A DNA stretch of 64,000 nucleotides, taken from positions 2,243-66,242 of the forward strand of contig CAUJGQ010000096.1 of assembly GCA_963170165.1 (NCBI GenBank), written 5' to 3'. Source of the stretch: Chloroflexota bacterium (lineage in GTDB: Bacteria; Chloroflexota; Dehalococcoidia; CAUJGQ01). Below are positions 1-64,000 of the stretch, piece by piece. The notes below the pieces were generated by a model. The model searched no databases. It saw nothing but the letters and a program-made list of their open reading frames with translations, and was not told where the DNA came from. Positions within the stretch are counted from its first letter, which is position 1. Every line of letters starts with the position of its first letter. The translations under genes and the position numbers were made by a program.

Positions 1-62
1 GGCACGGTCGAACACGGTCGTGAGCGGCTTTGCAATGAGCCGCTATCGGTATATCCCCAGGC

Positions 63-91
63 TTGACTTCTGATTTCGGAGTGACAGAATG
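63..91 (+). promoter_or_regulatory. putative promoter upstream of the SBP gene (TTGACT, about 18 nt, cAGAAT)
   Basis: Hexamer-like motifs read directly in the 5' intergenic region. The -10 element is weak. Confidence 0.2.
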
Positions 92-181
92 TCCGCATCC
101 GCGGGTGTGGCCGGCGGGCGGGCAGGCAGTCACGCGGGGAGCGCGCCGGCCGGAGTCTGGTGAGTGTCAGGAGGGCACACC

Positions 182-1894
182 ATGACGGGCGGGCAGAGAT
201 GGAGCCGGAGACGGCTGCTGGGCAGTGGCGCGCTGGCCGGCGGGGCAGCGGTGCTGGCCGCGTGCGGCGGCGGCACAAAGAAGGCAGAGCAGCAACAGGC
301 GGTACAGACGGGTAATACCGCCGCACAGGGTCAGGGCGGGCAGGCCAAGGCGGGCGGCACACTCAACTGGCTGGCTGCCACCTCCGATGCCGCCACCGGC
401 TGGGACCCGCACAAGTCCTTCAGCTTCAAGACACACACGGCGCTCTCCTACACGCACGAGCGGGTGATGGAGTTCAGCTTCGGCGCCGACGCCGAGCCGG
501 GCGATTACACCGCAGTGCCCGGCCTGGCGGAGCGCATCGAGCAGGTTGACCCGACCACCTTCAAGATCGCCCTGCGTCAGGGGGTGAAGTTCCATAACAA
601 GGCGCCAGTCAACGGCCGCGTGCTGGACTCCGGCGACATCAAGTACACCATTGACCGGATGCTCGCCAAGAAGTTCACCTACCGCAACATCTTCGAAGAC
701 GTTGTGGACAAGGTCGACACGCCGGATAAGCAAACGGCCATCTTCAAGCTCAAGATGCCGTACGCCGACTTCCCCGTAAACCTCGCCAACCACTACGCCT
801 GGATCATCGCCAAGGAGTCGGTGGAAGCAGCCAAGGACGGCGATATCTCCCGTGCTGACCAGGTGATTGGCACCGGCGCGTTCATGATGGACAGCTTTGA
901 GCCGGGGCAAAAGGCCACCTACGTCAAGAACCCAGACTACTACCGCAAAGACAAGGCCGGCATGGCGCTGCCGTACCTGGACAAGATCGTCACCTTCTAC
1001 TCCGCTGACCAGGCGACACAGGAGGCGATGATTCGCTCTAAGCAGGTGGACGGTGGCGGCGTCAATCTCCCGTCCGTGGCGGCGATGAAGTCCAGCAACC
1101 CCGAGCTGGTGTGGTGGCAGAACCTGTCCGCGGGTGGGGACGTGTTCTACTTCCGCATGGACAAGAACGAGACGCAGGACATCCGCGTGCGCCAGGCAGT
1201 GGCGTACGGGTTCGACCGTAAGGGCTGGCTCAAGTCGCAGTACGTGGACAACGGCACGATCCACAACGGGCCGCCGCTGCCTGCCTCCTATACCGGCTGG
1301 TTCGTAGAACTCAAGGACCTGGGCGAAGGGGCACAGTTCTACGAATACAAGCCGGAGGAGTCGAAGAAGCTGCTGACGGCGGCTGGGTTCCCCAACGGCT
1401 TCGACGGCACGCTCGATCTGTCCAACGCCCAGGGGTACGGACAGGCGACCTTCAACCGCGGCCAGCTCTCCGCCGACCTGATGAAACAGATCGGTATCAA
1501 CCTCAAGCTCAACCCCAAGGAGTACGGCGACTGGCTGGCAACCGGCCACGCCGGCATCTACGACAGCTTTGCCTTTGGCCCGCTCACGCCGCTGGTGGCG
1601 ATGGACGACTGGCTATGGGGGATGCACCACAGCAAGGCCACCACCAATAAGGCCCACTCCGTCATCCCCGAGCTGGACGCCCTGCTCGACAAGCAGCGCG
1701 GCCTGTACGACACGGCCGAGCGCAAGAAGGTGGTGGCCGACATCCAAAAGCTGGTGGCCAAGCACGTGATGTACATCTTCGCCCCCGCCGGCAACACCAC
1801 CACCGCCCAGCAGCCCCATGTCAAGAACTTCCGCCCAAAGTCCGGCTACAACATCGGCAACGCCATGCGGGCAGTGTGGATTGATAGGGGGTAG
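182..1894 (+). CDS. ABC transporter substrate-binding protein, family 5 (peptide/nickel type), Tat-signal lipoprotein
   Basis: GGAGGG RBS 7 nt before the ATG at 182. N-terminal RRRLLGSGALAGGAAVLAACGG is a twin-arginine motif plus lipobox. Length 570 aa with SBP_bac_5-like composition. Followed by two DppBC-like permeases. Confidence 0.85.
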   Translation: MTGGQRWSRRRLLGSGALAGGAAVLAACGGGTKKAEQQQAVQTGNTAAQGQGGQAKAGGTLNWLAATSDAATGWDPHKSFSFKTHTALSYTHERVMEFSFGADAEPGDYTAVPGLAERIEQVDPTTFKIALRQGVKFHNKAPVNGRVLDSGDIKYTIDRMLAKKFTYRNIFEDVVDKVDTPDKQTAIFKLKMPYADFPVNLANHYAWIIAKESVEAAKDGDISRADQVIGTGAFMMDSFEPGQKATYVKNPDYYRKDKAGMALPYLDKIVTFYSADQATQEAMIRSKQVDGGGVNLPSVAAMKSSNPELVWWQNLSAGGDVFYFRMDKNETQDIRVRQAVAYGFDRKGWLKSQYVDNGTIHNGPPLPASYTGWFVELKDLGEGAQFYEYKPEESKKLLTAAGFPNGFDGTLDLSNAQGYGQATFNRGQLSADLMKQIGINLKLNPKEYGDWLATGHAGIYDSFAFGPLTPLVAMDDWLWGMHHSKATTNKAHSVIPELDALLDKQRGLYDTAERKKVVADIQKLVAKHVMYIFAPAGNTTTAQQPHVKNFRPKSGYNIGNAMRAVWIDRG

Positions 1895-1977
1895 GGAGCG
1901 GAGATTGGGCCGCCGGAGAATCCCGTCTCCCCGGCGGCCCGCTTCCGGCTGCCTGCCCACCCCGCCCGGAGCATGCC

Positions 1978-2919
1978 ATGGTCCAGTACATCTTGCGGCG
2001 TGTCCTGCTGATGATCCCAACGCTCCTGATCGTCAGCATTATCGTGTTCTCGCTGATCCGGCTAATACCGGGGGATATCGCCGAGATCATGGTAGAGAAC
2101 CGCAAGTATGCCAACGATGTGCAGGAGCTACGGCACAAGCTGGGGCTCGATCAGCCGGTGCCGGTGCAGTACGCCAAATGGCTGGGGGGACTGCTCACCG
2201 GTGACTTCGGCACGTCGCTGTGGACGGGGCGCACCATTGGTGAAGAGCTGCGGCACCGTGTGCCGCTCACGCTTCAGTTCGGCGTGATGACGATGATCAT
2301 CTCGCTGCTGATCGCACTGCCGGTTGGCGTGCTCTCCGCCGTGCGCCAGGACAGCGCCGTCGATTACCTTACCCGCAGCCTGGCCATCTTGGGGCTATCC
2401 TTCCCGCCCTTCTGGATCGCCACCATCCTGCTGGTGTTCGGCTCGATCTGGTTCGGCTGGGGGCCGCGCCAGTGGGTGCCCTTCTCCGAGAATCCGTGGG
2501 GCAGCGTCATGGCGCTGCTCGCTCCCAGCATCATCCTCGGCATCGACCGCGCCGCCAGCCTGATGCGCATGACCCGCGCCATGATGCTGGAGACGCTGCG
2601 TCAGGACTACGTACGCACGGCCTGGTCAAAGGGGCTGCGCGAGCGCACCATCGTGACCCGCCACGCGCTGCGCAATGCCCTGATCCCGGTCGTCACCATT
2701 CTCGGCCTGCAGATCCCCGCCATCCTCGGCGGCTCGGTAGTGATGGAGACGATCTTCAACCTGCCCGGCACCGGCAAGTTCATGCTCGACGCTATCCAGG
2801 CGCGCGATTACCCGATGGTGCAGGTGATGAACATGGTGTTCGCCGGCTTCATCCTGCTCACGAACCTGACCGTCGATCTCGCGTATGGCTGGCTCGACCC
2901 GCGCATCCGCCTGCGCTAG
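1978..2919 (+). CDS. ABC transporter permease (DppB/OppB-like)
   Basis: 313 aa, multiple transmembrane helices, and the EAA-like permease loop (AASLMRMTRAMMLE). Operon position after the SBP. Confidence 0.85.
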   Translation: MVQYILRRVLLMIPTLLIVSIIVFSLIRLIPGDIAEIMVENRKYANDVQELRHKLGLDQPVPVQYAKWLGGLLTGDFGTSLWTGRTIGEELRHRVPLTLQFGVMTMIISLLIALPVGVLSAVRQDSAVDYLTRSLAILGLSFPPFWIATILLVFGSIWFGWGPRQWVPFSENPWGSVMALLAPSIILGIDRAASLMRMTRAMMLETLRQDYVRTAWSKGLRERTIVTRHALRNALIPVVTILGLQIPAILGGSVVMETIFNLPGTGKFMLDAIQARDYPMVQVMNMVFAGFILLTNLTVDLAYGWLDPRIRLR

Positions 2920-2928
2920 GAGGGCGTC

Positions 2929-3855
2929 ATGGCTGTCAGCCGCGAATCCGTGCTGCCCATCGCCCAGGCCGAACAGCGGGCGCCGCGTCCGTGGTTTGTG
3001 GACGTCTGGCTACGGCTCGCGCGGGAGAAGCCATTGGGGATGCTGGGGGCGGTGGTGGTGCTGGTGCTGCTGGTGGTGGCTGCCGCCGCGCCATGGATTG
3101 CCACCTACCCGTATGAGCGCGTCCACCTGGCCGACACGCTGGTAGAACCCGGCTCTCCCTCTACCTACGGACCCACGTACATCCTGGGTACCGATGACCT
3201 GGGCCGCGACATGTTCAGCCGCATCGTCTACGGCGCGCGCATCTCGATGATCGTGGCGCTGGGCGCCGTGGGCCTGGGGCTGATGTTCGCCCTGATCATC
3301 GGCGTCACCTCCGGCTACGCCGGCGGGGTGGTGGACCTGGCGATTCAGCGGGTGGTCGACGCCTGGGTCTCGATCCCGTTCTTCATCCTGCTGCTCAGCA
3401 TCATGATGATCTTCAAGCCCGGCATCGGCCCGGTGATCTTCGCGCTGGCGCTGGGCTCCGCCTTCTCCAACTCGCGCATCGTCCGTTCCGCCGTGCTCAG
3501 CACGATGACCCTGCCGTACATCGAGGCGGCGCGGGCCACCGGCGCAGGCACGCTGCGCATCGTTCTTCGCCATGTCGTCCCAAACATCATGGCGCCGCTG
3601 ATCGTGGTCGCGACACTCGGTCTGGGCAACGCCATCCTGGCCGAGTCGGCGCTGTCGTTTCTCGGTTTGGGGGTGCCGCCGCCCTACCCCACGTGGGGGC
3701 AGATGCTCTCCGGCACCTCCCGCGTCTTCATGTACCAGGCGCCGTGGCTGGCCATCGCCCCCGGCATCGCCATCTCACTGGCCGTCTTCGGCTTCAACAT
3801 GCTCGGTGACGCCCTCCGCGATCTGCTCGACCCACGCCTGCGCGGCGGCCGCTGA
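2929..3855 (+). CDS. ABC transporter permease (DppC/OppC-like)
   Basis: 308 aa integral membrane protein immediately following the first permease. Typical OppC N-terminal extension. Confidence 0.85.
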   Translation: MAVSRESVLPIAQAEQRAPRPWFVDVWLRLAREKPLGMLGAVVVLVLLVVAAAAPWIATYPYERVHLADTLVEPGSPSTYGPTYILGTDDLGRDMFSRIVYGARISMIVALGAVGLGLMFALIIGVTSGYAGGVVDLAIQRVVDAWVSIPFFILLLSIMMIFKPGIGPVIFALALGSAFSNSRIVRSAVLSTMTLPYIEAARATGAGTLRIVLRHVVPNIMAPLIVVATLGLGNAILAESALSFLGLGVPPPYPTWGQMLSGTSRVFMYQAPWLAIAPGIAISLAVFGFNMLGDALRDLLDPRLRGGR

Positions 3856-4003
3856 ACGTGGTGCAGCACCGAATCTACCGCAACGGGACTGCCCCACGCG
3901 CCCCAGCGCCATCGTCACTCACGCGGCCACCGGCTATGCTGTTCGGGCCGTGCGCGCCGGCGCGCCGGTGAGCAAATGCGGCCGGATGCCGGGGGAGGGT
4001 GGT

Positions 4004-4405
4004 ATGGACGTCGCGAAGCCGGGGATTGACCTGGGGGTGCTGGTACGGGATATCGAGGGCTGCCTGCGCTTCTACTGCGAAGACCTGGGGCTGCCGAAGG
4101 TAGCGGAGATTCCCTTTCCGGGCAACCGCACGATGCACCGCATCCAGATCGGTGACTCGGTACTGAAGCTGATGCAATATCAGGACGGCGCGCCACCTGC
4201 CGGCCCCACCGGCCGCGAAGAGCAGGCCGGCATCCGCTACTTCACCATCGCCATCCATGACCTGCCCGGTGTGATCGCGCGGCTGGAGGCCAAGGGGCAT
4301 CGCTTCACCGTGCCGCTACGCCAGTCCCGCCCTGGCGTCTGGATTGCCATGCTCCAGGACCCGGACGGCAACACGGTAGAGCTACTGGAGCAGCGCGAGG
4401 AGTAG
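4004..4405 (+). CDS. VOC/glyoxalase-bleomycin resistance family protein
   Basis: GGAGGG RBS before the internal ATG at 4004. Composition of the approximately 133-aa product is glyoxalase-fold-like. The long upstream extension in the ORF track overlaps the permease and is unlikely. Confidence 0.55.
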   Translation: MDVAKPGIDLGVLVRDIEGCLRFYCEDLGLPKVAEIPFPGNRTMHRIQIGDSVLKLMQYQDGAPPAGPTGREEQAGIRYFTIAIHDLPGVIARLEAKGHRFTVPLRQSRPGVWIAMLQDPDGNTVELLEQREE

Positions 4406-4516
4406 GATACGCGGTGCGCCGCATCTCACGGGTGGCGCCGGGGAACGAACCTGCCTGCGCCGGATGGCAGCACCAGAACTCCTCCACGCCACCCGCAATT
4501 CGGAAGGGGAGTGATC

Positions 4517-5296
4517 ATGGCTGGGCGGCTTGAGGGGAAAGTGGCGATTATCACCGGCGGTGGCTCCGGCCTTGGGCGGGCAAGCGCGGTGCGCTTCGCC
4601 GCGGAAGGAGCGATGGTCTGCGCGGCAGACCTGTCCCTGGAAGGTGCGGCAGAGACCGTGCACGCGATCGAGACGGCGGGCGGCAAGGCCATCGCCTTTC
4701 AGATTGACACCACGGACGAAGCCGCCAACGACGAGATGGTGCGGCGCACGGTGGAGGCTTTCGGTGGGGTCGATGTGCTGCTGGCCGGGGCAGGTATCGG
4801 CAGCGCCCGTCCCGGCGCACCTCCCATCCCCTTCCCCGTGCTCAACACCCCCGCCGATGCCTTTCGCCGCGTGATCGATGTCAACCTGTACGGCGTGCTG
4901 TTCTCTGACCGCGCAGCAGGTCGGTGGATGGTAGCCAACCGCCGTCCGGGCAGCATCATCAATATCGCCTCGGTTGCCGCCTACGTCGCGCTCCCGGGCG
5001 GGGCGTACAGCGTGAGCAAGGCGGGGGTGCACATGCTCACCAAGGTGCTGGCCCAGGAGCTGGCCCCGGCCGGCATCCGCGTCAACGCCATTGGCCCTGG
5101 CTTCATCGAAACACCAATGACCGCCATGCTGCGCGAGGATGAGGCCCGCCGTGCCTGGGTGCTGGGCATGACACCCCTTGGTCGTTTCGGCCGGCCGGAG
5201 GAGGTGGCATCCACCGCCCTCTTCCTGGCGTCAGATGAATCGAGCTACTACACGGGCGAGCTGCTGCTGCCGAGCGGCGGCATCTTCCATGGATAG
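4517..5296 (+). CDS. SDR family oxidoreductase (3-oxoacyl-ACP reductase-like)
   Basis: TGGGSGLG Rossmann motif, YxxxK active site (YSVSKAG), and NAIGPG motif. RBS GGAAGGGGAG. Confidence 0.85.
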   Translation: MAGRLEGKVAIITGGGSGLGRASAVRFAAEGAMVCAADLSLEGAAETVHAIETAGGKAIAFQIDTTDEAANDEMVRRTVEAFGGVDVLLAGAGIGSARPGAPPIPFPVLNTPADAFRRVIDVNLYGVLFSDRAAGRWMVANRRPGSIINIASVAAYVALPGGAYSVSKAGVHMLTKVLAQELAPAGIRVNAIGPGFIETPMTAMLREDEARRAWVLGMTPLGRFGRPEEVASTALFLASDESSYYTGELLLPSGGIFHG

Positions 5297-5397
5297 CGCG
5301 CCGCTCGTGCTGCACATGTCGTGCACGTGCTCGGCCCGCTGCATCAAGCGCTGCCGTCACGATACACGCGGGCTGAACGTCTTTGAGGAGAGAACGC

Positions 5398-6192
5398 ATG
5401 GCCGGCCAGCTGGCGGGCAAGGTCACGATCATCACCGGCGCGGGCTCCGGCATCGGCCGGGCATGCGCGCTGCGGTTCGCCGCCGAGGGTGCACGGGTAT
5501 GCGCGGCGGACATGAACCTAGAGGGGGCAGCAGAGACCGTCCATCAGATTGAGGTCAACGGCGGGCAGGCCTTTGCCGTTCCGATTGACACCAGCGACGA
5601 AGCGGCCAACGAGGAGATGGTGCGCCGGACCGTCGAGGCGTACGGCGCTGTCGATTGCCTGGTGGCAGCCGCCGGCATCAGCGGCATCGCCCAGGGTGCG
5701 ACCGCCGTGCCCCAGGCGATGCTACAGTTCCCGGTGCTGAATATGCCGGTTGCCGCTTTCCAGCGGGTGATTGATGTCAACCTGTACGGCGTGCTGTTCA
5801 GTAACCGCGCAGCAGGCCGGTGGATGGTAGCCAACCGCCGTCCGGGCGCGATCGTTAACCTCGCCTCGGTGATGGCGAAGATCCCCGGACGAGGCGGGGC
5901 GTACAGCGTGAGCAAGGCGGGGGTGCACATGCTCACCAAGGTGCTCGCCCAGGAGCTGGCCCCGGCCGGCATCCGCGTCAACGCCATCGGCCCTGGCTTC
6001 ATCGAAACACCAATGACCGATCCCCTGCGCCAGGACGAAGCGATCTTCCAGCGGCTCATGACTCAAACGCCGATGGGGCGCATGGGCCGGCCGGAGGAGA
6101 TCGCCGCCACCGCCCTGTTCCTGTGCTCCGATGAGGCCAGCTACTTCACTGGCGAGCTGCTCCACCCGAGCGGCGGCATGTTCGTGGGGTAG
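5398..6192 (+). CDS. SDR family oxidoreductase (tandem paralog of the previous gene)
   Basis: Same motifs (TGAGSGIG, YSVSKAG). Long stretches are near-identical to 4517..5296 at both protein and DNA level. Confidence 0.85.
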   Translation: MAGQLAGKVTIITGAGSGIGRACALRFAAEGARVCAADMNLEGAAETVHQIEVNGGQAFAVPIDTSDEAANEEMVRRTVEAYGAVDCLVAAAGISGIAQGATAVPQAMLQFPVLNMPVAAFQRVIDVNLYGVLFSNRAAGRWMVANRRPGAIVNLASVMAKIPGRGGAYSVSKAGVHMLTKVLAQELAPAGIRVNAIGPGFIETPMTDPLRQDEAIFQRLMTQTPMGRMGRPEEIAATALFLCSDEASYFTGELLHPSGGMFVG

Positions 6193-6395
6193 CAGCGCTC
6201 TATTCCAGATCCGGGTAGTCAGGCTGCCATACCCGTGCGAAGATAGCGGCCTGATCGTACGCGCCCGTGGGGATGGGTGCTACGATGGCTCATACCGCCG
6301 GTAAGAACCGGCCGGTAAGCAGGGGAGGAGCTGCGGTGCCGGCACCACCGCAGCCAAGCCCGGCTCGGCGCCGGGAGAGGGGAACGACCAATTCG

Positions 6396-7673
6396 ATGAC
6401 CGCGCTACAGACCCCATTACCCCATGGGATCAACCTGGGTGATCCCAAGCTGTTCGAGCGCGCGGAGGCGCATGAGGCCTTCCGCATCCTGCGCCGGGAG
6501 GCGCCGGTGCACTGGAACCCCGGCACGGAGGAGGCCAACGGTTTCTGGTCGATGACCAAATACGCCGATGTGCTGTTTGTCTCCCGCCACCCGGAGATCT
6601 TCATCTCCTCCAAGGGCATCGCCGGCTCCGGCGTACGCCATCCCGAGCGCTTCCCGGAGCTGCAGGACAGCGGCAACGCCAGCATCATCACCATGGATCC
6701 GCCGCGCCACGTCAAGATGCGCCGCCTAGTCAACAAGGGGTTTACCCCGCGCGCCGTTAACGCCATGGAGCCGGAGATCCGGCGCATCACCAACGAGATC
6801 CTGGACGGCATCGCCCGCAAGGGTGCGTGTGACTTCGTGGTCGAGGTCTCCAGCCAGCTCCCGCTGGCCGTGATCTGCGGCATGATGGGCCTGCAGCGCG
6901 AGCACTGGCCGATGATGTTCGAGCTGACGAACTCCGTGCTCGGCTCCGGTGACCCCGAGTACCAGAAGGAAGTGGCGGAGGAAATGCGCGGGTCGGGTGC
7001 AGCTGCTCGCAAGACCTCGATGCTCGGCCGCCAGAAGATGATCGGCTTCTTCAGGGACGAGGTGGAGCAGCGCCGCCGCCGGCCTGGCAACGACATCATT
7101 TCCATCCTGCTGGAATCCGAGGTGGATGGGGAGAAGCTCACGGAGGAAGACCTGCTCGCCTTCTGCTTCCTGCTGATCCTGGCCGGAAATGAAACCACCC
7201 GCAACGGCATCTCCGGCGGCCTGCAGGTGCTGTGCGAGCACCCGGAGCAGAAGGCACGGCTACTGGCAGACATGTCGCTGATGGATTCGGCGGTCGAAGA
7301 GATCCTGCGCTGGGTGTCGCCCCTGCATCACATGTCCCGCTACACCGTGCAGGACGTGGAGGTGCGCGGCCAGCAGATCAAAGCGGGAGACCGCGTGATG
7401 ATGTGGTATCCCTCCGCCAACCGCGACGAGGAGGTGTTTGAGGAGCCGTACCGCTTCGACATCACCCGCAGCCCCAACGATCACATCGCCTTCGGTCACG
7501 GCGAGCACTTCTGCCTGGGCGCCGGTTTCGCGAAGAAAGAGATGAAGGTGATGTTCGAGGAGCTATTCCGCCGCTTCCCCGATATCGAGATGGCAGCGCC
7601 CGCCGAGCGGCTGCGCTCCAACTTCATCAACGGCATCAAACACCTACCGGTGGCCTTCACTCCGGCGGTGTAG
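6396..7673 (+). CDS. cytochrome P450
   Basis: Heme-binding loop FGHGEHFCLGAGFAKKE (FxxGxHxCxG), ExxR (EEILRW) and AGNETT I-helix motif. 425 aa from the ATG at 6396. Confidence 0.85.
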   Translation: MTALQTPLPHGINLGDPKLFERAEAHEAFRILRREAPVHWNPGTEEANGFWSMTKYADVLFVSRHPEIFISSKGIAGSGVRHPERFPELQDSGNASIITMDPPRHVKMRRLVNKGFTPRAVNAMEPEIRRITNEILDGIARKGACDFVVEVSSQLPLAVICGMMGLQREHWPMMFELTNSVLGSGDPEYQKEVAEEMRGSGAAARKTSMLGRQKMIGFFRDEVEQRRRRPGNDIISILLESEVDGEKLTEEDLLAFCFLLILAGNETTRNGISGGLQVLCEHPEQKARLLADMSLMDSAVEEILRWVSPLHHMSRYTVQDVEVRGQQIKAGDRVMMWYPSANRDEEVFEEPYRFDITRSPNDHIAFGHGEHFCLGAGFAKKEMKVMFEELFRRFPDIEMAAPAERLRSNFINGIKHLPVAFTPAV

Positions 7674-7712
7674 CTGCGTGGCGGTCCGCCTTTTGGCCGG
7701 CGCCAGCGGAGA

Positions 7713-7748
7713 AAAGCCCCTCCTCCGTCATCCGGAGTGAGGGGCTTC
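7713..7748. terminator. bidirectional intrinsic terminator hairpin between convergent P450 and sigma factor genes
   Basis: AAGCCCCTCCTCCG-loop-CGGAGTGAGGGGCTT forms a roughly 14-bp GC-rich stem with one bulge. Confidence 0.5.
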
Positions 7749-7777
7749 CCATCACGTGGTACATGCTCTGCTGAGCG

Positions 7778-9133
7778 CTAGTCCAGGAAATCCTTCAGCA
7801 CGTGGCTGCGGGAGGGATGGCGGAGGGTGCGCAGCGCCTTCGCCTCAATCTGGCGAATGCGCTCGCGGGTCACACCCATCTCGCGGCCGACCTCCTCCAG
7901 CGTACGGGCGCGGCCGTCGTCGATACCGAAGCGCAGCGCCAGGACGCGACGCTCGCGCTCGGTGAGGGTCGCCAGCGCTTCGGCGACGTGGCGCTTCATC
8001 ATGGTCTGGGCCACGGCCTGCGACGGGGCGAGGGCGTCGCTGTCCTCGATGAAGTCGCCCAGCTCCGACTCCTCCTCGTTACCGACCGGCGTCTCCAGGG
8101 AGACCGTCTCCTGAGCGGCGCGCAGCACTTCGGCCACCCGCTCGGCGGGCAGGTCCAGCACCGCGCCGATCTCGTCAAAGGAAGGCTCACGGCCGTAATG
8201 CTGCACCAGCTGACGGCTGACGCGCTGGAGCTTGTTCACCAGCTCCACCATATGCTCCGGCATACGGATGGTGCGGCCGTAGTCCGCGATGGCGCGGGTA
8301 ATAGACTGGCGGATCCACCAGGTGGCGTACGTGCTGAACTTAAAGCCACGGCGGTACTCGAACTTCTGCACCGCGCGCATCAGGCCAAGATTACCCTCCT
8401 GGATCAAATCCAGCAGCGTCATGCCACGCCCCAGGTACTTCTTCGCCACGCTGACGACGAGCCGAAGATTGGCCTGGGTGAGCCGCTGTTCGGCGTCGGC
8501 GCCGGCCTTGCGCACGCGGCGGAAGTGCGTCTCCAGCGCCTCCACTGGCGCCGCCGGATCGCGCAGCTCCGCCGGCAACACGTACAGCACCGTGGACAGC
8601 CGCACCGCGCTGCGGGCGGCTTGCTCGGCGGTGATTTCGCCGGCGACCGCGAGCGCCTCGACCAACTGCTCGTTGGGGGTGCCGCTGATCAGCTTCAGGA
8701 GCGCGGGCACATCGAGGTGCTGCTCCGCCTTGCCGTCCAGGCCGGCCTGGGCCGCAGCGGCCGCCGCCACGGGACGTAGCTCAGCCAGCGCAGCCAGCAG
8801 CGCGATCTGCAGATCGCGCGCCGAGGCCGTGTGCCCGGAGCCTGCCTTGATCTTCGCCTCAATCGCCTTGAGGTGATCGGCCGCCTCCATGTCGCGGGCC
8901 AAGCGCTGCTCATCGGCGAACGTCAGTAGCTTGACCTGGCCGATCTCGCGCAGGTAGGCGCGCACGCTGTCCGGCGCGTCCTCCTCAGACTCGTGCGTCT
9001 CAGCGACGTAGCCATCCTCGTCCGGACCGTCCTGGTTGCTCATCTCAAACACCGGCAGGCCACGGGTGGCGAGCGGATCGCGGTCAGCGGTCTGGCTGGG
9101 GGTCTTGGCGTCGGTCTTCTTCGTCGTCTTCAT
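7778..9133 (-). CDS. rpoD: principal RNA polymerase sigma factor (sigma-70, RpoD/SigA family)
   Basis: Conserved sigma regions 2-4 ([34 protein letters not shown]; [30 protein letters not shown]). Acidic N-terminal region. GAGGAAG RBS before the ATG at 9133 (MKTTKK...). Confidence 0.85.
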
Positions 9134-9586
9134 CGTCAATATCTTCCTCACTCACTCGTCACGATCGCACGCAATCCCTTGCCGTCTGGCTGCTCAACAC
9201 CGGATCAGGCAGCGCACGCCACCACACGGAACGTCGCCGGCGGATGCACGAAGCTGCACGTCAAACCACGAACCAGGGGGTGCACTGGTGGAGGGGACAG
9301 CGGTGGCAATCTAGACGATACACCTGTTGAAGATGCAAGTCAAGAGTCCTTCCGTTTCCTCCGAAAGATTTCTTGCGTTACGTCGTGAGACTGGGCGCTC
9401 AGCGGCCCGCTTCTGCCGCGGGATGGTTAGTATTGGTATCGAACGGGCGATCCCCACTGGGTAAACGTTCGGCGTCACAATCCCGTTTCATACCGGCCGC
9501 ACAGTTGCCGCAACATGGCGGTAGGTCCAGTTAGCCTTGCTCCGCCCTACCCGACAAGGGTGCGCGCCCCCATCCCTGCCCGGCCC

Positions 9587-9865
9587 TCAGGCCCGGTACA
9601 GCAGCCGGTACAGCCGCGTCCAGGGCGCGGGTCTTCCGCTCAGGTCGACGCGCCGCCCCCGCCAGTAGCGCACACGCCGCCGCGGGCGCAGCAGGTATGT
9701 CACCGCTGCCACAGCCACCATCCCGGCGCCCAGCGCCGCCAGCATGGCCAGCCCCGGCGCCAGCGCCCCCACCAGCCACAGCGCCATGCCGGCCAGGGCC
9801 AGCTGACCGGGGTTGGCCGGCCGCAGGTCGGGGAGACGGCGGGTGCGTGGCCGGCCAGCGTGCAT
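9587..9865 (-). CDS. hypothetical small membrane protein (two predicted transmembrane helices)
   Basis: High-GC3 ORF with a basic N-terminus followed by a hydrophobic stretch (LALAGMALWLVGALAPGLAMLAALGAGMVAVAAV). No recognisable family and the start is uncertain. Confidence 0.25.
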   Translation of the reverse strand: MHAGRPRTRRLPDLRPANPGQLALAGMALWLVGALAPGLAMLAALGAGMVAVAAVTYLLRPRRRVRYWRGRRVDLSGRPAPWTRLYRLLYRA

Positions 9866-10036
9866 GGTGGATACCCCGTTTTGCTGCATCCACATTGGTA
9901 TCGCACAGGCGCCCCGGCCGGATGCCAACAGTGGCTTAGGCATGCCTTAAATGTGTGTGAAGCGCCGCGGTGGCGTCATCGCCCGTAGGGATGAGCGTGC
10001 CTATCCTACCCCTGAACACCCGAGAGGAGCCCTCCG

Positions 10037-11221
10037 ATGCCGCCGCTGCCTCTGTCCGGAATCCGCGTGCTCGCCCTGGAGCAGGCCGTTGCCGCTCCGC
10101 TTTGCACCCGCCACCTGGCCGACCTGGGCGCTGATGTGATCAAGGTAGAGCGGCCGGACGGTGGCGACTTCGCCCGCGGCTATGACTCGGCGGTGCTCGG
10201 CCTGTCCTCCTGGTGGATCGCCCTTAACGGTGGCAAGCGCTCCATCGCCATCAACCTCAAGGAAGAGCGCGGCCGTCAGATCGTGCGCGACCTGGCAGGG
10301 CAGGCCGCGGTCGTCGTCCAGAACTTCGCGCCGGGGGCGATGGAGCGTCTGGGGCTGGGAGTCGACCAGCTGCGCGCGCGTCACCCATCGCTGATCGCCT
10401 GCGCCATCAGCGGCTACGGCAGCGAAGGCGCGTACGCCGGCCGCAAGGCCTACGATGCCATCCTCCAGGGGGAGACCGGCGTCATCGCCATCACCGGCAC
10501 ACCAGAGCAGCCGGCCAAGTGTGGCGTCTCCATCGTCGATATGGCCACCGGCGTCTACGCCTTCTCCTCGATCCTGGCCGCGCTCTATCAACGCGCGCAG
10601 AGCGGCGAAGGCGCCACCATCCGCACCACGCTCTTCGACTCCGTGGCCGAGTGGATGAATCCCGCGGTGCTCATCTCGCGCGCCGGCCGCCCGCCGCAAC
10701 GGGTGGGGGACCGCCACGCCTCAATCGTGCCCTACGGGCCGTACCAGTGCGGCGGCGGCCGGCGTGTCTTTCTCGCCATTCAAAACGAGCGTGAGTGGCC
10801 GCGGCTGTGCGCCGGGCTGCTGCAACGCCCGGAGCTGGCGGACGACCCGCGATTCCGCAGCAACGAGGCGCGGTTGCTGCATCGTGACGTGCTCGAGCCA
10901 CTGATCGAGGCGATCCTTATCGACGTGCCGCTGGAGGAGTGTGAGGCGCGGCTTGAGGCCGCTGACATCGCCTACGGCCGCGCCAACGAGCCAGCCGCGC
11001 TGCTGGAGCACCCGCACGTGCTGGCCAACGACCGCCTGCGCACCGCCCGCACACCAGCCGGCGCCGTGACGATGCTCAAGCCGCCATTCAACGTGGACGG
11101 CTGGCCCGCGGATGATGTCTCCATCCCTGGCCTGGGGGAGCACACCAATGCCGTGCTGGGCGAACTCGGTTACGACGCGTCCACCATCGCCGCGCTGCAC
11201 GCCACCGGTGTGGTGGCTTGA
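10037..11221 (+). CDS. CoA transferase, family III (CaiB/BaiF/formyl-CoA transferase-like)
   Basis: N-terminal LSGIRVLALEQAVAAPLCTRHLADLGADVIKVERPDGGDFARGYD is the family III signature. AGGAG RBS. Confidence 0.85.
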   Translation: MPPLPLSGIRVLALEQAVAAPLCTRHLADLGADVIKVERPDGGDFARGYDSAVLGLSSWWIALNGGKRSIAINLKEERGRQIVRDLAGQAAVVVQNFAPGAMERLGLGVDQLRARHPSLIACAISGYGSEGAYAGRKAYDAILQGETGVIAITGTPEQPAKCGVSIVDMATGVYAFSSILAALYQRAQSGEGATIRTTLFDSVAEWMNPAVLISRAGRPPQRVGDRHASIVPYGPYQCGGGRRVFLAIQNEREWPRLCAGLLQRPELADDPRFRSNEARLLHRDVLEPLIEAILIDVPLEECEARLEAADIAYGRANEPAALLEHPHVLANDRLRTARTPAGAVTMLKPPFNVDGWPADDVSIPGLGEHTNAVLGELGYDASTIAALHATGVVA

Positions 11222-11429
11222 GCCGGCGCCTGGCACCGGTCCCCGGCTGCGCCCCACTCGGGGCCATGGGGCAGCAGGCACACGTTGAATCCCAGCGCGC
11301 AACCAGGCGGAAAGCTGCGGAACCGACACTCAGCACTCGATACCCGTAGCAGGAAGGATGCTGCCATCGTGTGGCAGGCAAGCGGCGGGGGGTGATACGG
11401 TGCCAGAACAGCGGGCGGGGACCGGATTG

Positions 11430-11849
11430 ATGGATCAACGGTACGCCGGGCAGAGCGTCACCCCACGTGCCCAGCGCATCGACAAGCCGTGGGGTTGGGA
11501 GATCCTGTGGGCGGAGACGCCCCACTACTGCGCCAAGATCCTGCACCTCAACGCGGGCAAGCGCATCAGCCTCCAGTACCACGACCAGAAGCTCGAGTCG
11601 CAGTGTCTGATCAGCGGCCGCTGCCTGCTGCTGATCGAGGACAGCGCAGGCACGCTGCGCGAGATCGAAATGCAGCGCGGCCACGGCTACACCATCAGCC
11701 CGTTTCAGCGTCACCGCCTGATCGCGATCACCGATTGCGAAGTGGTGGAAGCATCCACGCCGGAGACCGGCATCACCTACCGGCTGGAAGACGATTACGC
11801 CCGCCCGGACGAGACCGAAGATGTGCGCCGCCGGCCTGGGCGGGTGTGA
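11430..11849 (+). CDS. cupin domain protein (mannose-6-phosphate-isomerase-type cupin_2)
   Basis: KPWGWEILW cupin motif and the expected size. The start at ATG 11430 was chosen over the longer ORF. Confidence 0.6.
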   Translation: MDQRYAGQSVTPRAQRIDKPWGWEILWAETPHYCAKILHLNAGKRISLQYHDQKLESQCLISGRCLLLIEDSAGTLREIEMQRGHGYTISPFQRHRLIAITDCEVVEASTPETGITYRLEDDYARPDETEDVRRRPGRV

Positions 11850-11991
11850 GACGGCCGGCTGGTTCTGCTCCTCACGCCTCTGGCCGGCGGCCGTCCACGG
11901 CGCTGGACGCTAAGCGGCCGGTACGCCAAGCTTGCCGGCAGGCGGCTGTCCCGCTGACCCGCGCTGTTGCTGTCTTGCTGAGGAGCATCCC

Positions 11992-12783
11992 ATGCCCGAC
12001 GTGCTGTACGAGCGCCGGCGGCGGCTGGCGATCATCACCCTCAACCGGCCGGAGGCGCTCAACGCCCTCAACAGCGGTGTGCGCCAGGGGCTGTTTGACG
12101 CCTTCACCCGGTTCCGTGACGACCCCGACGCCTGGGTGGCGATTGTCACCGGCACCGGCGACCGCGCCTTCTCCGCCGGCGCCGACCTCAAGGAAATGAG
12201 CGCCGGCCGCCAGGCAGAACTAACCGGCGAGCGGGTGGACCCCTTCTGGGAGCCGGACCGTCCTGCGCTCAACCGCGGTCTACCTCTCTGGAAGCCGATC
12301 ATCGCTGCCATCAACGGCTACTGTCTGGCCGGCGGGCTGGAACTGGCGCTGTCCTGCGACATCCGCATCGCCGTCCCCCACGCCCGGTTCGGGCTAACCG
12401 AGGTACTGCGCGGCATCCTCCCCGGCGGCGGCGGCACCCAACGTCTGCCGCGCACTGTCCCCTTCGGCATCGCGCTGGAGCTGATGCTCACCGGCGCACA
12501 CATCGAGGCGGATGAGGCGTACCGCATCGGCCTTGTCAATCACATCGTTCCCGCCGAACGGCTGATGGCGGAGGCCGAAGCTCTGGCTGAGCGCATCTGC
12601 GCCAACGCCCCGCTCTCGACCCGCGCCATCAAAGAAGCCGCCTATCGTGGCATCGGCGTCACGCTGGACGAGGGCCTGCGCATCGAAGCGCTCCTCTCCC
12701 GCATCCTTCGCACGACTGAGGACTCGCGCGAGGGCCCGAAGGCGTTCGCCGAAAAACGCCCGGCGCAGTTCAAGGGCAGATAG
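11992..12783 (+). CDS. enoyl-CoA hydratase/isomerase (crotonase family)
   Basis: FSAGADLKE oxyanion motif and KPIIAAINGYCLAGGLELALSCDIRIA. GAGGAG RBS. Confidence 0.85.
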   Translation: MPDVLYERRRRLAIITLNRPEALNALNSGVRQGLFDAFTRFRDDPDAWVAIVTGTGDRAFSAGADLKEMSAGRQAELTGERVDPFWEPDRPALNRGLPLWKPIIAAINGYCLAGGLELALSCDIRIAVPHARFGLTEVLRGILPGGGGTQRLPRTVPFGIALELMLTGAHIEADEAYRIGLVNHIVPAERLMAEAEALAERICANAPLSTRAIKEAAYRGIGVTLDEGLRIEALLSRILRTTEDSREGPKAFAEKRPAQFKGR

Positions 12784-12912
12784 GCGGCATCCGGCTTCCA
12801 GGAGTCACGCACTTCGTGGAGGTCTGGCCATCGGGGGACAGCCGGCGGGACGCGCCATACGCCCCGCTCTCTCCGGATGCCGGATGTCTGTCACCAGCTG
12901 CGGAGCACGACG

Positions 12913-13419
12913 ATGAATGCCTATTCGGCGATTGTGACCAAGCGCGACACGCGGGCCTTTGCGCCGCGGCCGGTGCCCGATGAGGTCCTGCGGCGCATCC
13001 TGCAAGCAGGACGGATGGCAGGAAGCAGCAAGAACACACAGCCCTGCCGGTTTGTGGTGCTGCGTTCCCCCGAACGGCGGGCGGCGCTGGCGGCCTGTGG
13101 CGACTTCGCCAAGCACATGCCCGATGCGCCACTGTGTATCGCTGTGGTGCTCACCCCCGGTGGCGGGGCGTTTGACGCCGGACGCGCCGCCCAGAACATG
13201 ATGGTGGCCGCCTGGGCCGAGGGCGTCACCTCCTGTCCCACGTCCATGCACCACCCCGCCTGCGCCCGCGAGACGCTCAGCCTGCCGGCGGACCACCACG
13301 TAGCGATCGTCCTGGCAATGGGCTACCCCGCTGCCACCGGCAACGATCGCCCCGGCCGCGCCCGCCTTCCGCTGGACGGCTACGTCCACTGGGAACAGTG
13401 GGACGGCAGGCGGGAGTAA
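12913..13419 (+). CDS. nitroreductase family protein
   Basis: 168 aa with nitroreductase-fold motifs (RRILQAGRMAGSSKNTQPCRFVV). Confidence 0.7.
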   Translation: MNAYSAIVTKRDTRAFAPRPVPDEVLRRILQAGRMAGSSKNTQPCRFVVLRSPERRAALAACGDFAKHMPDAPLCIAVVLTPGGGAFDAGRAAQNMMVAAWAEGVTSCPTSMHHPACARETLSLPADHHVAIVLAMGYPAATGNDRPGRARLPLDGYVHWEQWDGRRE

Positions 13420-13619
13420 CTCTCGTCCGGCCAATCTCGCGATGCCGGTCCCACGCCCGCTTGGCTGCGGGCCGAGCCGGGCGCCCGACGGCGGACCGGG
13501 TCCGATGGCGCGCTCGCGAGCGGCTGGCAGGCCATTGCGCAGAACATGCGCCGCGCCGGCGAGGCGGCCGTCTGGCCACCACTCCGGCGCGGCGCGCGTG
13601 CTCTGTAGGCGGTCGCGGG

Positions 13620-15905
13620 CTACCACACGGCCGGGACTGCGGCCGCGCTGTCGTGCGGCTCGCCGGCCGTGTGGGCGGCGCGCGGCGTGCCTTCGATGTG
13701 GATCTTCGGCAGCCACTCCAGCCAGCGGGGGAAGTACCAGTTCCAGCCGCCCAGCAGCTCCATGCTCGCCGGCACCAGCACCATGCGGATGATGGTGGCA
13801 TCGAGAATGACGGCCACCGCCAGCCCCAGCCCGGCCTGCTGGAAGACCACCAGGTCACCGGAGGCCATCCCGGCGAAGACCGCGACCATGATCAGCGCAG
13901 CTCCGGTGATGATGCTGGCCGTGCTGCGCAGGCCGCTGGCCACCGCCGCCGTGTTGTCCCCCGTCTCATCAAAGTGCTCCTTGATGCGGCTGAGCAGGAA
14001 GACGTGATAGTCCATCGACAGGCCGAACAAGATGGCGAACAGGAACAGCGGCAGCCACGACTCGATCACCGGCGCTTCCTGCAGGCCGAGCAGGTCCGTC
14101 CCGATGCCTTTCTGGAACACCAGCACCAGCACGCCATACGCGGCGCCGACAGATAGCAGGTTCAAGCCCACCGCTTTGAGCGGCACGACGAGGGAGCGGA
14201 ACACCACCAGCAACAGCAGGAAACTGAACCCCAGCACAAAGCCGAACACCCACGGCAGATAGTCGCGCTGCATCTGGACCGAGTCCACCGTCTCCGCCGC
14301 CGGGCCACCAACCAGCACCTCGGCCGCGATGCCGTCAAAGGCAGTAGGGATGTAGCCACCGCGCAGCCGTGCGAGTGCGGCACGAGACTCGGCGCTGGAG
14401 AAGTCACCAGGCATCGCCACGGTCAGCAGTGCCAGGTCGCCGGTGGCGTTCATCTCCAGCTTCACGTCTCCGAAGAAGCCGTCTGACTCCAGTGCGCCAG
14501 TCAGCCGGGCAATGGCGTCCTGAACGGCGGGGTCGTTCACTTGCTGCGCATCGACAACGACATCGGCGGTCAGCACGCCGCTGGAGAACTCCCGGTTGAG
14601 CACGGCGAAGGCGTGGCGGCTGTCGCTGTCCTCGGGCAACGAGCTGATACCGACGCTGCCGAGCTTGATGTCGAGCACCGGCAGCGCCGCGGCCACCAGC
14701 AGGGCACCGGTGGCGACCACGCTGACCACGGGCCGGGCCGTTACCGCCCGGGCGATGCCATCCCACAGCCCGCCGGTGGCGCGGGCCTGCCGCCGGCGGC
14801 CCAGGCGCGGCAGCGACAGCCAGTTGACACGGTCTCCCAGCAGTCCTAGCACAGCTGGGAGCAACGTCATCGCCGCCACCACCGTCGCCGTCACTACCAG
14901 CGTCGCACCGGCGGCGAAACTGCGGAAGGTGGCGTCGGGCATGATCAGCATCCCGCCGAGCGAGATCGCCACTGCCATCCCCGAGAAAGCGACCGTGTGC
15001 CCGGCGGTCGCGCCGGCGGTGGCGACGGCGTCCACCTTGTCGCGGCCGTTGCGGCGCTCCTCGCGAAAGCGCTGGACGAAGAACAACGAGTAGTCGATGC
15101 CAACCGCCAGGCCGATCATCGTCATGATGAAGACGACGAAGGAGGACATCTCCATCACGTTGCTGGCCAGCGCCGTCGCGCCGGTCGCCACGAAGATCGA
15201 CAGCAGCGCGAGCAGAATCGGCAGCCCGGCCGCCACGGCCGCACCGAAAGCGACCAGCAAAATGACGAGCGCCACCACCAGCCCGATCAACTCGCCCTGC
15301 TGCATCGTCTCCGCCAGCAACGTGGACATCTCGCCCTCGACACTGCCGAAGCCGACGGTCGTGACCCGGAACGAACCGGTGTTCGCCGCTTTGACCAGGT
15401 CAACAACTGGGGCGGCGGTATCTGCGGCGTCCGCTTCATCGCCCGAGAGCGTCACCAGGATGAGGGCGGTGTGACCGTCCTGGGAGACCAGGCCCTGGGC
15501 GCCGTCCCGGTAGCTGGCGACGGACGCCACATCCGGTAACGCGCGCAGGTCGGTCGCGAGCGCATCGACGAAGGCCGCAAACGCCACATCATCGGCGGTG
15601 GTAGCCGCGGACTCGACGACGATGTACTCCTCTGGCGGGGTCTGGGGGTGCATGCGCTGCTCAATCAGGTTCTTGGCTCGCGTCGCTTCGGTGCCGGCAG
15701 TGCTGGGGCTGGCCGTCAGGTGCATCGTCCCAGCGGCAAAGTAGGCCAGTGCCAGCAGCACCACCCATAGGCCCAACACACGCCAGGGATGACGCGCCGC
15801 CGCGCCGGCCAGCCGGCCGGTCAGCGGCATCCGCCGGCCAGCCCGCGCCGGGCCGTGCCCCGTTCCTACAATCTGATGCCGCTTGCCCGCATGCGGATCT
15901 GCCAT
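13620..15905 (-). CDS. MMPL family (RND superfamily) transporter
   Basis: About 760 aa with two 6-transmembrane bundles separated by soluble domains and the MMPL-typical GLxxDYxxF motif (GLAVGIDYSLFFVQRF). Start assigned to the ATG at 15905 just before the first transmembrane helix. Confidence 0.75.
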   Translation of the reverse strand: MADPHAGKRHQIVGTGHGPARAGRRMPLTGRLAGAAARHPWRVLGLWVVLLALAYFAAGTMHLTASPSTAGTEATRAKNLIEQRMHPQTPPEEYIVVESAATTADDVAFAAFVDALATDLRALPDVASVASYRDGAQGLVSQDGHTALILVTLSGDEADAADTAAPVVDLVKAANTGSFRVTTVGFGSVEGEMSTLLAETMQQGELIGLVVALVILLVAFGAAVAAGLPILLALLSIFVATGATALASNVMEMSSFVVFIMTMIGLAVGIDYSLFFVQRFREERRNGRDKVDAVATAGATAGHTVAFSGMAVAISLGGMLIMPDATFRSFAAGATLVVTATVVAAMTLLPAVLGLLGDRVNWLSLPRLGRRRQARATGGLWDGIARAVTARPVVSVVATGALLVAAALPVLDIKLGSVGISSLPEDSDSRHAFAVLNREFSSGVLTADVVVDAQQVNDPAVQDAIARLTGALESDGFFGDVKLEMNATGDLALLTVAMPGDFSSAESRAALARLRGGYIPTAFDGIAAEVLVGGPAAETVDSVQMQRDYLPWVFGFVLGFSFLLLLVVFRSLVVPLKAVGLNLLSVGAAYGVLVLVFQKGIGTDLLGLQEAPVIESWLPLFLFAILFGLSMDYHVFLLSRIKEHFDETGDNTAAVASGLRSTASIITGAALIMVAVFAGMASGDLVVFQQAGLGLAVAVILDATIIRMVLVPASMELLGGWNWYFPRWLEWLPKIHIEGTPRAAHTAGEPHDSAAAVPAVW

Positions 15906-16059
15906 GACCGTGCTCCTCTGGTGTGATGCGGGTACTGTCTCGCCTCTGCGCGGCGGAATCGTCGCCACTGCGCCGGATACCGGCTCGTCATCCGGGACGA
16001 TTTCGGTGTCGTTCGCGAGGATGACGGCGGCCACGGCGCCAATGCCGTACGCTCCGCAC

Positions 16060-17217
16060 ATGCAGCGAATTACCTCCATGGCGCGCGGATACTGGTTGGA
16101 GGTCGCCGCGGTGATCGTGGCCCTGCTCAGCGCCACTGAGGTCGCGCTGAGGCAGGATGCAGCGAATGCAACGCGGCTCAGCCCGTGGTTCGCCGTGCCG
16201 GCGGTCGCGCTGATGGTGCTGGTCCTGCTCGGGCGGCGGCGATGGCCGTTCGCGGCGCCGGCGGCGGTGTGGGTGCTGGCCGCCGCGTTGTCGTTTGTCG
16301 ATGGCCGGTTGGTGGTCTTCAGCGCGGCTGCCTCGGTCGCCGGTCTGGCCGCGGCGTTCCTGCTCGGCATGCTGCCGGATGACACGCACGCGCGCATCGG
16401 CCTGCTCCTGGTGTTCGGCGGCGCGGCGATTGTGGTCGCCAACGCGCCGAACAGCGACGCTGGCGACTATCTCTTTCTTCCGGTCATGTTCGTGATGCCA
16501 TGGCTGGGCGGACTGGCGCTCCAGCAGCGCAACACCCGCATCGACGCAGCTGAGTTGCGCGCTGCGCGGCTTGCCCGCGGTCGGGAAGAGGCGACCCAGC
16601 AGGCCATCGCCGGCGAGCGACGACGCATCGCGCGGGAACTGCACGACGTCCTCGGCCACAGTGTCAGCGTGATGACGATTCAGGCCGCGGCCGTGCGCCG
16701 GCGGCTCTCGCCGGAGCAGACCAAGGAGCAGGAGGCCCTGCTTGCGGTCGAACAGACCGGCCGGGAGGCGCTGACGGAGATGCGCCGGCTCGTCGGCCTG
16801 CTGCGCCTGGCCGGCGACACCCCCGAGCTGGAACCGCAGCCGGGTCTGGGGCAGCTGGAGAAACTGACGCATCAGGCGCGTGACGCCGGGCTGGAGGTTG
16901 ACGTGCGGGTAGAGGGGCAGCGGGTGTCACTGCCGCCGGGCCTCGATCTGACCGCCTACCGGCTGGTGCAGGAGGGGTTGACGAATGCACGCAAACACGG
17001 TGCTGCCCGCCGCGCCGAGGTGCTGCTGCGGTACGATCCGGACGCCATCGAGATCGCGGTGTGCGACGACGGGCGGGGCGCCATGGCCGGGCATGCAGAC
17101 GGCTACGGGCTGATCGGCCTGCGCGAGCGGGTGTCCATCTATGGTGGTGAGCTTGAGGCAGGTCCGCGGATCGGTGGCGGCTACCGGCTGCGGGCACGCC
17201 TGCCGGTGTCATCATGA
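16060..17217 (+). CDS. sensor histidine kinase, HisKA_3 (NarX/DesK/LiaS type)
   Basis: Transmembrane N-terminal half. H-box RIARELHDVLGHSVSVM and HATPase_c motifs (EGLTNARKHG, DDGRG, GYGLIGLRER). The start could be 16060 or 16078. Confidence 0.75.
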   Translation: MQRITSMARGYWLEVAAVIVALLSATEVALRQDAANATRLSPWFAVPAVALMVLVLLGRRRWPFAAPAAVWVLAAALSFVDGRLVVFSAAASVAGLAAAFLLGMLPDDTHARIGLLLVFGGAAIVVANAPNSDAGDYLFLPVMFVMPWLGGLALQQRNTRIDAAELRAARLARGREEATQQAIAGERRRIARELHDVLGHSVSVMTIQAAAVRRRLSPEQTKEQEALLAVEQTGREALTEMRRLVGLLRLAGDTPELEPQPGLGQLEKLTHQARDAGLEVDVRVEGQRVSLPPGLDLTAYRLVQEGLTNARKHGAARRAEVLLRYDPDAIEIAVCDDGRGAMAGHADGYGLIGLRERVSIYGGELEAGPRIGGGYRLRARLPVSS

Positions 17218-17885
17218 GCGCGATTCGGGTGCTGGTGGTCGATGATCAGGCGCTGGTGCGCGCCGGCTTCCGCATGATCTTGGAGGCGGAGCCGGAGCTC
17301 GAGGTCGCCGGCGAGGCGGCAGACGGTGTCGAAGCGATTGCCGCCGTCCAGCGCCTGCGGCCCGATGTCGTGCTGATGGATGTGCGGATGCCCAACCTCG
17401 ATGGCATCACCGCCACCCGCCGCATCCTCGAAGGTGGCAGCGCCACGAGGGTGCTGATGCTCACCACTTTTGACCTGGATGAGTACGTGTACGAGGCGCT
17501 GCGCGCCGGCGCGAGCGGTTTCCTGCTCAAGGATGTGCCGCCGGAACGGCTGATCGCCGGCATCCGCGCGGTGGCTGCCGGCGAGTCACTCCTGGCGCCA
17601 TCGGTGACGCGCCGGCTGATCGAGGCGTACGTACGCCGGCAGCCTTCGCGCACGCTGCCGGCCGGCATCGAGGACCTTACGGCACGCGAGCGCGAGGTGC
17701 TGACGCTGATGGCGCGCGGCCTCTCTAACGCCGAGATCGCCGAAGCCTTTGTCGTGAGCGAAACGACCGTCAAGACCCACGTGGCCCGCGTGCTGGCCAA
17801 GCTTGGACTCCGAGACCGCGTGCAGGCGGTCGTATTCGCCTATGAATACGGGCTGATCCAGCCGGGAGAACGCACGAGCGGCTGA
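17214..17885 (+). CDS. response regulator, NarL/FixJ (LuxR-HTH) family
   Basis: Receiver domain (VLVVDDQ, MDVRMP) plus C-terminal LuxR HTH (LTAREREVLTLMARGLSNAEIAEAFVVSETTVKTH). 4-nt overlap with the kinase gene. Confidence 0.9.
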   Translation: MSAIRVLVVDDQALVRAGFRMILEAEPELEVAGEAADGVEAIAAVQRLRPDVVLMDVRMPNLDGITATRRILEGGSATRVLMLTTFDLDEYVYEALRAGASGFLLKDVPPERLIAGIRAVAAGESLLAPSVTRRLIEAYVRRQPSRTLPAGIEDLTAREREVLTLMARGLSNAEIAEAFVVSETTVKTHVARVLAKLGLRDRVQAVVFAYEYGLIQPGERTSG

Positions 17886-18392
17886 CGGCCCAACTCGTGA
17901 TGCCGGTTCGGGATGTGCAAACTGCCCGTCAGGGCGGGCACGGGCATGACGAGTTCGGTACGGTGGCCGGTCACCACAAGGCTGGGGGCGTTCGGATTCT
18001 GGCGCAGCGTCACCGGCCACAAGCAGGCAGGGATGAGCGGCAGCATCACCGAGAGCCGGTCGGAGAGACCCACGCCCAGCACTCAGCAGGGGAGTGCTCT
18101 CAGAGCGGAGGTCAAGTGCCTACGGCTGGGTTCTGACCTTCCTCCGGTCCCGACAAGACGGCCGGTATGCGGGCGGGCCAATGCTCCCGTCGTGGATCGC
18201 GGGAGCCGGAGCCGCGCCCCCCGCCTGCCCGGCCGCAGCCGGCAGGCGCGCCGGGACACACGAGACCGGCCGGCCGGCGCCCCACGTGGGTGGCCTCCTC
18301 AGCGCAGGCGCCTCTGCCCGGGTGAGCAGTAGGGTCACGGCGAGCACCAGACGGCCAGCGGCGCTGCCTAACCAGCACCCACGCGAGCAGGA

Positions 18393-19721
18393 GTGCAATA
18401 CCGCGGCCTCGCGGGGGGCATCACCCTGCCACGTTGCGCCGTTCGCCGTTACACTGCCCGCGTGGCGAGCACTCCTGCACGAACGACCAGCGCACCCGCG
18501 GATGCGCCCCCGCCAGGCGGGACGTTTGCGGCGCTGCGCGTGCCGTACTATCCCCGGCTGTGGCTGTCTGGCTGGCTGTGGAACATGACCCGGTGGATGT
18601 CGGTGTTCCTGTGCAGCTACCTGATCAACGCATTCACCGGCTCTCCCCTCCTTGTCCAGCTGGCCGGCACGGCCTTCTTCGCACCGATGTTCTTCGGCGG
18701 TGTGCTGGGCGGGGTCATCTCCGACCGCTTTGACCGGCGGCGGACCATCATGCACCAACTGGCGGTGCTCACGCCGGTGGCAGCACTTATGGGTTGGCTG
18801 GTGCTGTCCGGCGCCGTGCGCGTGTGGATGATCTACCCGTTTATGCTCGCCATCGGCATGGGTGGGGTGCTGGATATGACCAGCCGCCGGGCGCTGCTGT
18901 ATGACCTGGTGGGCCCGGTTCGCATCACCAACGCCATGGCGCTGGAGTCGATGGCGCAGACCGGCGGCACGATGCTCGGCACGTTGATCGGCGGCACGAT
19001 GATCAACTTCATCGGCCTGGGACAGGCCTTCATGCTGATCGCCATCGCCTATGCCGCCGCCTGGCTGGCGATGGCAGGGATGCCCTCCCCCGCGCGGGAG
19101 AGCGCACCACTGCGGGGCACATCCCTGCGGCGCGATGTGGCTGAAGGGCTGGCATACGTCCGCCGCACGCCGGCCATCGTTTCCATCCTCGGCGTGACGA
19201 TGCTCATGAACTTCTTCTTCTTTTCGTACATGCCGATGGTGCCGGTCTTCGCCGAACGGCTGGGAGTCAACGCCTTTTGGGCGGGGGTGCTGGGCAGCGC
19301 CACTGGAGCCGGCTCGATCTGCGGCGCCTTTGTGATCGCGGCGCACGTACCACACCGCGCCGCGCGTGGACTGGTGTACACCGCCGGCTCGGCCGTGGCG
19401 ATGGTATGCCTGCTGCTGTTCACCGCCGCGTCCTGGTACCCGCTGGCGCTACTGGCGCTGATCGCCGCGGGGTTCGGCCAGTCTGGCTTCGGGGCGTTGC
19501 AGGGGGCGCTGATCCTGACTGCTTCGTCGCCGGAGATGCGCGGCCGGGCAATGGGTATTCTCAGCATGGCCATCGGCGTGCTGCCCTTCGGCATGTTCCT
19601 GCTGGGTCTCGCCGCGCAGCGCGCCGGGCCCGCCGTCGCCGTCGCCGCCAGCACCACCCTTGGTCTGGCGCTGCTGCTGCTCTGGTGGCGGCGCCACCCG
19701 CTGCTCAGCTCGCTGCGCTAA
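18393..19721 (+). CDS. MFS transporter
   Basis: 12 predicted transmembrane helices with an MFS-like layout. The start is uncertain because no convincing RBS was seen. A GTG near 18541 is an alternative. Confidence 0.65.
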   Translation: MQYRGLAGGITLPRCAVRRYTARVASTPARTTSAPADAPPPGGTFAALRVPYYPRLWLSGWLWNMTRWMSVFLCSYLINAFTGSPLLVQLAGTAFFAPMFFGGVLGGVISDRFDRRRTIMHQLAVLTPVAALMGWLVLSGAVRVWMIYPFMLAIGMGGVLDMTSRRALLYDLVGPVRITNAMALESMAQTGGTMLGTLIGGTMINFIGLGQAFMLIAIAYAAAWLAMAGMPSPARESAPLRGTSLRRDVAEGLAYVRRTPAIVSILGVTMLMNFFFFSYMPMVPVFAERLGVNAFWAGVLGSATGAGSICGAFVIAAHVPHRAARGLVYTAGSAVAMVCLLLFTAASWYPLALLALIAAGFGQSGFGALQGALILTASSPEMRGRAMGILSMAIGVLPFGMFLLGLAAQRAGPAVAVAASTTLGLALLLLWWRRHPLLSSLR

Positions 19722-19847
19722 CCGGCCGCGCGTTGTCCCTACCAACCGGATCGGGCAGGATCAGGGCACGCTCCCGCCGCGCAGGGGATGCGGAGATGGG
19801 GACAGCGCGCGGCCGGCTCGTGATCGCAGCAGGAGGCACAGCGGGTC

Positions 19848-21071
19848 ATGGTGGATTTCACCCTCTCTCCGGAAATCAAGGACCTCCGGCGGCGCGTCGC
19901 CGCCTTCATGAAAGAGCACGTCTACCCCAACGAATCAGCGCTGAGCCACGAAGATGAGGCGGGCGAAGCGCTGATGCGCGACCTTCAGCAAAAGGTCCGC
20001 GACCAGGGGATGTGGGCGCTGTTCATCGGCCCGGAGGCAGGCGGCAACGGGCAGGGCTTTCTGCCGTATGCCTACATCAACGAGCTGCTGGGCCGCAGCC
20101 CGGTGGCGCCGCGGGTGTTCGGCTGTCAGGCGCCGGACACCGGCAACGCCGAGATCCTGCATATGTTCGGCACGCCCGAGCAGCAGGAACGGTGGATGAA
20201 GCCGTTGATCGCCGGCCAGATCCGCTCCTGCTTCTCGATGACGGAGCCGGCCGTCTCCGGTGCGGACCCCGTCAACCTGCAGAGCAACGCCGTGCGCGAC
20301 GGGGACGAGTGGGTGATCAACGGCCGCAAGTGGTTCAGCAGCTCTGCCGACGGCGCCGCCTTCGCCATTGCCATGGTGACGACCGACCCGGAAGCGCCAC
20401 CCCACCGGCGTATGAGCCAGATCATCGTTCCCACGGATGCCCCGGGCTTCCACCTCGTGCGCAACATCTCGGTGATGGGCCACACCGGCGCCGGTCACAG
20501 CAGCCACGGTGAGGTGGTGTATGACAACTGCCGCGTGCCGGTGACGAATACGCTCGGTAACCCCGGCGACGGCTTCCTGATTGCGCAGAAGCGGCTGGGG
20601 CCGGGGCGCATCCATCACTGCATGCGCTGGCTGGGGCAGGCGCAGCGGGCCTTCGAGCTGCTCTGCCGCCGCGCCCTCACCCGCGAAGCCTTCGGCGGCC
20701 CGCTGGCGGAGAAACAGACCGTCCAAAACTGGATCGCTGACTCGGTGGCGGAGATTCAGGCTTGCCGGCTGCTCACCCAGCATGCCGCCGCCAAAATCGA
20801 TAGCGGCGAGGATGCCCGCGTCGAGATCTCGCTGATCAAGTTCTACGGCGCCACCATGCTGCACAACGTCATCGACCGTGCCATCCAGGTACACGGCGCC
20901 TTGGGCGTCACCGATGACACACCGCTGGCGAGCATGTACCGCCAGGCCCGCTCCGCCCGCATCTATGACGGCCCGGACGAGGTGCACCGCATGGTCGTCG
21001 CCCGCCGCATCCTGCGCGCCTTCCAGGCCAGCGCCGACGTCTCCTACCTGCAAGCCATGGGTGAGTGGTAG
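19848..21071 (+). CDS. acyl-CoA dehydrogenase family protein (LvaC/ACAD10-11-like candidate)
   Basis: ACAD N/M/C architecture (FSMTEPAVSGADP, IYDGPDEVHRMVVARRIL). AGGAGG RBS. Followed directly by an APH-type kinase. Confidence 0.85.
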   Translation: MVDFTLSPEIKDLRRRVAAFMKEHVYPNESALSHEDEAGEALMRDLQQKVRDQGMWALFIGPEAGGNGQGFLPYAYINELLGRSPVAPRVFGCQAPDTGNAEILHMFGTPEQQERWMKPLIAGQIRSCFSMTEPAVSGADPVNLQSNAVRDGDEWVINGRKWFSSSADGAAFAIAMVTTDPEAPPHRRMSQIIVPTDAPGFHLVRNISVMGHTGAGHSSHGEVVYDNCRVPVTNTLGNPGDGFLIAQKRLGPGRIHHCMRWLGQAQRAFELLCRRALTREAFGGPLAEKQTVQNWIADSVAEIQACRLLTQHAAAKIDSGEDARVEISLIKFYGATMLHNVIDRAIQVHGALGVTDDTPLASMYRQARSARIYDGPDEVHRMVVARRILRAFQASADVSYLQAMGEW

Positions 21072-21146
21072 CGCCTATCGTGTCGTGCGTAGCGTGTGGA
21101 GCTGCCGCGCTGCGCATGACGAACGTCGCAATTCCTCCGGTGCGTT

Positions 21147-22196
21147 ATGAATGAGTTTCCGGACTTTGGCGGGTTGCTGGATATCGCGGCGCTCGGCCGT
21201 TATCTGGCAGAACATGTGGCGGGCAATGACGCGCCGCTGCTGGTGGAAAAGCACTCGGCCGGCTTCTCCAACGAGACGTTCTACATCACACGCGGTGGTC
21301 AGCACTGGGTGCTACGGCGGCCGCCGCGCGGGGTGTTCCTGCCAACGGCGCACGACGTGGTGCGCGAGTACCGCGTGATGCGGGCGCTGCAGGATGCCAA
21401 GGTGCGCGTACCGCGGATGGTCGTGGCCTGCACCGACAGCAGCGTCATCGGCGCGCCGTTCTACGTCATGGAGCGCGTGGCGGGCGAGGTCATCCGCGAG
21501 GAGATGCCCGCGGCGCTGGACACGCCCGAGGAGCGCCGCCGCGTCTCCGAGGAGATGATCGACGCGCTGGCCGAGCTGCACGCGGTCGATTACCGGGCCG
21601 TGGGGCTGGAGGGACTGGGCCGGCCGGCGGGCTACCTGGAACGTCAGATCCGCCGGTGGAGCGGCCAGCTCGAGCTGACCTTGCAGCGCACCCGGCCGCT
21701 ACCCGGCCTGGAGTCTGCCACGCACTGGCTGACCGAGCACCTACCGGCGTCCGGCCCGCCCGCCATCGTCCACGGCGATTTCAAGCCGGACAACGTCATC
21801 TTCTCGGCGGCTCCACCGGCGCGGCTGCTGGCCATCCTCGACTGGGAGATGGCGACCATCGGTGACCCGCTGGCAGACCTGGGCTGGCTGCTCTCCTACT
21901 GGACCGAGCCGGGTGAGCAGCCGGAGGATGTGCCGCCCGGCATCAACATGCTCGACACCACCCAACCCGGCTTCCTCAACCGGGCGGAGATGATCGCGCG
22001 GTACGAGCAACACACCGGCCGTTCGATGCAGCACGTATCGTTCTATCTGTGCCTGGCCGTGTGGAAGCTGGCAATCATCCTGGAAGGGCTGTACGCCCAC
22101 TACCTCGATGGCACTGCCAGTAACCCGCGCACCGCCGAGTTCGAGTGGCGGGTGCCGCACGAGATCGCCCGCATCGAGCGCATCATCAATGGCTAA
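21147..22196 (+). CDS. phosphotransferase enzyme family protein (APH/ChoK kinase fold)
   Basis: Brenner motif HGDFKPDNVIF and DWEMATIGDP. 349 aa. Confidence 0.8.
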   Translation: MNEFPDFGGLLDIAALGRYLAEHVAGNDAPLLVEKHSAGFSNETFYITRGGQHWVLRRPPRGVFLPTAHDVVREYRVMRALQDAKVRVPRMVVACTDSSVIGAPFYVMERVAGEVIREEMPAALDTPEERRRVSEEMIDALAELHAVDYRAVGLEGLGRPAGYLERQIRRWSGQLELTLQRTRPLPGLESATHWLTEHLPASGPPAIVHGDFKPDNVIFSAAPPARLLAILDWEMATIGDPLADLGWLLSYWTEPGEQPEDVPPGINMLDTTQPGFLNRAEMIARYEQHTGRSMQHVSFYLCLAVWKLAIILEGLYAHYLDGTASNPRTAEFEWRVPHEIARIERIING

Positions 22197-22213
22197 CCGC
22201 ACGGGAGTAACCG

Positions 22214-22981
22214 ATGGACCCTAACGGGCGGGTGGCGGTGGTAACCGGAGCCGGTTCCGGCATCGGCCGGGCGATTGCCCTGCTGCTTGGGCGCGCGGGC
22301 GCGCGGGTGGTGGCCGCTGACCTGAACGGGCAGGCCGCCGAGGAGACCGCGCAGTCCATCCGCGAGGCAGCCGGCGCGGCACTGGCCCTGCGCGCGGATG
22401 TCACCATCGAAGACGACGTGGCACGAATGCTATCGTTCGCGCGGGAGCGGTTCGGCGGGCCGGACATCCTCTGCAACAACGCCGGGCTGGGGGAGCTACC
22501 GGATGAACTGTTCGGCGGCGGGCCGGGCGCAGGCTGGCGGCGGTTGGTGGACGTCAATCTCGCCGCCGTCATCCTCGGCACGCGCCTGGGGGCGCTGGCG
22601 ATGCGTGAGACGGGCGGCGGCGTGATCATCAACACTGCCTCGATGGGCGGGCTGCTACCCATGCCCTACGCCCCGGTCTACGCCGCCACCAAGGCGGCTG
22701 TCGTCCACTTCACCCGCTCTCTCGCGGGCCTGCGCGAGGAGATGAATGTCCGTGTCAACGCTATCTGCCCCAGCTATGTAGACACGCCGCTCCTCTGGGC
22801 CGGGACTGAGCAGCAACGCCGGGAGACGGAGCAGCGGACCGCGGCCCTCGGCGGCGCGCTCTCTCCCGAGCTGATCGCTGAGGGTGTGCTCGAACTGGTG
22901 CGTGACGACGGCCGCGCCGGTGCGATTCTGCGCGCCACCCAGGCCCGGGGGCTGGACTACGCGCGGGAGATCCACGCGTGA
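22214..22981 (+). CDS. SDR family oxidoreductase
   Basis: TGAGSGIGRAIA motif, YAATKAA active site, and NAICPS. Confidence 0.85.
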   Translation: MDPNGRVAVVTGAGSGIGRAIALLLGRAGARVVAADLNGQAAEETAQSIREAAGAALALRADVTIEDDVARMLSFARERFGGPDILCNNAGLGELPDELFGGGPGAGWRRLVDVNLAAVILGTRLGALAMRETGGGVIINTASMGGLLPMPYAPVYAATKAAVVHFTRSLAGLREEMNVRVNAICPSYVDTPLLWAGTEQQRRETEQRTAALGGALSPELIAEGVLELVRDDGRAGAILRATQARGLDYAREIHA

Positions 22982-23024
22982 CAGGCATCCGGCGGGCGCC
23001 GCGAGACCCGCAAGGGACACCACC

Positions 23025-24035
23025 ATGGACGAAGCAGAACTACAAGAACGGCTAACCGCGCTGGCCCGGTCGAAGACTGGGGACGGGCAGGCGGAGGTGA
23101 CCGCGGTTCAAGCGATGCCGGGCCACGCCGGATTCTCCTGGGGCTTTGCGCTGACGCACCGCGGCGGGACGGAGCGGCTGGTGCTGCGCCTGCCACCGCC
23201 GGGCGTGCGCTGGGTGGGCACCGCCGACATCGTGCGGCAGGCGCGCGTGATGCAGGCGCTCGCCGGTTCCGCCGTACCCGTGCCCGCGGTGCGCTGGACC
23301 GGCGATGAGCTGGAGTGGTTCGAGCGGCCGTATTACGTGGTGGAGCAGCTGCCCGGCGTCACCCTCTGGTTTCGCACGCCGGATGGGGAGCCCATCGCCT
23401 ACGACGCCGGTGATCTGCAATCCCGCGCCGAGCAGGTGACACGGGCGCTGGCTGACCTCCATGCGCTCGACTGGCGCGAAGTCATGCCGGCATGGGACGC
23501 GCCTCTATCGCTGGAAGAAGAGGTGATTCGCTGGGACTGGCTGCATTCGCGGACGGCGGACCCTGAGTTGACCGCGCTGGCGCCGGCGGTGCGCGAGCGG
23601 CTGCTGTCTGGCGTACCTTCGGTGGGGCGGCAGGGCATCGTTCATGGCGACTATCAGTGGACGAACCACCTGTTCCACGAGGGGCGCCTGCAGGCCGTGC
23701 TTGACTGGGAGCTGGCCACTGCCGGCGACGTCCGCATGGACGCCGGCTGGCTGCTGACGTTCAGCGACCGGAAGAACTGGACCGGCTTTGGCTCCTGGGA
23801 GGCGCCGCTGCCATCGCCGGAGGTGATTATCGCCATGTACGAGCGGGCGTCCGGCCACACGGTGGCGGACCTACCGTGGTTCCGGGCGCTGGCGGGCTAT
23901 AAGTTCGCGCTGATCACCGGCCTCAACCTCAGCCTGCACCGTAAGGGGCGGCGGGTAGACCCGCACTGGGAGATGCTCGCTCCCTCGGCGCCGTTGCTGC
24001 TGGCGCGGGCGCAGGAACTGCTCGGTTCAGGCTGA
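23025..24035 (+). CDS. phosphotransferase enzyme family protein (APH-like, second copy)
   Basis: HGDYQWTNHLF and DWELATAGD motifs. Start assigned to ATG 23025 with an AAGGGA RBS. Confidence 0.75.
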   Translation: MDEAELQERLTALARSKTGDGQAEVTAVQAMPGHAGFSWGFALTHRGGTERLVLRLPPPGVRWVGTADIVRQARVMQALAGSAVPVPAVRWTGDELEWFERPYYVVEQLPGVTLWFRTPDGEPIAYDAGDLQSRAEQVTRALADLHALDWREVMPAWDAPLSLEEEVIRWDWLHSRTADPELTALAPAVRERLLSGVPSVGRQGIVHGDYQWTNHLFHEGRLQAVLDWELATAGDVRMDAGWLLTFSDRKNWTGFGSWEAPLPSPEVIIAMYERASGHTVADLPWFRALAGYKFALITGLNLSLHRKGRRVDPHWEMLAPSAPLLLARAQELLGSG

Positions 24036-24109
24036 CACCCCGTGCTGCCGCTGACGAGCCAGGCGGGTACGATAGGCACGCCGCCACATCGTGACGTGAG
24101 GGATATCGC

Positions 24110-25117
24110 ATGACCGCCGCCCGCCTCGGATTCTCGTTGCCGCTCGCCGGGGTGCCGCTCGGCGAGCACCGCGCGCCACTGCAGGAGGCGGAGCGGCTGG
24201 GCTACACCGACGCCTGGAGCCTGGAGGTAGACGGCACGGACGCCTTCACGCCGCTGGCCGTCGCCGCCGCCTGGACCACGCGGATGCGCCTGGGTACCGC
24301 CATCGCCAACACCTTCACCCGCGGGCCGGCCACCCTGGCGCAATCGGCGCTGGGCATGGCAGAGGCCGCGCCAGGGCGGTTCGTGCTCGGACTGGGGACA
24401 TCGTCCGAGGCGATCGTGCGTGACTGGAACGGCGGGACGTTCACCCGGCCGCTGGCGCGTACCCGCGACGTGATGGCGCTGGTGCAGCAGGCGCTCACTG
24501 GCGGGCGGGTGAGCGAGACGCGCCCAGACGCCTCGATGCAGGGCTTCCGCCTGTCGCGCCCGGTCCCGGGCACAATACCGGTGTACCTGGCAGCCCTACG
24601 CTCCGGGATGCTACGGCTGGCGGGTGAGCGCGCGGACGGGGTGATCATCAACTGGCTCACACCGAAAGATGTGCCGGTGGTGGTGGACATCGCCCGCGAG
24701 GCGGCGCGCGCTGCCGGGCGCGACCCCGATGCACTGGAGGTGGCCTGCCGTATCTTCGTCTGCATGCATGATGACTTGGAGACGGCGCGGGCGATGGCTC
24801 GTCGCACCATCGCCGGCTATCTCACCGTGCCAGTGTACCGCCACTTTCATGAGTGGCTGGGCAATCATCACTTGCTCGGCGGCATGTGGGAGAAGTGGGA
24901 GGCGGGCGACCGCCGCGGTGCGCTCGCCTCCCTCTCCGACGACGCCATCGATCAGCTGTTCGCCGTCGGTGACGCCGGCCGCTGCCGTGCCGCCGTCCAG
25001 CGCTGGGTCGAGGCCGGTGTGCAGGCGCCGATTATGTACTTCCAGCCCGCCGCCACCGACGAGGAGGGCATGGGGCGCGAGTCGCTGGCGATGCTGCGCG
25101 CCCTGGCGCCGGCGTGA
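24110..25117 (+). CDS. LLM class (luciferase-like) F420-dependent oxidoreductase
   Basis: TIM-barrel LLM signature (FSLPLAGVPLGEH...LGYTDAWSLE...RLGTAIANTFTRGPATLAQSA...LGLGTS). Confidence 0.8.
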   Translation: MTAARLGFSLPLAGVPLGEHRAPLQEAERLGYTDAWSLEVDGTDAFTPLAVAAAWTTRMRLGTAIANTFTRGPATLAQSALGMAEAAPGRFVLGLGTSSEAIVRDWNGGTFTRPLARTRDVMALVQQALTGGRVSETRPDASMQGFRLSRPVPGTIPVYLAALRSGMLRLAGERADGVIINWLTPKDVPVVVDIAREAARAAGRDPDALEVACRIFVCMHDDLETARAMARRTIAGYLTVPVYRHFHEWLGNHHLLGGMWEKWEAGDRRGALASLSDDAIDQLFAVGDAGRCRAAVQRWVEAGVQAPIMYFQPAATDEEGMGRESLAMLRALAPA

Positions 25118-25199
25118 ACCATGTCCCGAGGGCGTCCTGCCTTGTGAGCGGGCGGGCGCGCCGATGGCCGGCGCCGTACGCCAACCGCCCCTGCACGCG

Positions 25200-25559
25200 C
25201 TACTCGGGCTTGAACTCGACCAGCTGGAAGTAGTTGCCATCCGGGTCGATGAACGTCGAGATGATGCCGCCCCAGAACTCGCGCCCCTGACTGCGGATGC
25301 AGGCCACCCCCTGACCCGTCAGGCGGGCTTCCTCGACCGCGATGTCTTCGACGAGAAAGTTGATCAAGTAGCGCGGCGGCTCCTTGGTGTCGCCGGTGAG
25401 ATCGCTATGCCCATCAATCACGAACAGCGTCTCGCCCGCCCGGAACGCCGTCTCGCCGGCGCCTGGCTCGGGCGGTAGCTGCACCACATCGCGATAGAAG
25501 GCGGTCAGGCGAGCCGGATCGGCGCTGTTCACGTTGACGATCAGGCCGGTAACGTTCAC
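25200..25559 (-). CDS. VOC/glyoxalase family protein
   Basis: 119-aa glyoxalase-fold composition (FIDPDGNYFQLVEF C-terminal motif). Confidence 0.7.
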   Translation of the reverse strand: MNVTGLIVNVNSADPARLTAFYRDVVQLPPEPGAGETAFRAGETLFVIDGHSDLTGDTKEPPRYLINFLVEDIAVEEARLTGQGVACIRSQGREFWGGIISTFIDPDGNYFQLVEFKPE

Positions 25560-25665
25560 GATGACGACTCCGAGGTGAGGATGGGGCGCGAATCGCGCGA
25601 CATATCTACCGTAGCAAGGCGAAGTGACAGCTTCCTGGCAGCAGCCTGCCCCCGCCGTGCAGTCA

Positions 25666-28017
25666 TCAGCCGGCTGGCTGCATACCGCCCGCCGGCGCCG
25701 CCTCTCCGATCAGGCGGGTCAGCAGGCGCAGCGCTGCCTGCTTGGGGTTGCCGCCCAGCTCGTTCTGCGGGCCGCAGCAGGAGGGACAGCCGGCCGCACA
25801 GCCACAGGCGCGAAGATGCGCGGCGGCACTGGCCAGCATCTCGGCTCGCAGGTCAAAGAGCAGTTCGGTCAGGCCGGTCCCGCCCGGAGCGGCGTCGTAC
25901 AGGAACACCGTGGGCAGGCGTGTGTGCGGTGAGCGCACCTGGGTAGTGACGTGCAGGTCGCGCGGGTCGCACAGCACGAACACCGGTGCGACCGCGTGGA
26001 GCACGGTGCCCACCGCCCACAATCCGCCCTCCACCTCTTCAGGCGGCATCCCCGCCGTCACCGTGTCCGGCAGCGCCAGCCAGCAGGCGACGGTGTGCAG
26101 GTCCTCCTGGTGCAGGTCGATCTTCTCCCAGCCGACGTTCTCGCTTGTGTCCAGCTTGATCTTCTTGAAGACCGTGGGGTAGAACGACACCTTCACATCG
26201 CCGTGATACCAGCGGCCCTGTGTGCCGTCGTCGTTGCGGTCCTCCATCAACACGGCGAGGTCTACCGCCAGCTCAGCGTCAGTGTAGTAGTCCACATCAA
26301 CCTTGTGGACGTACGCCTTGCGCTCGCCACGGTCGAGACGGTCCACGTGGTACTGCTGTCCGCCGTGGAAGTAGATGGCGTCCTTGTGCACCAGCATCGG
26401 CGCCGAGGGGCGGTCTACTTCGCCGATCACCACATGGCGGGTACGTTCGTCCGGCAGGGCATCCAGCCGTTTGCCCCGGCCGCTGCCATCCTCACCGGTA
26501 TCGATGATCACGAAGTTGTCCACCGAGGCAGCGCGCAGCGAGATATTTTCCGCTGGGTAGCTCTCGTGCATCCACCAGAACTTGCCACCTTCCAGGTGCA
26601 GGATGCCTTCATCGCAGAGGTAGCCCAGCAGCAGGTTGGTGTCTTTGCCGAACTCCGGCTCGTCAGAGCCAAACGGCAGTTCAAAGGCCGCGCATTTGAG
26701 ATGCGAAACGAGGATGTAGAAGTTGTCCGGGTTGATGCGCGCCTGCTCCGGCCGGCCGCCGAAGATAAACTCCGGGTTCTCGGCAATGTACTGGCTGAGG
26801 GCGGAGGATGTGCATACCATGACCGCGAAAGCCAGGTCGTGCCGCCGGCCGGCACGGCCGAACTGCTGCCAGGTGCTAGAGATGGAGCCGGGATAGCCGA
26901 GCAGCACCGCCGCTTCCAGCCCTCCGATATCGATACCCAGCTCCAACGCGTTGGTGGAAACCACACCGCGCACGGTACCGTCACGCAGCCCCTGTTCAAT
27001 CTGGCGCCGCTCGTTCGGCAGATAGCCGCCGCGGTAGCCGTGGACGCGCTCCGACAGCGGCGGGCCAGGACGGCGCTGCATCTCCCGGCGCAGATTCGTC
27101 AGCAGGACCTCCACGCCGGTCCGGGAGGAGGCAAAGACAATGCTCTGGGCGCCACCGCGGATCAGCGATCCTGCCAGGGAACGCACCACCGCCATTGACG
27201 AGCGGCGCAGCCCCAACTCGCGGTTAACCACCGGCGGGTTGTAGATCGCCACCACCTTCTTGCCGGCCGGCGCGCCGCTGCTGGCAATCAGCTGCACCGG
27301 TTGCCCCGTCAGCCCTTCGGCCAGCTCCACCGGATTGGCGATGGTGGCGGAGCAGCAGATGAACACCGGGTCCGCGCCGTAGAACTGGCAAATGCGTCGC
27401 AGCCGCCGAATGACGTTGGCCACATGGCTGCCGAACACGCCCCGATACTGGTGTAGCTCATCGATCACCACATAGCGCAGATTGGCGAACAGCCGTTGCC
27501 ACTTGGTGTGGTGGGGAAGGATGCCGGTATGGAGCATATCCGGGTTGGTGATGACGATGTGCCCGGAGGCGCGCATGCGCTGGCGAGCGTCTTGGGGTGT
27601 ATCACCGTCGTAGGTGAAGGTGCGGATCTCCTTGCCCGTGGCTGCAATCAGTCCGTGCAGCTCGTCGTACTGGTCCTGGGCCAGCGCCTTGGTGGGAAAC
27701 AGGTACAGCGCTCGGGCGGCCGGCTCGCGCAGGATCGTGGAGAGTACCGGCAGCGTGTAGCAAAGCGTCTTGCCGGAGGCCGTCGGCGTCACCACCACGC
27801 AGTGCCGGCCGGCCAGCGCGGCGGCGGCGGCTTCGGCCTGGTGAGTCCAGGGACGGGCAATACCCCGGCGCGCCAGCGCCGCGATCAGCTCGGGATGGAC
27901 GTCGGTCGGGTAGTCCGCGTAGCGGGCCGGCCGGGGAGGGATCTCCTCCCAGTGGATAAAGTTCTCCCGGTGCTCGCGCGAGAACCGCAGATCGTCCAGC
28001 ACCTGTGCCAGCGCCAT
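25666..28017 (-). CDS. DEAD/DEAH-box helicase with C-terminal DUF1998 zinc-binding domain (YprA/MrfA-like)
   Basis: Walker A (TPTASGKT), DExH (VVIDELHQY) and helicase C motifs. C-terminal four-Cys cluster (CGCAAGCPSCCGPQ) characteristic of DUF1998. Confidence 0.85.
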   Translation of the reverse strand: MALAQVLDDLRFSREHRENFIHWEEIPPRPARYADYPTDVHPELIAALARRGIARPWTHQAEAAAAALAGRHCVVVTPTASGKTLCYTLPVLSTILREPAARALYLFPTKALAQDQYDELHGLIAATGKEIRTFTYDGDTPQDARQRMRASGHIVITNPDMLHTGILPHHTKWQRLFANLRYVVIDELHQYRGVFGSHVANVIRRLRRICQFYGADPVFICCSATIANPVELAEGLTGQPVQLIASSGAPAGKKVVAIYNPPVVNRELGLRRSSMAVVRSLAGSLIRGGAQSIVFASSRTGVEVLLTNLRREMQRRPGPPLSERVHGYRGGYLPNERRQIEQGLRDGTVRGVVSTNALELGIDIGGLEAAVLLGYPGSISSTWQQFGRAGRRHDLAFAVMVCTSSALSQYIAENPEFIFGGRPEQARINPDNFYILVSHLKCAAFELPFGSDEPEFGKDTNLLLGYLCDEGILHLEGGKFWWMHESYPAENISLRAASVDNFVIIDTGEDGSGRGKRLDALPDERTRHVVIGEVDRPSAPMLVHKDAIYFHGGQQYHVDRLDRGERKAYVHKVDVDYYTDAELAVDLAVLMEDRNDDGTQGRWYHGDVKVSFYPTVFKKIKLDTSENVGWEKIDLHQEDLHTVACWLALPDTVTAGMPPEEVEGGLWAVGTVLHAVAPVFVLCDPRDLHVTTQVRSPHTRLPTVFLYDAAPGGTGLTELLFDLRAEMLASAAAHLRACGCAAGCPSCCGPQNELGGNPKQAALRLLTRLIGEAAPAGGMQPAG

Positions 28018-28127
28018 CGCCCGCCATCCTGTTCTGTCTCGAACAAGTGTGCGAAGCGCACGGCGGCGCTGTCAACCAGCAGGATTGCGCTTGCGGGCGC
28101 CCTTGCGCCGGGGCGGCCGGCCGTGGC

Positions 28128-28301
28128 TCAGGCTGCCTGGTTGAGCATGGCAGACAGCTCACGATGCAGGCGCTTTTCCATGCGCTTGGCCGAGCCGGTC
28201 TCCCGCAGAAAGCAGCGGAGGCACACACAACGGCCGTGCGGGTTGGCAACGACCACATCATCCAGTTCCGTGTCAAAGGCGCACAGGATGCAGCGGTACA
28301 T
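28128..28301 (-). CDS. small zinc-ribbon protein (57 aa; two CxxC pairs)
   Basis: AAGGAG RBS 7 nt before ATG 28301. MYRCILCAF...GRCVCLRCF forms a four-Cys knuckle. Same strand as the helicase and 110 bp upstream of it. Confidence 0.5.
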   Translation of the reverse strand: MYRCILCAFDTELDDVVVANPHGRCVCLRCFLRETGSAKRMEKRLHRELSAMLNQAA

Positions 28302-28481
28302 GGTGCGACTCCTTTCGCTTCCGCCCTCAGTCTCGTGTGGCGCCACACCATCCGGCATACGGGATGATCCGGATTTCCCGGCTCCCTACCTTGCTACTAC
28401 GCTGCTACATCACCCAGCGGTTCAGTCTGCGCTGGATTCATCCGTCCGGACGGCCGATCATAGGCTGACAGGCAGGCAGTA

Positions 28482-28976
28482 GTGCAGCAGGACGACGCAA
28501 TCCAGGCAGCGCGCGGGCGGCTGGCAGAGCAGCTGCTGAGCGATGAGCGTATCCTCGGCGCCGTGCCGGAGGATGCCGCCCGGCTGTTGCTGGATCGCGC
28601 GCTTGCCGCGCTCGATGCCGCCGTCACCGCCGCGCCGGACACCGGAACCTTCACGCAGACGGCTGAGGCCATCCGGCGGCATGCCCGCGACCTGGCGGAC
28701 ACCGCCGCCGCAGCGGACGATCCGGCCGTGGCGATCGCAGCATCACCATTCCCCGTGCTGGTGACCGCACCCGAACAGGTAGCAGCGCAGCCACCAGCGG
28801 CACCGGCCGCCTGGGAGGAGCCACCGCCCCCTGAGATGCTGGGCGCCGAAGAATCATCCCCGTCTGAAGCGCCCTTGTCCGAGCTGGCAGCGACAGAGCC
28901 ACCGCACCTGGAGGAGCCGCCGCCCATCCCCGAGCCTCCGTCGCTGTGGGAGCGGCTGCGCCTGTGGTGGCGCTAA
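28482..28976 (+). CDS. hypothetical Ala/Pro/Glu-rich protein
   Basis: ORF just upstream of the PLD gene on the same strand. Low-complexity acidic C-terminus and no recognisable domain. Confidence 0.3.
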   Translation: MQQDDAIQAARGRLAEQLLSDERILGAVPEDAARLLLDRALAALDAAVTAAPDTGTFTQTAEAIRRHARDLADTAAAADDPAVAIAASPFPVLVTAPEQVAAQPPAAPAAWEEPPPPEMLGAEESSPSEAPLSELAATEPPHLEEPPPIPEPPSLWERLRLWWR

Positions 28977-29061
28977 CGCGTGCTGGGGCATGCCGCATCT
29001 GCCCGCCTCCTCGCCATAATAGAACAGGGAGATCGGGCCACACCGGGGGAGGGCGCGGGCC

Positions 29062-30225
29062 ATGCCACGCTGGGCGCTATTGCTGTCAATGGCCGTGCTG
29101 TTCGTCGTGGCGATGGTGGCCGTCGTGGTGGTGCTGCGCCGGTCGCACGACGGTGGGCCAATCGCTACCGGTCCTACGCCGGCTCCGGGCTCGGTGGCGA
29201 TGCCGGACGGGATCGAGCTACTGTTTACGACACCGCTCGGCGGCAACAACCGCGCTCCCACCGGCGCGCCGGGCCGGCTCGATGAACGCCTCACCGCGCT
29301 CATTGACGGTGCACGCACGTCGGTCGACATGGCGATCTACGACCTACGGCTAGACAACGTGGCCGATGCACTGGTGCGCGCCCATCAGCGCAGCGTGCGC
29401 GTCCGGCTGGTAACAGATACGGACAACGTGGAGGATGCCCAGCTCAAGCGCGTGAAGGGCGCGGGCGTGCCGGTGGTGGCCGACGGCCGCGGCCCGCTCA
29501 TGCATCACAAGTTCACCGTGATCGATGGGGAAGTAGTGCTGACCGGCTCCTGGAATTACGCCCCGAACGACACCTTCCGTTACAACAACCACACGGCGGT
29601 GATCCGCTCCCGGCCGCTGGCCGAGAACTATACGGCCGAGTTCGAGAAGATGTTTACGCGCCGCAGCTTCGGCCCGACCAAGCCGAAAGACGTTCCCCAT
29701 CCGCGCATCGTACTGGACGGCGCCGTCATCACGACGATCTTCGAAGCAGAAGGGGATGCGGCCGGCCCGATTGTCGAGCGCATTCGCGGCGCGCGGCATA
29801 GTGTCGCGTTCCTCGCCTTCACCTTCACGCACGACGACATCGGCCGGGCCATCGAGGAGCGGTTCGCGGCGGGAGTCGCCGTACGCGGCGTCATCGAGAA
29901 CCTCCAGTCCGAGCGGCCGGAGGGGGAGCTTGGCCGCCTGGTGCGCGCCGGCCTGGGAGCGGCGCAGCCGGCCGGGGTGCCGCTGCCGGAGTGTGTGGCC
30001 GGCCCCGCCGTGCTGACAGACGGCAACCCGCAGCTCATGCACCACAAGGTGATCATCATCGACGGGACCGTCGCCATCTTCGGCTCCTTAAACTTCACTG
30101 CTAACGCCACCACCGACAACGACGAGAACGTGCTGATCATCGAGTCACCCGCCATCGCCGCGGCCTTCAGCGCCGAGTTCTGCCGCGTCTACAACGTGGC
30201 GGTGGAGGCGAAGAACCGGCGCTAA
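29062..30225 (+). CDS. phospholipase D-like domain protein (two HKD motifs), N-terminal membrane anchor
   Basis: Two HxKxxxxD motifs (HHKFTVIDGEVVLTGSWNYAPN and HHKVIIIDGTVAIFGSLNFTANA). N-terminal hydrophobic segment LLSMAVLFVVAMVAVVVV. Confidence 0.85.
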   Translation: MPRWALLLSMAVLFVVAMVAVVVVLRRSHDGGPIATGPTPAPGSVAMPDGIELLFTTPLGGNNRAPTGAPGRLDERLTALIDGARTSVDMAIYDLRLDNVADALVRAHQRSVRVRLVTDTDNVEDAQLKRVKGAGVPVVADGRGPLMHHKFTVIDGEVVLTGSWNYAPNDTFRYNNHTAVIRSRPLAENYTAEFEKMFTRRSFGPTKPKDVPHPRIVLDGAVITTIFEAEGDAAGPIVERIRGARHSVAFLAFTFTHDDIGRAIEERFAAGVAVRGVIENLQSERPEGELGRLVRAGLGAAQPAGVPLPECVAGPAVLTDGNPQLMHHKVIIIDGTVAIFGSLNFTANATTDNDENVLIIESPAIAAAFSAEFCRVYNVAVEAKNRR

Positions 30226-30396
30226 ATGCGCGCCATACCAGCGGCAGCCGCAGGACACGCGGGCTAGGGTGGGCGAGTGAGCAAACGCGCGTGATAGACT
30301 GCAAAGAAACGCGGCCCGTCCCAATCGAGGGCGGGCCGCCCGCTGTATCCCGGCCCGCGCGGGCCACCATCGGGTACGCAGGAGAGGGGACGGCGC

Positions 30397-31722
30397 ATGG
30401 CACGCACCAAGCAAGGAGACGGACAGGAATCGCAGGGCGCGGCCGGACACACGCCGGTATGGGAGATCGGGCAACTCGCCAACGGTATGCGCGTCGTCAC
30501 CACGCCCGTGCCGGCGGCGCAGTCCGTCTCGGTCAACGTCTTTATCGGTGTCGGCTCGCGTGGTGAGGAGCGACGCGTCAACGGCATCTCCCACTATATG
30601 GAGCACATGCTGTTCAAGGGCACGGAGCGGCGGCCAAATGCCATCGTCATCGCCGAAGCGATTGAGGGCGCGGGCGGCTCGCTCAACGCCTACACGGCCA
30701 AAGAGCTGACCTGCTACTGGAACCACGTACCCTATGACCATCTACCGGTGGCGATGGACGTCGTGGCAGACATGCTCCTCCACTCCAAGATCGAGCAGGA
30801 GGAGGTGGACCGCGAGCGGACCGTGGTTCAGCAGGAGATCCGCCGCTCCAAAGATCAGCCCGGCGCCTGGGCAGGCGAGCTGCTCTCGCGTGCGGTCTTC
30901 GGCGACCAGCCGATCGGCTGGTCCATCGCGGGCACGCTGGAAATCATCGAGGGGATGCAGCGACAGGACTTCTTTGACCACCTGGAGCGCTGGTACACCC
31001 CGCAAAACGCCGTCCTCTCCGTGGCCGGTAACACTACCCATAGCGCCGTGATGGAGATGGCCGCGCGGTCATTCGCCGGGTGGTCCGGCGCCGCTGCCCC
31101 CCGCTTCTTGCCGGCGCATCCGGAATTGGGCACCCCCCGCGTCCAGGCGGAACATCGCGACATCGCCCAATGCAATGTCGCCATCGGCCTGCGCGCCGTC
31201 TCCCGCACCGACCCGGACCGCTTCGCCCTCACCATCCTCAACAACATCCTTGGCCGGGGCATGTCGTCCCGTCTGTTCAAGGAGGTGCGCGAGCGGCGCG
31301 GACTGGCCTACTCCGTCGGCTCCTCGGTCTCCCGTCATGCCGACACCGGCACGATGTCCATCTCTGCCGGGGTGACTCCGGACAAGCTGCATGAGGCAAC
31401 GACCGTCATCCTCGATGAGCTGCGCCGCCTGTGTAACGAGCCGGTGGGCGACGACGAGATGACAAAGGCGCGCGATTACGCCGCCGGCTCCTTCCGCCTC
31501 GGGCTCGAGAGCACGATGTCACTCGGTCAGCGTGCCGGCGAAGCATTGCTCACCCTCGGCGAGATTGAGGCGGTCGACGACGTGGTCACCAAGCTACGGG
31601 CGATCACGGCGGAAGATGTGCAACGGGTAGCCCGCCGCCTGTTTCACAGCCACAACCTGGCGATGGCCGTGGTTGGCCCCGCCGGCGACCCGGACGAACT
31701 GGATAAGCTGCTGGTACTGTAG
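30397..31722 (+). CDS. M16 family zinc peptidase (insulinase/pitrilysin-like)
   Basis: Inverted zincin motif HYMEHMLFKGT (HxxEH). 441 aa. Confidence 0.85.
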   Translation: MARTKQGDGQESQGAAGHTPVWEIGQLANGMRVVTTPVPAAQSVSVNVFIGVGSRGEERRVNGISHYMEHMLFKGTERRPNAIVIAEAIEGAGGSLNAYTAKELTCYWNHVPYDHLPVAMDVVADMLLHSKIEQEEVDRERTVVQQEIRRSKDQPGAWAGELLSRAVFGDQPIGWSIAGTLEIIEGMQRQDFFDHLERWYTPQNAVLSVAGNTTHSAVMEMAARSFAGWSGAAAPRFLPAHPELGTPRVQAEHRDIAQCNVAIGLRAVSRTDPDRFALTILNNILGRGMSSRLFKEVRERRGLAYSVGSSVSRHADTGTMSISAGVTPDKLHEATTVILDELRRLCNEPVGDDEMTKARDYAAGSFRLGLESTMSLGQRAGEALLTLGEIEAVDDVVTKLRAITAEDVQRVARRLFHSHNLAMAVVGPAGDPDELDKLLVL

Positions 31723-31748
31723 TCCCCGCGAACCGGAGGTGAGCCAAG

Positions 31749-32003
31749 ATGCGCTGCCCGCTGTGCAATATCACGATGCGCGAGGTGCCCCGCCGCGGCG
31801 TCAAAATCGATATCTGCCCGCAGTGTCGCGGCGTCTGGCTGGATGGCGGTGAGATGGAACGGCTGCTAGAAGGGGCAGGGGACTGGGAAGAGGAGGACTT
31901 CCGCGAGCGCGAGCGCGGCCATGTCTACGCCGACTACGAGCATCATCCATACCGCCGCAAGAAGCGCCGCAGTTTTCTCGATGACTTGTTTGACTTTGAC
32001 TAA
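31749..32003 (+). CDS. zinc-ribbon domain protein (zf-TFIIB-like)
   Basis: CPLC...CPQCRGVWLDGGE motif with an acidic/basic tail. Confidence 0.6.
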   Translation: MRCPLCNITMREVPRRGVKIDICPQCRGVWLDGGEMERLLEGAGDWEEEDFRERERGHVYADYEHHPYRRKKRRSFLDDLFDFD

Positions 32004-32097
32004 TCCGGCCGCTTAAGGGTTTTCTCGATAACGGCTCAACCGCTCTGCTCCGACAATCCCGGTAGAGGCGGGCACACGGCCGCCTGGGAGGACGAAC

Positions 32098-32265
32098 GTG
32101 AGCGTGATTGAGCCGTTGATCGTCGTCTCGGCGACCGCTACCGCCACCGCGCCGGTTGCCTATGCACTGAAAACGATGGCCCGCCGGCGTGGCCGCGTGC
32201 TGGCTGGGGCCATCTTGCGCAGCCGGCTGGCGCCGTACACGCCGAAGAGTGCCGAGGGGGCTTAA
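32098..32265 (+). CDS. candidate small protein (55 aa, hydrophobic N-terminus)
   Basis: GGGAGGA RBS 5 nt before GTG 32098. High-GC3 frame in an otherwise empty 450-bp convergent gap. Not in the ATG-only ORF track. Confidence 0.25.
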   Translation: MSVIEPLIVVSATATATAPVAYALKTMARRRGRVLAGAILRSRLAPYTPKSAEGA

Positions 32266-32451
32266 ACGAGGAGCGGCAGTGATATCCGACCCCGCCTTCG
32301 GATATCACCGCCGTCCTACAACGTTAGTATGCCACGGCCGGCTGCCTGTGGATCGTCCGATCGCTATCACTTTTCTTGCAGCTTGGGTGACCGTCGCCCT
32401 GCGCCCGCGGAACCTCACGGTGGCCCAACCACGCGGCAAGGCCATTCGCGG

Positions 32452-33234
32452 CTATACGGCGGCGGTGATCGCATCGAGAAAGGCATCAAGCTCAACGGCG
32501 TACGCGTCTTTGGCTTCGGTGAAGGGGGCATGTCCGGCGCCGGGTATGACAGCCAGTTGGGCGTGAGGCACCGCAGCGGCCAGGGCGCGGGCGTCCTCCA
32601 GCATGCGGTCATGCTCACCGCACAGGATTAGCACCGGCATCGTCAGCGCGGCGGTGTCTTCGGTGATGGGGCGAAGCTGAGCCAGCGCCTCGTACTGCGC
32701 AGCCAGTGCCTCGGCGCCGGCGGCACGCAGGTGTGCCTCCCACTCTGCCCGGCGTACGGGGTGACGCGGTGCCCCTGGTAGCCGGGCGATGAACGGCTCC
32801 AGCCCTTCTACCCGCAGCCGCTCGGCCGCGCGCAGATAGAACTCGCGCCGCTGGCCGTGTGCCCCCAGCGCCGGGGCGGCCACCGCCACCACCGCCCGCA
32901 CCCGCTGTGGATGTGTCCGGGCAAACTCCAGCGCCGCCCGCGCCCCACGCGAGTGGCCACCTATCACCGGGCGCTCCAGCCCGAGCGCGTCCAGGAGCCC
33001 GAGCAGATCGCCGGCCAGTAGGGTGGGAGCGTAGGAGGCCGCCGCGACAAACGCCGTCGTGCCGCCCTGGCCACGCGGATCGACGCTGATGAAGCGGTAC
33101 CGGCCAAGCTGGCGCTCGTGGGCGCGCAGCGACATGGCCGCGTGATCGTTGCCGCCCGGCAGCCACACGACCGGCGGCCCCTGTCCCTCGTCCAGATAGT
33201 GGATGCGAATGCCGTTCGCTTCAATCGTTGGCAT
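32452..33234 (-). CDS. alpha/beta hydrolase fold protein
   Basis: GHSRG nucleophile elbow (GxSxG) and an N-terminal IRIHYLDEGQGPPVVWLPG motif. Start assigned to MPTIEANG. Confidence 0.75.
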   Translation of the reverse strand: MPTIEANGIRIHYLDEGQGPPVVWLPGGNDHAAMSLRAHERQLGRYRFISVDPRGQGGTTAFVAAASYAPTLLAGDLLGLLDALGLERPVIGGHSRGARAALEFARTHPQRVRAVVAVAAPALGAHGQRREFYLRAAERLRVEGLEPFIARLPGAPRHPVRRAEWEAHLRAAGAEALAAQYEALAQLRPITEDTAALTMPVLILCGEHDRMLEDARALAAAVPHAQLAVIPGAGHAPFTEAKDAYAVELDAFLDAITAAV

Positions 33235-33439
33235 GGCCGGCCCCAAGCAGTGATGCAACGCCCGCAGTTGTAGCACGGCCCGCCACCAGGCGCGAGCGCA
33301 GTTCTTCAGGCACTTTTCAGGATTGTCTCCGGCCGAACAGCGCCGCTGTATGCCCGGTCGCGGCGGCCGGCGTGGATGACAGGCATGCTGCAGTGGCACG
33401 GCGGCGAGGGGCCGCCACCCAGCACCAGGAGGCACACCG

Positions 33440-33550
33440 ATGTACCACGAGAGCCTGCGCCTGTACTCTGTCCTCGCGGCCAGCCGCTTCGATAAGTACC
33501 TGCTCAACCCCCAGCCGCTGCCGCCGCGCTACGCGTTCTACCTCCGCTAG
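33440..33550 (+). CDS. candidate small protein (36 aa, Tyr-rich)
   Basis: Perfect AGGAGG SD 7 nt before ATG 33440 in a 400-bp intergenic region. Confidence 0.2.
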   Translation: MYHESLRLYSVLAASRFDKYLLNPQPLPPRYAFYLR

Positions 33551-33636
33551 GCGACAGTCCCGGTCGTCTGTTTCTGCGCACGCGCCGTGCCGGTCCTCCC
33601 CCGGACGGCGCGTGCCGCCCTGTGGCGCCTGCCACC

Positions 33637-34314
33637 CTATCCCTGCTCAGTGAGCATGCCATCGCGCATGGCGAGGATGCGTGCCGCATAGGCCGCCATC
33701 CGGCTGTCATGGGTTACCATCAGCCCGGTCTTGCCGCGGGAGGTGATCTCCTGGCGGAGCATCTCCACCACCTGCTGACCGCGTTCGGTATCCAGGCTGG
33801 CAGTCGGCTCATCGACCAGGATGATGTCGGGGTCGTTCATCAGCGCTCGACCGATGGCGACCCGCTGCCGCTCGCCACCGGACAGCCGGGCCGGCAACAC
33901 CCGTGCCCGGCGGCTGAGCCCCAACTCCTCGATCAACTGGTCTGCACGCTGTCGCGCCTCGTTGGTCACCCGGCCGCTGATGGCGGCCACCACCAGCAGG
34001 TTGTCTCGCGCCGTCATATAGGGAATCAGGTTCGATCCTTGAAAGACAAAGCCCACCCGCTCCCGCCGGAACCGCGCCAGCCCGCGGCCCGACAGCCGGT
34101 GCACCTCGATATCCCCGATCAGTACCCGCCCAGAGGTGGGAGTGAGCAGGCCGCCCAGCATCGCCAGTAGCGTCGTCTTGCCGGAACCGCTCGGCCCGAC
34201 CAATGCCAGGAACTCCCCTGGTTCCGCCACAAAGGCGGCATGACGCACGGCCTGGACGGCATCCTCGCCATCGCCGTACGTCTTGTTCAGGTCCTGAACC
34301 TCGATGTGTGGCAC
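33637..34314 (-). CDS. ABC transporter ATP-binding protein (MacB/LolD-like)
   Basis: Walker A GPSGSGKTT, signature LSGGERQRVAIGRAL, and Walker B ILVDEP. GTG start 20 nt after the permease stop with an AGGA RBS. Confidence 0.8.
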   Translation of the reverse strand: MPHIEVQDLNKTYGDGEDAVQAVRHAAFVAEPGEFLALVGPSGSGKTTLLAMLGGLLTPTSGRVLIGDIEVHRLSGRGLARFRRERVGFVFQGSNLIPYMTARDNLLVVAAISGRVTNEARQRADQLIEELGLSRRARVLPARLSGGERQRVAIGRALMNDPDIILVDEPTASLDTERGQQVVEMLRQEITSRGKTGLMVTHDSRMAAYAARILAMRDGMLTEQG

Positions 34315-34333
34315 GGTCTGATCCTGCGAGGCG

Positions 34334-35437
34334 TTACTGCTGCTGACCGAGCGCGATGATGGGGTCAACCTTCGCCACCTGGCGACCGGAAAACAGCGCC
34401 CCCAACATCGCAGCCAGCAGCAGCCCGAGAGCGGTGTAACCATAGGTGGCGCCCGTGAAGGCGACGGGCACACCGTCATCCGGGATCAGTGCGGCGGTAG
34501 CCAGCGCCAACGGGATGGCGACAGCCAGCCCGGCGAGGGTGAGCAGCACCACCTGGAGCAACAACTGCCGGAACACGAACCAGCCGGAGGCCCCCAGTGC
34601 CTTGAGGATGCCAATGTGCGGAACCTTTTGCAGGGTGAGCACATAGAAGAAGATGCCGATCACCATCCCACCGATCACGAAGCCCATGATCTGCAACGAG
34701 CGCACGGTTTGCTGCTGCGCTGCCACCCCTTCGATTTTGAAAAAGGCATCGTACGGGGAGAGCGCCCGAATGCCACGTACGGCGTCCTCCAGCATCCGGG
34801 GCACGACCTCACCATCCGCCAGCACCACGTTGCCGGCCGGCACGTTCGCCCCCTCTGCGCCGTACCGGAGCTGCTGCCAGGTCTCCCGGTTGGTGAACAA
34901 CGACGGCTGAAAGAAGAAGTTGCCCGCGTTGACCGCGCCGGTGATACGCAGCGTTCGCGTCTCCAGCCGCACCGTCAGCTGCACCGTATCCCCCACGGCC
35001 AGCCCGGCGCGGCGCAGGTACCGCCGGTCTGCCACGATCGCATCGCGTTCCTCCGGCGCAACCGCACGCCCCTCGACAATGCGCGGGGCGCCGAGACTGC
35101 CATGGTCATAGCCGATCAGCGTGGCGGGGTACTGCCGGTCATCCCGAAAGGTGGTGACGGAGAAGAAGCCCAGCGGCGCCACCGCACGCACACCAGGCGC
35201 CGCCTGGACGGCAGCCAGCTGCTGGGGACTGATCTCGCTGCGCAGCAGCGAGTAGTTGGCGTTGCCGTTGTAGACCACGGCATCTACCGGCAACTCCCGC
35301 ACCCAGCTACCGGACTGCTCCTGCAGCCCGACACCGAGGCCGCTGATCATCACTACCAGGTAACCGATCAGGGCGATGATCGCGACGATCAGCAGGAACT
35401 GCACCGTCCGGTGGCGGATCTCATTCAGTGCGAGCAT
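34334..35437 (-). CDS. ABC transporter permease, FtsX/MacB-type
   Basis: N-terminal transmembrane helix, a large extracytoplasmic domain, and a C-terminal 3-transmembrane FtsX module. GGGAG RBS. Confidence 0.8.
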   Translation of the reverse strand: MLALNEIRHRTVQFLLIVAIIALIGYLVVMISGLGVGLQEQSGSWVRELPVDAVVYNGNANYSLLRSEISPQQLAAVQAAPGVRAVAPLGFFSVTTFRDDRQYPATLIGYDHGSLGAPRIVEGRAVAPEERDAIVADRRYLRRAGLAVGDTVQLTVRLETRTLRITGAVNAGNFFFQPSLFTNRETWQQLRYGAEGANVPAGNVVLADGEVVPRMLEDAVRGIRALSPYDAFFKIEGVAAQQQTVRSLQIMGFVIGGMVIGIFFYVLTLQKVPHIGILKALGASGWFVFRQLLLQVVLLTLAGLAVAIPLALATAALIPDDGVPVAFTGATYGYTALGLLLAAMLGALFSGRQVAKVDPIIALGQQQ

Positions 35438-35466
35438 GCCGGCTCCCTACCGCCTTCGTCGCCTTA

Positions 35467-36384
35467 TCAGTGTGTCACGAGCGCGGCCACGGCGGCGGAG
35501 GCGGCCCGCAGATCGCCTTCCGGCGCCACCACACCGGGGGGCAGCTCCACCAGCCGGGCGGCGGGGCCACCAACGGCGATCACACACCCCAACGCGGAGC
35601 CGCTCAGCGCGGTAAGGGTCGCATGCAGCGCCGGCGCCGAGGCCGTGGCGGTAGCGCTCAGGCACACCGCCGGCGCGCCGCTGTCCCGCAGGCAATGCAT
35701 GAGATCCACCACCGGGACATCGGCGCCGAGATACAACGCGCGCACCCCAGCCCAGCGCAGGAACAGCCCCAGCATCAGCAGCCCCAGCGCGTGCTGCTCC
35801 CCCGGGACACAGGCCAGGATCACGGCTGGCGCGCCGGTGAGCGGCGGCTGAGCATGCCACAGCGCCTGCAGCCGCCGCTGGATGACGTTGGTGGCGAAGT
35901 GCTCGGCGCTGACCGGCAGATCGCCGCCGGCCCATTGCTCGCCGATGGCGTACAGCGCGGGAACGATCACGCCCAGCAGCACGTCGTCGGGAGAGAAGCG
36001 GGCATACGCTTCGCTCTGCACCGCATGCAGCGCCGGCTCGTCATAGCGGGCCGCGGCCTGCAACAGCTGGTCCGTCAGTGACGTCTGCGGCCTCAGCACC
36101 GGCGGCGCGCCATCAGATGCCGTACCCGGCGCGGCGCGCTGGGCCCAGCGCACGGCCTGGGCCGCACTCAGACCGCGCGCTGTCTGGACGCGCACCCAGG
36201 CGATGGCGGCCACCTCGCGCTCGGAATACAACCGGCGGGCGGAGGGGCTGCGGTCCGGAGAGGGAAAACCGTAGCGCCGTTCCCACGAGCGGAGGGTGGC
36301 CGCCGGCACGCCGGTGCGGCGCTCCACAGCTCGGATGTTGTACCGCGGCTCATTCACGCTGTCAGTTATCCATATCTCATGCAA
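35467..36384 (-). CDS. MerR family transcriptional regulator with C-terminal cobalamin-binding domain (CarH/LitR-like)
   Basis: MerR HTH (YNIRAVERRTGVPAATLRSWERRYG). B12-binding signature ExHxxG (PGEQHALG) and a downstream GG. The start is uncertain: TTG 36384 or GTG 36357. Confidence 0.7.
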   Translation of the reverse strand: MHEIWITDSVNEPRYNIRAVERRTGVPAATLRSWERRYGFPSPDRSPSARRLYSEREVAAIAWVRVQTARGLSAAQAVRWAQRAAPGTASDGAPPVLRPQTSLTDQLLQAAARYDEPALHAVQSEAYARFSPDDVLLGVIVPALYAIGEQWAGGDLPVSAEHFATNVIQRRLQALWHAQPPLTGAPAVILACVPGEQHALGLLMLGLFLRWAGVRALYLGADVPVVDLMHCLRDSGAPAVCLSATATASAPALHATLTALSGSALGCVIAVGGPAARLVELPPGVVAPEGDLRAASAAVAALVTH

Positions 36385-36475
36385 CTACTATGCAATCACC
36401 CTAGTCTGCCGCGGCGCCGGTGGTCAAGCAGCGGCCCGCCAGGACGTGCGCATGAGCCATGCCGAGCCGGACAAG

Positions 36476-36573
36476 CAGAGGGGACCAGCGTGCTGCCGGT
36501 CCCCTCGTTGGCTGCGGTGCCGGGTGAGCGCTTAGTGCGCGGCGGCGCCGGAGTGGGCGAAGCCGATGTTCGG
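36476..36573. repeat. left copy of a 98-bp direct repeat (att-like): orphan duplicate of the TPP-enzyme gene 3' end plus terminator
   Basis: 95/98 identical to 42092..42189. Its reverse complement encodes ...PNIGFAHSGAAAH-stop with no gene attached. Contains the GGGGACC-N11-GGTCCCC hairpin. Confidence 0.8.
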
Positions 36574-36721
36574 AGTCGAAGCAGCGAGGTGCTTACTGGG
36601 GATACCTCAAAGTACTCGGTGCCTGCTATCCGGTTGTCACGGTAAAACTCCACTGCCAGGTTCCGAACAGGCTACCCCGCCAGCACTCGGAGATGGTCGT
36701 ATCTACAGGAGCAAGCTGTCC

Positions 36722-38569
36722 TCATAACCCTCTGCTGAGGAAGGCAACCAGGAGAGCACCTACGCCGGCGGCTAGAGACAGCACCACAGCTACCTTCACC
36801 CAAGCCGGAGCGCCGTCCTTTTGCGTCGGCCGTGGCGGTTGCGTAGGTCGTGGTGGCCCAGCCGGCGTGGGAGCAGCGGGTATGGGTGCTTGCAGCGGTG
36901 ACTGTAGCCCTGGCACAGCAGGGCGAGTCGCCGGTACCGCACGTGGGGGCTGCTGCGCCGATGGCTTGGCTGGCTCAAGCGGTCGAGAGGGCGATGGCGC
37001 ACCGGGAGAATGACTTGTCTGCTTCCTGATCTCCGCCAATACATCCATGTTCCTGGACTGCCGGGTCACGGGTGGCTGTGCAGTGGGCAGAGAGACGTGC
37101 GACGGCCCCTGAACTGACGGCGGTGGCAACGGGCCGGGCTCCGTGGATACTGGCGAGGAGATCTGTGGCGTTACCCTCGCGAGTGAACCGGGACCGCTCC
37201 CCAGGAGTCGAGGTGGCGGGCCGCCGCGGTTCAGTCTGAACTTCGCCTCTTGTTCGTCGATGAACTTGACCTGTGACTGATCCGTTATGGTAATGCCGAT
37301 GCTCTCGTACGACGGACCGACATAGGGCGGCTCTACCAATCCACTCACACTGACCCAGCGGCCTACCCATGCCGCAGATGGCCGGTCGCTGAATGTTGTC
37401 AGTCCTTCCGACCAGATGGTCAGCCGTGCACAGTTAAGCTTCCAGTTGCCAAAATTAACAAAAGCATACGGGTTCCCGTAGCGAGTAGTGGCAGTTTTTG
37501 TCTCGACTACCTTGCCAACGAGTTCCACCTTATCGCCAACCCGCCGGAGAACGGTCTTGTAGTCTGATGCGTCAACGACATCATAGGCGCCGACATAGCG
37601 CAGCGGCTGTTGAGGGACGGTGTGCCTTGACGCTGGTTGGGCAACAGTGACGGCGGATGCAGATGCAGGCCGTTTACCAGCTGCGAAGGCACCAAGGGCA
37701 GGCACGCTCTGGATCGGTGCCGCGCAAAGCTCTGCGAGTTGCTCCGCCTGCCGCTGTAAATCTGGTAGCCGCAAGAGGATCTTGAAGATTTCAGACTGAT
37801 TTGGATCCGCGAAGTCGCCAGCTTTGAAGACGATAGTCTCTCCACCTTCGCTGTACTTCGCGTAAAGTTCCGGGTTCGCCGCAAGCGCCTGCAGGCTGAC
37901 ATCGATGACAATCAGCGAGAAGCGATCGATCCAGGGGCCGAACTGATCGCCCGTTCGTCCAGGATGCTGGAAGTGCTTGAGGCCTATCTCGCTACTGCGT
38001 GTAACGGGTAGGCCGGGCACCCACATGCCGTCGTAATCGATCAGCTTGATGGAACCGTCACGCTGCACCATGACATTGCCGTTTTGCAGATCCCCATGCC
38101 CGATTCCTTGCTGCTCGAGGAATCCCGCCAGCGCACGAAATTTCGTCTGCAGCGACCGGATTGCCTGCGCATTACGGTACTGATGCTGGAGGTAGATGCC
38201 GAGCGTGTCGCCCTCCAGCCAGTCCATCACAACGATCGGGAAGACATTGCCATTCGCGCGAATTCCACTTGGTTGAAAAGAGAATTGTGTGAAGTAGTCA
38301 GACTGAAGCTTCCCAATGGAGCTGGAAATCGCTGCGTACTTCCCCTCGATATCCGGAACCGATCGGTGGAAGCACCGCACGGCGTACTTCTTCGAACCTG
38401 CCGTCAGCTTGTATGTCAGGGCAAATCCGCCGGAGCGTGCGAAGGGGATACCGAAAGAATTGGTTTCGACCTTCGCCTGCTTGAGCTCCGTATCGACAAA
38501 CGCGAACTGCGGATTCTGCAGCAGTTCCTGGTATTCGAGCATAGTGGGATACGCAGCCATTGCGGTCAC
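36722..38569 (-). CDS. protein-kinase-like protein with C-terminal OB-fold-like domain, Pro-rich linker and transmembrane anchor (TerY-P kinase component candidate)
   Basis: Catalytic-loop-like HGDLQNGNVMV (HxDxxxxN) and Mg-binding LIDYDGM (DFG-like). No canonical Gly-rich loop. C-terminal WVKVAVVLSLAAGVGALLVAFL transmembrane helix. ATGA overlap with the upstream PP2C gene. Confidence 0.7.
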   Translation of the reverse strand: MTAMAAYPTMLEYQELLQNPQFAFVDTELKQAKVETNSFGIPFARSGGFALTYKLTAGSKKYAVRCFHRSVPDIEGKYAAISSSIGKLQSDYFTQFSFQPSGIRANGNVFPIVVMDWLEGDTLGIYLQHQYRNAQAIRSLQTKFRALAGFLEQQGIGHGDLQNGNVMVQRDGSIKLIDYDGMWVPGLPVTRSSEIGLKHFQHPGRTGDQFGPWIDRFSLIVIDVSLQALAANPELYAKYSEGGETIVFKAGDFADPNQSEIFKILLRLPDLQRQAEQLAELCAAPIQSVPALGAFAAGKRPASASAVTVAQPASRHTVPQQPLRYVGAYDVVDASDYKTVLRRVGDKVELVGKVVETKTATTRYGNPYAFVNFGNWKLNCARLTIWSEGLTTFSDRPSAAWVGRWVSVSGLVEPPYVGPSYESIGITITDQSQVKFIDEQEAKFRLNRGGPPPRLLGSGPGSLARVTPQISSPVSTEPGPLPPPSVQGPSHVSLPTAQPPVTRQSRNMDVLAEIRKQTSHSPGAPSPSRPLEPAKPSAQQPPRAVPATRPAVPGLQSPLQAPIPAAPTPAGPPRPTQPPRPTQKDGAPAWVKVAVVLSLAAGVGALLVAFLSRGL

Positions 38570-39318
38570 CAGAGTACGAGGAGTGTAGTGTCATCGCGAC
38601 GCAGCCGACCACTTGCCCGTTCGTCAATCACGAACGTGCGAAAGGCACCGATGTCCTGAAGTTCCAGAAGACGCCGAACGGGATTGACTCCGAGACCTGA
38701 CTGCTCAAGGAACCAGAGGCCGAGTGCGTCGGTCATACACAGCAGGCGCGGCTGTTGATAATCCTGTAAGTCAAACTCCCCGCACCAGTCCCACCGGAGG
38801 AAGCCGTCCTCATCAAATTGATTCTCACTGAGATTAGTTGAAATCAGGTGGGGTCTGTTGCCGAACTGACTGGGATGAGACAAAGGAAACATTTGCTGGA
38901 TGGCGTCACCGTCGCAGAGCACACCGCAGGTGTCACCAATTGCCTGGATCTCCAGCAAACCCTGCGCGCGATAGCGAATACCCAGAAGACTCGCGAAGTT
39001 GCCCCGCTCCATCGCTGCCTGAGCGTGCCAAGGAAGATTATCCCAGTCAAAGCGCTTCGCGAACTCTTGCGCGACCTTCTTTAGTGAGTCGCGTCTGATG
39101 CTGGGGTCACGCACGTAGTGGCACACGAGCATCTGCGCCCAGGTGGCAGAGTCAAACGATACCGAAGCCCCATCGCTGAGCGCATATCTGCCCCAGCCGC
39201 GGTGCGCTTTCCACTTGTCCTCGTTCTGGGAGCCGTCGTCGTGCTTGGGTACCGTGAACTCGCGCCGCAACTGGAATGCGTCGGTTGACACCTTCGCCCC
39301 CCTAGCGATCGCCCGCAA
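38566..39318 (-). CDS. PP2C-family Ser/Thr protein phosphatase
   Basis: N-terminal metal-binding motif GSQNEDKW, the LSDGASVSFDSATWAQML block (equivalent to DGMGGHxxG), and the C-terminal DDTTLLVLW end typical of PP2C/SpoIIE phosphatases. Confidence 0.65.
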   Translation of the reverse strand: MRAIARGAKVSTDAFQLRREFTVPKHDDGSQNEDKWKAHRGWGRYALSDGASVSFDSATWAQMLVCHYVRDPSIRRDSLKKVAQEFAKRFDWDNLPWHAQAAMERGNFASLLGIRYRAQGLLEIQAIGDTCGVLCDGDAIQQMFPLSHPSQFGNRPHLISTNLSENQFDEDGFLRWDWCGEFDLQDYQQPRLLCMTDALGLWFLEQSGLGVNPVRRLLELQDIGAFRTFVIDERASGRLRRDDTTLLVLW

Positions 39319-41038
39319 CTACGTTCGCACGTGTGCCAATGTCGAAAAAGTCCACGATGAATCCGGGCGACTGCACATTGTACATGAAACCACGCGCGCC
39401 ATCCGCGATCTGGTAGTCTTTGCTCATCGCCGCCTGAACGAGGTGCGCTGGCAGTGCACTCGAGGCTCGGAAGAGCATGCGGGCGGAGTCATCAGGAAGG
39501 CCCGTCTCATCAGATGGGAGGACGATCGGCGCGATCGCTCCAAGGGCAACGTGGAGATTGAACACAAGAATCTCTCCATCATCGGTGCCCATGAGCCGCA
39601 ACTTCTCGACGATCTCTTCTGGCGACCCATCGGTGGACACACCATCGGTGATATGCAGTACGGTCGGTGGGTAGGAGTTCGGATGGGCATCGCACCAGGC
39701 TGCCAGTACCTCGGCAGCGCGCACGAAGGCCGCACGCATCGGTGTACCACCGGTGTTCTTTGGCTCGAACCAGACGGGGAACTTCGTGTTCATCTCGACA
39801 ACGCCACCGGCCCCGTCGTCGACTTTGCGCTTTCTCTCCTCAATGCGCAGAGGGTTATCAGCGATCATGCTGATAGAATGAAGATCCTGTCCAGCCAGGT
39901 TGCCGCTGAAGCCCGGCGCTACGCTGTTACCACCGTACCCAAGCACGCCGATGTCAAAGTAGTCCCGCACGCCGTCGGCTTTGGTGCAAACTTGGCCAAG
40001 CGTGTAGATGGTGCGATTGAGGACGTCCGCGACGAACTCGGCCTTGGACCGGCCACTCTCCATGCGTTCGTCCATGGAACCTGACTGGTCGACGAGAAAT
40101 AGAAAACACGTGGGGTTGGCTCTGCTGATCTCACCGCGATACGACATAGCTTCTGGATGCTCCTTGTGTTGCTGTTTGGATAGATTGATATTGTCCCAAT
40201 CCGGTCGCTCACTCGAGCCAACATATAAAGAGTCGATGAGGAAGCTCTCCGGGGACTCGACGTTGTACATGAAACCACGCGCACCATCCCCAACCTGGCA
40301 GCCCCGTTCTTGCGCTTCGTAAAGAAGGTGATCGGGCAGCGCACTCGATGCCCGCCACAACATGCGGGCGTTTTCATTCGGCAGCCTGGATTCGGTTGCT
40401 GGAAATAGGAGTTCTGAGTGACCCCCAGGAGCTACTTGCAGGTTGAAGATCAGGGAAGCGCCGTCGGCAGTTCCAAAATTCTGCAGTGACTTGCTGAGCA
40501 ACTCAGGCGACCCATCGGTCGAGTCGCCGCCAGTTAGGTGGAGTACGGTGGGAGGATAGGAGTCTGGATGGCGTTCGCACCAGGCTGCCAGTACCTCGGC
40601 AGCGCGCACGAAGGCCGCACGCATCGGTGTACCACCGGTGTTCTTTGGCTCGAACCAGACGGGAAACTTCGTGCTCATCTCGATCACGCCACCGGCGCCA
40701 TCGTCCACCGTTCGCTTCCGATCCTCGACCCGCAACGGGTTATCAGCCACCACACTTGTTGGATGAAGAACCTTGCCCGCAAGTATGCCGCCAAAACCCG
40801 GTGCCACGCTGTCATCACCATAACAAAGCACGCCGATGTCAACGTAATTTCGGACCCCATCTGATCTACAACTGCACTGGATTAATCGGGAAATGGCTCG
40901 GTTAAGTATGTCTGCAACGATCTCTGACCTGGGAGTTCCACTCTCCAGGTGCCCTTTCATCGACCCAGATTGATCAACAAGGAACAGGAAGCAGGTGGGC
41001 TTGGTTGGGCTGATCCAGGCGCGATACGGCATGATCAC
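39302..41038 (-). CDS. tandem-duplicated vWA (von Willebrand factor A) domain protein, TerY-like x2
   Basis: Two MIDAS motifs CFLFLVDQSGSM (DxSxS), one per half, with a TDG(D/V)STDG second metal loop. The two halves are about 60% identical with an 885-bp period. Confidence 0.75.
   Translation of the reverse strand: MIMPYRAWISPTKPTCFLFLVDQSGSMKGHLESGTPRSEIVADILNRAISRLIQCSCRSDGVRNYVDIGVLCYGDDSVAPGFGGILAGKVLHPTSVVADNPLRVEDRKRTVDDGAGGVIEMSTKFPVWFEPKNTGGTPMRAAFVRAAEVLAAWCERHPDSYPPTVLHLTGGDSTDGSPELLSKSLQNFGTADGASLIFNLQVAPGGHSELLFPATESRLPNENARMLWRASSALPDHLLYEAQERGCQVGDGARGFMYNVESPESFLIDSLYVGSSERPDWDNINLSKQQHKEHPEAMSYRGEISRANPTCFLFLVDQSGSMDERMESGRSKAEFVADVLNRTIYTLGQVCTKADGVRDYFDIGVLGYGGNSVAPGFSGNLAGQDLHSISMIADNPLRIEERKRKVDDGAGGVVEMNTKFPVWFEPKNTGGTPMRAAFVRAAEVLAAWCDAHPNSYPPTVLHITDGVSTDGSPEEIVEKLRLMGTDDGEILVFNLHVALGAIAPIVLPSDETGLPDDSARMLFRASSALPAHLVQAAMSKDYQIADGARGFMYNVQSPGFIVDFFDIGTRANVVAGDR
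39692..39778. repeat. 87-bp segment perfectly identical to 40577..40663 (core of the intragenic vWA duplication)
   Basis: Direct comparison of the two halves of the 39302..41038 gene. The flanks diverge gradually. Confidence 0.85.
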
Positions 41039-41075
41039 TCCGGATGCCGAGTCTTCGTACCTTTGGCTGGCACCA

Positions 41076-41921
41076 TCACGTCAGTTGAGCGCGCGTGCCG
41101 ATATTGAAGAAGTCGACGATGCTCGAGATATCCGCGTTGTAGACGAAGCCACGTGCTCGCTCCTGTATCCGCAGCCCTTGCTGGCGGGCAGACTGGATCA
41201 AAGTCGCGGGTAGTTCGCTCGACATCTGGAACAGCTTGACGGCGTACTTATTTGGCAATCCAGCTGGGTCTCTCGGAAAGGCATGCGAGTTGCCGTGCCC
41301 CTGGTCGACGTGGAGATTGAACAGCAAACATTGGCCATCCTCTGTTGCAAGCGCCCTCACCTTGGCGGCTATGGGCTCGGGATCACCATCTGTCGGATGC
41401 CCATCGGTTACGTGCAGCAAGATGGGTGGATAGCTGAGTGGGTGGCGGTGCACCCAGTCATTCAATGTCTGATGGGCAAGTCCGAGTCCAGCGCACATCC
41501 CGGTCCAGCCGCGGCTGCACGGCTCTACCCAGACCGGAAATCGTATCGGGTTGCTAATCGTGTCTCCGGTCTCAGACTTGACCTGCTGCTGACGAGTCTC
41601 AATACGCAAGGGGTGCGTAGCCATGAGTGAAAGTGGATGGAGGACGGCGGTATTGAGTACGCCGTGTAAGGCGTTCTCAGCAAGTCCAAGGTCACGCGTC
41701 AGACCGCTGTAACCGATGACGCCGACATCGAAGTAGTCACGCACTCCATCGTGTCGTGTGGAAGCGACAGCCAGGGTGGCGAGGGTGCGATTGATCACGT
41801 CGCACAGAAACTGTGCCTTCGTGCCTGCGCCTTCGACATGCTCGCGCATCGAGGTCGATTGGTCTACAAGGATTAGCAGGCATGCAGGCGACGTCTGGCT
41901 GATGGCAGCGGAGTACACCAC
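41076..41921 (-). CDS. vWA domain protein (TerY-like), first gene of the operon
   Basis: MIDAS ACLLILVDQSTSM plus TDGHPTDGD. Paralogous to both halves of the fused gene. GGGAGA RBS. Confidence 0.75.
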   Translation of the reverse strand: MVYSAAISQTSPACLLILVDQSTSMREHVEGAGTKAQFLCDVINRTLATLAVASTRHDGVRDYFDVGVIGYSGLTRDLGLAENALHGVLNTAVLHPLSLMATHPLRIETRQQQVKSETGDTISNPIRFPVWVEPCSRGWTGMCAGLGLAHQTLNDWVHRHPLSYPPILLHVTDGHPTDGDPEPIAAKVRALATEDGQCLLFNLHVDQGHGNSHAFPRDPAGLPNKYAVKLFQMSSELPATLIQSARQQGLRIQERARGFVYNADISSIVDFFNIGTRAQLT

Positions 41922-42001
41922 TGGAGATCTCCCGCGGCTTCAGCGTGCGACAGTGTTGACGTGCTAGTTGTCGCAGCGACTGGCACTCTAGCTGGTTTGG
42001 T

Positions 42002-42030
42002 ATCATACATAGACATTATGTGACATGCAA
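42002..42030 (-). promoter_or_regulatory. putative sigma-70 promoter for the vWA-PP2C-kinase operon (TTGCAT, 17 nt, TATGAT on the minus strand)
   Basis: Near-consensus hexamers with a 17-nt spacer in an AT-richer 180-bp region about 75 nt upstream of the vWA start codon. Confidence 0.4.
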
Positions 42031-42091
42031 TCATTTCGAAAGGCGTGGTCGCCTCATTGCCCTCATCTGAGGTCGTGCAGTGAAGTCAATA

Positions 42092-42189
42092 CAGAGGGGA
42101 CCAGCGTGCTGCCGGTCCCCTCGTTGGCTGCGGTGCCGGGTGGGCGCTTAGTGGGCGGCGGCGCCGGAGTGGGCGAAGCCGATATTCGG
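42092..42189. repeat. right copy of the 98-bp direct repeat: the genuine 3' end (last 14 codons plus stop) and terminator hairpin of the TPP-enzyme gene
   Basis: Reverse complement reads DPNIGFAHSGAAAH-stop in frame with the 549-aa ORF. Hairpin GGGGACC-N11-GGTCCCC at 42096..42120. Confidence 0.85.
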
Positions 42190-43797
42190 GTCGGTGATGA
42201 CATTGATGCAGGCGGGGACTCCGGAGGCAAACGCCCGCTCCAGCGCCGGCCGGATCTCCTTGGCTTCGGTCACCATCTCGCCGTAGCCGCCCATCGCCTC
42301 GACGATTTTGTCGTAGCGCACGCTCTGCGACAGCTCCTGCGCGACGGTGTGGCCGTAGCGCTGCATCTGCGGGCGCTTGTTTTCGCCCCAGGCGCCGTCG
42401 TTGCCGATGATCGACACCACCGGCAGCTTGTGCCGCACCATCGTCTCGAACTCAAAGCCGTTGAGACCGAAGGAGCCGTCGCCGTTGACGATCAGCACCT
42501 GCTCCTGCGGACGGGCCAGCTTGGCGGCGATGGCGTAGCCGGTGCCGACGCCCAGGCAGCCCAACCCGCCCGGATCAAGCCAGTGGCCGGGCTTGTAGAT
42601 GTCGAGGATGCGGGCCGCGGTGGTGACGACATCGCCGCCGTCACCGATCACCGTGGCGTCGCGGTCGATGAAGTCGCGGATCTCCTTGCACAGGCGGTAG
42701 GGGTGAATCGGGTTCTGGTCCGAGTTCATCACCGCCTCATCCGCCTTGCGCGTCTGCCCCTCGATGCCGCGCAGCAGCTCGATCCAGGCATCGCCGCCAC
42801 GGCGGTCGCGGCCGGTCTCCAGCTCGTTGACCAGCTGCGTGAGCACGGAGTTGACGTCGCCCACCAGCCCGACCTCGATGTCACGGTTCTTGGCGATCAG
42901 CGTCTCATCGACATCGACTTGGATCACCTTGACGTCCGGGTGGAAGCGCGGCGGCCGGCCGAAGCGCAGGCGGAAGTCGAACGGCGCGCCGATCACCAGC
43001 ACGACATCGGCCTGAGACAGCGCCTGCCCGCGGGAGAAGGCAAAGAACAGCGGGTGGTCGGCAGGGATGGCGCCGCGGGCCATGCTGTTCAGATAGACCG
43101 GGGCGTTGAGCGTCTCGATAGTGGCGCGCAGGGCGTCCCACGCCTGGTCAAACCAGATGGCGGAGCCGGCCATCACCACCGGCCGCTCGGCATTCGCCAG
43201 CAGATCGGCGGCGCGGCGCACCTCATCCGGGTCGGCCTGGGTGCGGCCGGTGGCGCGGTCCTGCTTGGGCCACCACACCTTCTCCTCGGCAGCGCTGCCC
43301 ATGATCACGTCGATCGGCACCTCCAGGAAGGAGGGGCCAGGCCGGCCGGCAATGGCATGGCGGAAGGCGATGGAGATGTACTCGGGCAGGCGGGCCGTCT
43401 GCGCCACCATCGCCGAGTACTTGGTGATCGGGCGCAGGAAGTCCAGGTGATCGATCTCCTGGAGGTTGCCCATCCCCCACTGCGCCAGCGGGCTCTTGCC
43501 ACCGATCACGATGCAAGGCGCGCCGCTCTGCAGGGCGGAGACGATACCGGTGACGCCGTCGGTGACGCCTGGTCCGGCGGTAATGGCGGCCACACCCGGC
43601 TTGCCCGTCACCTTCGCCCAGCCCTCGGCAGCGTGCACGGCCGCCTGCTCGTGGCGAAAGTCAACGACGCCGATACCTTCTTTGACGCAGCCGTCATAGG
43701 TGGGCGAGATATGCCCGCCGCTGAGCGTGAACAGGTGCTGCACGCCCTCTTTCTTGAGCTGGCGGGCGATGAGATGCCCGCCATGCAAATCGGCCAT
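42148..43797 (-). CDS. thiamine pyrophosphate-dependent enzyme (acetolactate synthase large subunit/oxalyl-CoA decarboxylase family)
   Basis: N-terminal TPP_enzyme_N motif (GVQHLFTLSGGHISPTYDG), TPP-binding GDGSFGLNGFEFETMVRH...N motif, and 549 aa. GGAGG RBS. Confidence 0.8.
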   Translation of the reverse strand: MADLHGGHLIARQLKKEGVQHLFTLSGGHISPTYDGCVKEGIGVVDFRHEQAAVHAAEGWAKVTGKPGVAAITAGPGVTDGVTGIVSALQSGAPCIVIGGKSPLAQWGMGNLQEIDHLDFLRPITKYSAMVAQTARLPEYISIAFRHAIAGRPGPSFLEVPIDVIMGSAAEEKVWWPKQDRATGRTQADPDEVRRAADLLANAERPVVMAGSAIWFDQAWDALRATIETLNAPVYLNSMARGAIPADHPLFFAFSRGQALSQADVVLVIGAPFDFRLRFGRPPRFHPDVKVIQVDVDETLIAKNRDIEVGLVGDVNSVLTQLVNELETGRDRRGGDAWIELLRGIEGQTRKADEAVMNSDQNPIHPYRLCKEIRDFIDRDATVIGDGGDVVTTAARILDIYKPGHWLDPGGLGCLGVGTGYAIAAKLARPQEQVLIVNGDGSFGLNGFEFETMVRHKLPVVSIIGNDGAWGENKRPQMQRYGHTVAQELSQSVRYDKIVEAMGGYGEMVTEAKEIRPALERAFASGVPACINVITDPNIGFAHSGAAAH

Positions 43798-43929
43798 GTG
43801 CCTGCCTCCAATGGCTATTCACAGGTACCCGCGGCCAGTCTCGTGCTTCCCGGCACAAGCCGCAAGCGCGGGCCAGCAGGCGAGCCGCGCGCCACCGATG
43901 AGACCGCTGCAAACGCTCGCAAGCGTGCG

Positions 43930-45495
43930 CTAGATATCGTCGGGCGGGCTGTCCGCCCCATCCACAGCCCCCGCTTCCCGATCCTCGCTCACCACATTGC
44001 GGCCGTAGAGCTCAGACAGATGACGCAGGCGGACGGCGTGGCCATGCGTCAGGGCGCCGGCCGTCAGCCGCCAGGCCCAGTTGCCATGGGGGCGGCCGGG
44101 GAAGTTCATTCGGGCCTCGCCGCCCAGCGCCAGTACGTCCTGTACCGGGATGATGGCCATCTCTGCCACCGAGGCCAGCGCAGCCCGGATGAAGTCCCAG
44201 GCGATGTCATGGCCATCAATGCCAAAGTAGCGGCGGACGTGATCGCGGGTCTTCTCTGGCTGGCTGTGGTACCACCCGACGGTCGTATCGTTGTCATGGG
44301 TGCCGGTGTAGGTCACCGTTGCGGCGGCGTGGTTGTGGGGCAGGTACAGGTTCTCCGGGCCACCGCCAAAGGCAAACTGCAGCACGCGCATCCCGGGGAA
44401 CCCCAGCTCCAGGCGTAGCGCCTCCACCTTGGGGGTAATCAGCCCCAGATCCTCGGCGATGATCGGGAAATCACCCAGCGCCGCACGGACAGCGGCGAAC
44501 AGCGCGCGCCCCGGCGTCTCGACCCACTTCCCCTTGACCGCTGTCTCCTCCTGCGCCGGAATGTGCCACGATGCCTGGAAGCCGCGGAAGTGATCCACGC
44601 GGACGATGTCCACGGTGGCCAGCAGCGCGCGAAAGCGCTCCACCCACCAGCCGAATCCCTGCTGCTCCAGCACGTCCCAGCGGTACAAGGGGTTGCCCCA
44701 GCGCTGGCCGGTGCGCGAGAAGGCGTCCGGTGGCACGCCGGCGACAATGGTAGGCTGCCCCCGCGCATCCAGGTGGAACAGGTCCTGCCGCGCCCACACA
44801 TCGGCGCTGTCGTGCGCGACGAAGATCGGAACGTCACCGATGATGCGGACGCCCTGCTCGTTGGCATACGTGCGCAGCGCGCCCCACTGGCGGAAGAATG
44901 CCCATTGGGCGAAGGCGTGCACGTCTATCTCATGCGCGAGGGCGGCACGCGCCTTGGCCAGCGCCTCCCCCTCCCGCCGCACCAGTTCCGGTGGCCAGGA
45001 GGTCCACTCGCGGCCGCCGTGCTGGTCGCGCAGCGCCATGAACAGCGCGTAGTCCGGCAGCCAGCTCTGTTCCCGCTCGATAAAGTCTGCCAGCTGCTGC
45101 CGCCCGGCGGCGTCCGACCGCAGCCGGTGGCAGGCCCGCCGCAGCCGCTCGCCCTTGAACGCCTCCGCGCCGGCGAAATCGGCCGGGGATGGCTTACCGT
45201 CCGCTGCGCCCGCGAGATCCGCCGCCGTCAGCAGGCCATCGGCAGCCAATGCCTCCAGCGATATCAGCAGGGGATTGCCGGCAAAGGCCGAGCGGGCAGC
45301 ATATGGCGATTCGCCGTAGCCCGGCGGGCCAAGCGGCATGATCTGCCACAGGTTCTGGCCGGCCTCAGCGAGGAAGTCCACGAAGCGTCGGGCATCCGGG
45401 CCCAGATCGCCGCAACCATGACCACCGGGCAAGGAGGTGGGATGCAGCAGCAGGCCGCTGCTCCTCTGGGGACGCTGTGGGGAGATAGCCGTCAC
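43930..45495 (-). CDS. malQ: 4-alpha-glucanotransferase (amylomaltase, GH77)
   Basis: N-terminal GLLLHPTSLPGGHGCGDLG...FVDFLAEAGQNLWQIMPLGP...ESPYAARSAFAGNPLLI is the GH77 signature. GTG start with a GGAGGGG RBS. Confidence 0.85.
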   Translation of the reverse strand: MTAISPQRPQRSSGLLLHPTSLPGGHGCGDLGPDARRFVDFLAEAGQNLWQIMPLGPPGYGESPYAARSAFAGNPLLISLEALAADGLLTAADLAGAADGKPSPADFAGAEAFKGERLRRACHRLRSDAAGRQQLADFIEREQSWLPDYALFMALRDQHGGREWTSWPPELVRREGEALAKARAALAHEIDVHAFAQWAFFRQWGALRTYANEQGVRIIGDVPIFVAHDSADVWARQDLFHLDARGQPTIVAGVPPDAFSRTGQRWGNPLYRWDVLEQQGFGWWVERFRALLATVDIVRVDHFRGFQASWHIPAQEETAVKGKWVETPGRALFAAVRAALGDFPIIAEDLGLITPKVEALRLELGFPGMRVLQFAFGGGPENLYLPHNHAAATVTYTGTHDNDTTVGWYHSQPEKTRDHVRRYFGIDGHDIAWDFIRAALASVAEMAIIPVQDVLALGGEARMNFPGRPHGNWAWRLTAGALTHGHAVRLRHLSELYGRNVVSEDREAGAVDGADSPPDDI

Positions 45496-45528
45496 GGGGA
45501 GCCCCTCCGCGTTCCGCGCGTTACCGGT

Positions 45529-48500
45529 TCAGTCTACTGTCTCCAGCAGCGCCACCGGGAAGGTGGCCAGCACCTGTCCGGCTGCCAGCGCCACCCGCCC
45601 GCCTGCGCTGACCGGCTCGATCTCGGCTCCGGTCAACCGATCCCGGAACCGCGTCCCCGGAACCCCCGCAGGCAAGAGCAGTATCGTCTCGCCCCAGACA
45701 GCTTCGCCCACCGGCAACCCATCCGGCTCGCGCGCCAGCCGGGCGCAGATCCGCGGCGCGACGGCGATGGCGGCGTCATTCCCCAGCACGCGGGCGAAGG
45801 CGCACAGGTGGTCGCGGCGGATGCCCTCCGCCTCCAGCGGGCGGTAGGCGCCTTCCAGGAACAGCGCCGGCCGCTCCTGGCGTAGGGTCAGGGTGCGATG
45901 GGTGAGATAGAGCTTCACCCAGCCATCCGGCCAGGCCGCCAGCAGCCCGGCCGCCCGCGCTGCCCGCTCGGCCTCGGCGGGAACTGCCAGCGCGGCCAGC
46001 GCCTCAGCGCGGGCGGCGAAATCCACCGGGCGGCGATTGTCCGGGTCCACCAGCGATAGGTTCCACAGCTCGCTGCCCTGGTAGATATCCGGCACACCGG
46101 GGGCCGTCAGCCGCAACAGCGTCTGCGCCAGCGAGTTAACCATTCCGGCACGGGCGATACGCCGCTGAAAGGGCAGGAAGTCACGCACAAAGGGATTCGC
46201 CTCACCGCCCTGAAGGATCGCGGCAACGAACGTCTGCACCGCGGCATCGTACGGGCTAATGGGGTTGATCCAGCTAGTGTTGACCTTCGCCTCCTTGACG
46301 GCCTTGAGCAGATATGCCTGCACCCGCTCGATGAACGCCGGCAGTTCCTCAGCGGACAGCCCCTCGGCCGGCCAGGCGCCGATCAAGGTCTGGTACAGCA
46401 GGTACTCCTCGTTGGCGTCCGGCGCGCGGCCGCCATCGGTCTCCGGCTTGTGGCGGCGGTTGAGCCTCCGCCAGCGGGTAACGGCCGAGCGCCACTCACG
46501 CGGCAACTCCGACAGCACATTGATGCGGGCGCGGGCATCCTCACCGCGCTTGGTGTCGTGCGTCGAGCTTGCCGTCATGGCATACGGCCAGCGCGCCTGC
46601 CGCTCGGCATTGGCGCGATGGAACGCCGGCGCCGAGACGCCGAACTGATCGGGATCGCCGCCGACCTCGTTCAGCGACACCAGCCGGTGATAGCGGTAGA
46701 AGGCGGTGTCCTCCACCCCCTTGGCCATCACCGGCCCGGTGTACTGCTGGAATTTCATCACGAATTCCAGGCGCGCCCGGCGGTCCTCCTCGGTCTCGTC
46801 TTCGGCAGCGATCAGCAGCAGCGTGTCGCGCACGTAGTCGAACACTGATGCATCCATCGCCGGGTTGCGTCTGCTGGCCCGCGCAACCGCAGTGTCGATG
46901 CGGCCGCGATCGTGCGAGTTGACGATCCCATCGCTGCCGATATAGGTGCGGTAGACGGGAAAGGCCGCTACCACCTCCCGCAGGGCATCGGTGAGGTTGT
47001 TCACAGTGAAGTCACGCGTACGCCGGTTACGTCCTGCCAGCCGGGCAAGCTGCTCGCCCAGCACGTTCAGCTCGCTGGCCATCGAGGTATCCATGATCAG
47101 GCGCTTGGCGTGGTAGGCGATATCCCGAAAGCTCTCGCGCTTGCCGGTAAACCGGCCGTAGATGTCATCAAACGCCCGGCGGCTGCCGCTATCGATGAAC
47201 AAGCCGTTGACCAGGACCGCCATGTCGTAACCGGTGGTGCCGCTCACCGCCCAGGTGTCTGGCAGCTGCTCCCCTGGCTCGAGGATCTTCTCCGCCACCA
47301 CCCACAGTGGCCGCGCGGGCGGTGGCGTGTCGCCGGCGCCCTGGCGCAGCCGCTCTGCGAGTCTCTCCACCAGCTGTGCCTGCGTCTCCTCGCGCTGCTC
47401 CAACGGCACGCTCGCGCCGAACCGTGCCAGCAAGTAGGCCGCCTGCAGGCGTAGGGTGTACTCCGCCGGATCCCACAGGCCGTCGATGTGGTCAATCCGC
47501 AGGCCGGTCAGCGCACCCGAAGCCAGCAGGTCCAGCACCAGCCGGTGACTGTCAGCAAAGACGGCGGGTTGCTCCGCCCGGATTGCGGCCAGCTCGTTTA
47601 TCTCGAAGAACCGCCGGTAGTTGATCTCTTCAGCCGCCACCCGCCAGAAGCTCAGCCGGTAGGCCTGCGCCTCGATCAGCGCGTCCATCAGGTCGAAGGA
47701 ACGCGTCTCACCCGGACGGCCAGCATAGGCGGTCAGCGTCCCGGCAATCGCGCGCTGTACCGCCGGTGTATCTGCGTAGAGGGTGCCAAGGCGGCGCTTG
47801 ATGATGTCCTTCTCGCGGTTGCGCTCCTCCAGCCGTTCCGGCGCCGTCTCGTCACGCGCGGGGAGATTCGTTGCGGCGGTGATGATGCTCTGCAGTTCCA
47901 GTACCGCCGGGTGTTCGGCACCCAGTTCTGCCAGGACGCCCTCCAGGCCAAAACGCAGCAGTCCGGCATAGGAGCGCGGATCTACGGGCAGCCGGTGATC
48001 CCAGTAGGAGATGAAAAACGCGCCGCCCTCGAAGCTGAGGAGCAGTTCGCCCCGCTCCAGCACCTTGCCATAATGGTCACCCAGCAGCGGCAGCAGCACC
48101 TTGCCGCTGTACTCGCGGCGGAGGGGGCGCCAGGAGATGTCAAATGCCTCGGCGCGGCGGGCGGCGGGCCCGTTCTCCAGCACATCCATCCACCAAGGAT
48201 TGGTGGAGCCGATGCCCATGTGGTTGGGCACGATGTCCAGCACCTGGCCCAGCCCGCAGCGGCGCAACGCCGCCACCATCCGGCGGTAGGCGCGTTCGCT
48301 GCCGGCGGTCGGGTTGAGACGGGAGTGGTCGGTGACATCGTATCCGTGCGCGCTATCCGGACGCGCCATCAGGTATGGCGACGCGTAAAGATCGGAGACG
48401 CCCAGCGCCTGGAGATATGGCGCCAGCAACGCCGCGTCACCAAAACCGAAGCCGGCGTTGAACTGGACGCGGTAGGTGGCAAGAGGGATACGCAGGCGGG

Positions 48501-48663
48501 CGTCGCCGGTGGCAAGCAGGCGCCGCGCGGGCGCCCGCTCCGGGACGGCCGCCGTGCGGGCGGCGTCGGGCGCGCCGGCAACCGGTACTGACACAGGGGC
48601 CTCCCAGCGCCGGACGGGACGGCGGGTCATCCTACCGTAGCGGGCAAGCGGGCATGGCCGCAT
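45529..48663 (-). CDS. treY: malto-oligosyltrehalose synthase
   Basis: IPLATYRVQFNAGFGFGD...YLQALGVSDLYASPYLMARPDSAHGYDVTDH TreY N-terminal signature. The start may be internal (for example MTRRP at 48630). 34-nt gap to malQ suggests an operon. Confidence 0.75.
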   Translation of the reverse strand: MRPCPLARYGRMTRRPVRRWEAPVSVPVAGAPDAARTAAVPERAPARRLLATGDARLRIPLATYRVQFNAGFGFGDAALLAPYLQALGVSDLYASPYLMARPDSAHGYDVTDHSRLNPTAGSERAYRRMVAALRRCGLGQVLDIVPNHMGIGSTNPWWMDVLENGPAARRAEAFDISWRPLRREYSGKVLLPLLGDHYGKVLERGELLLSFEGGAFFISYWDHRLPVDPRSYAGLLRFGLEGVLAELGAEHPAVLELQSIITAATNLPARDETAPERLEERNREKDIIKRRLGTLYADTPAVQRAIAGTLTAYAGRPGETRSFDLMDALIEAQAYRLSFWRVAAEEINYRRFFEINELAAIRAEQPAVFADSHRLVLDLLASGALTGLRIDHIDGLWDPAEYTLRLQAAYLLARFGASVPLEQREETQAQLVERLAERLRQGAGDTPPPARPLWVVAEKILEPGEQLPDTWAVSGTTGYDMAVLVNGLFIDSGSRRAFDDIYGRFTGKRESFRDIAYHAKRLIMDTSMASELNVLGEQLARLAGRNRRTRDFTVNNLTDALREVVAAFPVYRTYIGSDGIVNSHDRGRIDTAVARASRRNPAMDASVFDYVRDTLLLIAAEDETEEDRRARLEFVMKFQQYTGPVMAKGVEDTAFYRYHRLVSLNEVGGDPDQFGVSAPAFHRANAERQARWPYAMTASSTHDTKRGEDARARINVLSELPREWRSAVTRWRRLNRRHKPETDGGRAPDANEEYLLYQTLIGAWPAEGLSAEELPAFIERVQAYLLKAVKEAKVNTSWINPISPYDAAVQTFVAAILQGGEANPFVRDFLPFQRRIARAGMVNSLAQTLLRLTAPGVPDIYQGSELWNLSLVDPDNRRPVDFAARAEALAALAVPAEAERAARAAGLLAAWPDGWVKLYLTHRTLTLRQERPALFLEGAYRPLEAEGIRRDHLCAFARVLGNDAAIAVAPRICARLAREPDGLPVGEAVWGETILLLPAGVPGTRFRDRLTGAEIEPVSAGGRVALAAGQVLATFPVALLETVD

Positions 48664-48764
48664 CCTCCGGCCGGGTGAGCCCGCTTCGCTCTCACACCTG
48701 CTCGCCCGCTGCGTTACCCTGTCCCCAGCGGAACGGACAGCCCATGCAGGGGAAGGAGCCGCGC

Positions 48765-49403
48765 ATGACGGCCGCAGCCGGTTATGCCACCCAAATTCCA
48801 GAGGAGCGCTGGCAGGCAGCCAAGACCTACGAGCAGTACATCGCTTCCATCACCGTCAACCAGGCAAAGTTCGCAGACAACCTGGCCAAGACGTCGGTGC
48901 CGGATGAGCTGGCAGAGCGGCTGCGGGCGCGTTCTGCCCAGGCCGGCGGGCCGCGGCGGCTGCTCGTCATCGGTGAGGACTGGTGCCCGGATGTCTATCG
49001 CGGCCTGCCCGTGGCCGCGCGTATCGCCGCCGCGGCCGGTTGGGAACTACGCGTGCTGGAACGCGACCAGCACATGGACGTGATGGACGTGTTCAAGAAC
49101 GGTGAATTCCTGTCCATCCCGGTGTACGTTTTTCTGACTGAGGACAACCGGCCGCTGGCCACGTGGATCGAGCGGCCCAAGCTGGCCAATGACCAGATGC
49201 GCGAGGCGCTCGGCCCGGTCTTCGGCCCCTCCGGTCAGCGCCAGCTGATGGAGAAGCTCGGCCGCGAGCCCACGGAGGAGGAGAAGGCCGCCGCCCGCGC
49301 CGAAGCTCAGGCGCGCTACGACGCATTTCAGGCCACCAGCCCCTATTGGGCAGGCTGGCGCGACGCCACCATTCGCGAGGTCGTTGAGTTGTTGGGAGCG
49401 TAA
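48765..49403 (+). CDS. thioredoxin-like fold protein
   Basis: EDWCPDV motif (WCxxC-like). 212 aa. GAAGGAG RBS before ATG 48765. Confidence 0.5.
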   Translation: MTAAAGYATQIPEERWQAAKTYEQYIASITVNQAKFADNLAKTSVPDELAERLRARSAQAGGPRRLLVIGEDWCPDVYRGLPVAARIAAAAGWELRVLERDQHMDVMDVFKNGEFLSIPVYVFLTEDNRPLATWIERPKLANDQMREALGPVFGPSGQRQLMEKLGREPTEEEKAAARAEAQARYDAFQATSPYWAGWRDATIREVVELLGA

Positions 49404-49449
49404 GCGGCGCCGGCCTGCCTGCAGGCTGCCCCCGTGAGAGGAGCGAGTG

Positions 49450-50487
49450 ATGAAGGTCGAAGCTGGTATTCCGACGAACAACCTCAAGGCGATCCCCGAG
49501 GTGATCCAGAAGCTGGAGCGGGCCGGCTACGACGGCGTGAGCACCCCGGAGATCAAGAACGATCCGTTCCTGCCAATCGCGGTAGCGGCGGTTCATAGCG
49601 AGCGTATCGGCCTGGCCACCTCTGCGGCCATCGCCTTTCCCCGTAGCCCGATGATCACAGCGATGATGGCGTGGGACCTGCAGCGCGCCTCGAACGGCCG
49701 CTTCATGCTCGGGCTGGCAACCCAGGTTAAAGGCCACAATCAGCGCCGGTTCTCCACGCCGTGGGTCGCCCCAGCCCAGCCGCGGATGCGGGACTATGTC
49801 GGCGCCGTGCGGGCGATCTGGGCAGCATGGCAGGACGGCGCCCCGCTCCAATACACCGGGAAGTTCTACACCCACACGCTGATGACGCCGGAGTTCAACC
49901 CCGGCCCGGTGCCCGGCGGCGCGCCCAAGATCACCATCACCGCCGTGGGGCCGTACATGGCCCGCCTGGCTGGTGAGGTGGCGGATGGCGTGCGCATGCA
50001 CGGCTTCTGCACGGCAAAGTACATCCAGGATGTGATCCTGCCGGAACTGCGTATCGGCGCCGAGCGGGCCGGGCGCGACCCCAGCACGCTGGAGGTCTCC
50101 GGCGGTGGCTTCGTCGTCACCGGTGCGACAGCGGCCGAGGTGGAGCAGGCGCGCGAGGCGGCGCGCACCCGCGTCTCGTTCTATGGCTCCACCCGTACCT
50201 ATCACGGCGTGTTCGAGGCGCACGGCTGGACGGAGATCGGCCCGCGCCTGCACGAGATGTCACTCAAGGGCCAGTGGGACAAGATGCCCGCCGTGGTGCC
50301 GGATGATGTACTCGACGCCTTCGTCATTGCCGGGACGTACGACGAAATCGCCGCCCGTATCCGCGAGCGCTTCTCCGGCATCTGCACCCGTGTCGGCCTG
50401 TCCTTGCCGCTGCGCACGCCCGAGGACGAGGAACGCGCCACTGCCCTGATCCGCGACCTCCACGCCGACCCAGTGGCGGCAGACTAG
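49450..50487 (+). CDS. LLM class F420-dependent oxidoreductase
   Basis: Luciferase-like TIM-barrel motifs (GYDGVSTPE, FMLGLATQV). GAGAGGAG RBS. Confidence 0.8.
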   Translation: MKVEAGIPTNNLKAIPEVIQKLERAGYDGVSTPEIKNDPFLPIAVAAVHSERIGLATSAAIAFPRSPMITAMMAWDLQRASNGRFMLGLATQVKGHNQRRFSTPWVAPAQPRMRDYVGAVRAIWAAWQDGAPLQYTGKFYTHTLMTPEFNPGPVPGGAPKITITAVGPYMARLAGEVADGVRMHGFCTAKYIQDVILPELRIGAERAGRDPSTLEVSGGGFVVTGATAAEVEQAREAARTRVSFYGSTRTYHGVFEAHGWTEIGPRLHEMSLKGQWDKMPAVVPDDVLDAFVIAGTYDEIAARIRERFSGICTRVGLSLPLRTPEDEERATALIRDLHADPVAAD

Positions 50488-50501
50488 CCGAGGAGTCCCC
50501 C

Positions 50502-51302
50502 GTGACCTACGAGATGATCCTGATTGAAGACCGCGACCGGGTGCGGACCATCACGCTCAACCGGCCGGAGAAGCTCAACGCGCTGGTGGACCAGCTCGCC
50601 AACGAGATGATCGCCGCCATCGAGGAGGCCGACCGCGATGAAGGCGTCAACGTGATTGTGATCACCGGCGCCGGCCGCGGTTTCTGCGCCGGGCTGGACC
50701 TCAGCGCCCGCCTGTCACGGCCGGAACCCCGGCGCGAACCGAGCCGGTGGGAGCGGCTAGATGACACCGGCTGAGTAGGCCGCCAAGCGCTGGTGATCAC
50801 CGGCGCGTCGAAGCCGGTAATCGCGGCCATCAACGGCCCCGCCGTAGGTGCAGGGCTGTCCATCGCCCTGGCGGCAGACATCCGCCTGATCGCGGCCTCA
50901 GCCCGGCTCACCACCGGCTACGCCCGGCGCGGTCTTTCGCCGGATGGCGGCATGAGCTACTTCCTCCCACGGATCGTGGGCGCCACCCGCGCGGCTGACC
51001 TGATCCTCACCGGCCGGGATATCACCGCCGAGGAGGTCGTGCAGTTCGGCATCGCCGTCGCGGCCTTCGATGACGCTACCTTTCGGGAGGAAGCCCAGGC
51101 ATATGCCGCCCGGCTGGCGGCCAACGCCCCCACCGGCATGACCTACAGCAAGCGATTGCTGGCCGCCTCCCCGGAACACAGCCTAGAAACACAGCTCAAG
51201 CTGGAACTGACGCTGATCCGCCGCGCCTTCGAGACTGAGGACGTCATGGAAGCGCTCCGCGCCTTCCAGGAGAAGCGTCAGCCGGTGTTTGAGGGGAGGT
51301 AG
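50502..51302 (+). pseudogene. enoyl-CoA hydratase/isomerase interrupted by an in-frame TGA (50772..50774)
   Basis: Both halves are in the same frame and together form a complete crotonase: GAGRGFCAGLDL ... TGA ... KPVIAAINGPAVGAGLSIALAADIRL. The stop sits where crotonases often have a Trp. Confidence 0.5.
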
Positions 51303-51382
51303 ACAGAGGCTGGTTGGAGACAGGGGTGCGCGGGCCACTGTTGCGCCGGCTGCCTTCCTGCTGTGACCGAAGGGAGCACTGC

Positions 51383-51928
51383 ATGAGCCGGTTGCCGCCG
51401 CCGCGACGAGAGGATTTGCCCGAGGAAGGACAGCGGGTGTGGGACCAGATCTCCGGGCCGCGTGGCGGGATGGGCGCCATCGGGCCATACGGCATCCTGG
51501 TCCGGCATCCGGCGCTGGCGGAGCGGGTCGAGGCGCTGGGCCGGTTGCTGCGCTTCGGCGGCACGCTGCCGGGGGCCGACCGCGAACTGGCGATCCTCAC
51601 TGCCGGTCGAGAACTGGGCGCCCGCTTTGAGTGGTATGCGCACGAGCCCATCGCCCGGCGGGAAGGCACGCGCCCCGAAGCTATCGCCGCCGTGCGCGAC
51701 CGGACGCCGCTCGATGCGCTCGCCCCGCGCGAGCAGATCGTCATCGCCTGCGTGCGCGCGCTGTACCGGGACCGCGCGTTACCCGATGGGCTGTATGCAC
51801 AGGCGGTGGCCGCGCTGGGCGAGACCGGCGTGATCGAACTGGTGACGCTGGCCGGCTACTACGGCCTGATTGGCTTCGTGCTGCTCGGATTCGGCGTGGA
51901 GCCGCCGGAGGGCAGCGCGACGTTCTAA
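51383..51928 (+). CDS. carboxymuconolactone decarboxylase family protein (AhpD-like fold)
   Basis: 181 aa with CMD-like helical repeats (ELAILTAGRELGARFEWYAHEPIARREG). Confidence 0.6.
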   Translation: MSRLPPPRREDLPEEGQRVWDQISGPRGGMGAIGPYGILVRHPALAERVEALGRLLRFGGTLPGADRELAILTAGRELGARFEWYAHEPIARREGTRPEAIAAVRDRTPLDALAPREQIVIACVRALYRDRALPDGLYAQAVAALGETGVIELVTLAGYYGLIGFVLLGFGVEPPEGSATF

Positions 51929-52014
51929 CGCTGCCGACATTCTGGGACGCAACACAGGCCCGCCCCGCACCCGAGTGCGCAGAGCGAGCCCATGCCGTCG
52001 CCGTCGCAACACGG

Positions 52015-52266
52015 TTACTCGCTGATGGTGTCGCCGCGCTCGGCGTCTTCGCCGACCTTGAGCACGGTGCCGGCGGGTAGCCCGGCCCCTTCCTGGTAGC
52101 CAGCCCAGTCCGGGTTGTCGTCGATAATGCGCTGTCGCTGGACGGCGTCCCCATAGAAGAACGCCGCAATCACCTCCAGCGTGTCGCCGGGCTTGCTGAT
52201 GTATTCACGCTCTGTGCCGGTTCCGCGGGCGGTCCCCCACAGTTCCTGGTCCTGCACGTACGCCAT
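52015..52266 (-). CDS. LysM domain protein
   Basis: YISKPGDTLEVIAAFFYGD...IIDDNP...LPAGTVLKV matches the LysM consensus. Confidence 0.7.
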   Translation of the reverse strand: MAYVQDQELWGTARGTGTEREYISKPGDTLEVIAAFFYGDAVQRQRIIDDNPDWAGYQEGAGLPAGTVLKVGEDAERGDTISE

Positions 52267-52289
52267 GGTTCGTGCCCTTTCTGGACGTG

Positions 52290-52499
52290 CTACTTGCCTG
52301 CCAGCGCGGCGATCGCCACTGCCGCCACGATGAACTTGTTGCGCCCCAGATCACCGATGGTCTTGACGCGGAACGCCTGCATCAATGCAGCGGCATCGGC
52401 GGCGGAGACGCCGGAGAGGGCATCAACCGGGGCGTTTGCCAGCTCCGCAAAGTCCATCCCCTCGTACGCCTTGTCGAGCAACTTGGACAGGTCTGCCAT
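52290..52499 (-). CDS. hypothetical small protein (69 aa) with hydrophobic C-terminus
   Basis: Strong AAGGAGAA RBS 9 nt before ATG 52499. Co-oriented with the LysM gene. Confidence 0.45.
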   Translation of the reverse strand: MADLSKLLDKAYEGMDFAELANAPVDALSGVSAADAAALMQAFRVKTIGDLGRNKFIVAAVAIAALAGK

Positions 52500-52737
52500 G
52501 GTGCGGGTTCTCCTTGTTGTATGTCCTGAGCCAAAGCATACCGCAGCCATGCGCACCTGGACTACCGTACCCGGCAATCAACCATCCGTCTGGCAGCTAT
52601 ACCTCACACCTGGCGCCGCCCTGGCCGCCGGCGCCTGTGGGGACAGCACGAAGCGGTATAGGCAGCCACGCGGGCGGCCACGTACGCTGGGAGCGAGCCC
52701 CGTAACGGTGAGGTCTTTTTGCCGAAAGGATTGAGTA

Positions 52738-54462
52738 ATGGAAGATTCATCTTCACCCCTACACCGGGATCAGACACCGGTGCTTGTGTTGCTTGATTGG
52801 AGCGCCGGCTCGGCGGGCGAAGGCGGCCTCAGCCCGGCGGCATTGCTGGCCGTGGCGCGCCGCTACGGAGCGCTGGCGCAGGTGCGGGTCTACGCCGGCC
52901 GGCCAGATAGCGTGCCGGCCGGCGCCGTCGCGCAGCTCCACGCCGCTGGGATGGCAGTGATGCTCACGCCCTCGCCGGCCGTTCAGATGGCGGTAGACGC
53001 GCTGCAATGTGCCCGGCCCGATAGCGTTGTGGTGCTCGTGGCGTCCTGGCTGAGCGTTGTCCCCTTGGTCCCCGCCCTTGCTGGGCGCGGCGTTACCGTC
53101 ATCCTTGCCTCGCCGGACACGCTGCCAGAGGGCGGCCTGCTCCCGGCCGGCTTACATGCCGTGGTGCCCTGGCGGGAGATTATTGAGAGCGTGCCGGAGG
53201 TTCGTGCACCGGCAACGTCGACACCACCCGCCATCAACGGGGCAGCTCCTGCACCCACTTGGCCGGCGTTCGGTTGGCAACCACCCAGTGACAGTAGCCA
53301 TACCCGCACTCTGGAGCGCCACATCCGCGACTTACAGCAGGTGCTGGAGCAGGCGGGCGAGCCGCCATCCGGCGCTCTCGATGACGCCGCCTGTCGTATC
53401 GAGGCAGGGGTGCTGCGCGATCTGACCGAAGACATCGATGGCCGGTGGGGCGAGCTGCCCGCCGATCAGCAGCGGGCGCTGCTGGGAATGTGTGCAGCGC
53501 GCATCAAGCATCTACAAGGTCAGAACGTCGTCGCCGCTGATGACGATCTTTCCTCCCGGCTGACCCGCACCTTTGGCATCCTCACCCGCTTCTCCAAGGA
53601 GTACATGCCGGGGGCGGTCCACGGGCTAGCGCGCGTGCACCAGCCCCGTCACGACTCCTGGGCCAGCGACGCGCATGAGTACTACTCCTCCCTGTGCAAG
53701 CAGGCCGGGATGGTGACCGACCCCGACGCCGTGCGAGCGCGGCTGCTGGCGGAGCTGGCAGAGGCCGTAGCGATGTGGAGCGCAGCACTGCCAGAGGAAC
53801 GGACGGTGCCCTCCGCCGAGGTCGCCGAACGGGTGCGTGCCTGCTTTCGGTCTGGTATGGGCCGCACCGACGCCGAGATCGTCCGCATTGTCGCCCCGGC
53901 CGCCCGCGAATTGCGCGCGACGGACTTCAAGTCGCTGCGCGAAGCGGTCAAACAACTGGAGCGGGCGCCGGCTCCGCAGGCTCCGGAGGCGGACGGAGCT
54001 ATGCCGGTGTGCTCGCATCCCGACTGTGTCCGGCTGGCGGGCGCGCGCTCGACGCCCGGGACTGCGATGGTGGAGGTCGAACCGGGCGAGTGCGAGGTGT
54101 GCGAGAACTCCAACGACCGGCGGGCGATGCTGCTGATGGCCGATACGCTCCATCGCAACAACCTGGAACGGCTACTAGTCGTCGGCGGCTCACCGGCGAA
54201 ACGCACCCTACTTGAGCAGACACTCGGTGACGAGGGGCTGCAACTGCGTTGTGTGGACGGGACCGGCCACTCCAACACGCGTGAGGCCGTGAACAATCTC
54301 AACTGGTGTCAGGTGGCGGTGATTTGGGGTGGCACCGAACTGGACCACAAGACCTCGGATCTGTACACCGACAACCTTCCTCCACACGTGCTGGCCGTGA
54401 CGCTGGCGCGGCGCGGTATCGAGGCGCTGTGCCGCGAAGTGATTGCCCGCGCGGAGGGGTGA
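52738..54462 (+). CDS. hypothetical multidomain protein: N-terminal NYN/LabA-like alpha/beta module, CxxC...CxxC zinc ribbon, C-terminal DUF2325-like domain
   Basis: N-terminus VLVLLDWSAG...AVQMAVDAL...VVVLVAS resembles the NYN fold but lacks the SGDGDF acidic cluster. CSHPDCVR...CEVCENS ribbon. LLVVGGSPAKRTLLEQTLGDEGLQLRCVDGTGHS...VAVIWGGTELDHKTSD resembles DUF2325. Confidence 0.45.
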   Translation: MEDSSSPLHRDQTPVLVLLDWSAGSAGEGGLSPAALLAVARRYGALAQVRVYAGRPDSVPAGAVAQLHAAGMAVMLTPSPAVQMAVDALQCARPDSVVVLVASWLSVVPLVPALAGRGVTVILASPDTLPEGGLLPAGLHAVVPWREIIESVPEVRAPATSTPPAINGAAPAPTWPAFGWQPPSDSSHTRTLERHIRDLQQVLEQAGEPPSGALDDAACRIEAGVLRDLTEDIDGRWGELPADQQRALLGMCAARIKHLQGQNVVAADDDLSSRLTRTFGILTRFSKEYMPGAVHGLARVHQPRHDSWASDAHEYYSSLCKQAGMVTDPDAVRARLLAELAEAVAMWSAALPEERTVPSAEVAERVRACFRSGMGRTDAEIVRIVAPAARELRATDFKSLREAVKQLERAPAPQAPEADGAMPVCSHPDCVRLAGARSTPGTAMVEVEPGECEVCENSNDRRAMLLMADTLHRNNLERLLVVGGSPAKRTLLEQTLGDEGLQLRCVDGTGHSNTREAVNNLNWCQVAVIWGGTELDHKTSDLYTDNLPPHVLAVTLARRGIEALCREVIARAEG

Positions 54463-54510
54463 CGGCCGGCCGGCGGGCTCCCGTGGCCACGCCGGCCGGC
54501 TGCACGGCGA

Positions 54511-55602
54511 TCAGTCCAGCAGCCGCACGCAGTCCCAATCGCTGATGGCGGTGGCGCTACGCTCCATCATTGCCCGCGCCAGTGCGTGGCCACGCTCGTT
54601 CGCCAGATCACCCAGACCGCCACCCATGACCGGGTAGGCGAAGCAGAACAGCAGCGTCCAGCGGTAGTCCTCCATCAGTTGCTCCATCGAGTAATCCGTC
54701 ACACCTCCGGCGCGCAACTGCTCGTGGTACCGCCGCAACAAGTCACGCTCGTGCGTCGCGCGCATCGCCGGGTCCATGCTCTGGCTGAGGAAGTACCCGA
54801 TATCGTAGGTTCCCACGCCGCGGATGGCGATCTGCCAATCCACCAGTGCCACCGGCGGCTGAGACGGCGCAACCGCGAAGAAGAAGTTGTCCATGCGCGA
54901 ATCGCCATGACAGACGGTGCGCGGACCGCTGGCGAAGCGGGTGAGGATGTCGTAGAAGCGGCTACCCAGCCGCTCGCCCATTGACACCATGACGGCGGGA
55001 AGGGCATGGCCGAAGCGTTCAATGAACGGACCCCAGGCCAGCGGATAGAGCGCCAGCCCGGCCATGTTGGTCTCGGAGTTGGAGACCGGCATCCATGCCA
55101 GCGATTCCAGTGCCGGCCGGTTCCACCAGGAGGAGTGCAGCGTCGCCAGCGTGTCAATCACGATGCGCGCGTCTTCCAGGGAGCAGCCGGCAAGTTGATC
55201 ACCGATGCGGCGCTCGCCCAGGTCCTCCATCAGAATCACGAAGTCATCAGGCTCAGGGTCATAGGCGCCGTAATACAGCGCCGGTACCCCGACGTTCAGC
55301 CGCTCCGACACTTCCTGATAGCAGCGCACCTCGCGCTCATAGAACCGGAACAGCCGCACCATGCCGCGCGTCTGCGCCACATCGGTCGGAAACTTGGCAA
55401 TCAGCGTGCGGGGCGCCTCCGCGACAGGCTGGTCATACTCCAGCGTCAGCCGCGCCAGGTGGCAGAGAATCCCGGCTCCCGCTCCTACGGGCTCCGCCTG
55501 GACCGCGCGCACCCGCGCCCCTCCAACGCGCTCGCCGAGAGCAGCGGTCAGCCACTCCGGTGTGAACGCATCCAGTGTCAACGGAATCGAAGCCGCAACC
55601 AT
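54511..55602 (-). CDS. phosphotransferase enzyme family protein (APH-like, third copy)
   Basis: CHGDSRMDNFFF Brenner motif and DWQIAIRGVGTYD. Confidence 0.8.
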   Translation of the reverse strand: MVAASIPLTLDAFTPEWLTAALGERVGGARVRAVQAEPVGAGAGILCHLARLTLEYDQPVAEAPRTLIAKFPTDVAQTRGMVRLFRFYEREVRCYQEVSERLNVGVPALYYGAYDPEPDDFVILMEDLGERRIGDQLAGCSLEDARIVIDTLATLHSSWWNRPALESLAWMPVSNSETNMAGLALYPLAWGPFIERFGHALPAVMVSMGERLGSRFYDILTRFASGPRTVCHGDSRMDNFFFAVAPSQPPVALVDWQIAIRGVGTYDIGYFLSQSMDPAMRATHERDLLRRYHEQLRAGGVTDYSMEQLMEDYRWTLLFCFAYPVMGGGLGDLANERGHALARAMMERSATAISDWDCVRLLD

Positions 55603-55680
55603 TCCCCACGTTCCTCCCCCGGCACTCCGGCTTGGGCCGGCGCCGTGCCCAGCAGTATACGGACGCCGGAGGTGTGGTGA

Positions 55681-56127
55681 TCAGGCAGGTAGATCGTGGT
55701 GGGCACGCAGCCGATCCGCGATCCGCCGGGCGATGGCGGCGCAGGTGGCATCGGGCGCCGAGGCGGGCAACGAGAAGATAGCGGGGCCGCGGGCGCCGGC
55801 CGGTATTTCGGCGCGGCGGGGGATGACGTGAAAGTGCACGTGGGTGACCGCCTCGGCCAGCAGCACGCTGTAAACGCGCTCGGCGCCGGTCTCCATCTCC
55901 AGCACCGCGGTGAGGCGGACGAGCAGCGGCCCCAGTTCCGCCGCCTCGTGCGGGCTCAGCTCAGCCAGTGACCGTACATGCCGCAGTGGCTTGAGGATCA
56001 GCCAGCCAGGCACCACCGCTGGGGCAAGCTGGTGCTCCACCCGCCACAGGCCATCGTCGTAGATGACCCCGCCCGGCGCCGTGACGTCGCCGCGGTTGGC
56101 GCGGCATGCCAGACAATCCGCAGGCAT
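55681..56127 (-). CDS. HIT family (histidine triad) hydrolase
   Basis: HVHFHVIPR HxHxHxx motif. 148 aa. Confidence 0.8.
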   Translation of the reverse strand: MPADCLACRANRGDVTAPGGVIYDDGLWRVEHQLAPAVVPGWLILKPLRHVRSLAELSPHEAAELGPLLVRLTAVLEMETGAERVYSVLLAEAVTHVHFHVIPRRAEIPAGARGPAIFSLPASAPDATCAAIARRIADRLRAHHDLPA

Positions 56128-56137
56128 CTCCGGCCCC

Positions 56138-57016
56138 TCAATCGCGGCGCGCGGGGCGGCGCTGGTTGGCCAGCAACGCGTGCATGGTCCCGCCGATGGG
56201 ACCCAGGTGGTCGTACAGCGTCGTGGTGGCGACGCCTAATCCAACGGGCTCCGTGACGCGCTGCGCCTGCATTCCTACCCACTCGCCATCCGGCAGGCGA
56301 TGAAGGTAGAGAGTGATGTCAGCGTTGATGTAGCCCTGCCCGCCCGGCCGGCCAATGTTGGCGAAGGCGTTGCCGAAGTCCGATACGGCAGCGGCGCGCA
56401 CCAGCGGGCTGGTCGGCTCTCCGGCCACCAGCGGCACCGGGATACGGATCCAGGCCATATTGGGGCCGTGCTCGTAGGGGCGGTTGACCCAGCGGACTTC
56501 GATGGTGGTGTGGAACCCGGACGGCACGTGCTCCGGCGGCCCCTCCATCCGGCGCATTCCCCCACCCATGCTGGAGGTGGCCAGCCCCTCCGGCCCGGGC
56601 GGCATCGCCCGTCCCTCGTGCGGGTCCGCCTGCGCCTCGCTCTTGCGCAGCAACACCGCCGTCGCCCGGCTCACCTCCACGTCATCGGCGAATAGGCCTG
56701 CCTGGACGGCGTGGATACGGTTGCCCTCGCGCACCGTCTCCGCGCGCACCTCCAGCGGCTGCATCGGCACCGGGCGGAACAGATCAATCGTCAGGCGGGT
56801 GACGGCGAAGGTGGGGTCCGGTACATGGTGCTCAATCGCACGCGCTAGCAACCCGGCGGGCGGACCGCCGTGCAGCAGGCCCGGCCCCCACGGGCTGCCT
56901 GCCCGCTTGGTCGGCACGAACCGGCCCCCGTCCGGCACAAAGATCGCATCCTCCGCCACACCAGCACCCCCATGCGCCAATGATGAACGGCCCGCCTCGC
57001 GGTCACCGTTCATCAC
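56138..57016 (-). CDS. acyl-CoA thioesterase II-like (double hotdog)
   Basis: 292 aa, N-terminal GGPPAGLLARAIEHH, and two hotdog halves. Confidence 0.65.
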   Translation of the reverse strand: MMNGDREAGRSSLAHGGAGVAEDAIFVPDGGRFVPTKRAGSPWGPGLLHGGPPAGLLARAIEHHVPDPTFAVTRLTIDLFRPVPMQPLEVRAETVREGNRIHAVQAGLFADDVEVSRATAVLLRKSEAQADPHEGRAMPPGPEGLATSSMGGGMRRMEGPPEHVPSGFHTTIEVRWVNRPYEHGPNMAWIRIPVPLVAGEPTSPLVRAAAVSDFGNAFANIGRPGGQGYINADITLYLHRLPDGEWVGMQAQRVTEPVGLGVATTTLYDHLGPIGGTMHALLANQRRPARRD

Positions 57017-57171
57017 TCTCCGTCACTCTACGTGAGGCAAGGACAGAGGGTAAGCCAGGATGCCTGAGGACAGGGCAGCGCACCGCAGACGGCGCGGCAG
57101 ACAAGAGACCTCCGGCAGGTCATTGCCTGTTGCGGTGCGCTCCGCCTGCTCTCCGGATATCGGGTGCGGGA

Positions 57172-57789
57172 TCATTCCTCAATTATCACGCCGAACGGAT
57201 AGAGCAGGGCAAGGGCGTCCGGCAGCGACAGCTTGAGGCCACGGATGCGGTTGGCGGTGGGATCGATGACATACGAGCGGGCGTCACGCAGATCAGCGCC
57301 CTGCAAGTTGGTGTGGTGGAAGGTGGCGCCCTCGAGTTCCAGCCCGCGCAGGGATGCGCCACGCAGATCGCACTCGGTGAAGTCGGCGTGACGCGCCGTG
57401 CCACCGGTCATCGTCAGGTCCCTGAGGCGCATCCCCTGGAAGATACCGTAGTCGAGCACGCAATCCTCGAACGAGAAGGAGAGGAGCGCCTTCGCTGGTT
57501 CGGAGCCGCCCAGCTCCGTCCAATTCACGCCGGCCATCTTGCTACGGCGGAAGCGAACGTCGCGCAGGTCCGTATTGGTCAGGCGCGCACCGCTCAGGTC
57601 GCACCCCTCAAACCGGCACTCCAGCAGCCGGCTGCGGTGCAGCGTAGCTTCGTTCAGCCGGCAACGCTCGAACAGGCACCCTTCAAACTCGACATGGCTG
57701 ATGCGCAACCCCGCCAGCATCCGGCCGGAGAGCCGCAAACCTTCATAGCGCTCACCGTCCTTCAGCACGATGCCTTCCGCATCGCTCAT
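57172..57789 (-). CDS. pentapeptide repeat protein
   Basis: Tandem A(D/N)LxxA(D/N)LxxA pentapeptides throughout (ADLRDARSY, ANLQGADL, CDLRGASL...). Confidence 0.8.
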   Translation of the reverse strand: MSDAEGIVLKDGERYEGLRLSGRMLAGLRISHVEFEGCLFERCRLNEATLHRSRLLECRFEGCDLSGARLTNTDLRDVRFRRSKMAGVNWTELGGSEPAKALLSFSFEDCVLDYGIFQGMRLRDLTMTGGTARHADFTECDLRGASLRGLELEGATFHHTNLQGADLRDARSYVIDPTANRIRGLKLSLPDALALLYPFGVIIEE

Positions 57790-58310
57790 GGCGCGGACTC
57801 CGGCTCCGGCGGCCAGATAGGCGTGGCGCATCCGCCGCTACAGGTGTGTGACAGATAGGCCAGCTCGCGCAGCACCGCTTCCTGCCCGGGTAGGGCATGC
57901 CCCTCGTTCGCCGCACACCACAGCGCCGGCGCGCCGAAGCGATCGGCGATCAGCAACGCCACCCCACCGGCGGTGACACCATAGCGCCGCGCCGTAGCAG
58001 CTTCGGGGTCGGCCAGCACCGGGAACGGCAGCGCCAGCGCGTCGCGCAGCTGCTCGGCGCTGCTCACCGAACCGGGGATGATTACCAACGGTTCGGCGTC
58101 TGCAAAGGCGTAGTCGCCGTAGTGAGGCAGGATGACGGCAGCGATGTCGCGGCAGGGCGCACAGTCCGGGGCATGCAGAAAGAACAGGGCCACGCTGCGC
58201 CGGCCGCGATAGGCGCGCAGCCGCACCGCGCCACCTCCGGCCCGCGCCAGATCAAACGCCGGCACAAGGTTGCCTTCCAGCTGGGGACCTGCCGATGCCT
58301 GTGCCGTCAT
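57786..58310 (-). CDS. peroxiredoxin/thiol-disulfide oxidoreductase (AhpC/TSA-redoxin fold)
   Basis: Thioredoxin-fold spacing with a CAPC pair (FFLHAPDCAPCRD). 174 aa. Confidence 0.6.
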   Translation of the reverse strand: MTAQASAGPQLEGNLVPAFDLARAGGGAVRLRAYRGRRSVALFFLHAPDCAPCRDIAAVILPHYGDYAFADAEPLVIIPGSVSSAEQLRDALALPFPVLADPEAATARRYGVTAGGVALLIADRFGAPALWCAANEGHALPGQEAVLRELAYLSHTCSGGCATPIWPPEPESAP

Positions 58311-58435
58311 GACCTCACCCCTGATGACGCTGCTCTGATGGTAGCCCGCCCGTGCAACCGGTAGCGATCATCCGATGTGAAGATTGCGTACAATGTTGCG
58401 CACCCGCCATGCGGCTGACAAACAGGGAGGACACC

Positions 58436-59557
58436 ATGGCGGCGTTGCTGGAGCGGCTGCACGCGCTGGCGCCGGTACTGACGCGGCGAGAGACAGAAGA
58501 GCCGGACGTATATCCGGCCGCGAACATCGCAGACGTTCAGGAGGCAGGTCTGCTGCGGGCGCCGTTCGCACCGGAGCGCGGCGGTGAAGGAGTCTCAGCC
58601 GCCGTGGCGGCCGAGGCGGTAGCCCTGCTGGCAGCGGCCTCCCCCTCGCTGGCGCTACTGGCGGCGATGCCGTTGGGGCTGGCGGGTGTGCTGGAGCACG
58701 GCGGCGCGGCCGTACCTGAGGAACAGCGGCGGGCCTGGCAGCAGCAGCGCGAGGCCGTGGCAGCCGACTTCCGCGCCGGCCGCATCTACGCCGCCGCCAA
58801 CTCGGAGAAGGGCGCCGGTGGCTCGCTGGCTGCGACCAAGACAGTGGCGACCCGTGCGCCAGACGGAAGCCTTCACCTGACCGGCGAAAAGATATTGGGC
58901 TCCTTTGGGCGGCACGCGGATGTGTTCTTCTCCACGGCGAAGGTAGACGCTCGCGATCTCCCCGGAGCAGGCATCGTCGAGTTCTTCCTGATGCCGGTGG
59001 ACCAGCCAGGGGTAGTGGTGCTGGACGACTGGGACGGTTTCGGGATGCGCTCAACCGAAAGCCAGACCGTACTGCTGAACGACGCAGCAGCTACCGGGGT
59101 ACTGGGCTTTCCGGGGTTCATTGATCACGTACAGCCCACGACGTATTGGTACCTGCTGTTCGCGGCGATTCCGCTGGGGTGCGCGGCGGCGGTATTGCAC
59201 GCGCTGGCGACACCGGCACCGGCATCGGCAGCGCTGCGGCTGCGCTTCTCCGAGGCGCTGATGCGTTACGAGTCACTGCGCGCCTATCTGCTGGAGACCG
59301 CCACCGCCTGGCATCCCGCCGGCGATGACGCGGCCTACCGTGCCCGGGTGCTCCGCACCAAGACGTTCGTCGCACAGGAGTCGGTGAAACTCTGCGCCGA
59401 ACTGTTCGCCCTGGCCGGTGGGCGGCACTACCGGCGGACCGACCCGGTGGCGCGGTCGCTGGCCGGGTCGTTTGCGGGGACGGCGCTGCGCCCGCCGCTG
59501 CCGCTCGGCCTGGAGAGCCTGATCGAGAACTTCGGGCTGGGCGATCTTGGTAGCTGA
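58436..59557 (+). CDS. acyl-CoA dehydrogenase family protein
   Basis: ACAD-like domain order. GGGAGGA RBS before ATG 58436. Confidence 0.65.
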   Translation: MAALLERLHALAPVLTRRETEEPDVYPAANIADVQEAGLLRAPFAPERGGEGVSAAVAAEAVALLAAASPSLALLAAMPLGLAGVLEHGGAAVPEEQRRAWQQQREAVAADFRAGRIYAAANSEKGAGGSLAATKTVATRAPDGSLHLTGEKILGSFGRHADVFFSTAKVDARDLPGAGIVEFFLMPVDQPGVVVLDDWDGFGMRSTESQTVLLNDAAATGVLGFPGFIDHVQPTTYWYLLFAAIPLGCAAAVLHALATPAPASAALRLRFSEALMRYESLRAYLLETATAWHPAGDDAAYRARVLRTKTFVAQESVKLCAELFALAGGRHYRRTDPVARSLAGSFAGTALRPPLPLGLESLIENFGLGDLGS

Positions 59558-59845
59558 TCGCCAGGTAGCAGAACCCCCTCGCCGCGGTGTGCAGGGCGTC
59601 TCTCACGACCAGCGGGGCTAACCAGGATGATGCATGAGTGGCCAACGGGCCCCAGCGTGACGCGCAGCAATCACCGGCTGGCATGCCGGGGTTTGCGGCA
59701 ATCCGGACCCTGCCGGGGTGGCACTGGGCATGAAGGATGGCCGCATGGGGGTGAGGGCTCAGCCACTGGCGCCCCCTCACCCGCTGGCGGGCGAGGGGAC
59801 AGGGGTGAGGGCCAGCCTGCCGCGGCCGCCGATGATTGATCCGGA

Positions 59846-60781
59846 CTAGCGGAAGCGCGGCATGACCGTCTCCGCGAACAGCTTCGCCCCGACGCGCGTA
59901 TCCCGGCCGAAGAACTCCAGCACGAAGTGGGTGCAGCCCAGGTCGATATGCCGTTGGATGCGCTCAGCGACCATATCCGGCGTGCCGGCAAGCGACAGCG
60001 GGCCACGCACGTTGCCCATATGCCCGCCGAACAGCTTCTCGGCACGCTGCAGGGCAGGCTCCACCTCGGCGTCGTTCTCAACGATCAGCACCATCGCCTG
60101 CTGCGATACGCGGATGCTGTCCGGGTCGCGGCCCGTGTCCTTGCAGTGCTGGCGTAGCACCGACACCTTATGCTCCAGCCGCGCCTGATGGCCGGCGAGG
60201 TTGTTCCAGATGTCGGCGTAGCGGGCGGCGATGCGCATCGTCACCTTCTCACCGGAGCCGCCGATCAGTAGCGGCGGGCGGCGCACCGGCGGCGGAGAGA
60301 TCGTCAGATTCTCCGTCCGGTAGTGCTTGCCCGCAAAGGTGACGCCGGGCTCCGTCCACAGCTTGGTCATCAGCGCCGCCGCCTCGCCAAGGCGCTGGAG
60401 ACGGACCTTTGTTTCCGGGAAGTCAAAGCCGTAGGAGACGAACTCCTGCCGCATCCAGCCGGCGCCAATGCCCGGTGTCACCCGGCCGCCGGTGATGCGG
60501 TCCAGCGTGGCGATCACCTTCGCGAGATAGGCGGGGTTGCGGAAGCCGGGGGGCGTCACCAGCGTGCCCAGCTCCACTCGCTCGGTCACGGCGCCGAGGG
60601 CGGTGAGCAGCGTCCATGACTCGAGGATAGGGATCTCGGGGCGGGGCACGCCCAGCAGGTGGTCGCACGCCCACAGCGAATCAAACCCCAGCCGCTCAAA
60701 CTCCTGTCCAGCCTCTTTGGACTCCTCCCAGGTGCGGCTGATCTGAGGAATGGTGACGCCGAAATGCACCGGCACGCCCAT
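59846..60781 (-). CDS. LLM class F420-dependent oxidoreductase
   Basis: Luciferase-like motifs (GFDSLWACDHL, LGTLVTPPGFRNPA, PLLIGGSGEK). Confidence 0.8.
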   Translation of the reverse strand: MGVPVHFGVTIPQISRTWEESKEAGQEFERLGFDSLWACDHLLGVPRPEIPILESWTLLTALGAVTERVELGTLVTPPGFRNPAYLAKVIATLDRITGGRVTPGIGAGWMRQEFVSYGFDFPETKVRLQRLGEAAALMTKLWTEPGVTFAGKHYRTENLTISPPPVRRPPLLIGGSGEKVTMRIAARYADIWNNLAGHQARLEHKVSVLRQHCKDTGRDPDSIRVSQQAMVLIVENDAEVEPALQRAEKLFGGHMGNVRGPLSLAGTPDMVAERIQRHIDLGCTHFVLEFFGRDTRVGAKLFAETVMPRFR

Positions 60782-60853
60782 GGCTGCCCTCCCTATAGCA
60801 TCGTCCGTGCCATTATGAGTGATTGGCGCGCAAGGGACAGGGCCGGCCGGCGG

Positions 60854-63028
60854 CTACATGCCAAGATGCTGGGGCACATCGACCACGACCGTGTCGCGGC
60901 GGAACAACAGCGCTGCCTTGAGGCGCAGCGCATCCTGATTGTGCAACAGCGTCTGCCACCAGCGCCGCGGCACGAACTCCGGTAGCACCACGGTGATAGT
61001 GGTTCCCGGATTCCTGCTCTCGATCAGATCCATGTAACGTAGCAGCGGCTCGGTGAATGACCGGTACGGCGACTCAATCACCACCAGCGGCACATCGCCC
61101 GCCCACCGCTCCCACTGCCGGCGCAGGCCGTCCGCGGCGCGTGGCTCGTCCGTGATGTGGACGGCCGTGACCCGCGTCGCGATTGAGCAGGCATAGGCCA
61201 GCGCCCGTACCACCGGCTTGTTCAGTGATCGCACGGGCACAATCACGGTCGGGGCGTGCCCGGTCAGCACCAGCGGCTCATCCAGGGTGGGTAGCGCCAT
61301 CTCCCGATCAACGGCATCGTAGTGCCGCCGGATCAGCCGGAAGCACAGTACCAGCACCACGCCGATCAGTAGCGACATCCACGCGCCATGAGTGAACTTG
61401 GTCAGCGTGATGATCAGCGCGACGATCACTGTCGCCACGGCGCCGGTGGCGTTGATTGCGAGTGACCGCCGCCAGCCCCGACCGCGCTCGCGCAGCCAGT
61501 GACGCACCATTCCAGATTGCGACAGCGTGAATGATACGAACACACCGATCGCATACAGCGGGATCAGCCGTGTTACGTCGCCACCAAAGCCGGTCAGAAT
61601 CGCGATGGCGGCCGCACCCAGAACGATGATGCCGTTCGAATACGCCAGCCGGTCGCCGCGAAAGGCGAACTGCCGCGGCATGTAGCCATCCTTGGCCAGC
61701 AGCGATGCCAGCCGCGGGAAGTCCGCGAAGGCAGTATTGGCAGCCAGCAGCAGAATCATGGCGGTGGCGCCCTGCCACATGAAGTAGAAGAGGTTCTCGC
61801 CGCCAAACACCTCCCGCCCCAACTGCGAGACGATCGTCTGTCCCGGCTCCTCGCGCAGTCCGTACTGGTTGGCGAGCAGCACCGTTCCAAAGAACAACGT
61901 TCCGAGAATCACCGCCATCCACGCGAGGGTGACCGAGGCGTTCCGGGCCTCGGGTGGCTTGAAGGCTGGCACGCCGTTGGAGATCGCTTCTACACCTGTG
62001 AGCGCGGCGCAGCCGGAGGAGAACGCCCGCAGAATGAGGAAGAGCCCCAGCCCCTGACTGGCAGCGTGCATCTCCTCATAGGCCACAGGCTGGATGCCGC
62101 CGGTCAGATAGCGGATCGCACCCACGACGAGCAGTGCCACGCCCATCAGGATGAATGCATAAGTCGGTACGGCAAAGATCGTCCCGGAGTCACGCACGCC
62201 GCGCAGGTTGAGCAGCGTCACCACCACAATGGCGGCAATGCCCATCGGAATGCGGTACCCGGCTGAATCAGGAACGGCAGCGATGATGGCCGCGACACCC
62301 GCGGCGACCGAGACGGAGACGGTGAGGATATAGTCCACCAGCAACGCCCCGGCCGCCGCCTGACCAGGCAGATTGCCAAGATTCTCGTGGGCGACGATGT
62401 ACGCGCCGCCACCGTTGGGGTAGGCGCGGATGGTCTGCTGGTACGAGACCGCGACGATAGCCAGCAGCGCCACGATCGCCGCCGCGATTGGGATCGCCAG
62501 CCCCAGATGACCGGTGCCGGCCAGCATCAGGATAATAATGATCTCACCACCGGCATACGCCGAGGAGGAAACGGCATCGGATGAGAAGACGGCCAGCGCC
62601 TTCAGCTTCGATAGCCGCTCATGCGCCAGCCGCGTCGAGGAGAGTGGCGCGCCCACGAGCACACCCTTGACCTGTCCGGCGAGTGCGGCCACGCCGCTGC
62701 GCGGCCGGGACGCCTCCTGGGTCGCTTCCAGGACACCGCCAGAACGGCGCCGGAACCCATCGCGCGGCTCAGTCGTCATCACCCGGATATACTGCGACTT
62801 CGATTCGCGCCCGTGCATGAGCTCGCCCGGCGCCCGCACGGCATGTGCCGTGGACTGCTCTGGTGGCAAAGCCCGTGGCTCCACCACGACCAGGCGCGGG
62901 GAGGTTTCCCCGTTTGCCACCGGCAGCGCCGGCTGCGTCCGGCGCGGCGGGCGAATGACGCGCCGTTCCTGCTGCTGCTCGTCGGTCAAGCTGCTGGGAG
63001 TCTCCATCGCTGTCCCCGTTCGGTCCAC
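60854..63028 (-). CDS. APC superfamily permease (12 transmembrane helices) with about 100-aa N-terminal and about 160-aa C-terminal cytoplasmic extensions (USP-like)
   Basis: Amino-acid-permease-like transmembrane core. C-terminal TVIVPVRSLNKPVVRALAYACSIA...VHI resembles a universal-stress-protein alpha/beta domain. Confidence 0.7.
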   Translation of the reverse strand: MDRTGTAMETPSSLTDEQQQERRVIRPPRRTQPALPVANGETSPRLVVVEPRALPPEQSTAHAVRAPGELMHGRESKSQYIRVMTTEPRDGFRRRSGGVLEATQEASRPRSGVAALAGQVKGVLVGAPLSSTRLAHERLSKLKALAVFSSDAVSSSAYAGGEIIIILMLAGTGHLGLAIPIAAAIVALLAIVAVSYQQTIRAYPNGGGAYIVAHENLGNLPGQAAAGALLVDYILTVSVSVAAGVAAIIAAVPDSAGYRIPMGIAAIVVVTLLNLRGVRDSGTIFAVPTYAFILMGVALLVVGAIRYLTGGIQPVAYEEMHAASQGLGLFLILRAFSSGCAALTGVEAISNGVPAFKPPEARNASVTLAWMAVILGTLFFGTVLLANQYGLREEPGQTIVSQLGREVFGGENLFYFMWQGATAMILLLAANTAFADFPRLASLLAKDGYMPRQFAFRGDRLAYSNGIIVLGAAAIAILTGFGGDVTRLIPLYAIGVFVSFTLSQSGMVRHWLRERGRGWRRSLAINATGAVATVIVALIITLTKFTHGAWMSLLIGVVLVLCFRLIRRHYDAVDREMALPTLDEPLVLTGHAPTVIVPVRSLNKPVVRALAYACSIATRVTAVHITDEPRAADGLRRQWERWAGDVPLVVIESPYRSFTEPLLRYMDLIESRNPGTTITVVLPEFVPRRWWQTLLHNQDALRLKAALLFRRDTVVVDVPQHLGM

Positions 63029-63226
63029 CGGTGTACCGGCCAGATGTGCTGGTCAGCTCTCATCCATGCTAGGACGGGCACGCCGCGACGGCAGGCAGGA
63101 CGCATAAGTGCTGCATAAGCGTTTCGGTTGGCGCGTACACCGCGCGATCGGTGGCAATACCACACAGGCAGAAGGAAGCTTCCGGAGGGCAGAGACACGG
63201 CAGCGCCTGAGCGCCTGGCCGCTCGC

Positions 63227-63925
63227 TCAATCGCTCGCAACCAGACAAAACCGGTAGCCAACGCCCGGCTCTGTCTGAATCAGCGCCGGCCGCGCGGGGT
63301 CGGCCTCGAGCTTGCGGCGCAGGCCGAGCACTACGTTGCGGAGGTACTGCGCCTCTGTGGCGTACTCCTTCCCCCACACCGCGCGCAGGATGCCGGCGTG
63401 CGTCAGTGCCCGGCCGGCATTGGTAGCCAGGTACTTCAGCACGTCGTACTCCTTGGGCGTCAACGCCACCGGCAGATGGTGCAGCGTGACGGCCCGCCGC
63501 TCGAAGTCGATGCGGAGCGGCCCGGTTTCAAATACCGGGGCGTCACTGCGGCCGGCACTGCGCCGCAGGGCAACGCGCAGCCGGGCTAGCAGCTCCGCCG
63601 CGCCGAAGGGCTTGGTCAGGTAGTCATCGGCGCCCAGGTCGAGCGCCTGTACTTTGATCGGCTCATCACCCTGCGCCGAGAGCACGATGATCGGCACGTC
63701 CGAGCGCTGCCGCACCTGCCGGCATACCTCCAGGCCATCGATGCCGGGCAGCATCAGGTCGAGCAGGATGACATCGGGCAGGCGACGAGCGAACTCCGCT
63801 AGTGCCGCCTCGCCGGTCGAGACGGGCGCCACGTCATAGCCGCTCCCCGCCAAGGTCAGCCGCAACGAGCGCAGCATGTGCGGCTCATCGTCGACCACCA
63901 GCACCCGTGCACCGCTCATTGGCAC
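63227..63925 (-). CDS. kdpE: OmpR-family response regulator, KdpE-like
   Basis: Receiver VLVVDDEPHM...LDLMLPGIDG plus a winged-helix C-terminus (YLRNVVLGLRRKLE, TEPGVGYRF). The 3' end of an upstream gene on the same strand runs off the window. Confidence 0.7.
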   Translation of the reverse strand: MPMSGARVLVVDDEPHMLRSLRLTLAGSGYDVAPVSTGEAALAEFARRLPDVILLDLMLPGIDGLEVCRQVRQRSDVPIIVLSAQGDEPIKVQALDLGADDYLTKPFGAAELLARLRVALRRSAGRSDAPVFETGPLRIDFERRAVTLHHLPVALTPKEYDVLKYLATNAGRALTHAGILRAVWGKEYATEAQYLRNVVLGLRRKLEADPARPALIQTEPGVGYRFCLVASD

Positions 63926-64000
63926 TGTCCGTCAGTCCTGCCCGCGCCCGCCGGGCTCTCCCGTGGCGCTACGACGCCGGGGCCGCCACCGATCACTGCG

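Follow-up and report, generated by a model that had tools for sequence, protein, structure and literature searches.

A kinase gene in the 64,000-nucleotide stretch of Chloroflexota DNA analysed here (the window) raises two questions: whether the architecture of its product, which a sequence-only reading had called unusual, is particular to this locus, and whether that product could act as an infection sensor for the vWA and phosphatase proteins encoded beside it. We are highly confident that the open reading frame encodes the membrane-tethered kinase subunit (STK_OB) of a TerY-P anti-phage system. The locus as a whole is very probably best explained by such a kinase, encoded by the final gene of its operon, on an acquired island. 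The features discussed below are collected in Table 1.

Table 1. Coordinates of the operon, of the parts of the kinase and of the repeats at the island borders (positions in the window; res, residues of the kinase)
Feature	Positions	Strand	Basis
Left 98-nt repeat copy: hairpin and displaced TPP-enzyme gene 3' end	36476..36573	+	97% identical to 42092-42189
Kinase gene of the TerY-P system (615 aa; PADLOC STK_OB)	36722..38569	-	ORF and PADLOC model
C-terminal transmembrane helix AWVKVAVVLSLAAGVGALLVAFL, res 589-611, then SRGL and stop	36737..36805	-	Hydropathy and AlphaFold2
Disordered Pro/Ala/Ser-rich tether, res 447-588	36806..37231	-	pLDDT and composition
Short linear motif SRNMDVLAEIRKQT, res 505-518, inside the tether	37016..37057	-	Conservation and predicted short helix
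OB-fold domain, res 325-446	37232..37597	-	AlphaFold2 and Foldseek
Protein-kinase domain, res 1-300	37670..38569	-	pLDDT mostly >90; Foldseek; profile alignments to PAK1 and PKA
DYDG, res 178-181, DFG equivalent	38027..38038	-	Profile alignment
Catalytic loop HGDLQNGN, res 158-165 (D160 catalytic Asp; N165)	38075..38098	-	Alignment to HRD..N of PAK1 and PKA
β3 strand KKYAVRCF, res 60-67, Arg65 replacing the VAIK lysine	38369..38392	-	Alignment to PKA
PP2C-type phosphatase gene, 250 aa	38566..39318	-	PADLOC PP2C (PDLC02222), E 1.2e-63
Fused tandem TerY-TerY vWA protein, 578 aa, two MIDAS (VDQSGSM)	39302..41038	-	PADLOC TerY, E 4.6e-229, two stretches
First TerY vWA gene, 281 aa	41076..41921	-	PADLOC TerY (PDLC02224), E 1.3e-94
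Right 98-nt repeat copy, the actual 3' end of the TPP-enzyme gene 42148-43797 (-)	42092..42189	+	

The operon and its island

The predicted gene proved to be genuine, its product having more than 1,200 homologues (best E 1.2e-191). The nearest recorded sequence is ∼56% identical, no copy above ∼50-52% identity was found in the species-representative genomes scanned, and a plasmid search returned two matches only, both distant and cyanobacterial. An identical protein turned up on one 3.2-kb Logan contig and nowhere else, and the TPP enzyme encoded beside the island had no match on record. The PADLOC model for STK_OB (PDLC02223) matches the protein with an E-value of 5.8e-170 and aligns residues 6-536 with 2-522 of its 562 positions.

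The operon is tightly packed and runs TerY vWA, fused TerY-TerY vWA, PP2C and, last, the kinase, whose start is overlapped by the PP2C stop by 4 nt. The PP2C protein has no Pfam match. All three TerY domains carry a MIDAS motif, which reads VDQSTSM or VDQSGSM. The fused TerY pair is the product of a tandem duplication; the gene contains an internal repeat with a period of 885 nt and 81-82% nucleotide identity, and its halves are 63% identical. In the nearest relative, locus L082, the second TerY shares 75% identity with the C-terminal half, and the first TerY shares 66% identity with the first TerY of the window. The number of TerY domains is a local feature of the window, with three here (two of them fused) and one or two in typical TerY-P systems. 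The order TerY, PP2C, kinase is found in L082 and recurs in most of 80 genomic loci; the latter come from Alpha-, Beta- and Gammaproteobacteria, Nitrospirota, Planctomycetota, Acidobacteriota, Verrucomicrobiota, Clostridia and other groups. The gene features by which TerY-P is recognized are all present at the locus: an STK_OB kinase, an adjoining PP2C gene and adjoining MIDAS-bearing TerY genes, in co-linear order. It is thus like the TerY-P/STK_OB systems (Gao 2020; PDLC02223) in its TerY and PP2C partners, in gene order and in the C-terminal OB fold of the kinase.

The operon forms a 5.6-kb island with a GC content of 0.581, against 0.67-0.68 in the flanks, and a GC3 of 0.64-0.68, against 0.83-0.90. 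The island is bounded by a 98-nt direct repeat with sharp borders, and both repeat copies encode the same PNIGFAHSGAAAH followed by a stop. Because of the low GC, the low GC3 and the flanking repeat we assign the island a foreign origin; judged from these sequence features, it is horizontally acquired. A dispersed REP-like element was considered for the repeat and rejected, since the 64-kb window holds just two copies of its hairpin core. When the island and its borders were scanned for Rfam families and tRNAs, nothing passed the threshold, and hence there is no tRNA attachment site. Promoter and terminator scans produced no more matches than shuffled sequence.

The literature offers two views of such an operon (for Gao 2020 and Anantharaman 2012 we follow the accounts in PMC11090510, PMC7699616 and PMC4978471). 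TerY-P-like modules whose kinase has a C-terminal OB fold are described as stand-alone anti-phage systems (PMC11090510, citing Gao 2020, Science 369:1077), and the target of TerY-P defence is given as T7-like phages (PMC7699616). A Pseudomonas aeruginosa variant of TerY-P gives protection from Autographiviridae whether the MOI is low or high, with the majority of cells surviving (bioRxiv 10.1101/2022.08.12.503731). A mechanistic study of TerY-P was not found in the literature searched. The TerY-P triad was originally hypothesized to be a metal-sensing phosphorylation switch with a link to tellurite resistance (Anantharaman 2012, via PMC11090510). A module for general stress signalling or metal sensing would suit that hypothesis and the binding of metal ions by vWA MIDAS motifs, and no further defence gene adjoins the island. 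We nevertheless judge this alternative improbable, since the locus matches the OB-fused subtype, the one reported to defend alone against T7-like phages, the small and compositionally foreign island is of a kind typical of defence cargo, and the neighbourhood contains no ter genes. The TerY-P triads found within Ter, CoCoNuT and McrBC-type loci follow the same logic of vWA protein, PP2C and Ser/Thr kinase (Anantharaman 2012; PMC11090510). Their kinase, however, carries a C-terminal zinc ribbon and lies inside larger restriction-type operons, whereas the kinase of the window carries an OB fold and its locus is a stand-alone island that lacks neighbours of this type.

Domain layout and kinase active site

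A kinase domain, an OB fold, a Pro-rich linker and a C-terminal helix follow one another in the protein, as the sequence-only reading had proposed (Table 1). Its description of this architecture as unusual did not hold up; the layout is the norm of a family and defines STK_OB in PADLOC. To standard annotation the kinase looks orphan-like, because its Pfam and NCBIfam matches are weak and partial, with none over the OB region, and on that basis the architecture might be taken for a novelty particular to this locus. This is most improbable. The dedicated PADLOC model extends across both folded domains, and the fusion of kinase and OB fold has already been named in the literature (PMC11090510). 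Among 66 complete genomic homologues from different species, 60 have the OB domain and 50 a hydrophobic helix after it; when the 120 closest homologues are considered, 95 end in a C-terminal hydrophobic helix. The kinase is therefore a divergent member of a catalogued defence family, with a layout that is ordinary for STK_OB. What sets the copy in the window apart from typical TerY-P kinases is its length (615 aa versus 540-570), together with a neutral OB domain with a short loop (see below).

The full-length AlphaFold2 model has a pLDDT of 81.9, with values mostly above 90 for residues 1-300 and 325-450. Structure prediction combined with Foldseek, the check that had been proposed, returned a protein-kinase fold from the full model and an OB fold from residues 318-452. 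The PDB matches to the full model include ASK1, JAK3, PknB, CDKs and PKC (E ∼1e-8, probability 1.0, TM by target ∼0.5-0.6). The kinase domain has a conserved N-terminal helical extension, the β1-β2 turn SGGF, Arg65 in β3, and APE-like and αF-Asp motifs in the C-lobe. Pfam Pkinase (PF00069) scores 21.6 bits, below its cut-off of 31.7, and covers residues 112-180 only.

Conservation of the active site was assessed in a 70-sequence alignment and in the 80 genomic loci. The HxDxxxxN and DFG-like motifs picked out from the letters are both real: HGDLQNGN aligns to the catalytic loops of PAK1 and PKA, and profile alignments place D160 on D166 and N165 on N171 of PKA, and D178 of DYDG on the DFG Asp. 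H158, G159, D160, Q162 and N165 are invariant in the alignment, as are D178, Y179, D180 and G181; essentially all of the 80 loci show HGDxxxxN, and D[YF]D recurs among them. The two departures from the kinase norm were also read correctly. R65 falls on K72 of PKA, and the GxGxxG loop is absent, the β1-β2 turn reading SGGFA, with G47 invariant and G48 conserved in at least 90% of the 70 sequences. A conserved αC Glu is not evident in the same alignment.

These departures could mean weak or unconventional catalysis. Taken further, they would describe a pseudokinase or scaffold that has lost phosphotransfer with its β3 lysine and Gly-rich loop and merely tethers a TerY/PP2C complex to the membrane, a reading to which the absence of an evident αC Glu and the Pkinase score under the gathering threshold also lend themselves. 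We think this unlikely. The invariance of the catalytic-loop residues and of D178-G181 is what selection on an active site should produce, and because D160, N165 and D178 never vary in the alignment, the kinase is probably an active enzyme. Arg65 is itself invariant in the alignment and is Arg, never Lys, wherever the β3 motif is recognizable in the 80 loci, across many phyla, which points to functional replacement and not to decay. Finally, a PP2C gene always accompanies the kinase gene, a pairing that makes little sense unless kinase activity exists.

Other kinases resemble this one in part. The catalytic-loop signature HGDLxxxN is common to RIO, Bud32, Kdo-kinase and APH kinases, and partial NCBIfam and Pfam matches over residues 112-180 were obtained for Bud32, RIO1, ABC1, APH and Kdo kinase, all far below the family cut-offs. 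Minimal RIO and Bud32 kinases lack the C-lobe with an APE-like segment and αF Asp. The kinase of the window, unlike these, has a full C-lobe, in which an APE-like segment and the αF Asp align to PAK1, and in addition the OB domain, tether and transmembrane helix. The PADLOC kinases PD-T4-6, MkoA and mad6 have the catalytic core region in common with it (residues ∼105-180, E 2.5e-7 to 1e-3), but the likeness ends at ∼70 residues round the catalytic loop, and both architecture and partners are different.

The OB fold, the tether and the membrane helix

In an AlphaFold2 model of the domain, the OB-like region is predicted as a β-barrel with a C-terminal helix (pLDDT 93.2). The best 50 PDB matches to residues 318-452 almost all have an OB fold (E 4.8e-4 to 9e-3, TM 0.4-0.6), and the BFVD matches are likewise mostly OB-type proteins, SSBs included. 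Together, the model and its neighbours uphold the OB-fold call. Pfam and NCBIfam gave no match over residues 300-450, and when the OB alignment was used as a profile against PDB sequences, nothing fell below E 0.1 and the matches stayed at chance level.

It had been suggested that this domain senses nucleic acid and so reports infection. The structural neighbours in the PDB are almost all nucleic-acid binding (Teb1 OB-A, RPA, SSB, PriB, tRNA synthetases, PolC). In 59 of 70 homologues the OB loop is a 15-residue stretch rich in K, R and G, and the median net charge of the domain is +5. Nucleic-acid sensing by the STK_OB family is thus plausible from its sequences. The case is weaker for the copy in the window, whose OB domain has a net charge of 0 and a β2-β3 loop (KTATTRYGNPY) of 11 residues with two basic ones. 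A role of the OB domain as direct infection sensor is, overall, a tentative proposal. The same charge and loop could belong to a protein-protein module that docks the TerY vWA proteins, PP2C or a phage protein. Such a module would fit with the nature of the invariant residues in the 70-sequence alignment, which are mostly aromatic or hydrophobic (F370, W386, W401 and W405, with F373 and W376 nearly invariant), and with the fact that neither PDB chains nor curated OB families that bind nucleic acid match it in sequence. Protein-binding OB folds, namely Stn1-Ten1 and the engineered OBody, do occur among the structural neighbours. The best of these neighbours are nonetheless nearly all nucleic-acid binders, and the basic loop and positive charge of most homologues also speak against a protein module, which we consider possible but somewhat doubtful.

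The Pro-rich linker described in the sequence-only reading is present and looks disordered: it contains 20-30% Pro, and residues 454-585 have a pLDDT below 50. Its sequence and length vary among homologues, and it is longer in the window kinase. Within it, AlphaFold2 predicts a short helix (506-518) with raised pLDDT at the linear motif. The motif, [TS][RSK]NxxILxx[IL], is found in one or two copies in 52 of 93 family members, compared with 0.7 expected from shuffled linkers. No pattern linking the number of motifs to the number of TerY genes was seen in the few cases compared.

The proposed tail anchor is likewise supported. Strongly hydrophobic 19-residue windows (at least 1.6) occur only at 589-614, with a Kyte-Doolittle maximum of 2.64, AlphaFold2 models a helix there with pLDDT above 90, and four residues later the protein ends. 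No signal peptide and no second transmembrane segment were found in the protein. By hydropathy and the AlphaFold2 model, the kinase is predicted to be a bitopic or tail-anchored inner-membrane protein. The helix is terminal in 40 of the 66 complete kinases and is followed by extra domains in 10; since long homologues place periplasmic-type domains, TonB_2 (E 6e-13) or PG_binding_1, after the helix, and since a kinase depends on ATP from the cytoplasm, the topology is putatively N-in/C-out.

A comparable membrane arrangement is that of the bitopic Hanks-type receptor kinases of bacteria, for example Mycobacterium tuberculosis PknB (kinase, juxtamembrane linker, transmembrane segment, extracellular PASTA domains). 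The likeness consists of the kinase fold, the disordered linker and the single transmembrane segment, and the PknB structures 1mru, 2fum and 6b2q are among the Foldseek matches to the kinase model. Unlike PknB, the window kinase has no ectodomain, only 4 residues following its helix, and its OB fold is predicted to lie on the cytoplasmic side. It also differs in having Arg in β3, no GxGxxG, and HGDxQxxN where PknB has HRDxKxxN. With the NCBIfam PknB_PASTA_kin model, whose cut-off is 450 bits, it scores 22.

A possible mechanism and the place of the family

The catalytic and OB domains would face the cytoplasm, hung from the membrane by the ∼140-residue disordered tether. Kinase and PP2C may then form an opposing phospho-switch that acts on the MIDAS-containing TerY proteins, on phage proteins or on both; the chances that TerY is the main phospho-substrate are about even. 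The OB domain would serve as an input or recruitment module that recognizes a phage-derived ligand, either single-stranded nucleic acid or a protein, near the membrane, the site of podophage genome entry. Activation would lead to an early block of infection and not to killing of the cell.

These elements can be combined into a more ambitious proposal, which as a whole we regard as speculative and rather unlikely to be correct in all its parts. The STK_OB family would constitute a mechanistically distinct group of membrane-tethered infection sensors, in which the tethered OB domain directly captures incoming podophage nucleic acid or a protein ejected by the phage. ATP would be held in an unconventional manner by the invariant Arg, and the motif [TS][RSK]NxxILxx[IL] would link the kinase with TerY and PP2C, either as a docking site or as a site of autophosphorylation. 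The additional TerY domains, fused as a pair, would represent an expansion of the output arm in dosage or specificity.

TerY-P is an experimentally validated defence, and to it the locus adds a divergent member, at ∼56% identity to the nearest recorded sequence. The family offers near-universal anchoring, an invariant Arg and a tether motif as features for mutagenesis in a search for its trigger and output. It also contains two variants of the OB loop, one rich in Arg and Gly and the other short and neutral.

The TerY-P operon and its island

The kinase ORF closes a row of four closely spaced genes, after those for the 281-, 578- and 250-aa proteins; the 578-aa and 250-aa genes overlap by 17 nt, and the 250-aa and kinase genes by 4 nt. 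The assignment of the operon to TerY-P is unambiguous at the profile level, since STK_OB, PP2C and TerY (two proteins) were all matched by PADLOC. Judging from more than 1,200 homologues (best E 1.2e-191, 56% identity), the kinase ORF is a genuine gene. Pfam gave no above-threshold match for it (Pkinase, 21.6 bits against a cut-off of 31.7, was partial and covered residues 112-180 only) and none on the PP2C neighbour. NCBIfam matches of the kinase to Bud32, PknB and LanKC all fell below threshold, over the catalytic loop.

Features of the island, its operon and its surroundings
Feature	Coordinates	Strand	Description
PLD-superfamily gene	29062-30225	+	two HKD motifs; PLDc_2 E 4.5e-43
MerR-family regulator gene	35467-36384	-	two B12-binding domains
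98-nt direct repeat, left copy	36476-36573		97% identical to right copy, 3 mismatches
Island	36574-42091		5.6 kb, bounded by the repeat
Kinase ORF	36722-38569	-	615 codons; PADLOC STK_OB E 5.8e-170, residues 6-536
Linker motif SRNMDVLAEIRKQT	37016-37057	-	residues 505-518; predicted short helix (AlphaFold2)
OB β2-β3 loop KTATTRYGNPY	37466-37498	-	residues 358-368; 11 residues
Arg65 codon	38375-38377	-	β3
PP2C gene	38566-39318	-	250 aa; PADLOC PP2C E 1.2e-63
Second vWA protein gene	39302-41038	-	578 aa; PADLOC TerY E 4.6e-229, two domains
Duplicated stretches in 578-aa gene	39366-39917 and 40251-40802		885-nt period; 81-82% nucleotide identity
TerY-like vWA gene	41076-41921	-	281 aa; PADLOC TerY E 1.3e-94
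98-nt direct repeat, right copy	42092-42189		
TPP-enzyme gene	42148-43797	-	right flank

The operon is a compositionally foreign island, with a GC content of 0.581 (flanks 0.673 and 0.683) and a GC3 of 0.64-0.68 (flanks 0.83-0.90). The repeat that bounds it contains a hairpin together with the final 13 codons and stop codon of the TPP-enzyme gene; PNIGFAHSGAAAH* is encoded by each of its two copies. Neither an integrase nor a tRNA was found inside the island or at its borders. Directly to its left lies the MerR-family regulator, of CarH/LitR-like light-responsive architecture, which appears to be chromosomal and outside the island. The PLD-superfamily gene, whose product has an N-terminal hydrophobic segment, is ~6.5 kb away; no connection to TerY-P was seen.

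Most genomes carry one TerY, while two occur in a Bradyrhizobium/Xanthobacteraceae group and in the nearest relative (locus L082). None of the 80 genomic loci has more than two TerY genes; the system in the window has three vWA domains. The 578-aa protein is made up of two TerY units, joined in frame following tandem duplication. At the joint, the reading frame of the upstream copy continues through ~20 spacer codons to the start Met of the second copy. The C-terminal half shares 75% identity with the second TerY of L082 and 63% with the N-terminal half, a diverged duplicate; the counterpart of the 281-aa TerY in L082 is the first TerY there (66% identity).

Kinase and OB domains

An AlphaFold2 model of the full-length kinase, computed from a 70-sequence alignment of homologues, had a pLDDT of 81.9 (mostly > 90 for residues 1-300) and a pTM of 0.72. 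Foldseek against the PDB returned ASK1, JAK3, PknB, PKC and CDKs (E ~1e-8, probability 1.0). Profile alignments to PAK1 and PKA identify D160 as the catalytic Asp, N165 as the catalytic-loop Asn and D178 as the DFG Asp, together with an APE-like segment (HFQHPxR) and the αF Asp D215; R65 occupies the VAIK lysine position. The sequence-only reading had proposed a kinase core with an HxDxxxxN loop and a DFG-like DYDG, and model, Foldseek and alignments bear this out. Its Arg in β3 and missing GxGxxG also hold: alignment and model place SGGFA, with an invariant G47, at the β1-β2 turn. No conserved αC glutamate is evident in the family.

All the residues placed by the profile alignments to PAK1 and PKA, R65 included, are invariant in the 70-sequence alignment. 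Wherever the β3 motif is recognizable in the 80 loci, which span many phyla, the residue is Arg and never Lys. The alignments thus show a conserved catalytic site, in which the Asp/Asn/Asp triad is invariant alongside the β3 Arg family-wide, and mark the motif peculiarities as traits of the whole family. The HGDxQxxN loop is similar to that of RIO, Bud32 and APH-type kinases (the best partial matches), whereas the C-lobe is of the full Hanks type.

The OB fold suspected from sequence was recovered in a separate AlphaFold2 model of residues 318-452 (pLDDT 93.2), a β-barrel with a terminal helix. This region had no match to curated sequence families or PDB sequences. The best 50 PDB matches of the model were nearly all nucleic-acid-binding OB-fold proteins or domains (E 4.8e-4 to 9e-3, TM 0.4-0.6), including Teb1 OB-A, a Klebsiella OB lipoprotein, RPA, SSB, PriB, Asp/Asn/Lys-tRNA synthetases, PolC and Stn1-Ten1; a viral structure library gave mostly OB-type proteins, SSBs among them. 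A 15-residue Lys/Arg/Gly-rich insert (e.g. GVGKRGRGRGRPY) forms the β2-β3 loop in 59 of the 70 homologues, and the domain has a median net charge of +5. Structural neighbours, basic loop and charge together support a putative nucleic-acid-binding role of the OB domain in the family. The copy in the window belongs to the minority with a short loop of 11-12 residues and has a net charge of 0, which makes a protein ligand a serious alternative for this copy. A role of the kinase as a nucleic-acid sensor of infection is plausible, somewhat less so for the window copy.

Membrane anchor and linker

The only strongly hydrophobic segment of the kinase spans residues 589-611 (Kyte-Doolittle maximum 2.64). 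It is modelled confidently as a helix, and the stop codon follows after four residues. Hydropathy and model agree with the C-terminal transmembrane helix proposed earlier, and together they show a membrane-anchored kinase. The architecture had been called unusual, a view that the homologues contradict. By the same hydropathy criterion, 95 of the 120 closest have a hydrophobic C-terminal helix; others are just sub-threshold or have amphipathic ends such as LLDWLRRWIS. Among 66 complete kinases from genomes of different species, 60 have the OB domain and 50 the helix, which lies at the extreme end in 40 and has another 42-460 residues after it in 10; the tails of the other 16 are mostly weakly hydrophobic or amphipathic. 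The layout of kinase, OB domain, linker and anchor is, on these counts, not unusual.

In some of the long homologues, TonB_2 (E 6e-13) or PG_binding_1 domains lie beyond the helix. Since these domains are periplasmic, the helix would span the membrane, with kinase and OB domain in the cytoplasm, and the long forms suggest true receptor-kinase versions with periplasmic sensing. The family resembles classical bitopic bacterial receptor kinases but usually lacks the ectodomain and has an OB domain added on the cytoplasmic side. Extensions of 190-460 residues past the helix, a minority trait in the family, were seen in homologues P0012, P0033, P0041 and P0077 and at loci L042, L056, L058, L062, L066 and L076; several gammaproteobacterial long forms have in common a C-terminal stretch that includes Cys (e.g. 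...CNGAQPGQW...). A juxtamembrane motif, (R/K)IPxW(V/L/M)W, directly precedes the helix in most homologues, and residues 586-592 of the window kinase (APAWVKV) are a degenerate version of it.

Residues 454-585 are predicted to be disordered (pLDDT < 50) and contain 20-30% proline, in keeping with the Pro-rich linker first proposed. Within this otherwise variable tether one motif is kept: [TS][RSK]NxxILxx[IL] occurs in 52 of 93 family members (0.7 expected from shuffled linkers), usually once or twice per homologue and once in the window kinase. The motif may serve for docking or be phosphorylated. Magnetospirillum/Phaeospirillum loci (L068-L072) encode ~420-aa kinases of the same family downstream of TerY and PP2C; these have no OB domain and an amphipathic C-terminal helix, yet retain the motif (NQLLLEELQR).

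Proposed role in defence

Stand-alone anti-phage TerY-P-like modules with a kinase fused to a C-terminal OB fold are described in PMC11090510 (citing Gao 2020), and OB-fused TerY-P systems act against T7-like phages (PMC7699616). A Pseudomonas aeruginosa variant gives protection from Autographiviridae whether the multiplicity is low or high, and the majority of cells stay alive (bioRxiv 10.1101/2022.08.12.503731). No mechanistic study of TerY-P was found in the literature searched. The pairing of the kinase with PP2C and MIDAS-bearing vWA proteins is obligatory. We propose that kinase and phosphatase would form an opposing switch acting on TerY or phage targets, with the OB domain supplying input close to the membrane, where podophage DNA enters. 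Defence would be early and not abortive, in line with the survival of P. aeruginosa cells. The locus is a divergent new addition to the known TerY-P defence system, with a minor variant of its operon.
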